Below, one piece after another: positions 1 to 64,000 of a stretch of DNA of 64,000 bases. How positions within the stretch are numbered: the stretch's first letter is position 1; each line of letters begins with the position of its first letter. A model generated the notes under the pieces. That model had not been told where the DNA came from, made no database searches, and was given only the letters and a program-made list of their open reading frames with translations. The DNA comes from Eledone cirrhosa (lineage: Eukaryota), in NCBI GenBank assembly GCA_964016885.1, contig OZ024741.1, forward strand, positions 171,306,001-171,370,000, read 5' to 3'. Both the position numbers and the translations under genes were made by a program.

Positions 1-203
1 TCACTTCACAAAAGATTGGAGATCCATAGGGACCTCCAATGGAAAAGTTTAGATCATCAGAAAGCATTTTCCTTTCCTAGGACTAAAAGTCCCAGGAACG
101 GCAAAATTTATTGCCATCTACCAGCTAACACAGGATCGAACCCTTGTATCATAGACACCCTATATATTTCCAGGGGTACTTAGTACCTGTGGGCATATTA
201 ACT

Positions 204-545
<342 letters not shown>

Positions 546-950
546 GACACAAACACATATATATAGTTTACATAATTTACATAAATCTTTCGTTGCACAT
601 CTGCAACATCGTTAGTGGTGTTATATATATATTTTTTTTCCTCCTGTTGTGTTGTATGTCTACGCCATTTTTTTTAATTCAGTCTGTCTATATATTTTTT
701 TTATTTATTTGCTTGTTTGTTTATTTTATTTTGTCTTCTTTGCGCATGCGTTTGCGTGTGTGTATAGTGTTATGTGTGCTGGGTGACTAGTGTGTGTTTA
801 TGTGCTTGTTGTTATTGTGCTTGTGTATGTATTTATTCATCATATTTTATTTTATTTTATATATATATACTTTTCCCATCTTGACGTTATAGTCGCATAT
901 ATGTTATAGAATGCCGTTAGCTTCTTGCTAAAACAATCTCTATACCTCTC

Positions 951-986
<36 letters not shown>

Positions 987-1017
987 CTATATATATATAT
1001 GTATATATATATATTTG

Positions 1018-1116
<99 letters not shown>

Positions 1117-1319
1117 CGTATTTAAGAAAGCCACAACAATGCAAAGGGGAATCTCGAGGTAGGAAGTGAAATATAGATAGGAAAAACATGTGAAAGTGAA
1201 AATTGAGAGAGACAAAGATGAAAACAAAACAAAGATAGAAGGGTTACCGTATTAGAGATTTAATCCCAATATTTCGGGCTCACGCCCATCAACGGGGGAA
1301 AAGTTCCAAAAGGGGGGAA

Positions 1320-1434
1320 AACAGGCCAAGCGGAGAAAGCGGAGAAAGTTGTGATGTCGTTAAGACAGGAATGCCGTTATTATAACGGCATTCCTGTCTT
1401 AACGACATCACAACTTTCTCCGCTTGGCCTGTTT
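1320..1434. repeat. Near-perfect palindrome with ~55-bp arms
   Basis: GTGATGTCGTTAAGACAGGAATGCCGTTAT / ATAACGGCATTCCTGTCTTAACGACATCAC, centred near 1381. Confidence 0.9.
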
Positions 1435-1589
1435 GGAATGTTGTTGTTGTCTGTTGTTGTGTAGAAGCTGATTGTAGAGGTGGGGATACTGATGTTGCTG
1501 TTGGAGATGGGGAAATAAGTTATATTGAGGAAATTGTTGTTGTGTTCTATATTTATGATAAGGTTTTTGTTGGTGACTTTTCTATTTTT

Positions 1590-2400
1590 ATTTAACAGTT
1601 AACCACTCTTCTCCATAGCTACAATCAATATCCGAGTGTGCAAACTTTGTGAAGGGCACTTCTTCCCCTTTTGGTGTGGTTACATACGTTGGTGTTGGTG
1701 TTGGTGTGGAAGATGATGGTAGAGCTCCTACTAATTTTGACGTTATTGAGTCTTTTGTCTGTATTGTGGCTGCTGAGGTTTGATTTACTGCCATTGTGGG
1801 ATTTAGTGTAGGCAGGATAGGGGGTCCCGTTTGCATCGTGGAGCACAAAGCCCTCAGGTGTGTTTTTTGCGCTACATGTGTGCCACTTTGGCCTTCTGAC
1901 GGTCATTGGGACCTGGGTGCCATCCACATAGCCTATTAAGTCGGAGATGGCCTCAATATTCTATTGAATTGTTTAGATGAGTAGTTCCATCCCCAATCCT
2001 GGCCAGCTTTCCAGGTTGATTTTCGTTACATCTAAAATGTCTGTGCTATATTTAACGTCCATGAAGATAGCTGCCACTATCCTGGGAATAGCTATTGTGT
2101 CCCGCACCTGGGTTACTCTTATCGTCAATAATCTTTGGCCACATTACGTCAACATCAGAATCAGCTCATTGCTCCTTGGCATCTCGGGTGATATGAGATT
2201 TGCGTTTCCAGACGCAGCCCAAAACCTTTTTGATGTGGGACACTATGCCGCGCTCCATCCGGCGTCATTTTACTCCAAATGTACAGTATGTATGTTACCA
2301 TACAACTTCGTAGGTTTGCCAGGGCGCCGGGTGTCGATGTGAGGCTGATTGTGACTTCTCGTTAGCATCTGCTTAGCCTCCCTTATTGCGTTTTCGTTGA
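1590..2400 (-). pseudogene. Possible decayed LINE ORF1 (gag-like) fragment
   Basis: GC-richer non-repetitive stretch; GTQVPMTVRRPKWHTC resembles a VTV.GRRP.CxxC knuckle lead-in; many stops. Confidence 0.25.
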
Positions 2401-2819
2401 CAGTGATTGTTTCCGTATTTAAAGAGCTGATTGTGAAGAATCCTTCTGTGTTGTTTTGGGAGGGGTTACATTATGCTTTGTTTCCGTGTCGGCAAATGCG
2501 GTTGACATGTCTGTGTTTATATTGTTGCAGCTGTTGTTGTTGTTGTTGCTACTGTCAGTGGTGTCACTCTTGTTGCAGTTTATATACTTATTTGTCAGTG
2601 CTTTCTGTTGTTGTTGTTGTTGTTGCGATGGTGGAGTTGGTGGTTGTGGTGGTGGTGGAGGTGGTGTTAGTGTTGTTGCTGTTTTTTATTATATGTTTGT
2701 TTGTTTCGGTTTTGAAGTCCTTGGCATGGTGGTGGTGTTGGATACTGGTAATGCGGGATATTAATTTCCATATATATATATACTGTATATATATACGTGT
2801 GTGTGTGTGTGTGTGTGCG

Positions 2820-2866
<47 letters not shown>

Positions 2867-2907
2867 GATATATTAACAAATGGAAACTATATTTATAAAA
2901 CCATATT

Positions 2908-2972
2908 TATTTCATTATACATATTTCAAGGACACCAAGTTAAATTATGGTGTGCTTTCATCAGATAAAATA
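2908..2972 (-). ncRNA. Type I hammerhead ribozyme, family A
   Basis: Minus strand: tattttat CTGATGA aagcacacca..tggtgtcctt GAAA tatgta TA atgaaata; stems I and II pair. Confidence 0.85.
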
Positions 2973-3099
2973 TAATATAGATAAGTTTTATAAATAAATA
3001 TTGACATACCCTTAAAGAATGCGACCATATGGTTTTATAAATATAGTTTCCATTTGTTAATATATCGTATTTTTACTCCAATAATTTAAATAGAACTTC

Positions 3100-3185
<86 letters not shown>

Positions 3186-3273
3186 GTTGACAAAATTCAT
3201 ACAAATATATATATATATATATATAATAAAATAACAGGAGGCTGGACTGGTGTAAATCCTTGAAAGGTTTATT

Positions 3274-3331
3274 ATACTATGATCATTTCAATGACCGGGC
3301 TCCATATGAATCCGGTGATATCATCAGGTAT
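3274..3331 (-). ncRNA. Type I hammerhead ribozyme
   Basis: Minus strand: atac CTGATGA tatcaccgg..ccggtcatt GAAA tgatca TA gtat; palindromic stem III TGATCA; AATAAA follows immediately. Confidence 0.88.
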
Positions 3332-4037
3332 TGGAATATAACAAAGGAATATGTAAAAAACATGGGTCCGAAAAATCAGAGACAGAGACAAAGAGGACGA
3401 TCGACCAACTAGCTGCTCGGCCAGTCGCCCTTAAAGTGATGGCAACTGAATCTACTAATGAACATTTGGTGAGGAGGCGAAGGCTTATAATGCACTACCA
3501 CCTCTCCGTCAAAGAAAAAAGGGAAGAAAGAAAGAAAGGGAGAAAGAAGTCAGTGTAAGAGTCATACTACAGTCATGCTAGAAAATGCCGCGAAAAAATG
3601 CTACTCCAAAGAATCTATAATGGGTGTCTGTATGGTCTAATGTGTGAACCGAAGATTGGAACGTTAAACTTATGTTGCGAGTTATAGGATGAAATTAAAT
3701 TAAAATATTGCAAAATGATAAATTGAAAAAATAAGTTATTATAGAATTAAAGGTTAAGGTAGCGAGATTTATTTATTTAATGAACTTACGGAGAGAGTCT
3801 TATATGAAAAAATTTATCTCGATGGGATATTAGGATGGGATATAGAGTAAAGATTAACTGGGACTTTAAAATAATTTTGGTATGACCCTTACACTGATTT
3901 CTTTCTCCCTTTCTTTCTTTCTTCCCCTTTTTCTTTGATGAACTGCACTGCGTTGAGTACTCTTCACAATATTACACCAACCAGGATTCCATACGGAATG
4001 ACCAGTTCTATCCAGTGGTGAACCAACAAACCTAAAG

Positions 4038-4144
<107 letters not shown>

Positions 4145-4774
4145 AATAAATTATCGAGAATCGGAACTTCGGCCCACAAAATAACGAAACACAATCTTCG
4201 AAATGTGTGGCAAAGTGCTCAATAGTTTGGATAAACCAGAGCTATAACTAACGTTTAATACCAACACACTGAGACGATGCTTAAACAATTATTCGCACAG
4301 CCAAAAATACGACCAAGAAAATTCGGGTCAGACAAATAAAAATATATTATATATATATGTATGAATTTTGTCACCGTTTTTATTAGCTTTAGTGCTATAG
4401 ATGTTGTTGGTGCTGGCAGTGATAGTAGTGCCTGTATTAGTGTTGGTGATAGTAACGGTGGTGATGGTGATGTTATTGTCGGTCTATGGACTCGCATGCC
4501 AGTCACTGTCACGTGACAACTGGCTGAAAGAAGAGGGGCATGTCGCTTCCATTTTTTTCTAACGCTTGTTGCCATGAAAAGGAAGATAATAAAGTTCAAA
4601 TATTTGGGCAAAAGCCACAAATATTATGGGGTCACCTTTTCTGTGGACGATGTACGACGCCCTATTAATTGTTTGTAACAAAAATGTTAACTTTGAACGT
4701 TATGCAAACAAATGAAAATCAACAATACATACGGAGGAAACTATACCTGACGACAACTTGAGATACCATTAATA

Positions 4775-4952
4775 TTTGTTTCTACTTTAGAGGCAAGGCC
4801 AGCATTTTGAAGGGGATGGGGGGTCGATTAAATCGATCCGAGTACGTTACTGGTGCTTCATTTTATCAACCATGTAAGGATGAAAGGCAAAGCTACCTTG
4901 GTAGGATTTCAACTCAAACCGTAAAGAGCCGTAACTACGTGACGCAAAGCAT
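4775..4952 (-). mobile_element. tRNA-derived SINE, family 1
   Basis: Reverse complement of CTTTGCCTTTCATCCTTAC..GATAAAAT..CACCAG core and AAAGTAGAAACAA tail. Confidence 0.8.
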
Positions 4953-5111
4953 AATAATAATAATTGTTTCTACTTTAGGCACAAGGCAAGCAATTTGAAT
5001 GAAAGGGACAAGCGGTACAGAAGAAGTTCAGAAGATGAAATAGCGAGAGATATTAAATATGAAATTGTGCAGCCAATGAGATATCTTGTAAGTGGTGGAA
5101 CTACATGCTAA

Positions 5112-5301
5112 TAATTGTTTCTACTTTTGGCACAAGGCCAGCAGTTATCCCAGTGTATTACTGGTGCTTTATTTTATCGACCCCGTAAGGAAGAAAAGCA
5201 AAGTTAACCTCGGCAGGATTTGAATTCAGACCACAAAGGGCTGTAACACTTTGCTGCAAAACATGGCGTCCGACCATCTACCGATACTGCCAATCCACCA
5301 C
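5112..5301 (-). mobile_element. tRNA-derived SINE, family 1
   Basis: Head GTGGATTGGCAGTATCGGTAGA, B-box-like TTCAAATCC, same core and tail as other copies. Confidence 0.85.
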
Positions 5302-7525
5302 TTCAAATCCCACTCTCCGTCTTATAAAGAAGGACTATTGGACAATGAAGTCCTAGATATGATAAATATCAGATGATATGTGATGATCGAATATTTGAAC
5401 TTAGCGCTATTAATAAGGGCTAATTCGGGACTAGAGAACAATAACGAACTAATGAGTGAAGATTTGTGGTCGCTCTACCAGATAACAATATCACCGTCTT
5501 AAAAAACATACGGTAGGATAACTTACAGAATATAATTCTAGATATACAAGAAACCGGAAGGTACATGTGAATATATTTCATCATGCCTCTTTAAATATTA
5601 TGAAATCTATTACCTCCCTTCCGTTACTCTCTATTAAAAAAACAAAAAAACGATTCAAATGATGTCATAATAGCTTATTTTTTCATATTTTTCAAAATGT
5701 CCAGATTTCTGATATTCATTAAAATCTACAGTTAACTACAACATTATGGAGAGTATTTCTTTGTTGAAAAGGCAACATTTATATAATTATTGTTTTGTAT
5801 ATGTAACTGAGTACTTATGTTTGGTATGGTGTGTCATGAGTAGTTTAGATTTGTTGTATTCTTTTATATTATATTTTTGTTGGGCAGGGTAATGTAATAA
5901 AGAAAATCACCCCCCCCCCCACACACACACATACACACATATATAAATATATATATATATATTTATAATCCTCTCTCTCTGTCACGTGCTCAGGAGAGGC
6001 TCACTCGTTAACTAAATAAATGCTCTCGCGTTGACTTAATAGAGACTCCCCTCCTTGCTCAATAGAGTCGTCCGTGTTAGATTGCTAAAGGCTATACTAT
6101 TGACTCAGTATTTGACCACAAATTTCGTGCAAGGCAACAGCCCTTGTCATTCACATACCCAGTATGTCACTGGCTATATTAAACCTGGAAAGATGAATTT
6201 AGAAGTCAATCCAGCATGTGTCAAACCCAGAATATAAGAAAAGGCAATCACAAAGTTTCGAAAATCTGGTATTACAGATATGGAATTTTATAAAAAGAGA
6301 TCAATTATAATTTCTGAAACTTGAAATAAATCTTGAAGATTCCATAGAGAAATCACAGGTAAAATACAGAAAGTTCTGCATTTTACTAAATGCAGTAGCG
6401 TGTATTTTTCATTTATCTTTTACTAGTTTCACTCATTAGTCTATGGCAATACTGGGGCTAAACATTTAAAAGAATTTAGTTGAATATATCAAATTATTAC
6501 TATAATTTCATTATTTCCACAAGATATGAAATGATAAATAAACATAGTATAACGTGGACATCTACACTAACTCGGACATCTACACTGCAGGGAAATTCAC
6601 TTCCAATGTAATTGTCCACATTTCACATAACTCTTATATATGTGTGTATGTATATGTACACAACCACACACAAAAACACACGTACACACACACATGGATA
6701 CGATGTTACTAGTTTGGACCATTATTCAACTAAATAATCTGTACTTAAGTAGACTGTAGTGATCCTAAGTATTATAGCAAAAAGTTATCGAAACGGTAAA
6801 GGCTTAAGCGCAGAGCAGAAAACCCGTAGTGTGTGTGTGTGTGTGTGGGCGTGTGTGCGTGCATGTGTGTATGTGAGTTTGCGTGTGTGTGTGCGTGTGT
6901 GTGTCTGCGTGCGTGTGTGTTTATGAGATCCCTCATCTATACTTTATTCTGGTCCAAACTAAACTTCCTCTAAATTTTAGTTCCATTTCAATTATTTCAT
7001 TTCTTGCCCCCTCTGATGGTATCCCTCAGTCTCTTAATCATTGTTCCGGGGCAGGTGACATTTATTTTTGGTTGGTTTCTTTGTTCCGAGTTGACAAGCT
7101 ATTATAAAATATTTTAGCAGATCTTTTCCAGTCAAATGGCAGCTATGCCATAACACTTGTGATAAACAGGTCAAAGCATAGCCCTAATCATTTTATATAT
7201 TTTCACATAGTCTTGTGCTGAGTTTAATAGTCCCTTTCTTGTTGTCCTTATTAACAACTGTATTTTAGTGAGAGAAGTTGTCAGGCTGCTTGCGTGTGTG
7301 CGCGAGGGAGTGAACGAATTAACATGTGTGTGTGGGTGTTATTTGTGCTTGTAGCAACTGCACCACATCCTTCAACAACCTTTCCCTAATTTTCAGGAAT
7401 TCGTGATTTATTTTTTCTACTGTTAAATTTGTAGTGATAGCCTATAATTTAAACAACTCTACAAATGTAGGTTACGCTACAATAATCTAACTCTAAACCC
7501 CTTCTTATCGCACTTAACACACTAA

Positions 7526-7719
7526 CTGACCAGTCAACTCTCCTCGTCCGACGGGGAGATCTCCAACGCACTTTGGAGTGGGTGAGAGATGTCTTCTCTT
7601 CTGAAAATTGGTATAATTTTCATTTTGTAAAATCTCCCCATTTTGCCACGTTTCTCCCGTTTTGGGGAACTTTTCTTTATGGTACTCCCCGTTTGGGTGT
7701 TTAGAGGTTGGCAGGTCTG
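7526..7719. mobile_element. Possible MITE with degenerate TIRs (CAGACCTGCCAAC-type)
   Basis: Left CTGACCAGTCAACTCT vs right AGAGGTTGGCAGGTCTG; no clear TSD. Confidence 0.4.
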
Positions 7720-8206
7720 GCAACTTTTCAAAAGTGACTTTTCAGACAGGATTCCATCAACACGAACATCCGTCTACCTCTTTTTCTTTCTAGCCCCAAA
7801 CTGTCTTAATCTTCAAAGGTTGTTTATTACGAACCTGAGACACCATTTAAGTTGTTGCAGGCAAAACACTAACACACCTGCAAATTTCTAATTTTTTTAA
7901 ATTTGTTTTATCGCAAAGATATTCGACTTAATGATCCATAATTTCAGTACTACTGCGGTTATTAGCATTGTTAGTAGGAGAGTAGACACTTCGTTAGCCT
8001 TCTTAGGCTTATCTATCATACATTAGACGTAATGTTTTCTACCACCAAAAATTTTGAAGCAACTTTTAACACATACGTATTGCACAAAAAAAAAACACAG
8101 CAGAGAAGAATTTAGGACCGTCTTAATGTACAGCAACACGCATACACGTACACACACACACACATACACACACATACACACACAGCCACACACACATATA
8201 TATATT

Positions 8207-8238
<32 letters not shown>

Positions 8239-8311
8239 CAGAGAGGGTGGAGTCAAGTGCTGAGACCGGAGAGAACTCTAATAATAGAAGTACAGGATTT
8301 TATATCTCTCT

Positions 8312-8397
<86 letters not shown>

Positions 8398-8428
8398 ATA
8401 TATGTATATATATATATATATATATTTG

Positions 8429-8485
<57 letters not shown>

Positions 8486-8537
8486 AACTAGAGAGTGTGA
8501 CATCAACAGATATAAACAGACACATATATATATATAC

Positions 8538-8580
<43 letters not shown>

Positions 8581-8818
8581 CACATTTTCAAGCGAATGTA
8601 AATATATGTTTAAATGGGCGTGTTAAATGTGTCAAGTGGTTAAGTTTCCGAGGGTTTCAACAATGTCAAAGAGTGTATATTCAGTTGTGGGTGAGGTTAC
8701 TATTTAATCATTGTGAGTATTCATGCATTTTTCTGTATATGTGGGAGTATCGAGTGTGTGAACGTATGGAAATAGTAAAAGCCATATGACATCATATATA
8801 TAAATATGTGTGTGTGTG

Positions 8819-8870
<52 letters not shown>

Positions 8871-8875
<5 letters not shown>

Positions 8876-8964
8876 CATGCATATATGTATGTATACATCT
8901 CTTCTATACATTCGTTACCGGTGCCATGTTGAAGTTTATAGAAAGAGACTTTGCCAGCAGGGTC

Positions 8965-9054
<90 letters not shown>

Positions 9055-9159
9055 TGTGTGTATACATGCATATATGTATGTATACATCTCTTCTATACAT
9101 TCGTTACCGGTGCCATGCTGAAGTTTATAGAAAGAGACTTTGCCAGCAGGGTCATTGTG
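8871..9159. repeat. ~98-bp direct duplication separated by a (GT)n tract
   Basis: GTATACATGC...GCAGGGTCATTGTG at 8871-8968 and 9060-9159. Confidence 0.9.
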
Positions 9160-9164
9160 ACGTT

Positions 9165-10190
9165 CCCCTTGTCTTGCTAATGTGAGCCTCCTACGACTTT
9201 TGATGTCAGAAAGCCGTGTGAGTCATAGAGCGATTTCTTTGCTACGTGTGTTTCCTAGAATATATTCTGGATCTTTCTCAGCATTTCGGTGAATGTACCA
9301 TTAATCCTTTCAGTGAGTCTTTTTGACAGTGTCCATGATTCACATCCGTAGGGGAGAATGGACTCTACCATTGCTTTAAATAGCCTAATTTTTGTGGTTT
9401 TCTTGATCGGAGACACCCACACTTTTGATAGGGAGTTGAGAGTCCCCCGCCTTGCCTATCCTGGTGTCACCATCGTGCCCAGTGTTAAAAAAAAACTGCT
9501 AAGATGCAAGAAATCATCGACTTCCTCAATTTCCGAACCGTCCAGCGCAAGCATTTTTTTTTTTTTTTTTTTTTTACTTAGCATTAAGGTGCATAAATTA
9601 AATTTTACCAGCATGCAAGAAGAGTCCTATGAATAGCGCTGCAGCCACCGCTCTGTGTAGCAGGTTTTCAGCTTCTTTACAGGTGTTCTCCAGGAGAGCT
9701 ATGTAAGTTGCGTAAACCATTGCAGCTAGAGCTTCCTCCGGTTGTCGGGTACATTGTCGACTTTTCAGCATTATTCAGTTTGAAGGTACAATAACATTAT
9801 GCAGTGCATAAACGAGGCATATCACGAAAAGGACAGGGTTCAGAAGATATCCCTGGAGGACACCGGTATCAATGGTGAAAAAGTCTAAGCTTTCCTCGAG
9901 GGTCATCACAAGGGGTGAAGTATTCTCATGCATGACATTAATTGCATTCACGATCTAATGGAAGTATCACATAAGCGAGATGAATGAAATCACTGAATAT
10001 AATTACTGCTGCCTTCTTGTGATTTTGTACCTCCTCAACAAAACGACTAGAGCCAAGGGGTGTGAGGCAGTAAAGCGAAATGGTCAAAATCCTTTTCAGC
10101 TAGAACGTAGAGATTTGTCGGTACTTGCTCTGTTCCTATTCAAGACCCTCCTGTTGTAAATATTTGCTGCAATTTGCTTTGATGTAGATG
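9165..10190 (-). pseudogene. Decayed RTE-clade LINE reverse transcriptase
   Basis: Hand translation gives IAANIYNRRVLNR, EEVQNHKKAAVIIFSDF, FFTIDTGVLQG, EIEEVDDFLHL, KIRLFKAMVESILPYGCESWTL, with stops and frameshifts. Confidence 0.85.
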
Positions 10191-10247
10191 AAAAGCAAGA
10201 AAAATATTGATACATACATGCGTGCATATATATACATACACACACAA

Positions 10248-10282
<35 letters not shown>

Positions 10283-10464
10283 TAATTTAATATATCTACT
10301 AACATAAGCGCACAGATGTACGCTAATGCCAGCAAATACACAGGTTATGTCATAGTACCTAGGTGGTTCAATGCAGGAAGATGCAGAACAATAATATAAA
10401 AGACGTAAAATAAGAAAATTAAAAAAAAAAAAAATTTAAAAAAATGAACTTACTTAAATTTTCA

Positions 10465-10544
10465 CTCCAACTAATTAGTTTCTGCAATGGGATAAAGACA
10501 GTTACGTAATGAACTGTTGAGAATTTCATTGCGTCATCAGGGAG
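10465..10544 (-). ncRNA. Type I hammerhead ribozyme, family B
   Basis: Reverse complement of the 11406 motif. Confidence 0.85.
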
Positions 10545-11008
10545 ATCTATTCTCAGCCAAGTCTCCAGGCAATGCGCGGACACTGGGGACTCATATAAAA
10601 ATAATAATAATTCGGTAAATGGAACAGCTATCGAGGACTGGATTCCAGGCACTGAAAATTCTCACTGCCACTGGTCATATGGCCGATTCTAAAGAATCAA
10701 TCACGTGACACAGAGGCTAGTCAGTAGGAATGGAATGGTAAGATGACAGACGCCTACTAACACCCCCAAAAAAAATTTAGAAGTGGTTTTGGCTGGTTTG
10801 CTCGACAAATCAGTGATTTGGAGATAAATATAGATAATTTAATATATCTACTAACATAAGCGCACAGATGTACGCTAATGCCAGCAAATACACAGGTTAT
10901 GTCATAGTACCTAGGTGGTTCAATGCAGGAGGATGCAGAACAATAATATAAAAGACGTAAAAGAAAATTTAAAAAAAAAAAAAAAAAATTAACTTACTTA
11001 AATTTTCA

Positions 11009-11088
11009 CTCCAACTAATTAGTTTCTGCAATGAGATAAAGACAGTTACGTAATGAACTGTTGAGAATTTCATTGCGTCATCAGGGAG
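11009..11088 (-). ncRNA. Type I hammerhead ribozyme, family B
   Basis: Second minus-strand copy, 544 nt from the first. Confidence 0.85.
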
Positions 11089-11405
11089 ATCTATTCTCAG
11101 CCAAGTCTCCAGGCAATGCGCGGACACTGGGGACTCATATAAAAATAATAATAATTCGGTAAATGGAACAGCTATCGAGGACTGGGGTGTTAGTAGGCGT
11201 CTGTCATCTTACCATCCCATTCCTACTGACTAGCCTCTGTGTCACGTGATTGATTCTTTAGAATCGGCCATATGACCAGTGGCAGTGAGAATTTTCAGTG
11301 CCTGGAATCCAGTCCTCGATAGCTGTTCCATTTACCGAATTATTATTATTTTTATATGAGTCCCCAGTGTCCGCGCATTGCCTGGAGACTTGGCTGAGAA
11401 TAGAT

Positions 11406-11485
11406 CTCCCTGATGACGCAATGAAATTCTCAACAGTTCATTACGTAACTGTCTTTATCCCATTGCAGAAACTAATTAGTTGGAG
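11406..11485 (+). ncRNA. Type I hammerhead ribozyme, family B
   Basis: ctcc CTGATGA cgcaatg..(acagtt/aactgt)..cattgca GAAA ctaattag TT ggag. Confidence 0.87.
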
Positions 11486-11957
11486 TGAAAATTTAAGTAA
11501 GTAAGTTAATTTTTTTTTATTTTTTTTTTTATTTTCTTATTTTACGTCTTTTATATTATTGTTCTGCATCCTCCTGCATTGAACCACCTAGGTACTATGA
11601 CATAACCTGTGTATTTGCTGGCATTAGCGTACATCTGTGCGCTTATGTTAGTAGATATATTAAATTATCTATATTTATCTCCAAATCACTGATTTGTCGA
11701 GCAAACCTGCCAAAACCACTTCTAAATTTTTTTTGGGGGTGTTAGTAGGCGTCTGTCATCTTACCATCCCATTCCTACTGACTAGCCTCTGTGTCACGTG
11801 ATTGATTCTTTAGAATCGGCCATATGACCAGTGGCAGTGAGAATTTTCAGTGCCTGGAATCCAGTCCTCCATAGCTGTTCCATTTACCGAATTATTATTA
11901 TTTTTATATGAGTCCCCAGTGTCCGCGCATTGCCTGGAGACTTGGCTGAGAATAGAT

Positions 11958-12037
11958 CTCCCTGATGACGCAATGAAATTCTCAACAGTTCATTACGTAA
12001 CTGTCTTTATCCCATTGCAGAAACTAATTAGTTGGAG
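11958..12037 (+). ncRNA. Type I hammerhead ribozyme, family B
   Basis: Identical motif 552 nt downstream of 11406. Confidence 0.87.
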
Positions 12038-12096
12038 TGAAAATTTAAGTAAGTAAGTTCATTTTTTTTTTTTTTTTTTAATTTTCTTATTTTACG

Positions 12097-12147
<51 letters not shown>

Positions 12148-12151
<4 letters not shown>

Positions 12152-12680
12152 AAGTAACATGTAAAATGTTGCTTCGTTTATTATCAATTCTCTGCTATAT
12201 ATATTTCGGTGACAGCTATTATTGGCTGTGACCTCTTCACGCAGTACGAATTAATGTGGAAAAGACAGGTAAACATGTTGTTGAAATGTGTTCCACTCTG
12301 TTAATTCATCGATATGTCCAGCTCCTAGGTGTGTTGTTAATCCTCTGAGGAACTGGATATGAGTCCATTCCTCGGAGGACTAACAGCAACACACCCAGGA
12401 GCTGGACATATCGATGAATTAACAGAGTGGAACACATTTCAACAACATGTTTACCTGTCTTTTCCACATTAATTCGTACTGCCTGAAGAGGTCACAGCCA
12501 ATAATAGCTGTCACCGAAATATATATAGCAGAGAAATTATAATAAACGAAGCAAAATTTTAAATGTTTGACTTACTTACTTTACATTACTCCGGAGTAAA
12601 CAAGCCAACCTGTGTACTTCGTGGAGTTCTTCAATCTGCATACTGAGGTGTCGGTAAACAATCAACATATACTAAAATAT
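12148..12680. mobile_element. Family C inverted (hairpin) element
   Basis: Arm 12148-12350 is the reverse complement of ~12370-12582; the right arm has an extra ~95-bp tail; degenerate hammerhead (GTGAAGA) on the left arm at 12192-12244. Confidence 0.85.
12479..12531 (+). ncRNA. Type I hammerhead ribozyme, family C
   Basis: ctgc CTGAAGA ggtcacagc..gctgtcacc GAAA tatata TA gcag. Confidence 0.9.
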
Positions 12681-12733
12681 ATATATATATATACAATATT
12701 AATAAATGGAAACTATATTTATAAAACCATATT

Positions 12734-12798
12734 TATTTCATTATATATATTTCAAGGATACCAAGTTAAATCATGGTATGCCTTCATCAGACAAAATA
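12734..12798 (-). ncRNA. Type I hammerhead ribozyme, family A
   Basis: Minus strand: tattttgt CTGATGA aggcatacca..tggtatcctt GAAA tatata TA atgaaata. Confidence 0.87.
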
Positions 12799-13591
12799 CA
12801 ATATATAACAGTTTTACAAATAGATATTGACGTACCCTTTTAAAAATTGACCGTTGTTTTTGGAGGCCATCAGGATAGTGGTTTGTTTACTTTAGTAAGG
12901 CATAGTGTTAAGAGTAAGTAAAAAGATAGAGAGAGAGAGAGAGAAACGTGGAGAAAAGAAAGGGAAAGATAGATAAAGAAAAAGAAAAAAGCAGAAAGAA
13001 AAGAGAACAGAGGAAAAATAACGGGGAGATATCAAAACATCAGACAGAGAAAGAACTCAAGAGAGAGATATGCAGAGATAGAGAGAGGGGGGAGAGAACG
13101 AAAACCTTAAGTTATGTCATATTAAGTTGAGTTAACAATTGAGATGAAATGAATAAATAAAATTAGAAATATTAATATTCATGAATGGAATATAGATATA
13201 TAATATGAGAAATTACACATTGTTTAATTATGATTAGATATTTAGTTTAAAAATTGAGATCAATATATTAAAAATTGGAATTTAAACATTATAAAATATA
13301 TATATTGCTATAGAGATTATCTATCGTATATCACATATACATAGGCAAAGGTACATAAATATATACTCACTCACTCAGAAAATACACATTATATCTACTC
13401 CCGCACATAATGTATACATACAAAGCATAAGTGATTTTTTATTTATTGCTATACACTCCTTGTGTTATTAATTTAAAAATGTTAGTATATATATATAAAT
13501 ATATAGGATTAACTTTTCTATATATATATATGCATAAATATATATATACATACATGCATTTATATATTTATATACATACATATATATAAAG

Positions 13592-13677
<86 letters not shown>

Positions 13678-15075
13678 TTTTACGTATACACACACACACA
13701 ATGGTCAAAGTTCGCTGCCTTCCGGTATATGCAATTTGTGTGCGCCTATACCACGCCTCCCAAGTCACAAAAACAGACCAATCTCCAGTTTTTTCGAGTT
13801 GGCAATAGATTTTTCGAACAGACCCTTCTACCTAAGGTCTGAACGCATCCTTTGTTATCGCGCGTGAAGAACGATGCGTTATAGATATTTTTTTTTTTGT
13901 TCCTCTCACCATATTGCTGTTGCAGTTTCGGTGGTCTTATTCGCGAACTGTCACAAATCCGGTACTTCGTTAAATCCGCGAAGACTAGGCTTGTTTAGAG
14001 GCGGCCTTTACTTGCCTCAACATAGCTACGTCACTGGATCGTGAGAGTTTTCTTGAAAGCTACAGATGTCATCCATTGATCCATCTCCCCTAGTAGTTTT
14101 CCGCTGTTGGTCCAGGGTTGCTTATTCGTCCGAGATTTGGTCGCTTTTATCGCAATTAACATTCATATCTAGCAGCCGTATCGCAATCCACTACTCGTTC
14201 TCTAACAGAACAGCTCTGCCAAGAAATATCGAAATTTGATGAGATTAATATATTCAGTGACAGTCAGTTTCGCCTCTTGTCTCTTCAGGCATACAACTAT
14301 AGTTTTATGTATGTGTATGTATGTGTGTGGCAATGAGTATGTGTGAGCATGTGTCTGTATGTGTGAATAAGTCTGTATGTAAGTATGAGTATTTCAGCGT
14401 GTATTAGAGTATGTATGCGTGTGTATGCGTGTGTTTGAGTATGCAGAGTGTGTATGCGTGTGTTTCCATGTGTTTGCGTGTGTTGGTGTGTTTGTGAGTG
14501 TGTCTGTGCGCGAATGCATGTGAGAAATTGAGAATGTATGTGAGAGTGTGTGGGAGTGTATGCGTGTTTGTGTATGAGTGTGTATGAGTATGTGTGTATG
14601 TGTGTATGTGCGTGTGTGCATATGCCTGTATGTGTATATGCGTGTGTATGCGTATGTGTATGTGTGTAAACTAGAAATTCCTCTGAAGAATATGGTAAAT
14701 GATAGAAGGAAGCTAATGTATTGGTGGCGGGGACTGGGAGGTTTTATGTCCAACATTGTGGGCTGGAAATTACAGGGTGGTTGTCAACATTTAAGAGAGA
14801 ATGTATGTGTCTGTGAAACATACACATATACACCAGGTCTGAATACAAAGGAACCAAACTCCCATTGTCACCGCTTCCGTCTCTCCAGCTCTCCCCATCT
14901 CTCACGACTTTGAGCAAATGCGGGTTCACGCGCTGGCTGCCCCGCTGCCTCATTGACCTGGCTACCCCGTGACCCCGGAGAACAGAATAGAGAGAGAAGG
15001 TGTTTGTCAAGATTTAAGAGAGTATGTTGTAGTGGGTAGTCTATTATTGATGCTTAGACAATTGTTGACGTTGCT

Positions 15076-15390
15076 GGTGGATTGACAGTATCGGTAGAGC
15101 GTCAGACATCATGCAATGCGGCATAGAGTTATGGCCCTTTACGTTCTGGGTTCAAATCCCGCCGAAGTTAACTTTGCCTTTCATCCTAACGGGGTCGAAA
15201 AAACAAAGCCCCAGCAATGCACTGGAGTAATTGCTGGCCTTATACCAAAAGTAGAAACAATTATTCAAATATTGCTGGCCTTATACCAAAAGTAGAAACA
15301 ATTATTCAAATATTGCTGGCCTTATACCAAAAGTAGAAACAATTATTCAAATATTGCTGGCCTTATACCAAAAGTAGAAACAATTATTCA
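15076..15390 (+). mobile_element. SINE family 1 with its 41-bp tail repeated four times
   Basis: GTTCAAATCCC B box and CTTTGCCTTTCATCC core; TTGCTGGCCTTATACC starts at 15231, 15272, 15313 and 15354. Confidence 0.88.
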
Positions 15391-15760
15391 AGTAGCTAAG
15401 TGATAAGGCGCAAATTAATTAAGCTTATGGATAAACATACGATTATGTATAGAAACAAATAAAGGAATGTGAAAATAAAAATACAGGTAAAAATAAATAA
15501 TTTGAAAATGAACATACAGTAAAAATTGTAGAGCTTCATAATGAGATAATCTAGTTGTTAATTAGTAAACAAGTAGTTCTGTAGCTACTTATGTAGTGGT
15601 ATTAACGAGGTTTGAGGATGAGGGCGAGATTTTATGATAACTCTAGTGACAGTGTGAGTTGTAGGATGGAATGGGGCTTGCATATGTGAATGACGGATGT
15701 GGTGAGAGGGTACAAGTGCTTACATGAGTAATGAAATGTGATAATATTTATATATACTCT

Positions 15761-15890
<130 letters not shown>

Positions 15891-15954
15891 TGATAAGGGA
15901 CTCATTTTATAACATGTTATCCATGTGCAACCATGCAGTATTCTTCTCCCCATT

Positions 15955-15985
<31 letters not shown>

Positions 15986-16142
15986 GGCATACGTCAAGAC
16001 GGGCGGTCTGGAAAGTGAAAGTAATTTTTGACACTGTGAATTTTTTTTTTTTTTTTACAACAGGTCTCAATAGTGTAATTTATGATACACACGCAATTGT
16101 ATGGATTTCTTAATATATATATATGTGTGCCCGTCTTGACGT

Positions 16143-16147
<5 letters not shown>
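15986..16147 (+). mobile_element. MITE-like element with 19-bp TIRs in (TA)n
   Basis: GGCATACGTCAAGACGGGC ... GCCCGTCTTGACGTATGCC. Confidence 0.75.
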
Positions 16148-16237
<90 letters not shown>

Positions 16238-16248
16238 GTGTGTATATA

Positions 16249-16290
<42 letters not shown>

Positions 16291-16548
16291 GTGTGTGTTT
16301 TTCTTTATATATTTGTTTACAATCTACTGTCTCTCACTACATCATTATAAGTCAGAACTATGAGAAAACAAACCCTATACTATTACATCGTTTGAACGTC
16401 TAACTAGGAAGAACCGAATTATAATATCTAATATATATTTATATATATATAGTTATTTAAAAAGTCTACTTCTGTCCTCGCCATACACAGAGCCCTTGCT
16501 ACATCTAACTAATATCAATCGATGTCCAGTTTTTAGTAATCTTTCAAT

Positions 16549-16586
<38 letters not shown>

Positions 16587-16591
<5 letters not shown>

Positions 16592-16746
16592 ACGTCAAGA
16601 CGGGCACACATATATATATATTAAGAAATCAATACAATTGCGTGTGTATCATAAATTACACTATTGAGACCTGTTGTAAAAAAAAAAAAAAAAAAATTCA
16701 CAGTGTCAAAAATTACTTTCACTTTCCGGACCGCCCGTCTTGACGT

Positions 16747-16751
<5 letters not shown>
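16587..16751 (-). mobile_element. Inverted second copy of the same TIR element
   Basis: Near-identical reverse complement of 15986-16147. Confidence 0.75.
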
Positions 16752-16832
<81 letters not shown>

Positions 16833-17985
16833 GTAATAATAATAAATTTGAAGACTAAAATCCAAAGAGGGCTCGATAAGGATAAATATATATCAAATAT
16901 ATAAGAACCGTAGAGCAAATATTTATTAAAATAACAGATTAAATTTTAAGCAAAGAATCGCTGCTTTCACCCTTAACGGGATCTTCTGAAACTAACAAAG
17001 TCAATCTGTAAACGCAGAATTGAATATTTCAAAAACGTTGCAACCGGAGGAAAACAGAAAGACGATACTTTGGTTCGTGGGAACTTTCCCTGGCAAAGAA
17101 CGGGAAAAAACGAATATAATACGTCATTAATAGGAGCGGTGAAAAACAATTACACGCAAAGACCGAACCACGTTTATGGTATAAAAGAAGTCGTAGACTA
17201 ATGTTCTCTTAGGAGGTTCATAGAGACGTTCTCTGGCAATGAACGGAAAAAATGAAGGTACTACGTCATATGTGGAGCGTGGAGAACAATTGCACGCAAA
17301 GACAAAACCACGTAAATGGTATAGCAGAAGTCGTAGACTAAAATTCTAACTAGGACTTCTGTATTGTATTTATTTACTTTGTTCTTAACTCTGAAGCGGA
17401 GATTCATTCGGTCGCCTAGTTGTCTGTTGGAAAGGTACGAAACGTGTCCTCCGCTGATCGTTGTTTTGAATATCTGAGATATTCAGCAGAGCTTGAGCGC
17501 GTGAAATGGGGTCGGTCAAGCAGAGGTTGGCGGCCGAAATAGTTCGTTCAATTGTGGGAGTGGAGTGGCGTTAGCTGTCAGTCCATTGCATTATCTGCGC
17601 TGTTGAATGTGTGTGGTTGTGATAATAGTTACTGTGTGTGTGTGTGTGCGCGTGTGTTGTTGTCTCGCTTGAGTGTGTGTGTGTGTGTGTGCGCGTGTTG
17701 CTGCCTCGTTCGTCTGTATTAGCAGTGTAGTATGTTCGTGTGGTGGAATGCTACTGTGTGTGTGTGTGTGTGCGTGTGTTGCTGTCTCGCGTGTGTGTGT
17801 GTGTGCGTGTGTTGTTGCATCGTTTGTTTACTTAAACCAACCATCTCATTTCGCTTCTCTCGGATCGGTTGTTTCTTTATGGCCCTAGGCGTTTGATCCA
17901 AAGTGCTTCCTTGATTCTTAATGTGCCGACGTTTCTTTCTGTCGCAAGAATTGTGACAATGGGCCTTCCGTCTTTGTTTCCGCAT
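16833..17985 (-). mobile_element. Penelope-like element 3' remnant (GIY-YIG C-terminus plus pLTR-like end)
   Basis: ILATERNVGTLRIKEALWIKRLGP matches the GIY-YIG R..E..I..P motif; the terminal segment recurs inverted at 49515-49685. Confidence 0.65.
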
Positions 17986-18024
17986 ATATATATATATACA
18001 TATATATAATTTAAAATTATAATA

Positions 18025-18667
<643 letters not shown>

Positions 18668-18704
18668 CATATATATATAATATATATATATGTATATATA
18701 TATG

Positions 18705-18765
<61 letters not shown>

Positions 18766-19419
18766 GTATATATGTATATATGTGTGCGTGTGCGTATGTG
18801 TTTTCATATAAACAGATACACATTCGCATATACACACATGTACATACCCCAGGATGTTTCATGATAGAAAGGTACCTACCGAAATTCTCAATAAGGAACA
18901 GAAAGCTTTCAAATGTAAATACAAAGTAAGAATTTGAAACGGGTACATACAGCGCGTTGAAAGCAAATATATTGAAGGTGTCTACGATCAAACAGAGAAA
19001 TAAAGGCGATGCTAATACTAGAACAGTCAGTCAGAGAATAGAAGTGAGACTAGTGAAAGGGGAGTAGAGCTTGGAGGCGTTAGAATGGCATTCTGGGAAG
19101 ACAAGAAGGGAAATGAGAAATAAATAAGACAAGATAGTGTGAAAGATTGAACGAAACATTTGCCTGTTAAAAAGTGTAAACAACCTATGTGGCACATCTG
19201 TATCTGTTTAGGCAAAACATGAACAACATTATATACAAAATACAGACACACGGGGACAACACAGAAAATAATGCTTTCCACTTCAGTCACCCATTATATG
19301 TTACGTAACAAGCCGTTACATAACTAGCCGTTACGTAACAAGCTGGTTTTCAGGCATACGGGGTAGCGAACCTATAGCTGCACCAGTAACTAAAAATGTG
19401 TTTGCGTGTATGTCTAATG

Positions 19420-20390
19420 TTTGGTGTGTGTGTTGGCGTTTGAGTGTAATTGTTTTGGTTTTCGTACTCGATCTTTGTTTACTGGTGTGTGTTTATATGT
19501 GTTTGTTGTTATTGTACCTGTGTGTATATATATTTATTTATATTTCCCTGAAGTTAGTATAGTTTGTTTGGTTATGTTTGTATGCTTCTCTGATTTGTCT
19601 ACCTTTTGAGTCATTTCTATGTTTAGATATTATTTTAATTTCTATGTTGTCTATGTTACCGTCATGTCTTTGTCTGGGGTGTTCGTATAGTACTGAACCG
19701 GTTTTCTTTTGTTCTTTTAGTCCCCCCCCCCCCAGGTGTTGGTCTATTCTTTCTCCTATGCTTCGAGCTGTCTCACCTATGTATGTCGTTGTCATGTTTC
19801 TGCAAGTACCCTCTGTATATCTTATACTATAGACTACATTTCTACTTTTACAGTTTATCTGGGGATTAACTTTACATATAACACATTTCTTATTTGTACA
19901 GTGGGTTTTCTTAAAGGCGTATGTTTAGGTGATCAGGGATTTTATGGTAGTTCCTGGCTTTTCTACCACTTTAATCTTTAAATGAGTCTTTCGTAGGGCC
20001 TTTCTACATTGGTGAGCTAATTTCCCTCCAAGGGTAGCGTCCACGAACATGGCACTCTGGTATCTCTGGTTGTCGTACATGTTTAGTCCTATCTAAGCTA
20101 TTCCAGGATTTGCTCCTGTATAATGGGCAAATTCCTTTCATGTCCAGTTCTATGAGGGCCTTATATTTCTCCTTGGCTCCTTTATATATTCTGATTCTGT
20201 CTGATTCTCTTTGGTTTTAGCTAGAGTACTGCATGCGGTTGGTGAAATGTTGGATGTGTCATCCATTTAAGTTGGGTCGCACATGCGGGACACGTTCTTC
20301 ATCATTTGTACCAAGTCTGCGATCAGAATAGTAAACTTAGCACTGTTGGATATTGTTGAGTTTTTTAGTATCAGGTATTTGGAGGTCATG
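19420..20390 (-). pseudogene. Penelope-like retrotransposon: RT C-terminus and GIY-YIG endonuclease, decayed
   Basis: NCKSRNVVYSI then TYIGETARSIGERIDQH...SVLYEH...RQIREA, the GIY-YIG signature of Penelope elements. Confidence 0.88.
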
Positions 20391-20466
<76 letters not shown>

Positions 20467-20475
20467 TATATACAC

Positions 20476-20548
<73 letters not shown>

Positions 20549-20653
20549 TATATATACATATATATATATACACGAACACACACATGTATATATATATATA
20601 CACACACACATATATATATACACACATATATATATATACATATATATATATAC

Positions 20654-20776
<123 letters not shown>

Positions 20777-20804
20777 TATATATATACATACATACATATA
20801 TATA

Positions 20805-20889
<85 letters not shown>

Positions 20890-20939
20890 GATACCATCAA
20901 CACCATAAACACAGAGCTGGCATATCTAAGAACTGACTA

Positions 20940-20995
20940 ACTGCCTGATGAGGTCACAGCCATTCAATGGTTATCATCGAAATATATATACCAGT
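20940..20995 (+). ncRNA. Type I hammerhead ribozyme, family C variant
   Basis: actgc CTGATGA ggtcacagcca..tggttatcatc GAAA tatata TA ccagt (one stem I mismatch); inverted partner at 21894-21947 has a 2-nt core deletion. Confidence 0.75.
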
Positions 20996-21053
20996 AAATA
21001 AAGGATTATGAGTTCATGCAATTGACTTATGTTTCGTAACTATATATATATAT

Positions 21054-21806
21054 CCAACGACTTTTTTTTAGCCGTTGCTCGCACCAACCGGGGGTATATG
21101 GTCTTTAAAGCGATGAAATACCAATGATGGTTGGAAGATCACTGATGAAGGACTAACTTTATTCATATGTAACCCATTAGCAGCCACGCAGCACGTTTAT
21201 TCTCATATTTACACATATTTTTTCCCCCGCTGTGACCCGTCTATTTCGTTCTTACTGCTTCCTCTTTCTCTGTATCTTTACCCTCTCTAACAGTCACTCT
21301 CTCTGTTAGCCTCTCCCTCACCCTTCACTCACTCACTCTCTGTTACTACCTCTCCTCCTCCTCCTCCTCCTCCTTCTACCCGTTTGACCTGTGCGTAATT
21401 CTTTTCTTTCGCACCCTTGGTCAGGCAGGTCGCTTTTTTTCTCTCTCTCGTCTACGATTTCACAGAATTTACGTTCACCGAATTCACAGACTAGATCCCT
21501 TCTTCCTCCCGTTAGACCTGTACGGAATTCCTTCCTTGCTCACATTCCAACCAGGTTTGATGGTCTTTATTCTCTCTCGTTCACGATTTCACCGAACTTA
21601 TATTCTTGGAAATTTGGGACTTGACTCCTTCTTCCTCACCTTTCGTTGCTTCACCATCTTTGTTTGTTTACACTCTCGTGTCCCCTTTATTTACGTGTCC
21701 CAACGACTTTTTTTAGCCGTTGCTCGCACCAACCGGAGGTATATGGTCTTTAAAGCGATGAAATACCAATGATGGTTGGAAGATCACTGATGAAGGACTA
21801 ACTTTA

Positions 21807-21810
<4 letters not shown>
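21054..21810 (+). mobile_element. Family G repeat, tandem ends with ~645-bp period
   Basis: CCAACGACTTTTTTTAGCCGTTGCTCGCACC..CACTGATGAAGGAC at ~21054 and ~21699; also at ~46455-46655 and ~60625-60810. Confidence 0.8.
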
Positions 21811-21849
<39 letters not shown>

Positions 21850-21998
21850 TGACGAAACATAAGTCAATTGCATGAACTCATAATCCTTTATTTACTGCTA
21901 TATATATTTCGATGATAGCCATTAAATGGCTGTGACCATCAGGCAGTTAGTCAGTTCTTAGATATGCCAGCTCTGAGCTTATGGTGTTGATGTTATCA

Positions 21999-22061
<63 letters not shown>

Positions 22062-22125
22062 ATATATATATATATGTCTGTATATATATATATATGTCTG
22101 TATATATATATATATATATATGTAT

Positions 22126-22353
22126 ATTAGAAATTAAAAATTATAAGCTTTCACCGTATTTTAGACTAAAGAAATTTCTAGCCTGATAGTGGGGTTTATA
22201 ACCCTCGGAGAAATGGAAAAAGATGAGTGTTGCCGTACATGAACGGCAACACTCCTCTTTTTCCATTTCTCCGAGGGTTATAAACCCCACTATCAGGCTA
22301 GAAATTTCTTTAGTCTAAAATACGGTGAAAGCTTATAATTTCTAATTTCTAAT
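22126..22353. repeat. ~110-bp-arm palindrome with a one-sided tail
   Basis: Arms meet at GTGTTGCCGT acatga ACGGCAACAC; tail CTCGCGCACCG.. on the right only. Confidence 0.9.
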
Positions 22354-22430
22354 TTCAAACTCGCGCACCGTTTCAAAAACATACTTAAATGTTTACGTTT
22401 ATAATTTGCTTGTATATATATATATATGTA

Positions 22431-22618
22431 GGGCGGTGGATTTGCAGTATCAGTAGAGGGTCGGACGCCATGCTTTCCAGCATAGTTACGCCCCTTTACG
22501 ATTTGAGTTCAAATCCCGCCGAGGTTGACTTTGCTTTTCATCCTTACGGGGTCGATAAAATAAAGTACCAGTAATGCACAGGTTATTTGCTGGCCTTGTG
22601 CCTAAAGTAGAAACAATA
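22431..22618 (+). mobile_element. SINE family 1
   Basis: GTTCAAATCCCGCCGAGGTTGACTTTGC..GGGGTCGATAAAATAAAGTACCAG. Confidence 0.88.
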
Positions 22619-22792
22619 TATGTATATATATATGTGTGTATATATATATATGTGTGTGTATATATATATATATATACATGTGTGTGTTCGTGTATATATA
22701 TATATGTATATATATATATGTATATATATTTATGTACATAGATATGTATATATATATATGTATATATATATATATGTATATATGTATATATA

Positions 22793-22865
<73 letters not shown>

Positions 22866-22965
22866 TTGTGTGTTTGTGTATATATATATATGTTTATAGA
22901 TATATATATGTAATATGTATATATATATATATATATATGTGCGTGTGTGTATATATATGTATATG

Positions 22966-23026
<61 letters not shown>

Positions 23027-23074
23027 ATATATATGTGTATATATATATATATATGTATATATATGTAATATGTA

Positions 23075-23113
<39 letters not shown>

Positions 23114-23348
23114 TGAGAATACATTGTTTCTTTGACGGGCGGAAACTTCGTGGCAGTCAGTCGTGTGTGTTTGTCAGAAGTAGCTCTAATATAATACAGC
23201 TCATCATGGGTCTGTATATAAGCATATAGGATGTTTATGTTAAACAAACAGACGAGGCTCTCTACGACTTTTTTAAAGATGTCATATTGTCACCTCTATC
23301 TCAGTCTCGTATAAACTTTCTTATACACCCCTTTGATACATATATGTA

Positions 23349-23426
<78 letters not shown>

Positions 23427-23435
23427 GTGCGGTGC

Positions 23436-23474
<39 letters not shown>

Positions 23475-25929
23475 TGTGTGCGATTTTTGCCCTCAAAGAA
23501 ATAATTCACTCACAAAGCTTTAGTCAATCCGAGTTTACAGTAAAAGACACTTTCTTTGTTCCGCCCGCGCCGTGATGCCTAATACGAAATCACTTCGCTG
23601 TGAAAGGAACTTCTTAAATGATTATGCCTGCATCACTCTATGTTTTGTATACATCATACATTTCTGTGTGTATATATCCTTTGCTATCACATACTGCCAA
23701 TGTCATTCTTGTTTCAGTTGCTGACGAAACTCGACATCTCACTTCAGAACCCTAAAGACCAGTGTTCACCTGCTATCTCAGTCTACGCTGACCAGACACA
23801 AGTATCGTCTCATTCCCTCACAAACAAGTGTCAACCAGTTATCTCAGACCACTACAGACTAGACTGCAGCTGTCTTCTCCGTTTCTGCTACAAACATGAC
23901 TACATCCACCACATCTCCAGGCCGTGAAATAGGTCCATCTATGCTTAAAAGTCCACTTCACATCAGATTACTTCGACCAAAAATCCTGCCCCGCATACAT
24001 AGCAGTCAAACTATCTTTTTCGACCGAAGACGGTATTCCATAAATGGTTTAATTCGACCAACGGCTAAAATCTACAAGAGAATTCTGGCTGCCACTAACA
24101 AACATCCACCAGCTATCTCAGATAAATCCAAGCGTATATACAGTAAGAGGTTCAATCCAGCAATGGATAGAGCTGACCTGTCACCTAAAAACAGAGCAAA
24201 CCAGATTCCATCAGTCCCCTCTGTCCGCCACGCAACAGGTTTCCCCGGATGCCCCGATCGACCACAGTTCAAATCTATCCAGGAATTTCACAGATTTCTT
24301 TCTCAGAAACCAGTGCTCACTATTTTTCCCAATCGACCACGAACTAGATACGTCTCACCAAAATGGTTTGCCACAGACAGTGCTCCACCAATAATAACAG
24401 ACCTATAGAAACTGTACATGTATATCAAAATATTAAACTTCATCATACACATGATGTAAGTCATTATTTACTCAGCAAAGTCCTTTTTCTATGAGGCTTA
24501 GCAGGATTACGACAATTTAATAAACACACGCACACACTCATTTCAATATATGTATATAAATGTGCATGTGTGTATATGAATGCGTTAAACGGTGGTTCTT
24601 CGTGCTATATTTAAGTCACGATTGCCATGGAGCAGGTCAATATGCATAGGCATTGTTACATAATTAATAAAACAGTACAGCCTGAAGAAACTTAAGTTCT
24701 GTGTCAGCTTATAAACAGCAAATATAAATATATATCTATATTTCACACTTCTATAGGTTGAACTAGCTTCCCACAAGGTTGCATCTCAAGGGATGTTTCT
24801 TGTGTGTTTTAATGGTCAGGGTAAATACATATGAATTTAAATGATAAATATATATATATAGATATAAATAGTTCAAATTATTCAAACGTTGGAACAAATT
24901 ATACACTGCAGCAGGGAAAAGGAACGTTTAACTTTCTGGGATGAAGCATTTAGATATGCAGATAATGAAGAAAACAGTACTTCACTGCGTATTAGTATTG
25001 ATACATAAGAATGACTAAAACAGCTTCAAAATCATTTGTCAGGCTAGACTGTCATCAGTAAGCAAATAAACTATTACAACACTCATGTCAATTCAATGTC
25101 TTGTATTTATTAATGAATATTTGGTTAGCGACGTTTGTATTTTATTGGCAAATGTCTTGACATTACACAAAAGAAAAATAGGTGATCAGACTGATAAATA
25201 TAGCAGTGAGCACCAATATATTCCAGCAGCCAGCAGACCAACGTAAAGTTTGTTTCATTATATCATATAAAGTACCAGTAATGCACTGGATAATTGCTGG
25301 CCTTGTGCCTAAAGTAGAAACAATTATATCATATTTATTGCAGAGTAAATCTTAATAAATCATATCCATCCATACTCACTTGCATGTGCCATTGTCTTGT
25401 ATTCCCCCTTCTATTCGGTTTGTTTACTTCGTTTTTTTTCTCTTTCCCTTTTTTTTCTTTCTTCCTCTCTTTTAACTATTATTTCTTTCCCTCGTGGCTT
25501 TTTGATGGATAAAAGGCCTCGGGCGCGCTGCCGATCGATGTCCTGTTTTTAAGCGTCGAAACATCTATGATCCGCAGTAAACAGCTAATGAACGGCTCCT
25601 TTTTTATTCTCTTGTTTACGTCCCTATAACCATATTACGCTTTGTTTACAGTAACCAAACAGCCTGCCTCTTGTATGTTTATATATATTATATGTACAGG
25701 GTGGGCCAGAATTCATGACTCGTTTGTTAGTTATATTTATTAACATGCTTATTTTATTGTTATTAATTAAATGTGTACATGTGTCTGCTTACCGTATCTT
25801 GTTCATGATCTTATGCCTGTCTTATATTATATTCCTTAACTTGTTTTATAACATTTTGTGTTAATAGATCAATAAATAATCAAGTGAATCAGGAATTCTG
25901 GTCCACTCTGTTTTTATATATATATTTTT

Positions 25930-26996
25930 CTAGGGCGGGTAAAATTCCCGAGATCCATGACGAGTTCTCTCCAGCGTCCTCTGTCCCTCATTATCGCTGC
26001 CATGTCCTGCGTCTCCAACAGACCAGTGTCTGTCCTTAGGGCATCAACATACGTTAACCTTGGTCTTCCTCTTCCAGTGTGTCCATGTAGGGGCTCCCAC
26101 AGGAGCACTGAGTGCAATGTCAACTCTGGATGTCGGTGAGCATGTCCAGCTAACCTCAGTCACCTCTGTGTCACTTTTGAGCTGACTTTTGGGAGGCTCC
26201 CATACAGCTCTGAGTTTTTTTTATCCTCAGTGTATACTGATTAATGTTCAGAGCCATCCTCAGCATTTTCGTGTAGCACTCATCCACTATCTGAGTGAGT
26301 TGCTTGGTCAGTGTCAAAGTCTCAGACCCGTACAACAGCACATACTCCACTACAGCAATGAAGAGGCGGATTTTCAGGTCTTTACGAAGGTCCAACTTCC
26401 ACACAGATTCAAGCTGTGGCACGCCGCCCAGGCTTTGCTCTTCCTCTCAACCACTTCATCTTCCGTATTCCCAATCTTTGCTCCCAAATACAGGAAGTCC
26501 TCAACCAATTCTAGCGGCTTCCCGCCTACATTAGTGATCCCCTCTGGCTTCTCAACATTCTCTACCAGATATTTTGTTTTAGTCTCATTCATTCTCAGCC
26601 CCACACTCATCGACACAGTCTCAACCTCCTGCATCAAATCCTCTGCCTCCTTCACTGTATTTGTCACCAAAACTATGTCGTCGGCAAATTCAGCATCTGA
26701 TACCTTTTTCACCTTAACTCTCCTGCTCTGAGCCGGTGCTACAGTAACGCCAGAGTCCTGGTGTTTCTCCAGTGTAAGGCGCATACAATAGTCCACTACG
26801 ATAATAAAAGGTAGGGAGCCAATGTATCTCCCTGGAGCACTCCAGCCAGTATCTCAAAGAACTCTGTCATCCCATCAGGTGTAATGACTTGGGCTTTGGT
26901 GTTGGTGTAGAGCAGTGATATCAGGTCCACTATCTTCTTGGGGATTCCATAAGCCTGTAAGATCTTTATCAGGCAGTGACGATCCACAGAATCAAA

Positions 26997-26998
<2 letters not shown>
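25930..26998 (-). pseudogene. RTE-clade LINE RT and C-terminus, 5'-truncated, frameshifted
   Basis: AFDSVDR, GVLQGDTLAPYL, EFADDIVL, DFLYLG, LLYGSET, GRGRPRLTYVD. Confidence 0.93.
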
Positions 26999-27074
<76 letters not shown>

Positions 27075-27331
27075 TGTATGTATGTATGTATGTATGTATG
27101 TATGTATGTGTATGTATATATATGTATGTGTATGTATATGTGTATGTATATGTATGTATATATAGTGGTAAAACACTGGGATGTTATATCCGTAGTAAGT
27201 AGAGCACTCAATCCATAGGACGAGTTCGGTACTCGAGTTGAGAATCCGTTGAATGAAACACGCGTCGTCGAGTATAGTTTACAAATTTTTTGCGAAACTA
27301 AATTTATATATGTGTGTGTGTGTGTGTGTGT

Positions 27332-27417
<86 letters not shown>

Positions 27418-28343
27418 CGCGCTGCCTGCACACTTTTAGTCTATATATATATATATACTACTGGCCCATCCGGCTGGCGCCAGCTAGGTATACCTGCCCC
27501 CACCACTCCACTGCAAAGATACCACACACCCTCCCGTGTCACATTGTCCTTCCGACTTCGTAGCAAAGGGGAGGAGCTACCGTAGAAATGAGTGTAAAAA
27601 GAAAGAGTTAAGCTGCGTTGTTAATATACATACATACATACATACATACATACGACCATCAGCTTTATAAGTATAGATATGTGTGTGTGTGTGTGTGTGT
27701 TTGTGTATGTGTATGTGTGTTTGTGTATGTGTGTATGTGCATATGTGTGTCTGTGTGTTTTGTTTTGATGTTATCTGGCAATTGGCGAAATCAGGTGTGA
27801 AAGTATGTGTATTTGTGTGTGTAGAGATAGAGGTGGAATGATCTATTATAGAGAGAGGGAAGAGCGACGGAGAGAGTAAAGCTAAGAAACTATAGGGAGG
27901 TGTGTAGGATACATACATAATACATACATACGACACTCAGCTTTATAATATTATAGATTTAGATACTAAAAGGCAGCCGGAATGTATAATAAGGATGTAT
28001 CTGTATAATTACAGAGTGTATAACCGAAACTACACAAACATGTATGGGATGCATATATACATATATCTATATATACCCATTCGCCCTTAGTATTATTCTG
28101 AAATGGACGTACTAATTTGCAAATAATTAGTGTTGGTAATTAAGATATATATTAAGAGGTGCGCTAGCAATCGAAGCATATGATAAATCTATATCTGTGT
28201 GTAACCGAGAATGCACTAATATGTATAAATATATACACATATCTGATTTGTAGGCATGTAAACATGTCAGAAAAACAGATTCATTGTGTAGTGAAAAAAA
28301 TTATCAAATTTAATCGATTTATAAAATAGTGGATCATATACAT

Positions 28344-28565
28344 CAGGCATGTGAAACATGCGGCTCGCGGGCCACGTTCGACCCTTTCCAAGTACACCTG
28401 CGGTCGGCCTGCACAAAGGTTTTCACAGCGCGAGCATGTTTTATCTTCGTAATTTAAAATACAAACAAATAGTTGTAATGTGTGCAGTTAGTTGTCGTGT
28501 GTGGCCCTCAGACAACACATATGTGATCATGTGGCACTCAGGGGACCCTCAGTTTGACATACCTG
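28344..28565. mobile_element. hAT-type MITE
   Basis: TIRs CAGGCATGTGAAAC / GTTTGACATACCTG; perfect 8-bp TSD ATATACAT at 28336-43 and 28566-73. Confidence 0.92.
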
Positions 28566-28928
28566 ATATACATGACTTCGAAAATCGATTACAAATGTTT
28601 ATCACTTTTTTTTTTTTTAATTCTCTGGGAAATTCGTATTTTCTGTCAGATTTACATGCATGTATATTAGACATGTGTTTATGTTTATACACGTTGAAGC
28701 AGTCTCAGTTACACACTCTATATTGATACAGATACAACTTTATCGTACACTTCGGAAACTAGCGAACTTTTAAATATATAGTTTAATTACCAATACGAGT
28801 GCTAGCTGTATGCGAATCAGTACGTCAATTTCAGAATAATAGTAATATCAAATGAGTGTATGTACCCACTAAATACGTACATGTTTGCTTCTGTAGGTTG
28901 GATAATATACACGTATTCTTATGAGGGA

Positions 28929-28981
<53 letters not shown>

Positions 28982-29020
28982 TTGCGAGGTTTTTTATATG
29001 AAATCGTGTGTCGAAACAGA

Positions 29021-29372
29021 TATTGTTATACTTGGGGAGGGTCATATTTGCGTAATATTGCCAGAATTAATAACAGAACACATTCACTGTTTGGTTGGTT
29101 TTCGCTTCTCGCTGTCTTTTATTATATCTGCGATCTAACTTACTCGGTCCTCAATGTTGCCATTATATATATATATATATGTGTTTGTGTCTATATTGTA
29201 TCTGTATTATTTTTGACCGCCGGTCAGTCAATGGCAACATTGAGGACCGAGTAAGTTAGATCGCAGATATAATAAAAGACAGCAAGAAGCGAAAACCAAC
29301 CAAACAGTGAGTGTGTTCTGTTATTAATTCTGGCAATATTACGCAAATATGACCCTCCCCAAGTATAACAAT
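29021..29372. mobile_element. Family H inverted pair
   Basis: 29021-29163 is reverse-complemented at ~29230-29372. Confidence 0.85.
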
Positions 29373-29379
29373 ATATATA

Positions 29380-29425
<46 letters not shown>

Positions 29426-29557
29426 GTAATCTGAGTTTTTCGAATAGCAATAATAACATTCGATTCGTTTGCAATTATGCAAATAAGCCTAATTTTTAAC
29501 GCCATGTTAGTAGAATGAACACTTCATTATTGCTCTTGTGTTGGCATGTAAACAGAA

Positions 29558-29601
29558 CTGCAGATACTAATGTTTCTGGGTATCACCCTTCATCAGTACA
29601 G
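29558..29601 (-). ncRNA. Type I hammerhead ribozyme, family I
   Basis: Minus strand: ctgta CTGATGA aggg tgata ccca GAAA cattagta TC tgcag. Confidence 0.78.
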
Positions 29602-30071
29602 CTCACTGTTCACCTGCCAAACTGTCAGAGCTAATGAAAATATATGCTATTTTCAAAAATACACAGTGACTGATCGGCCTGATTTGCATATTAGCAGACT
29701 GGCTGATCAGTCCGATCTGCATATTAGTAGATCCACTGATCAGCCAGATTTGCATATCAGCAGACTGGCAAGTCAGTTTCCTGTATACGAGCGATTAATG
29801 GGTGGCTTTGCCACATTCAAATGTAAAAAAAATTTTTTTTTCGCTCTACATGGCTGAATACAATAAATGTAATCTTAGTTTTTCTAATATTAATAATAAC
29901 ATTCGATTCGTTTGCAATTATGCAATCAAGCCTCATTTTTAAAGCCATGTCAGTAGAATGAACCCTTCATTCTTACTCATGAGGCTTGTATATTTTCTGT
30001 ATATTCACTGTATATTTTCGAAAATAGCATATATTTTCACTAGCTCTGACAGTTGGCAGGTGAACAGTAAG

Positions 30072-30115
30072 CTGTACTGATGAAGGGTGATACCCAGAAA
30101 CATTAGTGCCTGCAG
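30072..30115 (+). ncRNA. Hammerhead, family I, cleavage-site U mutated
   Basis: ctgta CTGATGA agggtgataccca GAAA cattagtg CC tgcag; consensus of the two copies restores GTC. Confidence 0.65.
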
Positions 30116-30280
30116 TTCTGTTTACATGTCAACACAAGAGCAAGAATGAAGGGTTCATTCTACTGACACGGCGTTAACAATGAGGCTTGTTTGCATAATT
30201 GCAAACTAATCGAATGCTATTATTAATATTCGAAAATCTCAGATTACATTTATTGTATTCAGCCATGTAGAGCGAAAAAG

Positions 30281-30359
<79 letters not shown>

Positions 30360-31700
30360 TAGTGTCCAGTGAGTTCCTCCACAGATTAGCTGGAGATGCA
30401 AGTTGATGTCGACACATCTTCAGGACACTAGCAGGGAACCTATTGGGGCCTACTATTGAGTTGCAATTAATTTCGTTTATTGCCGCTAAGACATCAGGGG
30501 CATCGAACATTATTTCAAATGTAGTCTGTTGGGGATTAACATTACTGATACAGTCCAGATCAGCCATATTAGGATTGATGAAAACAGAGCAGTATTGTTT
30601 CTACAGTATCTCATCCATGGTTTTAGCACTGAGTGAAGATGTTATGAATGGCCCATTCTTCTTCGGCTGTTCTTTGGCTATTGATGATGGTCTTCATGCA
30701 TTGTTGGAGATTATATATTTTCTATTCGAGCAGTGCAATAGCAGTCGAATGTGTATGTTGCTGTTGCCGGTATTTTAGTTAACTGATTTTTGTTTGTTTG
30801 TTCCTTTTATTTTTCTGATAATATATTTTCTGTTTGAGCGATTCTGCATTTGATGGGGTATGTTTTGCACGTATTTTTGTAGCATTGTCAAAATTCATCT
30901 GCCAATATGTTTTGATGTTGCGGGAGATGTGTACATGCATGTAATACCACTCAACATGCAATAGATCATAATTGATTGCATCCCAGATGGCATTATGAAG
31001 ATCCATAATATCAAATAGGTGGGCTGGAGAAAGATCATTGAGTTTAGCTTTCGGCTTGTGGAATCTCATGTTATACAGAACCATGTCCTGGCCCGAGAGA
31101 AGTGTTTTTCCACTGTAATATTGTCTATATTGTTTGTGTGATTACTAAACACTAGGTCCAAAATTCTTTTCCTGATATCTTGTTGGTGAAAGGACAAGTT
31201 GGAAAAGGAAAAACTCGTCTATGAAGTCGAAGAGTGAGTCTAATGCTGCTTTATCAGAGTTGAGGTGGAAATACTTGATTTCAAGCTGTCTGTCGACCAA
31301 TCAACACAGAGGAGGCTGAAGTTACCCGTCATTAATAATGATGGCTCTATTAGATATAAGGCTTTATGCTGTTGAGGCATTCCTTGAAGCACAATGGAGG
31401 TGTTTGTGGTGGCCTATAGAGTTCAACTACTGTTAAGTATTTGGCTTTATTGTAAACAGAAATTGATTCAGAGTAGCCGTTGGAAAATGTGTCGTGTGTG
31501 TCTACCTTAAAAGAATCATAGAATAAAATGGCAGTTCCGCCCTCTCTTTTGCCGACATGATCTGCGCGCATGGTTGTAAAACACCTCCCAGTCACTTCAG
31601 CCTCCAGGTGGGGGTTGTTGAGATGGGTCTCTCTTAAGATGAAAGAAATGATGTTGTGTGGATGGACATTAATGCAATCCACAATGAATTAGATCTTCTA
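30360..31700 (-). pseudogene. CR1/L2-group LINE ORF2 remnant (APE endonuclease and pre-RT region)
   Basis: ILRETHL, RADHVGKREGGTAI, ELYRPP, and [21 protein letters not shown]. Confidence 0.85.
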
Positions 31701-32844
31701 TTTTATGCATTGATGGAAACTGATGTCTTGTGCGTTACGCGAAAACGTTCCGGCTAGAGTAGTGTCTGGTTTTGACTGTTTTGTGGGCCATGTGGATCTG
31801 TTGGTTAAGGACAGCAATGGCAGTTTGTGTACTCAGGTAGCAACAGAGGTCAGTGTTACCTATTGGCCAGAAAGTTCTTCTGTATCTCTTTGACCAGATT
31901 TATCATGCATAAATATGTTTTTTTTTTCTGTTTAGGGAAAAGCTGGTGACTGGAATTGTTGTGGCTGCACTATTTGATAAAATTACGTTTGTTGGCGTGC
32001 TTGCGGCTGTTTGCTGTGTTTGGAGAAAAGTCTGGGCCAGTACTATTGCAGCAGAGGTGGGGGGATACTGTAGAATTGGTGATGGATAGGTTTCCCATTT
32101 TTATTTTTGTTGGTGAGTCGAGTCACCTGGAGATGATTAAAGGGATAATCTTGCTGCAGACATAATTTCTCGCGTTAGGAATAGATTTAAGGATTTCTTG
32201 TTATGAGCATGGGTACTGTTAAATGTGGTTTAGATTTAGAAATTGGTGGTGGTAATGGTGGTGGCAATGTTTTTGTGGGATGTACTTTGGTGTTGGCTGC
32301 GTCTTGCCCAGGTACATGTGTAAATTAGCAGTCACTGTTGCGTATTGCATAGCAGAATATTTTTAGATTGCGTTTGTATGATGTGCAGATGCCAATTTGT
32401 GTGTGTTTTGTAATTTTTTCCCGGGGCTGTGAAGTATGTTTTTGGTTTGAGATGGAAGAAGGGCAGGGGGAGAGGACAGCTTCATCACTAATCGGGGATG
32501 TAGTAATAGTATTAGATGTTGACAGTAATGATGTTTTGTCTCTTCAGGTAGTTTGAGAAAGTAACAAATTGAAAAAGCTGAAATGTAAAGGCTATACCTC
32601 AACGTGCTTCAATTTGCTCAGAATCTGTTTCTCTGAATGTTTCTTTTTATATATTTATGAGGATTTTGTTGCAATGTGCTTCAGACAAGAAGTATTTTCT
32701 GTTTGAGAAATACAAAACTATGTATTTATTAGAATGTTGATTTCATTCTCTGAACAATTTTTTTTTCATCATTTAAGAGACGTGTTGTCTAGTCATCCTG
32801 ATGTATCTTTTCTTTTTTTCTGTTCTTTACTGCTTTTGTTGTTG

Positions 32845-32927
<83 letters not shown>

Positions 32928-33060
32928 TCTCGCTCTGGTGTGAGTGTGTGGGTTTCTGATTCTATGCAGATATTCAGGAACAATGTTTGTGCAGAAATTT
33001 ATGTTTCAAAAATGAGGAAATTGTACTTACAGCCTAATGAGTTAGAAATGATACTTTCCT

Positions 33061-33138
<78 letters not shown>

Positions 33139-33378
33139 CAAATAGAGAAAATGTTTTAAAATAAATTTTAAACCATTCGCAGTACTTACTATATGTGCCG
33201 TTTGGACTGCTGCTATTTCTAGTGGCAGGACATTGACCTGTCCACCCTGCCTTTTGTCTTTGCACATGGCACCAGACAGAATTATTTCTTTCATCATTCG
33301 CTCTCATTTCGGAATGGTATTGTATGGCGTCAGTTTGTGATTTGAACTCGGGAATTTTATATTCTTCGAGGGAGAAGA

Positions 33379-33460
33379 GCCCTCTGAAGATTGCTCCCTT
33401 CTAAAAGGAAATCCGCTTGGATTTTCCGTTTATTCTGGAGCATGAAAACGTGGTAAAGGC
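33379..33460 (+). ncRNA. Type I hammerhead with extended stem II, family J
   Basis: gccct CTGAAGA ttgctcc..ggaaatcc gctt ggattttcc..ggagcat GAAA acgtgg TA aaggc; lies in element ~33137-33650 with an inverted left arm. Confidence 0.72.
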
Positions 33461-33791
33461 ACATATAGTAAGTACTGCGAATTTTTTAAAATTTATTTTA
33501 AAACATTTTCTCTATTTGCTAGACCTTGATTTTATATGTTCTGGTTTGTTAATTTATTAACACGCCATAGAACCACATTGGCATACGGTTGGATAACACT
33601 TGTTTCCAAATATGTATTTTTTACATGTAGGAATTCATACTTTATTATTATTATATATATATATATTTAGAAACACACAGATACATGCGGACACACACAT
33701 ATACTAACTACGTAGTCGAGGAATCTAGGAGCAGTTTAGGTATGATACATTTTATTACTAATTATGTCTAAATGTTTCTTCTCTCTTCATA

Positions 33792-33832
<41 letters not shown>

Positions 33833-34500
33833 TTAGTTAAGCACAACAAGACCACAAATTTCACAAGGAAGACATTATTAAAAGATTGTCAACATATTTT
33901 AGTTTGATGTAAGGAATGTAGAGAATAATAATAATAATATTAATAAGAATAATGTCCATTTACAATTGTTTGGACGAAGAAAATCTTGTGATCTCTGTAT
34001 TACGGAAGCATATTACATAACTCTATAACGACCTCTACCGATTAACGATAGAACGGAGGTAACTATTAGCTGTCAACATCGAAGAGCTAATTCCTTCGCC
34101 AATAGAATTTTTGACCCAACTTAGTCATGTAGCTCCATTTTTACTTGTAGCTAATAAGTTAAATTGCTATGAACAACTCGATAATTATAAGTTACCTCCC
34201 CTACATTGTCTCTCAATTAAAAAAATTTTTAAATTAGCACTTAACTATAAACACCCACAATTTCTAATCTCTCGAGAAGTTACTTCCCCTGAAACCACCC
34301 GCTAATTAGTAAGGTAAATATGCCCTTTGGCAGTCATATTGTTACCCATAGACAGATCTTACACAATGCAGCCTCGACAGATGAATACTGCTTGATTATG
34401 GCTGACAACTGATGCAACCAAGACACCATAGTAAAAACCAATATATGGAACATTATGTTATGTAACATTATGTCATTATTTTAATCTATATTCCTTTGAA

Positions 34501-34620
34501 GTTCCGATGAGCCGCTCTGTCTTTTAAATATGTTAATTATTTTCAACTGAACCAGATCAATTATGATATATAGTCATCTGATCCAGAAATATAATATGGA
34601 GTAGCGAAACAATTGTAAAC
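34501..34620 (+). ncRNA. Hammerhead with ~95-nt stem II region, family K (core CCGATGA)
   Basis: gtt CCGATGA gccgctct...ggagtagc GAAA caattg TA aac; inverted arm at 33828-33970. Confidence 0.65.
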
Positions 34621-34927
34621 GGACATTCTTATTATTAATATTATTATTATTATTCTCTACATTCCTTACATCAAACTAAAATATGTTGACAATCTTTTAA
34701 TAATGTCTTCCTTGTGAAGTTTGTGGTCTTGTTTTGCTTAACTAATGAATATTTCCAGCTCTGCGCACCTAACTTCTGCATGAACCCAGCCACCTAGCTG
34801 CTTTCTACTACATATTGCACATTGAGCACATGCCTTTACGCTTTGGCTTCTAACTAATTCACCAATCTCTCTTCTCATATTTCCTCTCCTATCTCCATCT
34901 CTCTCTTTAAGATTGGTTACTCTTGAA

Positions 34928-34982
<55 letters not shown>

Positions 34983-35055
34983 GTATCTAAACATATCTTT
35001 CCCAATTTTCTGAAGAAACATTATACATTAATTTGTCCTCACATATATTCATTTG

Positions 35056-35148
<93 letters not shown>

Positions 35149-36307
35149 GAAATAGCTTCTACAGGACCATTATTCCGATGCTCTAACGATTATGCTAATC
35201 CTAATATATATATATACACACCCACGCATAAACAATGTGCCCACACGCTGCTAACAACTGCAGCAATTACAAGCATTGCGCTTTAATGTGGACTCAGCAT
35301 TGTCGAATGTTTAAGAAGTTTGCTTCACAAACATTACGTCCCAATTTCTATCCCACTGGCATCTTATTTAACATAGCCTCGCAAAATCCCATGCGATGTG
35401 AGTGAAATTGTTTCGTAGCCTGTCGGATGTATTCGTTCTGTAATTCAAATAGCTTTCCCTGTCACCCACTGTGTCACGCTAAATCTCCCTGCGAATTCCA
35501 AGGATAGAGGTCTCTATGGAATACTCGACCATTTCTCCGTTAATTTTATAAACAAACTATTCCAATGGAGATCCATCCTGTATCTTCCTTTAAGTAGATA
35601 AACTACAAATTCAATTATATTGTTAGGAGTTCGTATCGTTCTCCCTCCGTGAAAGGAACATGCCTTTTGATTTCAATCGATTCGGTACACAACACCTTCT
35701 TAGAATAGAGGTTATGGAATATCAAAGAGTCGATTAAAAAAATATCTTTTTCGAAAATTGCCATCAATTTGAATCTCATCGAAGGTGCTGTTTTAAGTCA
35801 TGTCCTTTCTTATTACTGATTCATAGCCCATAACTCGTTAATTAAGTTGGAAAGGGGGATCACCATTTTGTAGAGAATAAACCTCACTATATCAAAATAA
35901 ATAAACCGCAAAACGAACTATGTCAGTGCATGTGCATATTAATTTGTATCTCAAAAATGTACGCTTTCTTTTTTCATATGTTTGTATACATTGATATATA
36001 TATGACAAAACTCACACATTGACGCGCTTGCGGAAGACTGTATTTCTGCTAGTTATAAAAGTGAAACAAAATATATATACTTTAGTTGTATTTTCCTCCA
36101 AAATGAGTTACCTAATCAATTTTACATTAATCCTCTCTATCATTTACACATTTTACTTCGTATCAAATATCAATATTAATCTCATTAATATTTGAATATG
36201 TAAATATTTTAATACAATCACAATGACATTACTTCTCTTTTATATCTTCTCTATAATTGTTTCTACTGTAAAATAAATTTTGATTTAATATTTTATTAAT
36301 ACCATTA

Positions 36308-36572
36308 TAATTGTTTCTACTATTGACACAAGGCCAGAAATTACCCAGTACATTACTGGTACTTCATTATAATGGTTTCTGATTTAAGCACAAGGCCAAC
36401 AATTTTGGTGAAGTTGAATAACTCGAACCAGTCCGTTTCAGTTACTTTATTCTATCGAATTCATAAGTATGAAAGACAAAGCTAACCTCGGCAGGATTTG
36501 AACTCAGAACGTAAAAGCACGTAACTATGACTGAAAAGCATGTAGTCTGACGCGCTACCGATACTGCCAATC
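36308..36572 (-). mobile_element. SINE family 1 with an extra tail piece
   Basis: CCTCGGCAGGATTTGAACTCAGAACG..CTACCGATACTGCCAATC. Confidence 0.8.
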
Positions 36573-36816
36573 ATATTACTTCAATTATAATATCATTTCT
36601 TCACTTTAAAGTTTCGTATTATATGTTACCATATAAATAAGAGTACATACGTCTATGTCCTATGTGTTTTATATTATATTTTAGTAGAAAAATAGTCATG
36701 CTCGAAACTATTCTAAAAATGTAGGAAAGTAAACACGGACCTGTTATTTTTATCTAAAGACATTTTTTCCAATTCCAACCCACCCGTCCCTTCAATCTAT
36801 CTTATTTCTCATTCTT

Positions 36817-36853
36817 TCTTCTGACGAAGGATTAGCGTCCGAAACGTTATGAC
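36817..36853 (+). ncRNA. Minimal hammerhead, stem I decayed
   Basis: CTGACGA agga ttagcg tcc GAAA cgt TA. Confidence 0.5.
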
Positions 36854-36995
36854 CCTCTTCCTGCTATTTCAAGCGTTAACCTAATATATTCCTTCCATAT
36901 ACTGTACCGATGATGTTGTTATATCTGCTTACCCTTTACACACACACACAAACACACACACACTCACACGCACACACTCACACTCACACACACAC

Positions 36996-37056
<61 letters not shown>

Positions 37057-37060
<4 letters not shown>

Positions 37061-37279
37061 TAAGGACCATTGCGAGTTTTCATTTGAATGCTTAATTTAT
37101 TTTATTGCCCCATATTATTTTATTTTACCATCTGTAATCATGTGGAAGTCAATGTCCCTTCCAGTTTGACGGCTGACGAGCGAAGGAGAGTTACGTCTGT
37201 TCACTGTCGCCTTTTGTTCGCGTCACTCTTCTATCATGCAGAACATTTGACAATATTTATTTACAGCTTTTTGTTCCAA

Positions 37280-37362
<83 letters not shown>

Positions 37363-37650
37363 CGCGCACAGTTTTTTGTTCCAACTAATATATATATATA
37401 TATATATATATATTAGTTGGAACAAAAAGCTGTGCGCGTTACCGTAAATAAATATTGTCAAATGTTCTGCATGATAGAAGAGTGACGCGAACAAAAGGCG
37501 ACAGTGAACAGACGTAACTCTTCTTCGCTCGTCAGCCGTCAAACTGGAAGGGACATTGACTTCCACATGATTACAGATGGTAAAATAAAATAATATGAGG
37601 CAATAAAATAAATTAAGCATTCAAATGAAAACTCGCAATGGCCCTTACGC
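37057..37650. repeat. Inverted ~230-bp repeat around TA tracts, possibly a mariner-like end
   Basis: 37057-37285 is the reverse complement of 37412-37650; TATTAGTTGGAACAAAAA occurs three times. Confidence 0.75.
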
Positions 37651-37866
37651 ACATGACAGGAATAGGTGCAACGATTGCTGGGTAGTAGCGCTAGAAAGAA
37701 ATACTGAAGATTGTCTTCTGAAAACGCGTGCACACGAAGGACAAACGTACGGAGTATGCTGCCCAAGTGCCGTTCGAGAAAGATGTGGGCGGAAGTTGAA
37801 GGAGATGTCGAACTGAGAATTCTGGGATAGATAAAGAAAGTTTTGTTTTATTGTGTTGCCTTATCG

Positions 37867-38154
37867 CAGTCATGTGCAACCTGCGGCCGGCGAAGCTTTC
37901 TGAATGGCTCGCCTAAGCCAACTAAGTGAAATTTTTCTTATTTTTTTACTCAACTTTTCCGTCGTAATTTATCTTTGTATCATTTTTGCGATCGAGGAAA
38001 ACAACGTGTACGAATTCTGAAGAAACAAATCAAAACAACCTGAGTTATCACCCTTTTTTTATGTGGGCACGAATGTAAATTAGCGCTTGCGACCCGCCTG
38101 ATGATGAGCCATATCTCATGCGGCCCGCTTCTCGAAAAAGGTTGCCCATGCCTG
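37867..38154. mobile_element. hAT-type MITE
   Basis: TIRs CAGTCATGTGCAACCT / AGGTTGCCCATGCCTG; 8-bp TSD CCTTATCG vs CCTAATCG (7/8). Confidence 0.82.
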
Positions 38155-38869
38155 CCTAATCGTATTTTTTTTTTTATTCTCTCATCTATATACAAGTTAA
38201 ATCACATAGTATCCATTCCAGTTTCACGGCTGACGAACAAAGATGATGTAATGTTTGTTCCTTGTTTTACTTGTTCGCTTCACCGTTCTATTGCGTAGAA
38301 ATATTTATTTACGGTTACGTACACATGACTCCACTTATACAGCCGTTATTTACAGGTATAGGAAACATATTTTCAAATATATATACATACAAATATTCGC
38401 TGAAGAAAACATAAGATCGAAATATGTCCATCATTTTTACTTAAAGACAAGGTTTAATTAAAGACAAGTTAACTTAAAGACAAGGTTCACACTAAAATCC
38501 TGAAAAGGAAATTGGATTGCTTGAAAAGGCGAAGATTGAATAATATTTTTGTCATTCGCTATATTTAGAAATATTCAAAATGCAAAACTCAACAAGTATG
38601 TATGTATATAGGTATGTTCTTCTGGTTTTATAATTTCACAAATGTTTACCAATAGAAAGAGAGTCGGTTTCTAACATAGACACAAGACTCTCTCATTAGA
38701 ATTTACGCAACATCAACTAGGTAGATCATGTAGGCATGCCTGCATGCATGCATGTGTAGGTATGGATGTTATTGTATGTGTGGATGTCTATGTTTTGAGC
38801 TGTATGTGCTTTGTATGTATGTATGTATGTATGTATGTATGTATGTATGTATTTATGTATATTTAACAT

Positions 38870-39985
38870 CAGGCGCTTTGCTGCAAAGACAAAAGTATTT
38901 ACATCAATCATAAGAGACCTCTTGTATGCAGATGATTGCGATATTGTAGCGCACACAGAGTGATATGCAGCACATTTTGAATGCATTTTCTGACGCTTGC
39001 ACTGCCCTAGGATTGACTGTCAGTCTCAAGACAACCGTCGTCATGTACCACCCTGCCCCTTGTAAGCAGTACAGTGAACCAAATATCTATGTGTATGGCA
39101 AACAATTTGGAGTGGTTGACCAGTTTGTCTACCTGGGAAGCACTGTCAATCGATACGGCAACCTTGGCAGTGAAATCTCACTTAGGATTAGGAAAGCAAG
39201 TGATGCTTTCGGAAAGCTAGAAAGGCGGCTCTGGGGTCGGCGAGACATATGTAAGAAGACAAAGGTAAAGGTGTACAAGGCATGTGTGCTCTCTTCTCTT
39301 CTTTATGCTTGCGAGACCTGGGTCACATATCGACACCACCTTAAGCAATTGGAGCGTTTCCATCAGACGTGTCTCAGACGGATCCATGGCGTTTACTGGA
39401 GGGACCACATTAGTGATATCGAGATTTTGAAAAGCTCTATGTGTGACAGTATAGAAGCTCTTGTGCTTAAGCAACGACTCCGTTGGAGTGGTCACCTTGC
39501 CAGGATAAAAGATTCTAGAATACCAAAACAACTCTTTTATGGAGAGTTAGAAAGACTGTATATGAGGGAAAAGTTGCCTTTGAGGCATCTCGAATCACAT
39601 ACGAGAAAGTAAAGCGGGATATGAGGAAGGGCATTGCTGTTGCACTTCCAGACGGAGACGGTGCTCCTATGGTGCTGACATGCAGCGTCTGTGCGAGACT
39701 CTGCCTAAGCAAAGCTGGACTCGAAAGTCATCTTCGCAGTCATAAAGTAAGACCAGTAGTTGACTACTAGGCTGCTGTTGGAGATGCTACTCATCATGCT
39801 TGCCAAGCATGTGGTAGAAAATGTAAATAAGCAGGAGGGCTCAAACGACATGCAAAAGTACATGAAATCCAACCACAGCCGGCTATTCCCAGTGAATGTT
39901 TTGGTTGCCAACTCTGTGCAAGACATTTTAGATCATTGGCTGGGCTAAAAAGCCACATTCGATCGCAGCGCTGTTAGTTGCTATC
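38870..39985 (+). pseudogene. RTE (BovB-like) LINE RT C-terminus with decayed C2H2 fingers
   Basis: DLLYADD, FVYLGS, SLLYACETW, RLRWSGHL, RIPKQLFYGEL; downstream CxxC..LESH and GLKSH repeats; probable 3' end near 40160-40200. Confidence 0.93.
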
Positions 39986-40017
39986 GTGTGTGTGTATAGA
40001 TGTGTTTATGTGCGTGC

Positions 40018-40064
<47 letters not shown>

Positions 40065-40299
40065 AATTATTATTGTTGTTGTTGTCGTTATTATTATTGT
40101 TGTTATTATTATTATTATTGTTATTAATATATGTATATATATATTTTTTTTTTCTCGTGCAATGGCCATACTCGATAACGAGGGGGCAACCATCATGTAT
40201 GAATGTATGTATGAATGTATGTATGAATGTATGTATGTGTGTATGTATGTATGTATGTATGTATGTATGTATGTATGTATGTATGTATGTATGTTTGAA

Positions 40300-40800
40300 T
40301 GTTTTCTCTTTCTCTTAATTTCGCGTATATTTTTTTGGCCGGCCACCTTCCTGGTGGAAAGGTTGTAAAAGAAAAGAAATTGTCATCCCTTAAATCGCAA
40401 GAATGTTTTGCAAATTTTGAAGGTTCCAGCTATCGCAGCCATCTGCAGACTATGAATTAGGGAGCTGCGCTTTTTGTCCGCAAATCCAAGTTCAGTCATA
40501 CTTTGGTCTAAGCGGGTTGGTATATAACCCGTAGCACCAATAATGATGGGTATGAAGCTAAAGGTGTATCTTGGATACTGGATTTGTATTTAAATGCTTT
40601 GGAGAAAAGTCTAATTCTGGGTGTTTGGAGTTCCATAAAGTTTTTAGCCTTTGCATAAAACCGAACTTTTGGGGTTCAGATTGTTTGTATGCTTCATATA
40701 ATACTGTTAAGCTCGTAGCTCCACTGTGTACAACGGTTGTAGTTGCGATTTGGTCGAAAGAGACTTGTACTTTTTGCCATGATGAGTTCGTCTATTCACT
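40300..40800 (-). mobile_element. Internally deleted R4/Dong-like RLE LINE
   Basis: N-terminal WSYELN..YKQSEPQKFGFMQRLKTLWNSKHP joined at ~40570 to C-terminal FIPIIIGATGYIP..MAAIAGTFKICKTFL*. Confidence 0.7.
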
Positions 40801-40964
40801 AATATTTCGTATTTATTTTTCAAAATAGTCGATGATCTTCTTTAAAAGTTACGACAGAGTTCTGTCAGAATCAAATTTAAAGTTATTCACAGCTTGGGTA
40901 ATATTTCTTTTCAGTTAGTTTTTAATTTTACAACTGTGTTTTAAACGTTGTTCTTGAATCGTTT

Positions 40965-41285
40965 GAATCGAGAACAAAAAGAACCGTTACTTAGTATATT
41001 CCTTTATGAATGTAATATAATATAACAACGCGGTATTTATATGTTAAAGTTTACGTATCATTCATATAAATAGGTGTTCTACAACCTATTCACAACATAT
41101 TCACAGTTCAAACACTTATATTTTCGTTTCTGAATCGAAAACGTTACTTGTATATTTCTTTATAAATGTAATATAACAACGTTGCATTTATATGTTAAAG
41201 TGTATGTATCGTTCATATATCATAAGTGTATGTATCGTTCATATAAATAGGTGTTTTACAACACACTTACAGTTCAAACACTTAT
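40965..41285. repeat. Diverged ~165-bp tandem duplication
   Basis: GAATCGA..TATATGTTAAAGT..CAGTTCAAACACTTA occurs twice. Confidence 0.75.
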
Positions 41286-41469
41286 GTAGAATTATTGTAT
41301 GTAATCTTACCGCGTAATGTAGCTCAACTTTTTCCAATATATGGTATGTTGCCTTCATGTAAGCCGTAATTACACACGTCCGATTATCGGACACTGACCA
41401 CAACGGTCGCCATTGAATGTATGTATGAATGTATGTATGTGTGTATGTATGTATCTATATATGTATGTC

Positions 41470-42080
41470 AGGTCACCACTTGGTGCTACTGGTAACATGT
41501 ATCCCAGTACAACCTGTCTCATGGTCGGGTCGTTGGTGACTAAACTGGCAACCCCACCAAGGTTTCTTGGTGAGGAGGGTGACTTTGGACATCCTGCAGG
41601 ACTAAAAACAAAACCTGTCAAAGGGCAAAGGAGCTCTTAAGAGTCAATGGCCATCCAAAATCACCGGGAGAGATGACCCCTTAGCCTCTGTCAAGGCAGA
41701 ATTCTAGGAGAAGGAAAACTCTGATATAACACCTGCAACCCTGATAGTATCCAATGATGTTGACTTGTTCTTCTTTTTGATAAATATCATCTTGGTTAAG
41801 AGAGTGGGACTGGCTTTGTGCAGTGCCTTTGCTCACTATAAAGGCTTCACAGCACAGGCATTGCTTTATATCTGGAGATCTCTCTGCACTTGTCATCACA
41901 TGGTACCATGGGCCCAGCACTATGTGTCAATATTTGTCACAAGTGTAGTGTTTGTACCAGAGTTTTCAAGTCGCTGGCTGGACTAAAAAGTCGCACTCGT
42001 TCAGCGCATCAGTAGGGGTTCTCCTACATTGATATAAAGTAGTGGCCGTACTCGAAAACGAGTTGGCAGCCACCATATAT
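41470..42080 (+). mobile_element. Internally deleted RTE derivative
   Basis: 3' CSVCTRVFKSLAGLKS finger; terminus TGGCCGTACTCGAAAACGAG..CACCAT resembles 40162-40195. Confidence 0.6.
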
Positions 42081-42402
42081 GTATGTATGTGTGCGTGTGT
42101 GTGTATGACAACGATAGCGGAGATATTTGAGAAGAGCCTGTAAAGATTGAAGTATGGTCAATTCTATAAGATACACGGGGGACTTAAAATGCAGAAGATC
42201 ACTGAAGATGTACTTTCAGTGATAAATAGAACATTGCTAATTGGCAAATTTCAATCTCTGGTGCATATAGTTTGCACTGTAACCAAGCATGCAGTAACCA
42301 GTATTGTTGTATGACGTTGAATCAAAACCATTTAGCAGAAATACACTAATTACATCCACATGTGAATAAGATTGCCACGAACGTTTCCATGTGCGTCTCT
42401 GT

Positions 42403-42578
<176 letters not shown>

Positions 42579-42840
42579 AAAAGAATGAAATGAAATGAAA
42601 TTTCTCATTCTTAGTACGGCTGATATCTAAATATAAGTATGTATACGTACATACATATATGTGTACAGGCGTACAGTAGTATGTATATATATATACATAC
42701 ATGCACACATATATATATGTACGTATGGGTTTACCGAACATTTATTATAATGTTCGGTTTGTTTGTAAACAAACAGCCCGAATTACGCCGTACAGTATTC
42801 GGCAACGATCGTCGCCCTTTTATTCAACACTGACACAGGA

Positions 42841-42883
42841 ACGATGTACTAGTTTCAAGCTTATTAGCTATCGTCAGCAACGT
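42841..42883 (-). ncRNA. Type I hammerhead ribozyme, family F
   Basis: Minus strand: acgttg CTGACGA tagct aata agctt GAAA ctag TA catcgt. Confidence 0.82.
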
Positions 42884-43122
42884 ATACCTTCCTGTCAGAT
42901 GATTGAACGTTTGAAAGTATATACTTTCCTTATGCATATTAACGGCTGAGCAGCCTAATTTGCATATCGAGTGAGTTAGTCGGCCGGGCGTACCGAAGAC
43001 CATAAATGGAAAAAATGAAACGAAATTTCATTTCTCACTCTTAGTACGGCTGATACCTAAATATAAGTATGCATAAGGAAACTATATACTTTCAAACGTT
43101 CAATCATCTGACAGCAAGGTAT

Positions 43123-43165
43123 ACGATGCTGATGATAGCTAATAAGCTTGAAACTAGTACATCGT
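43123..43165 (+). ncRNA. Type I hammerhead ribozyme, family F
   Basis: acgatg CTGATGA tagct aata agctt GAAA ctag TA catcgt; perfect 6-bp stem I. Confidence 0.9.
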
Positions 43166-43370
43166 TCCTGTGTCAGTATTGAACAAAATGGCAACGATGG
43201 TTGCCGAACACTGTACAACGTAATTCGGGCTGTTTGTTTACAAACAAACCGAACATTATAATAAATGTTCGGTAAACCCATACGTACATATATATATATG
43301 TGTACATGTATGTATATATATATACATACTACTGTACGTCTGTACACATATATGTGTGTACGTATACATA

Positions 43371-43422
<52 letters not shown>

Positions 43423-43549
43423 AAAGTTTTATTTAAATTGTTGGGATACAACAAGCAAATATTTTTATAACTGATATAAAGCACTCGGCAAATATTTGGA
43501 GTAGATATACGATATTAATAAATGGAAAGTATATTTATAAAACCATATT

Positions 43550-43606
43550 TATTTCATTATATATATTTCAAGGATACCAAGTTACATTATGGTATGCCTT
43601 CATCAG

Positions 43607-43610
<4 letters not shown>
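43550..43610 (-). ncRNA. Type I hammerhead, family A; stem I partly truncated by (TA)n
   Basis: CTGATGA aggcatacca..tggtatcctt GAAA tatata TA atgaaata. Confidence 0.78.
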
Positions 43611-43663
<53 letters not shown>

Positions 43664-43719
43664 GTGAGGTTTTTTTTACAAATTGAAAAATAACCGAGGT
43701 GTCCATTCACGAGTGAAAG

Positions 43720-44010
43720 TATAAAGAAAAAGAGATGAAATCGAAAATGCAACTGGAGTCTTATTTTTAAAAAAAATATATATATTTATTTGGTTCCTTT
43801 ACCGGTTTCGCAGTTCTTCTGCTTTTCAAAAGGTGAGTTGAGATGGAGGGTCTGTTGTTTTTCTCAGATGTGAAAAAAACCACAGACCCTCCATCTCAAC
43901 TCACCTTTTGAAAAGCAGAAGAACTGCGAAACCGGTAAAGGAACCAAATAAATATATATATTTTAAAAAAAAATAAGACTCCAGTTGCGTTTTCGATTTC
44001 ATCTCTTTTT

Positions 44011-44015
<5 letters not shown>
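43720..44015. mobile_element. Family M inverted pair with core-mutated hammerheads (43796-43833 minus, 43904-43941 plus)
   Basis: cctt TTGAAAA gcag aagaa ctgc GAAA ccgg TA aagg; all three stems intact, core differs from CTGANGA at two positions. Confidence 0.7.
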
Positions 44016-44071
<56 letters not shown>

Positions 44072-44089
44072 CAGCTCTACCAGGAGTGA

Positions 44090-44600
44090 TTCTCCTATCT
44101 CCGAGTTACGCACTTTATTGAGTAACGTTACTCCAAAACTTCTTCAGGGTAATTCCATTTCGGCCGCTTTTATTCGATATCTTATTCTTTCGATCATTAC
44201 CCACTATTCATAACCATATGTAAAGGTTGGCACGAAAAATAAATTGAAGATAGCGAGTTTAGCTTTTACATCGACCTCCATTCTTCTGATTACTGAATGC
44301 TGAAGCTGGAGCATTACTGAAGCAGCTTTTGCAATTATTTCACTTAGTTCAGCCTCCTTCACTCGTGAACACGACCCCGAGATACTTGAATTCTCTACTT
44401 GCGCAGGTTACCTTAAAGGACGAGTGACTCAGTTTTCACAGCACTGATTTTCATTCTAGCCATGCACACACTCGGCAATGAAACTTATCATGTACAAATG
44501 AAAGATCGACTTCTGTTGAGTTGAGTAACACCATGTCGTCTGCAAATTCCAGCCGATTGATTTTACACCCGCCAGTCATGATACCACTTCCAACCTGCAG
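44090..44600 (-). pseudogene. RTE-like LINE RT fragment
   Basis: GCKINRLEFADDMVLL and FKYLGVVFTSEG. Confidence 0.8.
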
Positions 44601-45300
44601 ATCACTGCTCCGATACTATGGTCATGGGGTTAGATTGTTTCAGGAAAGAATCGTTGGACAAATTTTACGGGTAAACCCAACTGGTAGGAGACCCCAGTAA
44701 GATGGCCGGATAACATCCATGAGCTTGGCTGGTCGCGCTAGGGTATACAGTCATATTAGTTGGAGACGGTTGCTTCTGACCCGCTGGAAGGATTGTTTGA
44801 GGACTCTGCCGGGAATAAGTGGGCAAAGAGGAAAAAGGTATATATATATTAAATCAAGGATAGTTTTCAGGAGATCGGAGAAAAATACACAGGTCCGTAA
44901 GGTACGCACACACAAGTGGAGAAGAAGCATATTATTTTATATAGAAATGACTTCTACATTCGTATGAAATCATTAGAAATATCCAGAATATCATCCGGGT
45001 ATTACTGATGATTGTATACGAATTAAACAGTATAAGCCATCTCGTAAAATAGTCCTGTAGAACCATCTTGTAAAATATATATGCTTATTCTCTACTAACA
45101 TATTGAGTCCCTTATTCAGCTATGGTTATTTCCTGGTCCACTGCATGATATGATTCATGATTATACATGTACTGTATATATATCATATATTTGCCTAAGT
45201 ACTGGCAAGATAACACTGACACTATCTTGACCCTCCTCGTTTTACCCAACGGAATATCCAGAGGGGAAGTGGTTTGCAGCAATGACATGGATGGTATGTA

Positions 45301-45467
45301 CCGTATTTCCCGGCAACGAAGATGTTACTTTTTCCCTAAAATAAGTCTCAAAAATCTGCCATGCGTCCTGGAGGCCGAAGGTTGTTAATTATTTTTTTCA
45401 AATTTTTGGTTATCAAAATTAGGGTGCGTCCTCGAGGACGAAGTGTCTTCGGCGCCGGGAAATACGA
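45301..45467. mobile_element. Tc1/pogo-type MITE
   Basis: TA|CCGTATTTCCCGGC ... GCCGGGAAATACGA|TA; second copy at 60266-60421. Confidence 0.8.
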
Positions 45468-46097
45468 TACTTTATCGACAACCTTACAGGTACGATGACA
45501 ACTGCATCAAGCTACAGCTGTCGTATTACGTAGTTTCTATATTATTTTGTTGTAACCACAACTTCCATTATATGAAGGCTATTGCAATTACACATAATCA
45601 ATACCAACCTCGGAAATAACCTCCGACAATATATACCTCCAACGAACTTGAACCGATATAGAGATACACACCGAAATATACAAGCTCAAAAATCATAACC
45701 AGAATCAACCAAACCGAAACCCTGCAATGATCCACTAATCTAACCCAGACCCTATCGCGTTTAATGAATTGATAAACCCGAACAAATTCAATGACATCAA
45801 ACCACGATATCAGCCAATCCTTTAAACAACGCGGAACCATAAATAAAAATAACCAAAAACTTACACAAAACAATACAAATGCCAGCTAACCCAAATAAAT
45901 AAATAAATAGACCGAGTTTGAAACAAACACACCAGATTGAACTAGTCCATATACAGGTATATACAGAGCCGGATTTAGGACAAAAGAGGCCTTGTGCTTA
46001 AGCACACATAAGCACAATGGTAAATCCGGCTCTGGGTATTGTATATGTGCATATTAGTGTGTTTCTATCTCTCTCTCCGTCTCTCTCTCTCACTCTT

Positions 46098-46128
<31 letters not shown>

Positions 46129-46168
46129 TTCTCTCTTTCTCTTTTTCTCTCCCTCTCTCTCCACCACA

Positions 46169-46211
<43 letters not shown>

Positions 46212-46414
46212 CATATATACATATACATATATATATACGCAATAAATATGTTTCATATGTAAAAGAAACTTCCTCGTTTTTTTCTAATATAGATAGATAG
46301 ATAGATAGATAGATATGTTTATCCCGGGTTCAATCGGAGATAACTACAGTAAGTAAGGTACTCAATACATAGCAGAGTATACATATTTAATATAGAAATG
46401 ACTTCACTTTATTC

Positions 46415-46454
<40 letters not shown>

Positions 46455-46650
46455 GAAATTTGGGACTTGACTACTTCTTCCTCACTTTTCGTTGCTTCAC
46501 CATTTTTGTTTGTTTACACTCGTGTCCCCTTTATTTACGTGTCCCAGCGACTTTTTTTAGCCGTTGCTCGTGCCAACCAGAGGTGTATGGTCTTTAAAGT
46601 GATGAATTGCCAGTGATGGTTGGAGGATCACTGATGAAGGACTGACTTTA

Positions 46651-46688
<38 letters not shown>

Positions 46689-46789
46689 ATTGAGTAAAGT
46701 GAAAGGAGGCAGAGAGAGAGAGAGAGAGTGACATATTTACGAGCATATTTATTATGTCAGGCTGTGTAAATGTAAATTCGTACGTACGT

Positions 46790-46826
<37 letters not shown>

Positions 46827-46849
46827 TGTGTGCCTGTGTGTGTGTGTCT

Positions 46850-46928
<79 letters not shown>

Positions 46929-47249
46929 TGTGTGTGTCTGTGTGTTGAAGTATAGCAATCGATTGTTGAGGAGAAAAAAATAATTCTACTTTTATATAAA
47001 ATCTCTCCGCGTCATAACAGACGGAATACCTTAACAGAGAAAGGCAAGGAATGTTATTCACATATTGTTTTACGGGTGTCAATGATCGTATAGTAGTCAT
47101 GCTAGACTACTTTATCCAAGACTAGTATATCGACCCCCACGAGTACTAAATTGATGTTTGTAATAGTAAAAATTATTTAATAGAAAAAGAACATTTTTTT
47201 TTTAGATTGGGAAGAAAGAATTGAATGTAAAATAAGAAAATATTTTTTT

Positions 47250-47500
47250 TTAAAAACGGAAAAGGAAGGGCAAGGGCTCTAGTGTCACTGGAGTGGTGAG
47301 GGGTTGGGCTCTGGGCCTAGGGCGCAGCGGTAATGGGGTTGCGCCCCACGAACAAGGTCGCAAAAGCATTCCAGCAGACTATGGTCAGTTACACCCGCTG
47401 CAACAGCCACCCAACCTCACGGGGCTCCTTGCTCAGACGATCCGTCGACGTTCCGATCTTGCGGAAGAGCTCGGCCATGCGGGGTTCTAGTACGCCGGAG
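47250..47500 (-). pseudogene. CRE-like LINE 3' end (RLE domain)
   Basis: GVLEPRMAELFRKIG..KEPREVGWLLQRV; homologous to 57925-58345. Confidence 0.7.
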
Positions 47501-48289
47501 GTTTTGTATGTCAAACGCTCCTTTCATCTAACTTTATTTTGCGAACCGATAAACAACGGCACACACACACACACACACACACACATGTGTGTGTATGTAT
47601 GTGTGATTTATATATGGCAACGATGTATTTTAAAATGTTAGTGTCACTATTGTTGCTGTTTATCCCCGTGTCAGTACTGATAGAACAAACCTATAACAAG
47701 CCTTCCAGTCGTGACTATCCCCTATGATTTTTAATATTTCCACTTGTATTTCCTTTTTTGAAAACAGCAATAGGATGTGTAATCTGGAAGGAAAATTTAC
47801 GATTATTTTGATAACCGTTTCAGCGTGATTATTTAAAATCCCTTCTAACTACTTTTATGCATTTTTCAAACCGTTTCTGGCTTTTTATATTTCATACGTC
47901 AGACACTCAGAATCAGTGAAAAGGAATATTTTTGTTTAAGTTTTTTTTTCTTTTTTAGATCAAAATATTATTAGGGTTATGTAATTTACAGCTACAGTAC
48001 ATTTTGTGTGCGCGTACACACACCACACATACACACATACACACACACATACACACACACACATATGTATATGTACATATACGAAAAGAGTCAGGACCCC
48101 GACGGCTGAGCTCCGGCCGTTTCGACAGCTAGATCCGAATATATACATACATACATACATGCATACATGCATGCATACATACATACATGCATGCATACAT
48201 ACATATATGCATGCATGCATGCATACATACATACATACATACATACATACATACATACATACATACATACATACATACATACATACAGA

Positions 48290-48430
48290 TGTATGCCTGT
48301 GATTATTGGGGCACTGGGGTATGTTAGTAATTGCCTCAATACAAATCTTGAGAAGCTAGGCTTCACAGGAACAGAAAGAACAGAACTAGTTAGGAAATTA
48401 CAAGTACAATCCATTAATGGAACATTCCAA
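48290..48430 (+). pseudogene. R4/Dong-like RLE C-terminal fragment
   Basis: MPVIIGALGYVSNCLNTNLEKLGF..RKLQVQSINGT, abutting (CATA)n. Confidence 0.72.
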
Positions 48431-49388
48431 ATATATTGCATCTAATAAATGCATATACACATGTACAGATACACATGCACACATACAACTCAAAACATAC
48501 ACATCCACACATACAATAACATCCATATCTACACATGCATGCATGCAGGCATGCATACATATCTACCAAGATTATGTGTAAATTCCAATGAGAGAGTCCT
48601 GTGTCTATGTTAGAAACCGACTCTCTCTCTATTGGCAAAAATTGGTGAAATTATAAAACCAGAACAACATACATACATATAGATTGTATGTTAAAGTAAG
48701 CTGCTTCAACGCAAAAAATAGATGAACAATTTAAGCATATAAGTAACAGGAGACGGAAAAATGTGGACAAGTTTTTATTTTTTTTACAATTTATTTGCAA
48801 ATCTCTGCTGTTCAAATCAATTGAATTTATTTTAAGGCATAATAAATAAGCTGGACTGGTACCGTTAAAGTATTCATAATCCGAGCTAAATCGAAAAAGC
48901 GTCGCTATTACTAGCAAATCCAGCAACCATGTTGTATTTGCTGCGCTTGTTGTTGTCGTTTAGCACCAAGTCAATCAAGACCGAAATGAGTTATGATCTA
49001 TTTTGGCTGCCATTTCAGCAGATTGAGTGATCACGTAGAGGTTTTCTCGTTCTCTTGTCATTTTGTTGTAGTAGTTGTTGTTGTTGATGCTTTATCCTGA
49101 GAGAGGGAAAGAGAGATGGAAAGAGAGAGTTAGTTCCACAACAAATGAACACTGGTTTGTTTATCTCTCTCCCTCGTGTATGGTTCGTTCGCGCTATAAC
49201 CATACACGAGTTGAAGGACCCCATGAGTGAAATACGTGTACTCAAGTATGGTTTATTAATTTGTTGTGGAACTAACCCTACAACGAATTTGTCATTTGGA
49301 CTGTGTGCTCTACTGTCTTTGGGTATAATTTCCTGGTTTTTCACTACTAAATATGCGAGTGTGTGAGTGAGTCTAGTTCCAACATCTG

Positions 49389-49442
<54 letters not shown>

Positions 49443-49459
49443 TACACACACACACACAC

Positions 49460-49519
<60 letters not shown>

Positions 49520-49692
49520 ACAGATTAAACTTTAAGGCAAAGAATCGCTGCTTTCACTCTTAACGGGATCTTCTGAAACTAACTATTTTAATAAATATTT
49601 GCTCTACGGTTCTTATATATTTGATATATATTTATCCTTATCGAGCCCTCTTTGGATTTTAGTCTTCAAATTTATTATTATTACTATATATA

Positions 49693-50074
49693 TAAAATAA
49701 AGTTAAATAAAAAGTCAAATATTTAAAATTTAGCTTCGTTTATTACTGCTATATATATATTTCAGTGACAGCCATCTTTGGCTGTGACCTCTTCAAACAG
49801 TCCGAATTAGTGTGGTATAGACAAGTACATATGTTGTTGAGGTGTATAATTTTGTCAATACTCTGATATGCCCAGTTCCTGGTTGGGTTGTTATTTCACT
49901 GAGGAACTGGAATAAACTGAGGAGCAGTAATAAACGAAGCTAAATTTTAAACATTTGACTTTTTATTTAACTTTATTTTACATTACTCCGGAGTAACCAA
50001 AACAACCTGCGCACAACGTCGAGTGCTCCAGCCTGCTTTCTGAGGTATGGTATACAACCAACATATACTCAAAA

Positions 50075-50075
<1 letters not shown>
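49693..50075. mobile_element. Family C inverted element; degenerate hammerhead at 49745-49801 (minus)
   Basis: TTGAAGA ggtcacagcc..ggctgtcact GAAA tatatata TA gcagt; the right arm starts at 49923. Confidence 0.82.
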
Positions 50076-50106
<31 letters not shown>

Positions 50107-50257
50107 CCTATATATATATATATATAAGCAAAGGGATATTTAATTTGTTGGTAATTCAACAAATATTTTTATAACAGATTCGAAGCACTCGACAAATTTT
50201 CTGGAGTATAATATCAATGATATTAATAAATGGAAATTATATTTATAAAACCATATT

Positions 50258-50318
50258 TATTCTATTATGTATATTTCAAGGGTACCAAAACTTTGGTACG
50301 CCCTCATCAGATAAAATA
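50258..50318 (-). ncRNA. Type I hammerhead ribozyme, family A
   Basis: tattttat CTGATGA gggcgtacca..tggtaccctt GAAA tataca TA atagaata. Confidence 0.85.
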
Positions 50319-50478
50319 CAAAGTTTGTTTAATAAATAGTGACCCAAGAATCAGATCTTATTTAATATTTTACATTGAGCTATTTATCTTACTGGTAATC
50401 GGGTAATATACAATATTACCCTTATCTTATTTATATTTTTTTATTGTAGTTATTTTTATATATAAGTATAACTATTAC

Positions 50479-50588
<110 letters not shown>

Positions 50589-50626
50589 ATATTAACAAAT
50601 GGAAACTATATTTATAAAACCATATT

Positions 50627-50692
50627 TATTTTATTATACATATTTCAAGGGCCACCAAGGCAGATTATGGTGCGCTTTCATCAGATGAAATA
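50627..50692 (-). ncRNA. Type I hammerhead ribozyme, family A
   Basis: tatttcat CTGATGA aagcgcacca..tggtggccctt GAAA tatgta TA ataaaata. Confidence 0.8.
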
Positions 50693-50818
50693 TAATACAG
50701 ATTAGTTTTATAAATAAATATTGACATACCCTGAAAAAAATGCAACCTTAACGGTTGGAACTTCCTGGATATTATTTTAGCTTGTTGTATCCCAACAAAT
50801 TAAATATAACCTCTCTCT

Positions 50819-50937
<119 letters not shown>

Positions 50938-51037
50938 GTTATGAAACGAAAGGAGGTGTGTGGTTACTAAAAACAAGGTTTAGGATGGTGGTTAGGACGG
51001 AACAGGGGGAGAAAGGAAGAAAGGAGTTTCCATCGTC

Positions 51038-51073
<36 letters not shown>

Positions 51074-51074
51074 C

Positions 51075-51365
51075 CTATTGATTCCTGGTGACCGTTGTAT
51101 ACTTGAGCAAGACACTTTATTTGCTGTTGTTCCAGTCCATTATTCAGCCAGCAAAAATGACCAACGAGTTGTACCTTCAAATTCAAAAGTTCGTACGTTG
51201 AGTTCCCCTGAGAACTAAACTACATTAAGAATACACGAGTCTGTGGAATACTCAACCACTGTCACGTTAATTTCACGTTAATTTCACGTTAATTTCACGA
51301 GCAGGCTTTATTTCCGTTGTTCGATCATGTGGAACAGCCTTCGTCGGAGGCGACAGTGGTCCAAC
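51075..51365 (+). mobile_element. SINE fragment, family 2-like
   Basis: GTATACTTGAGCAAGACACTTTATTT..GTTCCAGTCCA resembles the 61995-62347 SINE body. Confidence 0.6.
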
Positions 51366-51829
51366 AATAGTGGAATTGTTGGTAGTGCTAATAACTAAAC
51401 GGTAAAGCTTGTGAGTGTTAGCAGCTGATTTTCTTGTTTATTTCCAGCGCTGAAGCCATTGATGCAGCATACGATCATAGACATTCTAGCCATGACCATC
51501 TCATAATAGTCCTGGGGTGAGGGCGGAGGGTATCAATCTTTCAGTACTACTGTATCAAGATTGCTGTTATTTATTTATCTATTTATTTTCTTTAAGCAGT
51601 AGGTAAATAGTGTGAAAAGGATTTGGCTGTTATTTCTAGCAGATCTATCCATATCTGCTGCGGTTGTAGTTGAAACGTATTTTACAGCTTTTGTTGTTGC
51701 TGTTGTTGTTGCTGCTGTTGTTGTTGTTGTTGTTTAACCATGTCAATCCAGCTGACTCCATTAATACTCCCTGGTCAAAGACACTCCAGCCGTGACCATT
51801 CTGTCTTCTTAATGCCGTTAGTGTCAATA

Positions 51830-53050
51830 TTACTGTTGTTATTGTGTGTTGTTGTTGATGTTGTTGTTACTGTTGTTATTGTTGTTAGTGTGTGTTGTTG
51901 TTGATGTTGTTGTTGTTACTGTTGTTAGTGTTGTTGTTACTGTTGTTACTGTTGTTAGTGTGTGTTGTTGTTGATGATGTTTTTACTGTTGTTAATGATG
52001 TTAGTGTGTGTTGTTGTTGTTGATGTTGTCGTTACTGCTGTTAGTGTTGTTAGTGTGTGTTGTTGTTGTTGATGTTGTCGTTACTGCTGTTAGTGTTGTT
52101 AGTGTGTGTTGTTGTTGATGTTGTTGTTACTGTTGTTAGTGTTGTTAGTGTGTGTTGTTGTTACTGTTGTTATTGGGTGTTGTTGTTGATGATGCTGTTA
52201 CTGTTGTTACTGTTGTTACTGTTGCTATTGTGTGTTGTTATTGTGTGTTGTTATTGTTGTTGTTGACGTTGTTACTGTTGTTATTGTGTGTTGTTGTTGG
52301 TGATGTTGTTGTTATTGTTGTTATTGTGTGTTGTTATTGTTGGTGATGTTGATGTTACTATTGTTATTGTTGGTGGTATTGTTGTTGTTGTGTGTTGTTA
52401 TTGTTGGTGATGATGATGTTATTGTTGTTATTGGTGATGTTGTTGTTATTGTTGTTATTGTGTGTTGTTGTTGTTAGTGATGATGATGTTATTGTTGTTA
52501 TTGTTGGTGGTATTATTGTTATTGTTGTTGTTGTGTGTTGTTATTGTTGGTGATGATGATGTTATTGTTGTTATTGTTGGTGATGATGATGTTATTGTTG
52601 TTATTGTTCGTGATGTTGTTATTGTTGACGTTGTTACTGTTGTTATTGTGTGTTGTTATTGTTGATGATGATGTTACTGTTGTTATTGTTGGTGATGTTG
52701 TAATTGTTGTTGTTGTGTGTTGTTATTGTTGGTGGTGTTGTTATTGTTGGTGATGATGATGTTACTGTTGTTATTGTTGGTGATGTTGTTGTTATTGTTG
52801 TTGTGTGTTGTTATTGTTGGTGGTGTTGTTGTTGGTGATGATGATGTTACTGTTGTTATTGTTGGTGATGTTGTTGTTATTGTTGTTGTTGTGTGTTGTT
52901 ATTGTTGGTGATGATGATGTTACTGTTGTTATTGTTGGTGTTATTGTTGTTACTGTTGTTATTGTTGATGTTACTGTTGCTACTATGTCGATGTTGTTGG
53001 TGATGACGTTGTTAATGTTGTTATTGTTTGTTGTTATTGTCGGTATGGAT
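51830..53050. repeat. Compound (GTT/GAT/ATT)n microsatellite
   Basis: Direct sequence. Confidence 0.95.
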
Positions 53051-53089
53051 GTTGTTATTGTGTATTATTGTTGGTGTTGTTGTCAATGT

Positions 53090-56000
53090 TATTACAGTAG
53101 CTGCAGTTGTTATTGTCAAATGTTTTGTTGCAGCTGCAATTGTTGTTGTTGTTGTTACATATGTTGCAGCATCAGCATCTGTAGTTTTTGTTGTTGTTAC
53201 ATCTGTTGCAGCTGCAGTATCTGTAGTTGTTGTTGTTGTTGTTAAATATGTTGCAGCTGCAGTATCTGTAGTTGTTGTTGTTGTTGTTGTTGTTACATAT
53301 GTTGCAGCTGCAGTATATGTAGTTGCTGTTGTTACATCTGTTGCAGCTGCATTATCTGTAGTTGTTGTTGGTGTTACATCTGTTGCAGCTGCAGTATCTG
53401 TACTGGTTGTTGTTGTTGTTACATCTGTTGCAGCTGCAGCATATGTAGTTGTTGTTGTTACATCTGTTGAAGCTGCAGCATCTGAATGTGTTGTTGTTGT
53501 TGTTACATTTGTTGCAGCTGCAGTATATGTAGTTGTTGTTGTTGTTACATCTGTTGAAGCTGCAGCATCTCTAGTTTTTGTTGTTGTTGTTGTTACATCT
53601 GTTGCAGCTGCAGCATATGTAGCTGTTGTTGTTGTTACCTCTGTTTCAGTTGCAGTATCTGTAGTTGTTACATATGTTGCAGCTGCAGAATCTCTAGTTG
53701 TTATTGTTGTTACATCTGTTGCAGCTGCAGTATCTCTAGTTGGTGTTGTTGTTACATATGTTGCAGCTGCAGTATATGTAGTAGTAGTGGTTGTTGTTGT
53801 TACATCTGTTGCAGCTGCAGCATATGTAGTTGTTGTTGTTACATCTGTTGCAGCTGCAGTATCTGTAGTTGGTGTTGTTGTTACATATGTTGCAGCTGCA
53901 GTATATGTAGTAGTAGTGGTTGTTGTTGTTACATCTGTTGCAGCTGCAGCATATGTAGTTGTTGTTGTTACATCTGTTGCGGCTGCAGTATCTGTAGTTT
54001 TGGCTCTGTTGTTACATCTGTTGCAGCATCAGTATCTGTAGTAGTTGTTGTTGTTGCTACATCTTTTGCAGCTGCAGTATCTGTAGTTGTTGTTGTTGAT
54101 GTTACATATGTTGCAGCTGCAGCATTGGTAGTTGTTGTTGTTACATCTGTTGCAGCTGCAGTATCTGTAGTTGTTGTTGTTACATCTGTCGCAGCTGCAG
54201 CATATGTAGTTGTTGTTGTTGTTACATCTGTTGCAGCGTCTGTAGATGTTGTTGTTTTTACATCTGTTGCAGCTGCCCCATATGTTGTTGTTGTTCCTTC
54301 TATTGCAGCTGCAGTATCTGTAGTTGTTGTTACATCTGTTGCAGCTACAGTATTTGTAGTTGCTACTGTTGTTACATCAGTTGCAGCTGCAGCATATGTA
54401 GTTGTTGTTTTTGTTACATCTGTTGCAGTTGCAGTATCTATTACTGTTGTTCTTACATATGTTGCAGCTGCAAAATATGTAGTTGTTGTTTTGTTACCTC
54501 TGCAACTGTAGTTGTTGTTGTTACATCTGGTGCAACTGCAGTATCTGTAGTTGTTTTGTTGTTGTTACATATGTTGCAGCTGCAGTATCTGTAGTTGTTG
54601 TTGTTGTTACATCTTTTGCAGGTGCATCATCTGTATTTGTTGTTGCTATTACATATGTTGCAGCTGCAGTATCTGTAGATTTTGTTGTTGTTACATATGT
54701 TGCAGCTGCAGTATCTGTAGTTGTTGTTGTTACATCTGTTGCAGCTGCAGTATCTGCAGTTGTTGTTGTTGTTGTTACATCTGTTACAGCTGCAGTATTT
54801 GTAGTTGTTGTTGTTACATATGTTGCAGCTGCAGTATCTGTAGTTGTTGTTGTTGTTACATATGTTGCAATTTCAGTATCTGTAGTTGTTATTATTGTTA
54901 CATCTGTTGCAGCTGCAGTATCTGCAGTTGTTGTTGTTGTTGTTACATCTGTTACAGCTGCAGTATTTGTAGTTGTTGTTGTTACATCTGTTGCAGCTGC
55001 AGTATCTGCAGTTGTTGTTGTTGTTGTTACATCTGTTACAGCTGCAGTATTTGTAGTTGTTGTTGTTGTTGTTACATCTGTTACAGCTGCAGTATCTGCA
55101 GTTGTTGTTGTTGTTGTTACATCTGTTACAGCTGCAGTATTTGTAGTTGTTGTTGTTACATCTGTTGCAGTTGCAGTATATGTAGTTGTTGTTGTTGTTG
55201 TTACATATGTTGCAATTGCAGTCTATGTAGTTGTTATTGTTGTTACATATGTTGCAGCTGCAGTATCTGTAGTTGTTGTTGTTGTTACATCTGTTGCAGC
55301 TGCAGTATCTGTAGTTGTTGTTGCTGTTACATCTGTTGCAGCTGCAGTATCTGTATTTATTGGCGTTGTTGTTGTTACATCTGTTGCAGCGGCAGCATCA
55401 GTAGTTGTTATTCTTGTTACATCTTTTGCAGCTGCAGTATGTGTAGTTGTTGTTGTTGTTACATATGTTGCAGCTGCAGCATCTGTAGTTGTTGTTATTG
55501 TTACATCTTTTGCAGCTGCAGTATGTGTAGTTGTTGTTGTTGTTACATATGTTGCAGCTGCACCATCTGTAGTTGTTGTTATTGTTACATCTGTTGCAGC
55601 TGCAGCATCTCTAGTTTTTGTTGTTGTTACATCTGTTGCAGCTACAGTATATGCAGTTGTGTTGTTGTTATTACATACGTTGCAGCTGCAGTATCAGTAT
55701 ATGTTGTTCTTGTTACATCTGTTGCAGCTGCAGTATCTGTAGTTGTTGTTGTTGTTACATATGTTGCAGCTGCAGTATCTGTAGTTGTTTTTTTGTACAT
55801 GTGTTGCAGATGCAGTATCTGTAGTTGTTGTTGTTGTTGTTGTTACATCTGCTGGAGCGGCAGTATCTGTAGCTGTTGTTGCTTTTACATATGTTGCAGA
55901 TGCAGCATCTGTAGTTATTTTTACTTTTCTTGTAGCTGCAGCATCTGTAGTTGTTGTTGTTTCAGTTACATGTTGCAGCTGCAGCAGCTGTAGTTTCTGT

Positions 56001-56800
56001 TGTTACATCTGATGCAGCTGCAGCATCTGTAGTAGTAGTTGTTGTTGTTGTTACTCTTGTTGCAGCTGCAGCATCTGTAGTTGTTGGTGTTACTTTCGTT
56101 GCAACTGCTCCATCTGTATTTGTTGTTGTTGCAGTTACATCTGTTGCAGCTGTAGCATCTGTATTTATTGTTGTTACTTTTGTTGCAGATGTAACATTAT
56201 TAGTTGTTGTTGTTGTTACTTTTGCTGCAGATGCAGCATCTGTACTTGTTGCAACTACAGATGCTGCATATATTATTGTTGATACTACTGTTGGTGCAAG
56301 GGCATTAAATACTGTTCTTGTTGTTACTGTTGTTTCAACTGCCGTAGTTGTAGTAGTTGCTACTGTTTCTGTTGTTGCAACTGTAGTAGTTGTTGGTGTT
56401 ATACTTTTTTGCAACTGCAGTTCTTATTGGTGTTGCAGTTGTTAGAACTAAAGTGACTGCAGTTATTGCTGTTTTTGTTACTGTTGTTGTTGCAACTACC
56501 GCAGTTGCAGTTGTTGCTTTTGCAACTACAACAGCTGCAGTTGTTGTTGTGTCTCTTATTGTAGCTACAGCAGATGTAGCTATTGCTGTTGTTATGCTTG
56601 TTGCATGTATAGCAGGTGTAGCTGTTGTTGTTACTATTATTACAGTTATAGAATATGTAGCTGTTAGTGTTGTTACGCATGTTGCAAGTACAGTAGATGT
56701 AGTTGCTGTTTTTGTTGTTGTTACGCTTGTTGCTGTTGCAACTGAAATTGTTGTTGTAACTGCAGCAGCTGCAGCTGTTTTTATCATTATAATTGTTGTT
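53090..56800. repeat. ~33-45-bp minisatellite (GTT)n-ACATCTGTTGCAGCTGCAGTATCTGTA, decaying toward 56800
   Basis: Many tens of units, each centred on TGCAGCTGCA. Confidence 0.93.
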
Positions 56801-57268
56801 GGTAAAGTTCTTGTATTTTAACACTAGGCAAAAACTAATTCAGCAGAACAACCTATAACTAAACCTTCGTAAACATGTTGCCATGTTAATTTTCTTCAGG
56901 CATGATATATATATATATATATATATATATAGGTTAAAACAAAAAACAAAAACAATAACGAAGAGTGCAGTACAAAGTGTTAGTATTAAGTTCACGCTTG
57001 AAAAAAAAACAAAAGGCCGGTGCCCCAGCATGGCCTCAGCCGGATGGCTGGAACAGGTAAAGGAATAAAATATATATATGACTAAATTATCCACCATGCT
57101 CTTACGTGTGTTTCTTCTTTTAAAGGCAGAAAGATATGGTTTAATAAAGATATAGTCGGTAATTCTAGTACCTTTAGCTGACTCATTTGTTGCTATCATG
57201 GTTGTGTTTGTTGTTATTTTTTTGTTTGTATAAATTTACAGTAGAATAACATTGCAAATATGTTTTAA

Positions 57269-57299
<31 letters not shown>

Positions 57300-57305
<6 letters not shown>

Positions 57306-57893
57306 CAAGGTTTAGCAAATAAGAAAAAGTTTTAAAATAAATTTTAAAAAGTTCACTGTACCTGCTGTAATTACCCTTACCGTACGGTTTCAAGTCTCAA
57401 AATAAATGGATAATCCATGCGGATATCCATTGAAAGGGAGACTCTCGTCAGAGGGTTCTTTTCACTCGGAGAATATAAAATTCGCGAGTTCAAATCACGA
57501 ACTGGCGCTATTCAAAATTGTTCCTGAGATGAGAGTGAATGATAAAGAAGCAATTCTGTCCAGTGCCGTGTGCAAAAATAGAAGGCAGGGGCGGAAAGGT
57601 CAATCTATTGCCACTAAAAATAGCAGCAGTTAAGACGACCAAAATGTTATCTCGACCAGGGGAGTTTAGTAATAATAAAGTATGTATCCCTACATGCAAA
57701 ATACATATAGGGACACATGTATTATCCAACCGTATGCCAATGTGGTTCAATGGCAAGTTAATAAATTAACGAGCCAGAACATATATAATCAAGGTTTAGC
57801 AAATAAGAAAAAGTTTTAAAATAAATTTTAATGTAATAAATTTAAATGTACCTGCTGTAATTACCCTTACCGTACGGTTTGAAGTCTCAAAAT
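57300..57893 (-). mobile_element. Family J tandem unit, 490-bp period
   Basis: ACCCTTACCGTACGGTTT at 57373 and 57863; homologous to 33200-33650. Confidence 0.85.
57373..57456 (-). ncRNA. Type I hammerhead with extended stem II, family J
   Basis: Minus strand: accct CTGACGA gagtctc..tggatatcc gcat ggattatcca..gagactt GAAA ccgtacgg TA agggt. Confidence 0.9.
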
Positions 57894-57924
57894 ATATATA
57901 TATATATATATATAAATAACATTA

Positions 57925-58345
57925 AAAATGCGTAAATAACATTATGAATAGAAAAAAAGGGGTGGTTGGGAAACAAAAGGAAAGAAAGAATAGGGAAATA
58001 TAGAAAAAAAAGAGAGAAAGAAGATAAAGAACGGGAAAGAGAGGGGAGAGGATGGCAAGAGCTCGGGTGTCGCAGAAGAGAGGGGAGGGTGAATGAGGGC
58101 GGGGTGACTGTGCTTTGGGCCTAGAGCAAGTGGGCAGAAGTGCTGCGCCCCGCAGACTAGACGGCAAAAACATACCCCCTGGGCGATGACCAGTGACACA
58201 CGCTGCAACAGCCACCCAGCCTTGATAGGCTCCCTCCTCAGACGGGCCGCCGACGCTCCGATCTTGCGGAGGAGCTCGGCAGTACGGGATCCAAGTACGC
58301 CTGAGGTCTCGACGGTGACCGGTGCAAAAATGAAACGACGTTGAC
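57925..58345 (-). pseudogene. CRE-like LINE 3' end (RLE domain and 3' UTR)
   Basis: FIFAPVTVETSGVLGSRTAELLRKIG..REPIKAGWLLQRVSLVIAQG. Confidence 0.78.
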
Positions 58346-58551
58346 AATGGGATTCATACTGTTGTTGTTGTTGTTGTTTAGCTTCTGGGTTTGTCTGGAA
58401 AGTGCAGACCGATTATCGAAAACATTCCAGCCGTAACCAACCTATTTTTTTAGGGGAGGGGGGAGGGGGGCAGACATTCATTATCCAGTATATGCCCTTC
58501 ATCTATTTTGTTTAAAAAATAACAGGTTTTGTTGCTATACTATTTTGAGGA

Positions 58552-58720
58552 CGGTGGATTGGCAGAATCGGTAGAGCGTCGGACAACATGCTTTGAAGCA
58601 TAGAGTTACGCCCGTTTATGATCTGAGTTCAAATCCTGCCGAGGTTAACTTTGCCTTTCATCCTTACGGGGTCGATAAAATAAAGTACCAGTAATACACT
58701 GGGGTCGATTTTAATCGACT
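58552..58720 (+). mobile_element. SINE family 1
   Basis: GGTGGATTGGCAGAATCGGTAGAGCG..GTTCAAATCC..GGGGTCGATAAAATAAAGTACCAG. Confidence 0.88.
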
Positions 58721-58724
58721 TTCC

Positions 58725-58859
58725 TGTTGCTGTTGCTGTTGTGCTGTTGCTGATGTTACTACTACTACTACTACTACTACTACTATAACTACTGCTGCTG
58801 CTGCTGCTACTACTACTACTATTAATGCTGCTGCTGCTGTTGTGCTGTTGCTGATGTTA

Positions 58860-58894
<35 letters not shown>

Positions 58895-59035
58895 ACTACT
58901 ACTACTAATGCTGCTGCTGCTGTTACTGATGTTGCTGATGTTACTACTACTACTACTACTACTACTGCTGCTGCTGATGCTGCTACTACTACTACTAACG
59001 CTGCTGCTGCTGTTGTGCTGTTGCTGATGTTACTA

Positions 59036-59076
<41 letters not shown>

Positions 59077-59125
59077 AGTTCTGCTGCTGCTACTACTACT
59101 ACTACTGTTGCTGCTGCTGCTACTG

Positions 59126-59157
<32 letters not shown>

Positions 59158-59175
59158 GTTGCTGCTTCTGCTGCA
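58725..59175. repeat. (CTG)n/(CTA)n compound microsatellite
   Basis: Direct sequence. Confidence 0.95.
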
Positions 59176-59571
59176 ACAACTAGTAGTATAAAGGAACTGT
59201 TTGTAAAGTATAGAACAAATATCCAGAGGATTCTGTAGTTGCCGCCTATTGCATTATCTTACAAGGCACTGGACAGCTCCCATATATATACATACACACA
59301 TATATGTATTCTTTTATTGTTTTGTGTGTTTTATTTAGTTGCATCACTCATTAGACAACGGCCATGTTGGGGCACAGGCCTGAATGTGTTCAGTTGATAA
59401 TATCGACCCGAGTACTTATTTTTAAGTCTGGTACATATTTAATCGATCTCTTTTTGTCGAGCTGTTATATACAGGACATAAACAAACAGTAAACATACAC
59501 ACACGGATACATAGGCAGACCCATATTTTTATTCTGTTACTGGTTCCAGTCATATATAATTGGAAGATCGT

Positions 59572-59644
<73 letters not shown>

Positions 59645-59654
<10 letters not shown>

Positions 59655-59834
59655 CGTAAAATAAGAACATTTTAAAAAAATTAAAAAAATTAACTTACTT
59701 ACTAAAATTTTAGTAAGTTAATTTTTTTAATTTTTTTTTAATTTTCTTATTTTACGTCTTTTATATTATTGTTCTGCATCCTCCTGCATTGAACCACTTA
59801 GGTACTATGACATAACTTATATATTTGCTAGCAT
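59645..59834. mobile_element. Family B fragment, again inverted
   Basis: AAAAGACGTAAAATAAG..AACTTACT / AGTAAGTT..TTTACGTCTTTT..GGTACTATGACATAAC. Confidence 0.8.
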
Positions 59835-59885
59835 GTGCATGTCTGACATGCCTGGTCTAACCAGTTTCAAAATGAATCTATCCGG

Positions 59886-60009
<124 letters not shown>

Positions 60010-60265
60010 GATTGTTTTTATTATTAGCACAAGACCAGCATTTACCAGCGCATTACTGGTACTTTATTTTATTGACCCCCTAACGATGAAAGGCAAACCT
60101 AGCATCGGCGAGATTTGAATTGAGTGTGTGGCCTTCCACACAGTTTCCGTCCAGCAAATTTCTATGATAAGGTATTGGTCAATCTGAGACTACACTGAAA
60201 GACACTTATTCAGAGTGTCACTGAGTGAGACTGAATCACGAAACTCGATGATGCAAAGCAATGTA

Positions 60266-60421
60266 CCGTATTTCCCGGCACCTAAAACGCTTCGTCCTTG
60301 AGGACGCACCCCAATTTTGAAACCAAAAATTTGAAAAAATATGATAAAAATGCAACTTTCGGTAGATTTTTTAGGCTTATTTTAGGAAAAGAAGTAGCGT
60401 CTTCGACTCCGGGAAATATGG
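60266..60421. mobile_element. Tc1/pogo-type MITE
   Basis: TA|CCGTATTTCCCGG ... CCGGGAAATATGG|TA. Confidence 0.8.
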
Positions 60422-60822
60422 TATGTAGAATTGTGGTCCAATAAACAGCACACAATAAAACAGAACAACTATTGTGAAAGGATCTATCAATAATGAAATA
60501 AAATAAAAATGCCCTCACAACATATAGAGGGTGTCCCAAAAAATTGTACACATACTTCAAATGCATTCTAATAAATATTGCCTGTAATCAAAAGGTGTAT
60601 ACATCTTTGATGGACAACACACAAACCATTTTGTTTGTTTATCCTAGCGTCCCCTTTATTTACGTGTCCCAACGACTTTTTTTAGCCGTTGCTCGCACCA
60701 ACCTGAGGTATATGGTCTTTAAAGCGATGAAATGCCTATGACGGTTGGAAGACCACTGATGAAGGACAAACTTTTTCATATGTAACCCATTTGCAACGCC
60801 GCAGCTCCATTATTATCATATT

Positions 60823-60858
<36 letters not shown>

Positions 60859-60914
60859 TTTTGTTGACCGTTGGTCAGTGAGTGATAAACATTTGCCAAT
60901 TCGCCGCCTTATAA

Positions 60915-61010
<96 letters not shown>

Positions 61011-61050
61011 ACACACACACACACACTCACACACACACACACACACACAC

Positions 61051-61117
<67 letters not shown>

Positions 61118-61365
61118 TATCTTCTACTTCTTCTTCGCCCACTTATTCCTGAGAGGGCGTGGGGACAGAGTCCTCAATTACACCTTTCACAAATATATAT
61201 ATATATATATATATATAGATTTTGAGTTTATGTTGGTTGTATACCAACACCTCAGTATGCAGGCTGGAGCACTCGACGAAGTGCGCAGGTTGGTTTGGTT
61301 ACTCCGGAGTAGTGTAAAATAAAGTTAAATAAAAGTCAAATGATTAAAATTTAGCTTCGTTTATT

Positions 61366-61420
61366 ACTGCTATATATATTTCAGTGACAGCCATCTTTGG
61401 CTGTGACCTCTTCAGGCAGT
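61366..61420 (-). ncRNA. Type I hammerhead ribozyme, family C
   Basis: Reverse complement of the 61597 motif, within inverted element 61218-61701. Confidence 0.9.
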
Positions 61421-61596
61421 TTGAATATTTGCTAGCATGTGCATGTCTGACATGCCTGGTCTAACCAGTTTCAAAATTTATATGACTCCAGTTCCCCAGT
61501 GAATTAACAACCCAGCAAGGAACTGGGCATATCAGAGTATTGACAATATCATACACCTAAACAACATATGTACTTGTCTATACCATACTAATTCAA

Positions 61597-61651
61597 ACTG
61601 CCTGAAGAGGTCACAGCCAAAGATGGCTGTCACTGAAATATATATAGCAGT
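61597..61651 (+). ncRNA. Type I hammerhead ribozyme, family C
   Basis: actgc CTGAAGA ggtcacagcc aaagat ggctgtcact GAAA tatata TA gcagt. Confidence 0.9.
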
Positions 61652-61773
61652 AATAAACGAAGCTAAATTTTAATCATTTGACTTTTATTTAACTTTATTT
61701 TATATATATATATATATATATATAAATAAAAGATCAGAGACCATATTCACTTGATTCAGGTTTATTTAAAACT

Positions 61774-61831
61774 CCGTTATACATATTTCACTGAGGACTA
61801 TCAGTTACGATAGCCTGAGCTCTTCAGACGG
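61774..61831 (-). ncRNA. Type I hammerhead ribozyme
   Basis: Minus strand: ccgt CTGAAGA gctcaggctatc..gatagtcctcagt GAAA tatgta TA acgg. Confidence 0.82.
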
Positions 61832-61994
61832 CAAAACCTAAAGTAAACATTGGTAGTTCCTAAGAAACCTTTAAATTTTGGAAAATCCAATAATTTCCCA
61901 CACCACAAAAATATTTCTTTTCATGATACAGGGGGCCGGCCGAACCCGTAGAATTGTTTCTTCGACGACCGGCCCCTGTATACATAAATATATA

Positions 61995-62461
<467 letters not shown>

Positions 62462-62468
62462 TATATAT

Positions 62469-63410
62469 ACTAGCAGCAGTACCCAGCGTTGCCGGGGTAG
62501 GTAAAATAATATCTGCTTTGATGAAAAGGTGTTGATCTTAGCGACTGCTTCTCGATTACTCATCTATGGCCACACACAGGCCATGAGGGGGAGGGTGGTG
62601 ATGACCTCTATCACTGAAAAACGCGGGTGACTGACGAAGGGGTATGCTGGGGGAGGGAGATCATGACCTCTAACACTAAGCCAAATTTCCTCACCCTACT
62701 TCATTGGAAACCGATGAATTCTCAAATACACAACTAAAAGCTCAGACGACCTCAGTGGCCATCGTTTTGCCCTTGACCATGAACTGGATAATTGGATGGA
62801 ATTGTTTTGAATTTGAACGAAATCGGTTGAAAAATGTAGGAGCTAGAGCCGAAAAGGCGGAAATTTGAGCGAAAAGGTGATATTTTCGAATATTTAAGCG
62901 GCTGCCACGCCGTTCCTGAACAAAAATTCCAAAATGTAAAACGATTTTAAGACGTGAAATAATCAGATCTAGCGTAGTGTAAAATTTGAACAAAGTAGGT
63001 TGATTAATGTGGGAGCTAAAGCCGAAAAAGTGGAAATTTGAGTCTAAAAGTGGTATTTTTGAATATTTAGTGGCTGCGTGAACAAAAAAATGCAAAATAT
63101 GAAGCCATTACAGGATGTGCAATGATAAAATCTATTTTGCTTTAAAATTTGAACGAAATCGGTGGCAAAATATGGGAGCTAGAACCAAAAATCTTATTTT
63201 TCGATACCTAAAAAAAATGACCTCCCTATCGATTTTTATCTGCCGAATAACCCCGACATAAAAAAAATGATACGCTGATATATAGAAAACACTCCCTGAT
63301 GACTAATCTATGAGCCTGTAAAGATTCATGAAAATCGGTCGTAAGATGTAGGCCCCTATAGGTAATACACAGACACACACACACACATACTTTATATATA
63401 TATACAGATA
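62469..63410 (+). mobile_element. Helentron/DINE-1-like non-autonomous element
   Basis: Starts TACTAGCAGCAGTACCCAGCGTTGCCGGGGT (short hairpin); three ~170-bp subrepeats (AATTTGAAC..GGAGCTA); CA-rich tract near the end. Confidence 0.55.
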
Positions 63411-63706
63411 TATATATATATTTATATATGTAGAAGAGATATTTAATTTGTTTGAAATCCAAATATAAATGTTTACAACTGATTCAGAGCACTCGACAGT
63501 TTTCTGGAGTAAGTATTCAATGATATTAAATAAATGGAAACTATATTTATGGTTTTATAAGTATAGTCTTCATAAATATGGTTTTATAAATATAGTTTCC
63601 ATTTATTTAATATCATTGTATATATTTATATATATATATATCTACATATATATATATATATATGTATATATATATTCATATATATATATATATATAGGAA
63701 CGAGTA

Positions 63707-63776
63707 GGACCCCGACGGCTGAGCTCAAGCCGTTTCGACGGCTAATTCTGGTATATATACCGTCCTCTTTCAGTCC
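63707..63776 (-). ncRNA. Hammerhead-like motif with a full stem III, core and stem I damaged
   Basis: CTGAAAGA ggacgg..ccgtc GAAA cggct tgagctc agccg TC ggggtcc; partial copy at 48093-48132. Confidence 0.6.
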
Positions 63777-63852
63777 AGAATTATTGAGTACTTTGGTGCG
63801 TTATGGTCCATCTGGTTCCTTACCACACTTCCTTCGTTATATATATATATAT

Positions 63853-63919
<67 letters not shown>

Positions 63920-64000
63920 TATATATATATTGTTATACTTTGGGGGGGGGGGGGGTCATGTTGTCAATAAGAAACACGCGCACCAGTTGCTTTCATTTCA

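What the first reader, a model, noticed from the sequence alone, without database searches (positions are those of the whole stretch)
10277..12105. Four-ribozyme cassette: two tandem hammerheads on each strand, ~550 nt apart
Intact family B hammerheads lie at 10465(-), 11009(-), 11406(+) and 11958(+). Transcription of either strand would pass two cleavage sites and could release a 544-552-nt monomer with ends suited to circularisation. The 8-nt palindromic stem III (CTAATTAG) would let the tandem pair act as a dimer. Copies are almost identical, implying one recent event. The predicted cleavage triplet is GUU.
Basis: partly seen in the sequence, partly recalled or inferred. Interest (0 to 1): 0.85.

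Follow-up and report, generated by a model that had tools for sequence, protein, structure and literature searches.

The report
Two-armed insertion of a hammerhead retrozyme
The four ribozyme motifs are real, but they belong to one head-to-head insertion of a 552-base non-coding mobile repeat that has thousands of copies in this genome and is likely copied by Penelope-like retrotransposon enzymes, so the 'cassette' is an ordinary by-product of a known kind of element.

Summary
Observation confirmed: four type I hammerhead motifs, two per strand, with predicted cut sites 544 and 552 nt apart, a GUU triplet and a palindromic helix III. They are not a special cassette. They are the units of one insertion of a 552-nt non-coding tandem repeat (4,343 exact copies of a 25-nt ribozyme motif genome-wide), sitting in an (AT)n microsatellite as two head-to-head arms. 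Of 50 loci, 36 are inverted and arm lengths vary freely; 2 have two or more ribozymes on both arms. In 32 of 33 classifiable inverted copies one arm ends at a 'short' site and the other about 120 nt further on. A 72%-identical sister family (12 of 13) and an ORF-bearing Penelope-like family (14 of 14) follow the same rule. This is the known Penelope 'tail' and fits two-ended priming. No RNA run is listed, cleavage is untested, and no homologous autonomous partner was found. The scan saw similar ribozyme-free repeats in two other genomes. Verdict: a new non-LTR retrozyme family of a known kind.

The parts
10252..10278 (.). (AT)n, left half of the target microsatellite
   Evidence: 78 of 86 family 3' ends abut (AT)n
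10279..10766 (-). left arm, outer unit (U1 to about U490), ending at the 'long' end (with tail)
10465..10544 (-). hammerhead motif 1 (core at 10540, predicted cut after 10469)
10767..11185 (-). left arm, inner 5'-truncated unit (U126-552)
11009..11088 (-). hammerhead motif 2 (core at 11084, predicted cut after 11013; one private C>T giving a G-U pair in helix II)
11184..11185 (.). head-to-head junction of the two arms, about 2 nt of microhomology
11184..11735 (+). right arm, inner full 552-nt unit (reference unit U); non-coding, 37% GC
11406..11485 (+). hammerhead motif 3 (core at 11410, predicted cut after 11481)
11736..12102 (+). right arm, outer unit (U1 to about U373), ending at the 'short' end (no tail)
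11958..12037 (+). hammerhead motif 4 (core at 11962, predicted cut after 12033)
12102..12147 (.). (TA)n, right half of the target microsatellite

Best explanation
10279-12102 is one insertion of a young, high-copy, non-coding 552-nt tandem repeat with a type I hammerhead motif in each unit (a non-LTR retrozyme), laid down as two head-to-head arms in an (AT)n microsatellite, likely by a Penelope-like RT/GIY-YIG enzyme priming from both cut strands. SHOWN: the unit, its copy number, the (AT)n target, the head-to-head geometry, one short and one long 3' end per insertion, one haplotype per insertion, and the same signature in an ORF-bearing Penelope-like family of this genome. INFERRED: (1) a tandem copy is transcribed; (2) the hammerheads cut, perhaps as a dimer through the 12-nt palindrome, and the monomer is ligated to a circle (about 55%; otherwise an uncut multimer is the template); (3) the enzyme cuts both strands of (AT)n and each 3' end primes reverse transcription at one of two internal start sites, near U373 and near U490; (4) each cDNA runs a variable distance, here about 920 nt and so past two ribozymes; (5) the two cDNAs are joined at their far ends by microhomology. 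Four ribozymes result whenever both arms happen to exceed about 1.3 units.
For: Copy number: 2,478 + 1,865 exact matches to a 25-nt ribozyme motif, reversed control 0; the 40 scored of 1,790 candidates are 99-100% identical. Geometry: the first 100 matches form 58 clusters; all 15 mixed-strand clusters are head-to-head (p=6e-5); same-strand spacing is 538-594 nt. Ends: of 50 loci, 36 are inverted: 32 short+long, 1 long+long, 3 unclassifiable (p=8e-9 for 32 of 33); 78 of 86 3' ends abut (AT)n. Sister family B (526-nt unit, 72% identical along the unit): 19 of 30 loci inverted, 12 short+long, 1 short+short, 6 unclassifiable. ORF-bearing family (938-aa RT + GIY-YIG; 12,324 copies of its ribozyme motif): 14 short+long, none like+like, 3 unclassifiable among 17 inverted pairs that I counted by eye; its short end lies 92 nt after GAAA, against about 88 nt in U. 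Template longer than one unit: 24 of 86 arms cross the cut site two or more times, and 5' ends do not pile up there (2 seen, 2.0 expected). One template: discordance 1.8% within an arm, 1.0% between arms, 26.5% between loci. The head-to-tail joint is present in three DNA or unlabelled data sets, including raw reads of another sample. Helix II covariation; predicted circle z=-5.1 against 60 shuffles. Literature: tandem/inverted structure, tail at one end and (TA)n bias (PMC8557442); two internal RT start sites, both strands cut and extended, predicted dimer (PMC11167929).
Against: No autonomous partner homologous to the unit was found: 8 Penelope-like 3' regions and 3 upstream regions scored 30-48.5 against shuffle maxima of 34-46.5, with family B as positive control at 456. 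The two unit-like hits among 50 GIY-YIG loci (L069, L048) look like separate insertions into (AT)n. Only 50 of 10,596 GIY-YIG candidates were examined. The tail here is about 120 nt, against 30-40 nt in print. Against the circle step: L138 joins two subfamily haplotypes in one arm (11 of 14 sites differ); in the window the two outer units share one letter near U325 and the two inner units another, as a linear dimer template would give (one site, beside a slippery run). Ribozyme folds cost about 10 kcal/mol over the minimum in the 801-nt arm. In print, a Penelope hammerhead was dispensable for insertion in vitro (PMC11167929) and 8 of 9 Xenopus dimers did not cleave (bioRxiv 2026.07.22.740005). 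32 of the 50 loci were picked by likeness to the window, so frequencies are biased to young copies.
Confidence: 0.86

Rival explanations
1. Same element and enzyme, but the ribozyme is idle or regulatory: uncut linear multimers are the template and tandems are rebuilt by template jumping. This is a variant inside the best explanation, not an alternative to it.
For: No 5' ends at the cut site; the L138 hybrid arm and the rank-shared letter in the window; weak GUU triplet (recalled) and mismatch at the base of helix II; PMC11167929 found unprocessed RNA to be the main substrate.
Against: Compensated helix II across families 19-28% diverged points to selection on the fold; the whole unit has stayed intact and in register in two families; the predicted circle is well folded.
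Confidence: 0.38
2. A functional bidirectional four-ribozyme cassette that releases monomers from both strands.
For: All four motifs are intact and correctly spaced; the palindrome could form a 10-bp dimer helix (-11.4 kcal/mol).
Against: Ribozyme numbers per arm range freely from 0 to 3, and 2+2 or more occurs at other loci (L111, and one cluster at C1:68.97 Mb); a read-through RNA is predicted to be one hairpin; nothing marks this locus as special.
Confidence: 0.04
3. Two independent insertions into one microsatellite, or a later DNA-level inverted duplication.
For: (AT)n tracts are hotspots: other hammerhead repeats sit right beside this one (12148-12577, 12790).
Against: No (AT)n lies between the arms; they share one haplotype (0 of 148); they end at different fixed sites, which a duplication would not give; tail-to-tail pairs were never seen (0 of 50).
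Confidence: 0.05
4. Assembly chimera (fold-back artefact).
For: No listed piece in the four short-read sets spans the locus-specific junction at 11184-11185 (19 of 877 pieces shown).
Against: The arms differ by substitutions and indels and are offset, not mirror images; the same architecture with different junctions occurs at 36 of 50 loci and obeys a rule; PMC3846280 reports such structures as real.
Confidence: 0.03

Closest known systems
Non-LTR retrozymes of animals (PMC7229834; bioRxiv 10.64898/2026.07.22.740005)
   Same: Non-coding, low-GC tandem units, each with a type I hammerhead; thousands of copies; palindromic helix III; co-occurrence with Penelope-like elements; unit size within the 51-972 nt range of the preprint.
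   Different: Longer than the 150-450 nt of PMC7229834; long two-part helix II; frequent head-to-head inversion and fixed short/long ends, which I did not see described for retrozymes in the parts read; circles not shown here; no homologous pLTR found.
Penelope-like elements with RT and C-terminal GIY-YIG (Neptune type) and their pLTR hammerheads (PMC8557442, PMC4209133, PMC3846280)
   Same: Partial tandems, inverted 5'-truncated copy, tail at one end, (TA)n target; hammerhead with short helix I, long helix II, extra base between positions 9 and 10.1, G10.1-C11.1 and a palindromic helix III; opposite-strand motif pairs 100-700 bp apart were already noted in PMC4209133.
   Different: No ORF; tail about 120 nt rather than 30-40; an extra unpaired A before GAAA; the unit itself is the propagating entity.
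Poseidon element PAc of Anolis, reconstituted in vitro (PMC11167929)
   Same: Two internal RT start sites bounding the tail; AT-rich target; both strands cut and extended.
   Different: There the start sites are adjacent and non-homologous to the target; here they are about 120 nt apart and each ends in a short TATA-like match to (AT)n.
Viroid-like circular RNAs with ribozymes in both polarities (recalled)
   Same: Hammerheads on both strands at unit spacing, superficially.
   Different: The unit has a ribozyme in one polarity only; the second polarity is an inverted DNA copy.

Membership tests
Type I hammerhead ribozyme | CUGANGA and GAAA core, NUH triplet | tested here: met
   CUGAUGA, GAAA and GUU in all four copies
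Type I hammerhead ribozyme | three helices, with compensatory change | tested here: met
   helix II 6 bp, 3 pairs changed on both sides; helix I 4 bp plus extension; helix III 2 bp
Type I hammerhead ribozyme | match to an Rfam hammerhead model | tested here: not met
   (261 nt, E<=10): no hammerhead; the long helix II probably falls outside the models (inference)
Type I hammerhead ribozyme | self-cleavage | not testable with these tools
   needs run-off transcription
Non-LTR retrozyme | at least two tandem units, each with a complete type I motif | tested here: met
   both arms; spacing 538-594 nt elsewhere
Non-LTR retrozyme | non-coding, GC under 50% | tested here: met
   longest stop-to-stop frame inside the element 82 aa; no hit to 10 Penelope-like proteins within it; GC 37%
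Non-LTR retrozyme | expressed as linear and circular monomer RNA | not testable with these tools
   no RNA holder listed
Non-LTR retrozyme | highly self-paired predicted circle | tested here: met
   -139.4 kcal/mol, 62% paired, z=-5.1 (prediction only)
Non-LTR retrozyme | no LTR, PBS or PPT | not tested
   architecture is tandem, not LTR-like; PBS and PPT were not searched
Penelope-mobilised non-autonomous element | partial tandem plus head-to-head inverted 5'-truncated copy | tested here: met
   36 of 50 loci; 15 of 15 mixed clusters
Penelope-mobilised non-autonomous element | tail at one end only | tested here: met
   32 of 33; length about 120 nt, longer than described
Penelope-mobilised non-autonomous element | (TA)n target bias | tested here: met
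   78 of 86 3' ends
Penelope-mobilised non-autonomous element | homology to the pLTR of an autonomous element | tested here: inconclusive
   none found in 50 GIY-YIG loci of 10,596 candidates
Autonomous Penelope-like element | RT plus GIY-YIG ORF | tested here: not met

The most novel reading that the evidence does not exclude
The insertions record a two-ended mechanism: a Penelope-like enzyme dimer cuts both strands of (AT)n and primes two cDNAs at two fixed sites on one RNA, one start site per strand, rolling round a ribozyme-made circle. The one-short-one-long rule (58 of 60 classifiable inverted copies in three families, one of them ORF-bearing) would then be in vivo evidence that animal retrozymes are mobilised by Penelope-like enzymes without sequence homology, and would explain the tail and the head-to-head inversion as a single event.
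Probability: 0.5. Interest if true: 0.58.

Novelty: new member of a known kind. Interest (0 to 1): 0.32.

Why it matters
The locus itself is ordinary: one of thousands of copies of a retrozyme family. The family is a usable model, though. It is young, abundant and uniform, and its ends follow a strict rule shared with an ORF-bearing Penelope-like family that has an intact-looking 938-aa frame in the same genome. Two open questions could be tested directly with it: which enzyme moves animal retrozymes, and why Penelope insertions carry head-to-head inversions with a tail at only one end.

Tried and rejected
Rfam scans gave no hammerhead; the miRNA hits are microsatellite hairpins. A family accession recalled from memory is not in the library held; PF01541 was used. 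Partner search: 50 GIY-YIG loci by blastn, 30 family B loci, 30 family A loci and the window by tblastn, and 42 more family A loci showed no unit continuous with an ORF; the ORF at L125/L126 is a neighbouring element on the other strand. Sequencing runs: no RNA holder listed. The one RNA-guess run laid (X17) gave 3 short matches under 90% alike and is uninformative. Short-read contigs neither confirm nor refute the junction at 11184-11185, and the best holder may be the assembly's own sample. An excess of 5' ends at U325-359 (21 seen, 5.5 expected) is probably in part an alignment artefact of the variable T/A run and was not used. B-box-like words were found but no convincing Pol III promoter. 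No target-site duplication can be read inside (AT)n. Literature: 'retrozyme + inverted + twin priming' gave 0 papers; searches listed none whose title or abstract start states the short+long rule, but closed-access papers and supplements were not seen. Earlier notes by place and by sequence gave nothing. I did not identify the organism.

Full report
1. Observation. The region holds four near-identical hammerhead motifs: cores at 11410 and 11962 on +, 11084 and 10540 on -. Each reads helix I (4 bp), CUGAUGA, an unpaired C, a 6-bp helix II with a long inner hairpin, an unpaired A, GAAA, a palindromic helix III and the triplet GUU. Predicted cuts are 552 nt apart on + and 544 nt apart on -. The palindrome is 12 nt. 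Rfam does not recognise the motif, and the isolated 116 nt fold no better than shuffles. The evidence for a ribozyme fold is comparative: across 18 sequences (12 distinct) from three subfamilies, 3 of 6 helix II pairs change on both sides, and 92.5% of cells pair against 38-50% in slid controls. The inner hairpin was misaligned for family B in that count (72% paired). Activity is untested.

2. Anatomy. Take U = 11184-11735 (552 nt, 37% GC, no frame over 82 aa). The right arm is U1-552 then U1-373. The left arm, on -, is U126-552 then U1 to about 490. The arms meet head-to-head at 11184-11185 with about 2 nt of microhomology, and both outer ends run into (AT)n.

3. It is a large young family. 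The window lies in a 3.0-Gb assembly. A 317-nt query has 1,790 candidates, and the 40 scored are 99-100% identical. A 25-nt ribozyme motif occurs exactly 4,343 times, the reversed control 0 times. The first 100 of these, in position order, form 58 clusters: 30 single, 13 same-strand tandems and 15 mixed. All 15 mixed clusters are head-to-head, and one is 2+3. Among 50 non-overlapping loci (32 found by likeness to the window, 18 from the position list; overlapping duplicates and L021, which looked like a duplicate of L018, were dropped), 36 are inverted. Complete ribozymes per arm range from 0 to 3; two loci, the window and L111, have two or more on both arms. The 'cassette' is one draw from that distribution.

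4. The ends follow a rule. 78 of 86 3' ends abut (AT)n. The ends fall at a short site (about U373) or a long site (about U477-511). Of the 36 inverted loci, 32 have one of each, 1 has two long ends and 3 could not be classed; none is tail-to-tail (p=8e-9). A sister family with a 526-nt unit, 72% identical along its length, gives 12 short+long, 1 short+short and 6 unclassed among 19 inverted of 30 loci. The genome is rich in GIY-YIG sequences (10,596 candidates). [quoted passage not shown] I call them Neptune-type from the linker motif described in PMC8557442; no tree was built, and Nematis shares the linker. The 938-aa family has a hammerhead with the U3-A8 core variant, then a T/A run, a short end 92 nt after GAAA and a long end 63 nt later, into (AT)n. 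Its motif has 12,324 exact copies. In the first 30 matches (23 loci after overlaps) I count 17 inverted pairs: 14 short+long and 3 unclassed. One such pair lies in this window at about 43656-44015.

5. Template. Units of one insertion share a haplotype: discordance at 36 shared polymorphic sites is 1.8% within an arm, 1.0% between arms and 26.5% between loci, and 0 of 148 for the window. The exceptions are L116 (a second insertion), L138 (a hybrid arm) and one site in L121. 24 of 86 arms cross the cut site at least twice, and 5' ends are not enriched there. The template was therefore longer than a cut monomer: a circle or an uncut multimer. For the circle: the conserved fold, the conserved unit and a predicted circular structure at z=-5.1. 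For the multimer: L138, one letter shared by rank in the window, and published in vitro results. I put the circle at about 55%.

6. A transcript through the whole insertion meets the antisense arm first. It is predicted to form one hairpin holding 79 of 80 and 80 of 80 ribozyme bases, so it would more likely be double-stranded RNA than a source of monomers. For the right arm alone, the minimum-energy fold already pairs the two palindromes with each other, but fully formed monomer or dimer ribozymes each cost about 10 kcal/mol more. The dimer idea is plausible and unproven.

7. What is missing. No autonomous element homologous to U was found in the 50 GIY-YIG loci examined. No RNA run is listed. 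The head-to-tail joint is seen in three data sets, among them raw reads of another sample, but no listed piece spans this locus's own inversion junction. The family, or parts of it, is held by runs under several other organism codes at shares of 0.03-0.29; of these only X17 was laid.

8. Comparison with print. PMC7229834 (passages and section 14 read) defines non-LTR retrozymes, shows circles and dimer-dependent cleavage, and proposes Penelope-like elements as the mobiliser. bioRxiv 10.64898/2026.07.22.740005 (parts 1-3 of 5 read; supplements not seen) supports that by co-occurrence and pLTR homology. PMC4209133 (parts 1-2 of 4) describes the ribozyme type, the U3-A8 variant, opposite-strand pairs and the circle model. 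PMC8557442 and PMC3846280 (passages) describe tandems, head-to-head inversions, the one-ended tail and the (TA)n bias. PMC11167929 (parts 1-2 of 4) shows two internal start sites and extension of both strands. The parts are all known. What I did not see stated (listings only, apart from the papers named) is the strict pairing of one short with one long end, and its use to tie a retrozyme to Penelope enzymes.

9. Verdict. Real, correctly described and mostly ordinary: a new family of a known kind. Interest 0.32; the end rule is the part worth following.

Noticed in passing
window 12148-12577: A second head-to-head pair of another hammerhead repeat family sits directly beyond the right (TA)n; related copies at about 61197-61733, 49656-50075, 21810-21947 and 20940-20994.
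   Followed up: partly
window 2964(-), 12790(-), 50310(-), 29596(-)/30077(+), 43129(+), 57451(-), 61415(-)/61602(+): At least five other hammerhead-like repeat families occur in this 64-kb window by a pattern scan; the genome appears saturated with them.
   Followed up: no
window about 43656-44015; L061, L062: Inverted pair of the 3' end of an ORF-bearing Penelope-like family whose hammerhead has the U3-A8 core variant; one long and one short end; 12,324 exact motif copies.
   Followed up: yes
window 59604-59834: Short, older inverted fragment of the same family as the finding, beside (AT)n 59575-59649, without the ribozyme core.
   Followed up: partly
window 11508-11535 and the same place in every unit: The T/A run just after the cut site varies even between units of one insertion, swapping T for A at roughly constant total length; slippage during reverse transcription, later instability or assembly error could each explain it. 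The Penelope-like family has a similar run at the same place.
   Followed up: no
window 10279; L010, L013, L023, L025, L118: Long ends often carry a (TC)n stretch of variable length between the unit and (AT)n, as if the first few template bases were copied repeatedly at initiation, telomerase-like.
   Followed up: no
window 11243-11248 (U60); L061 3' region: A CACGTG E-box lies upstream of the ribozyme in the unit, in family B and in the Penelope-like 3' region; a possible internal promoter element.
   Followed up: no
L156-L182: In the ORF-bearing family many inversion junctions cluster about 50-60 nt upstream of GAAA, and four arms begin within about 6 nt of the predicted cut site; not tested for significance.
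   Followed up: no
window 51834-56716 and 58789-59174: Long TGT-rich and 42-nt-period tandem arrays with strong strand skew, and a CTG array; possibly repetitive coding exons on the - strand.
   Followed up: no
window 9161-10160 and 17859-17984: Frames resembling a decayed LINE-type RT fragment left of the element (my recollection of the motifs), and a weak hit to a Penelope-like protein near 17.9 kb.
   Followed up: no
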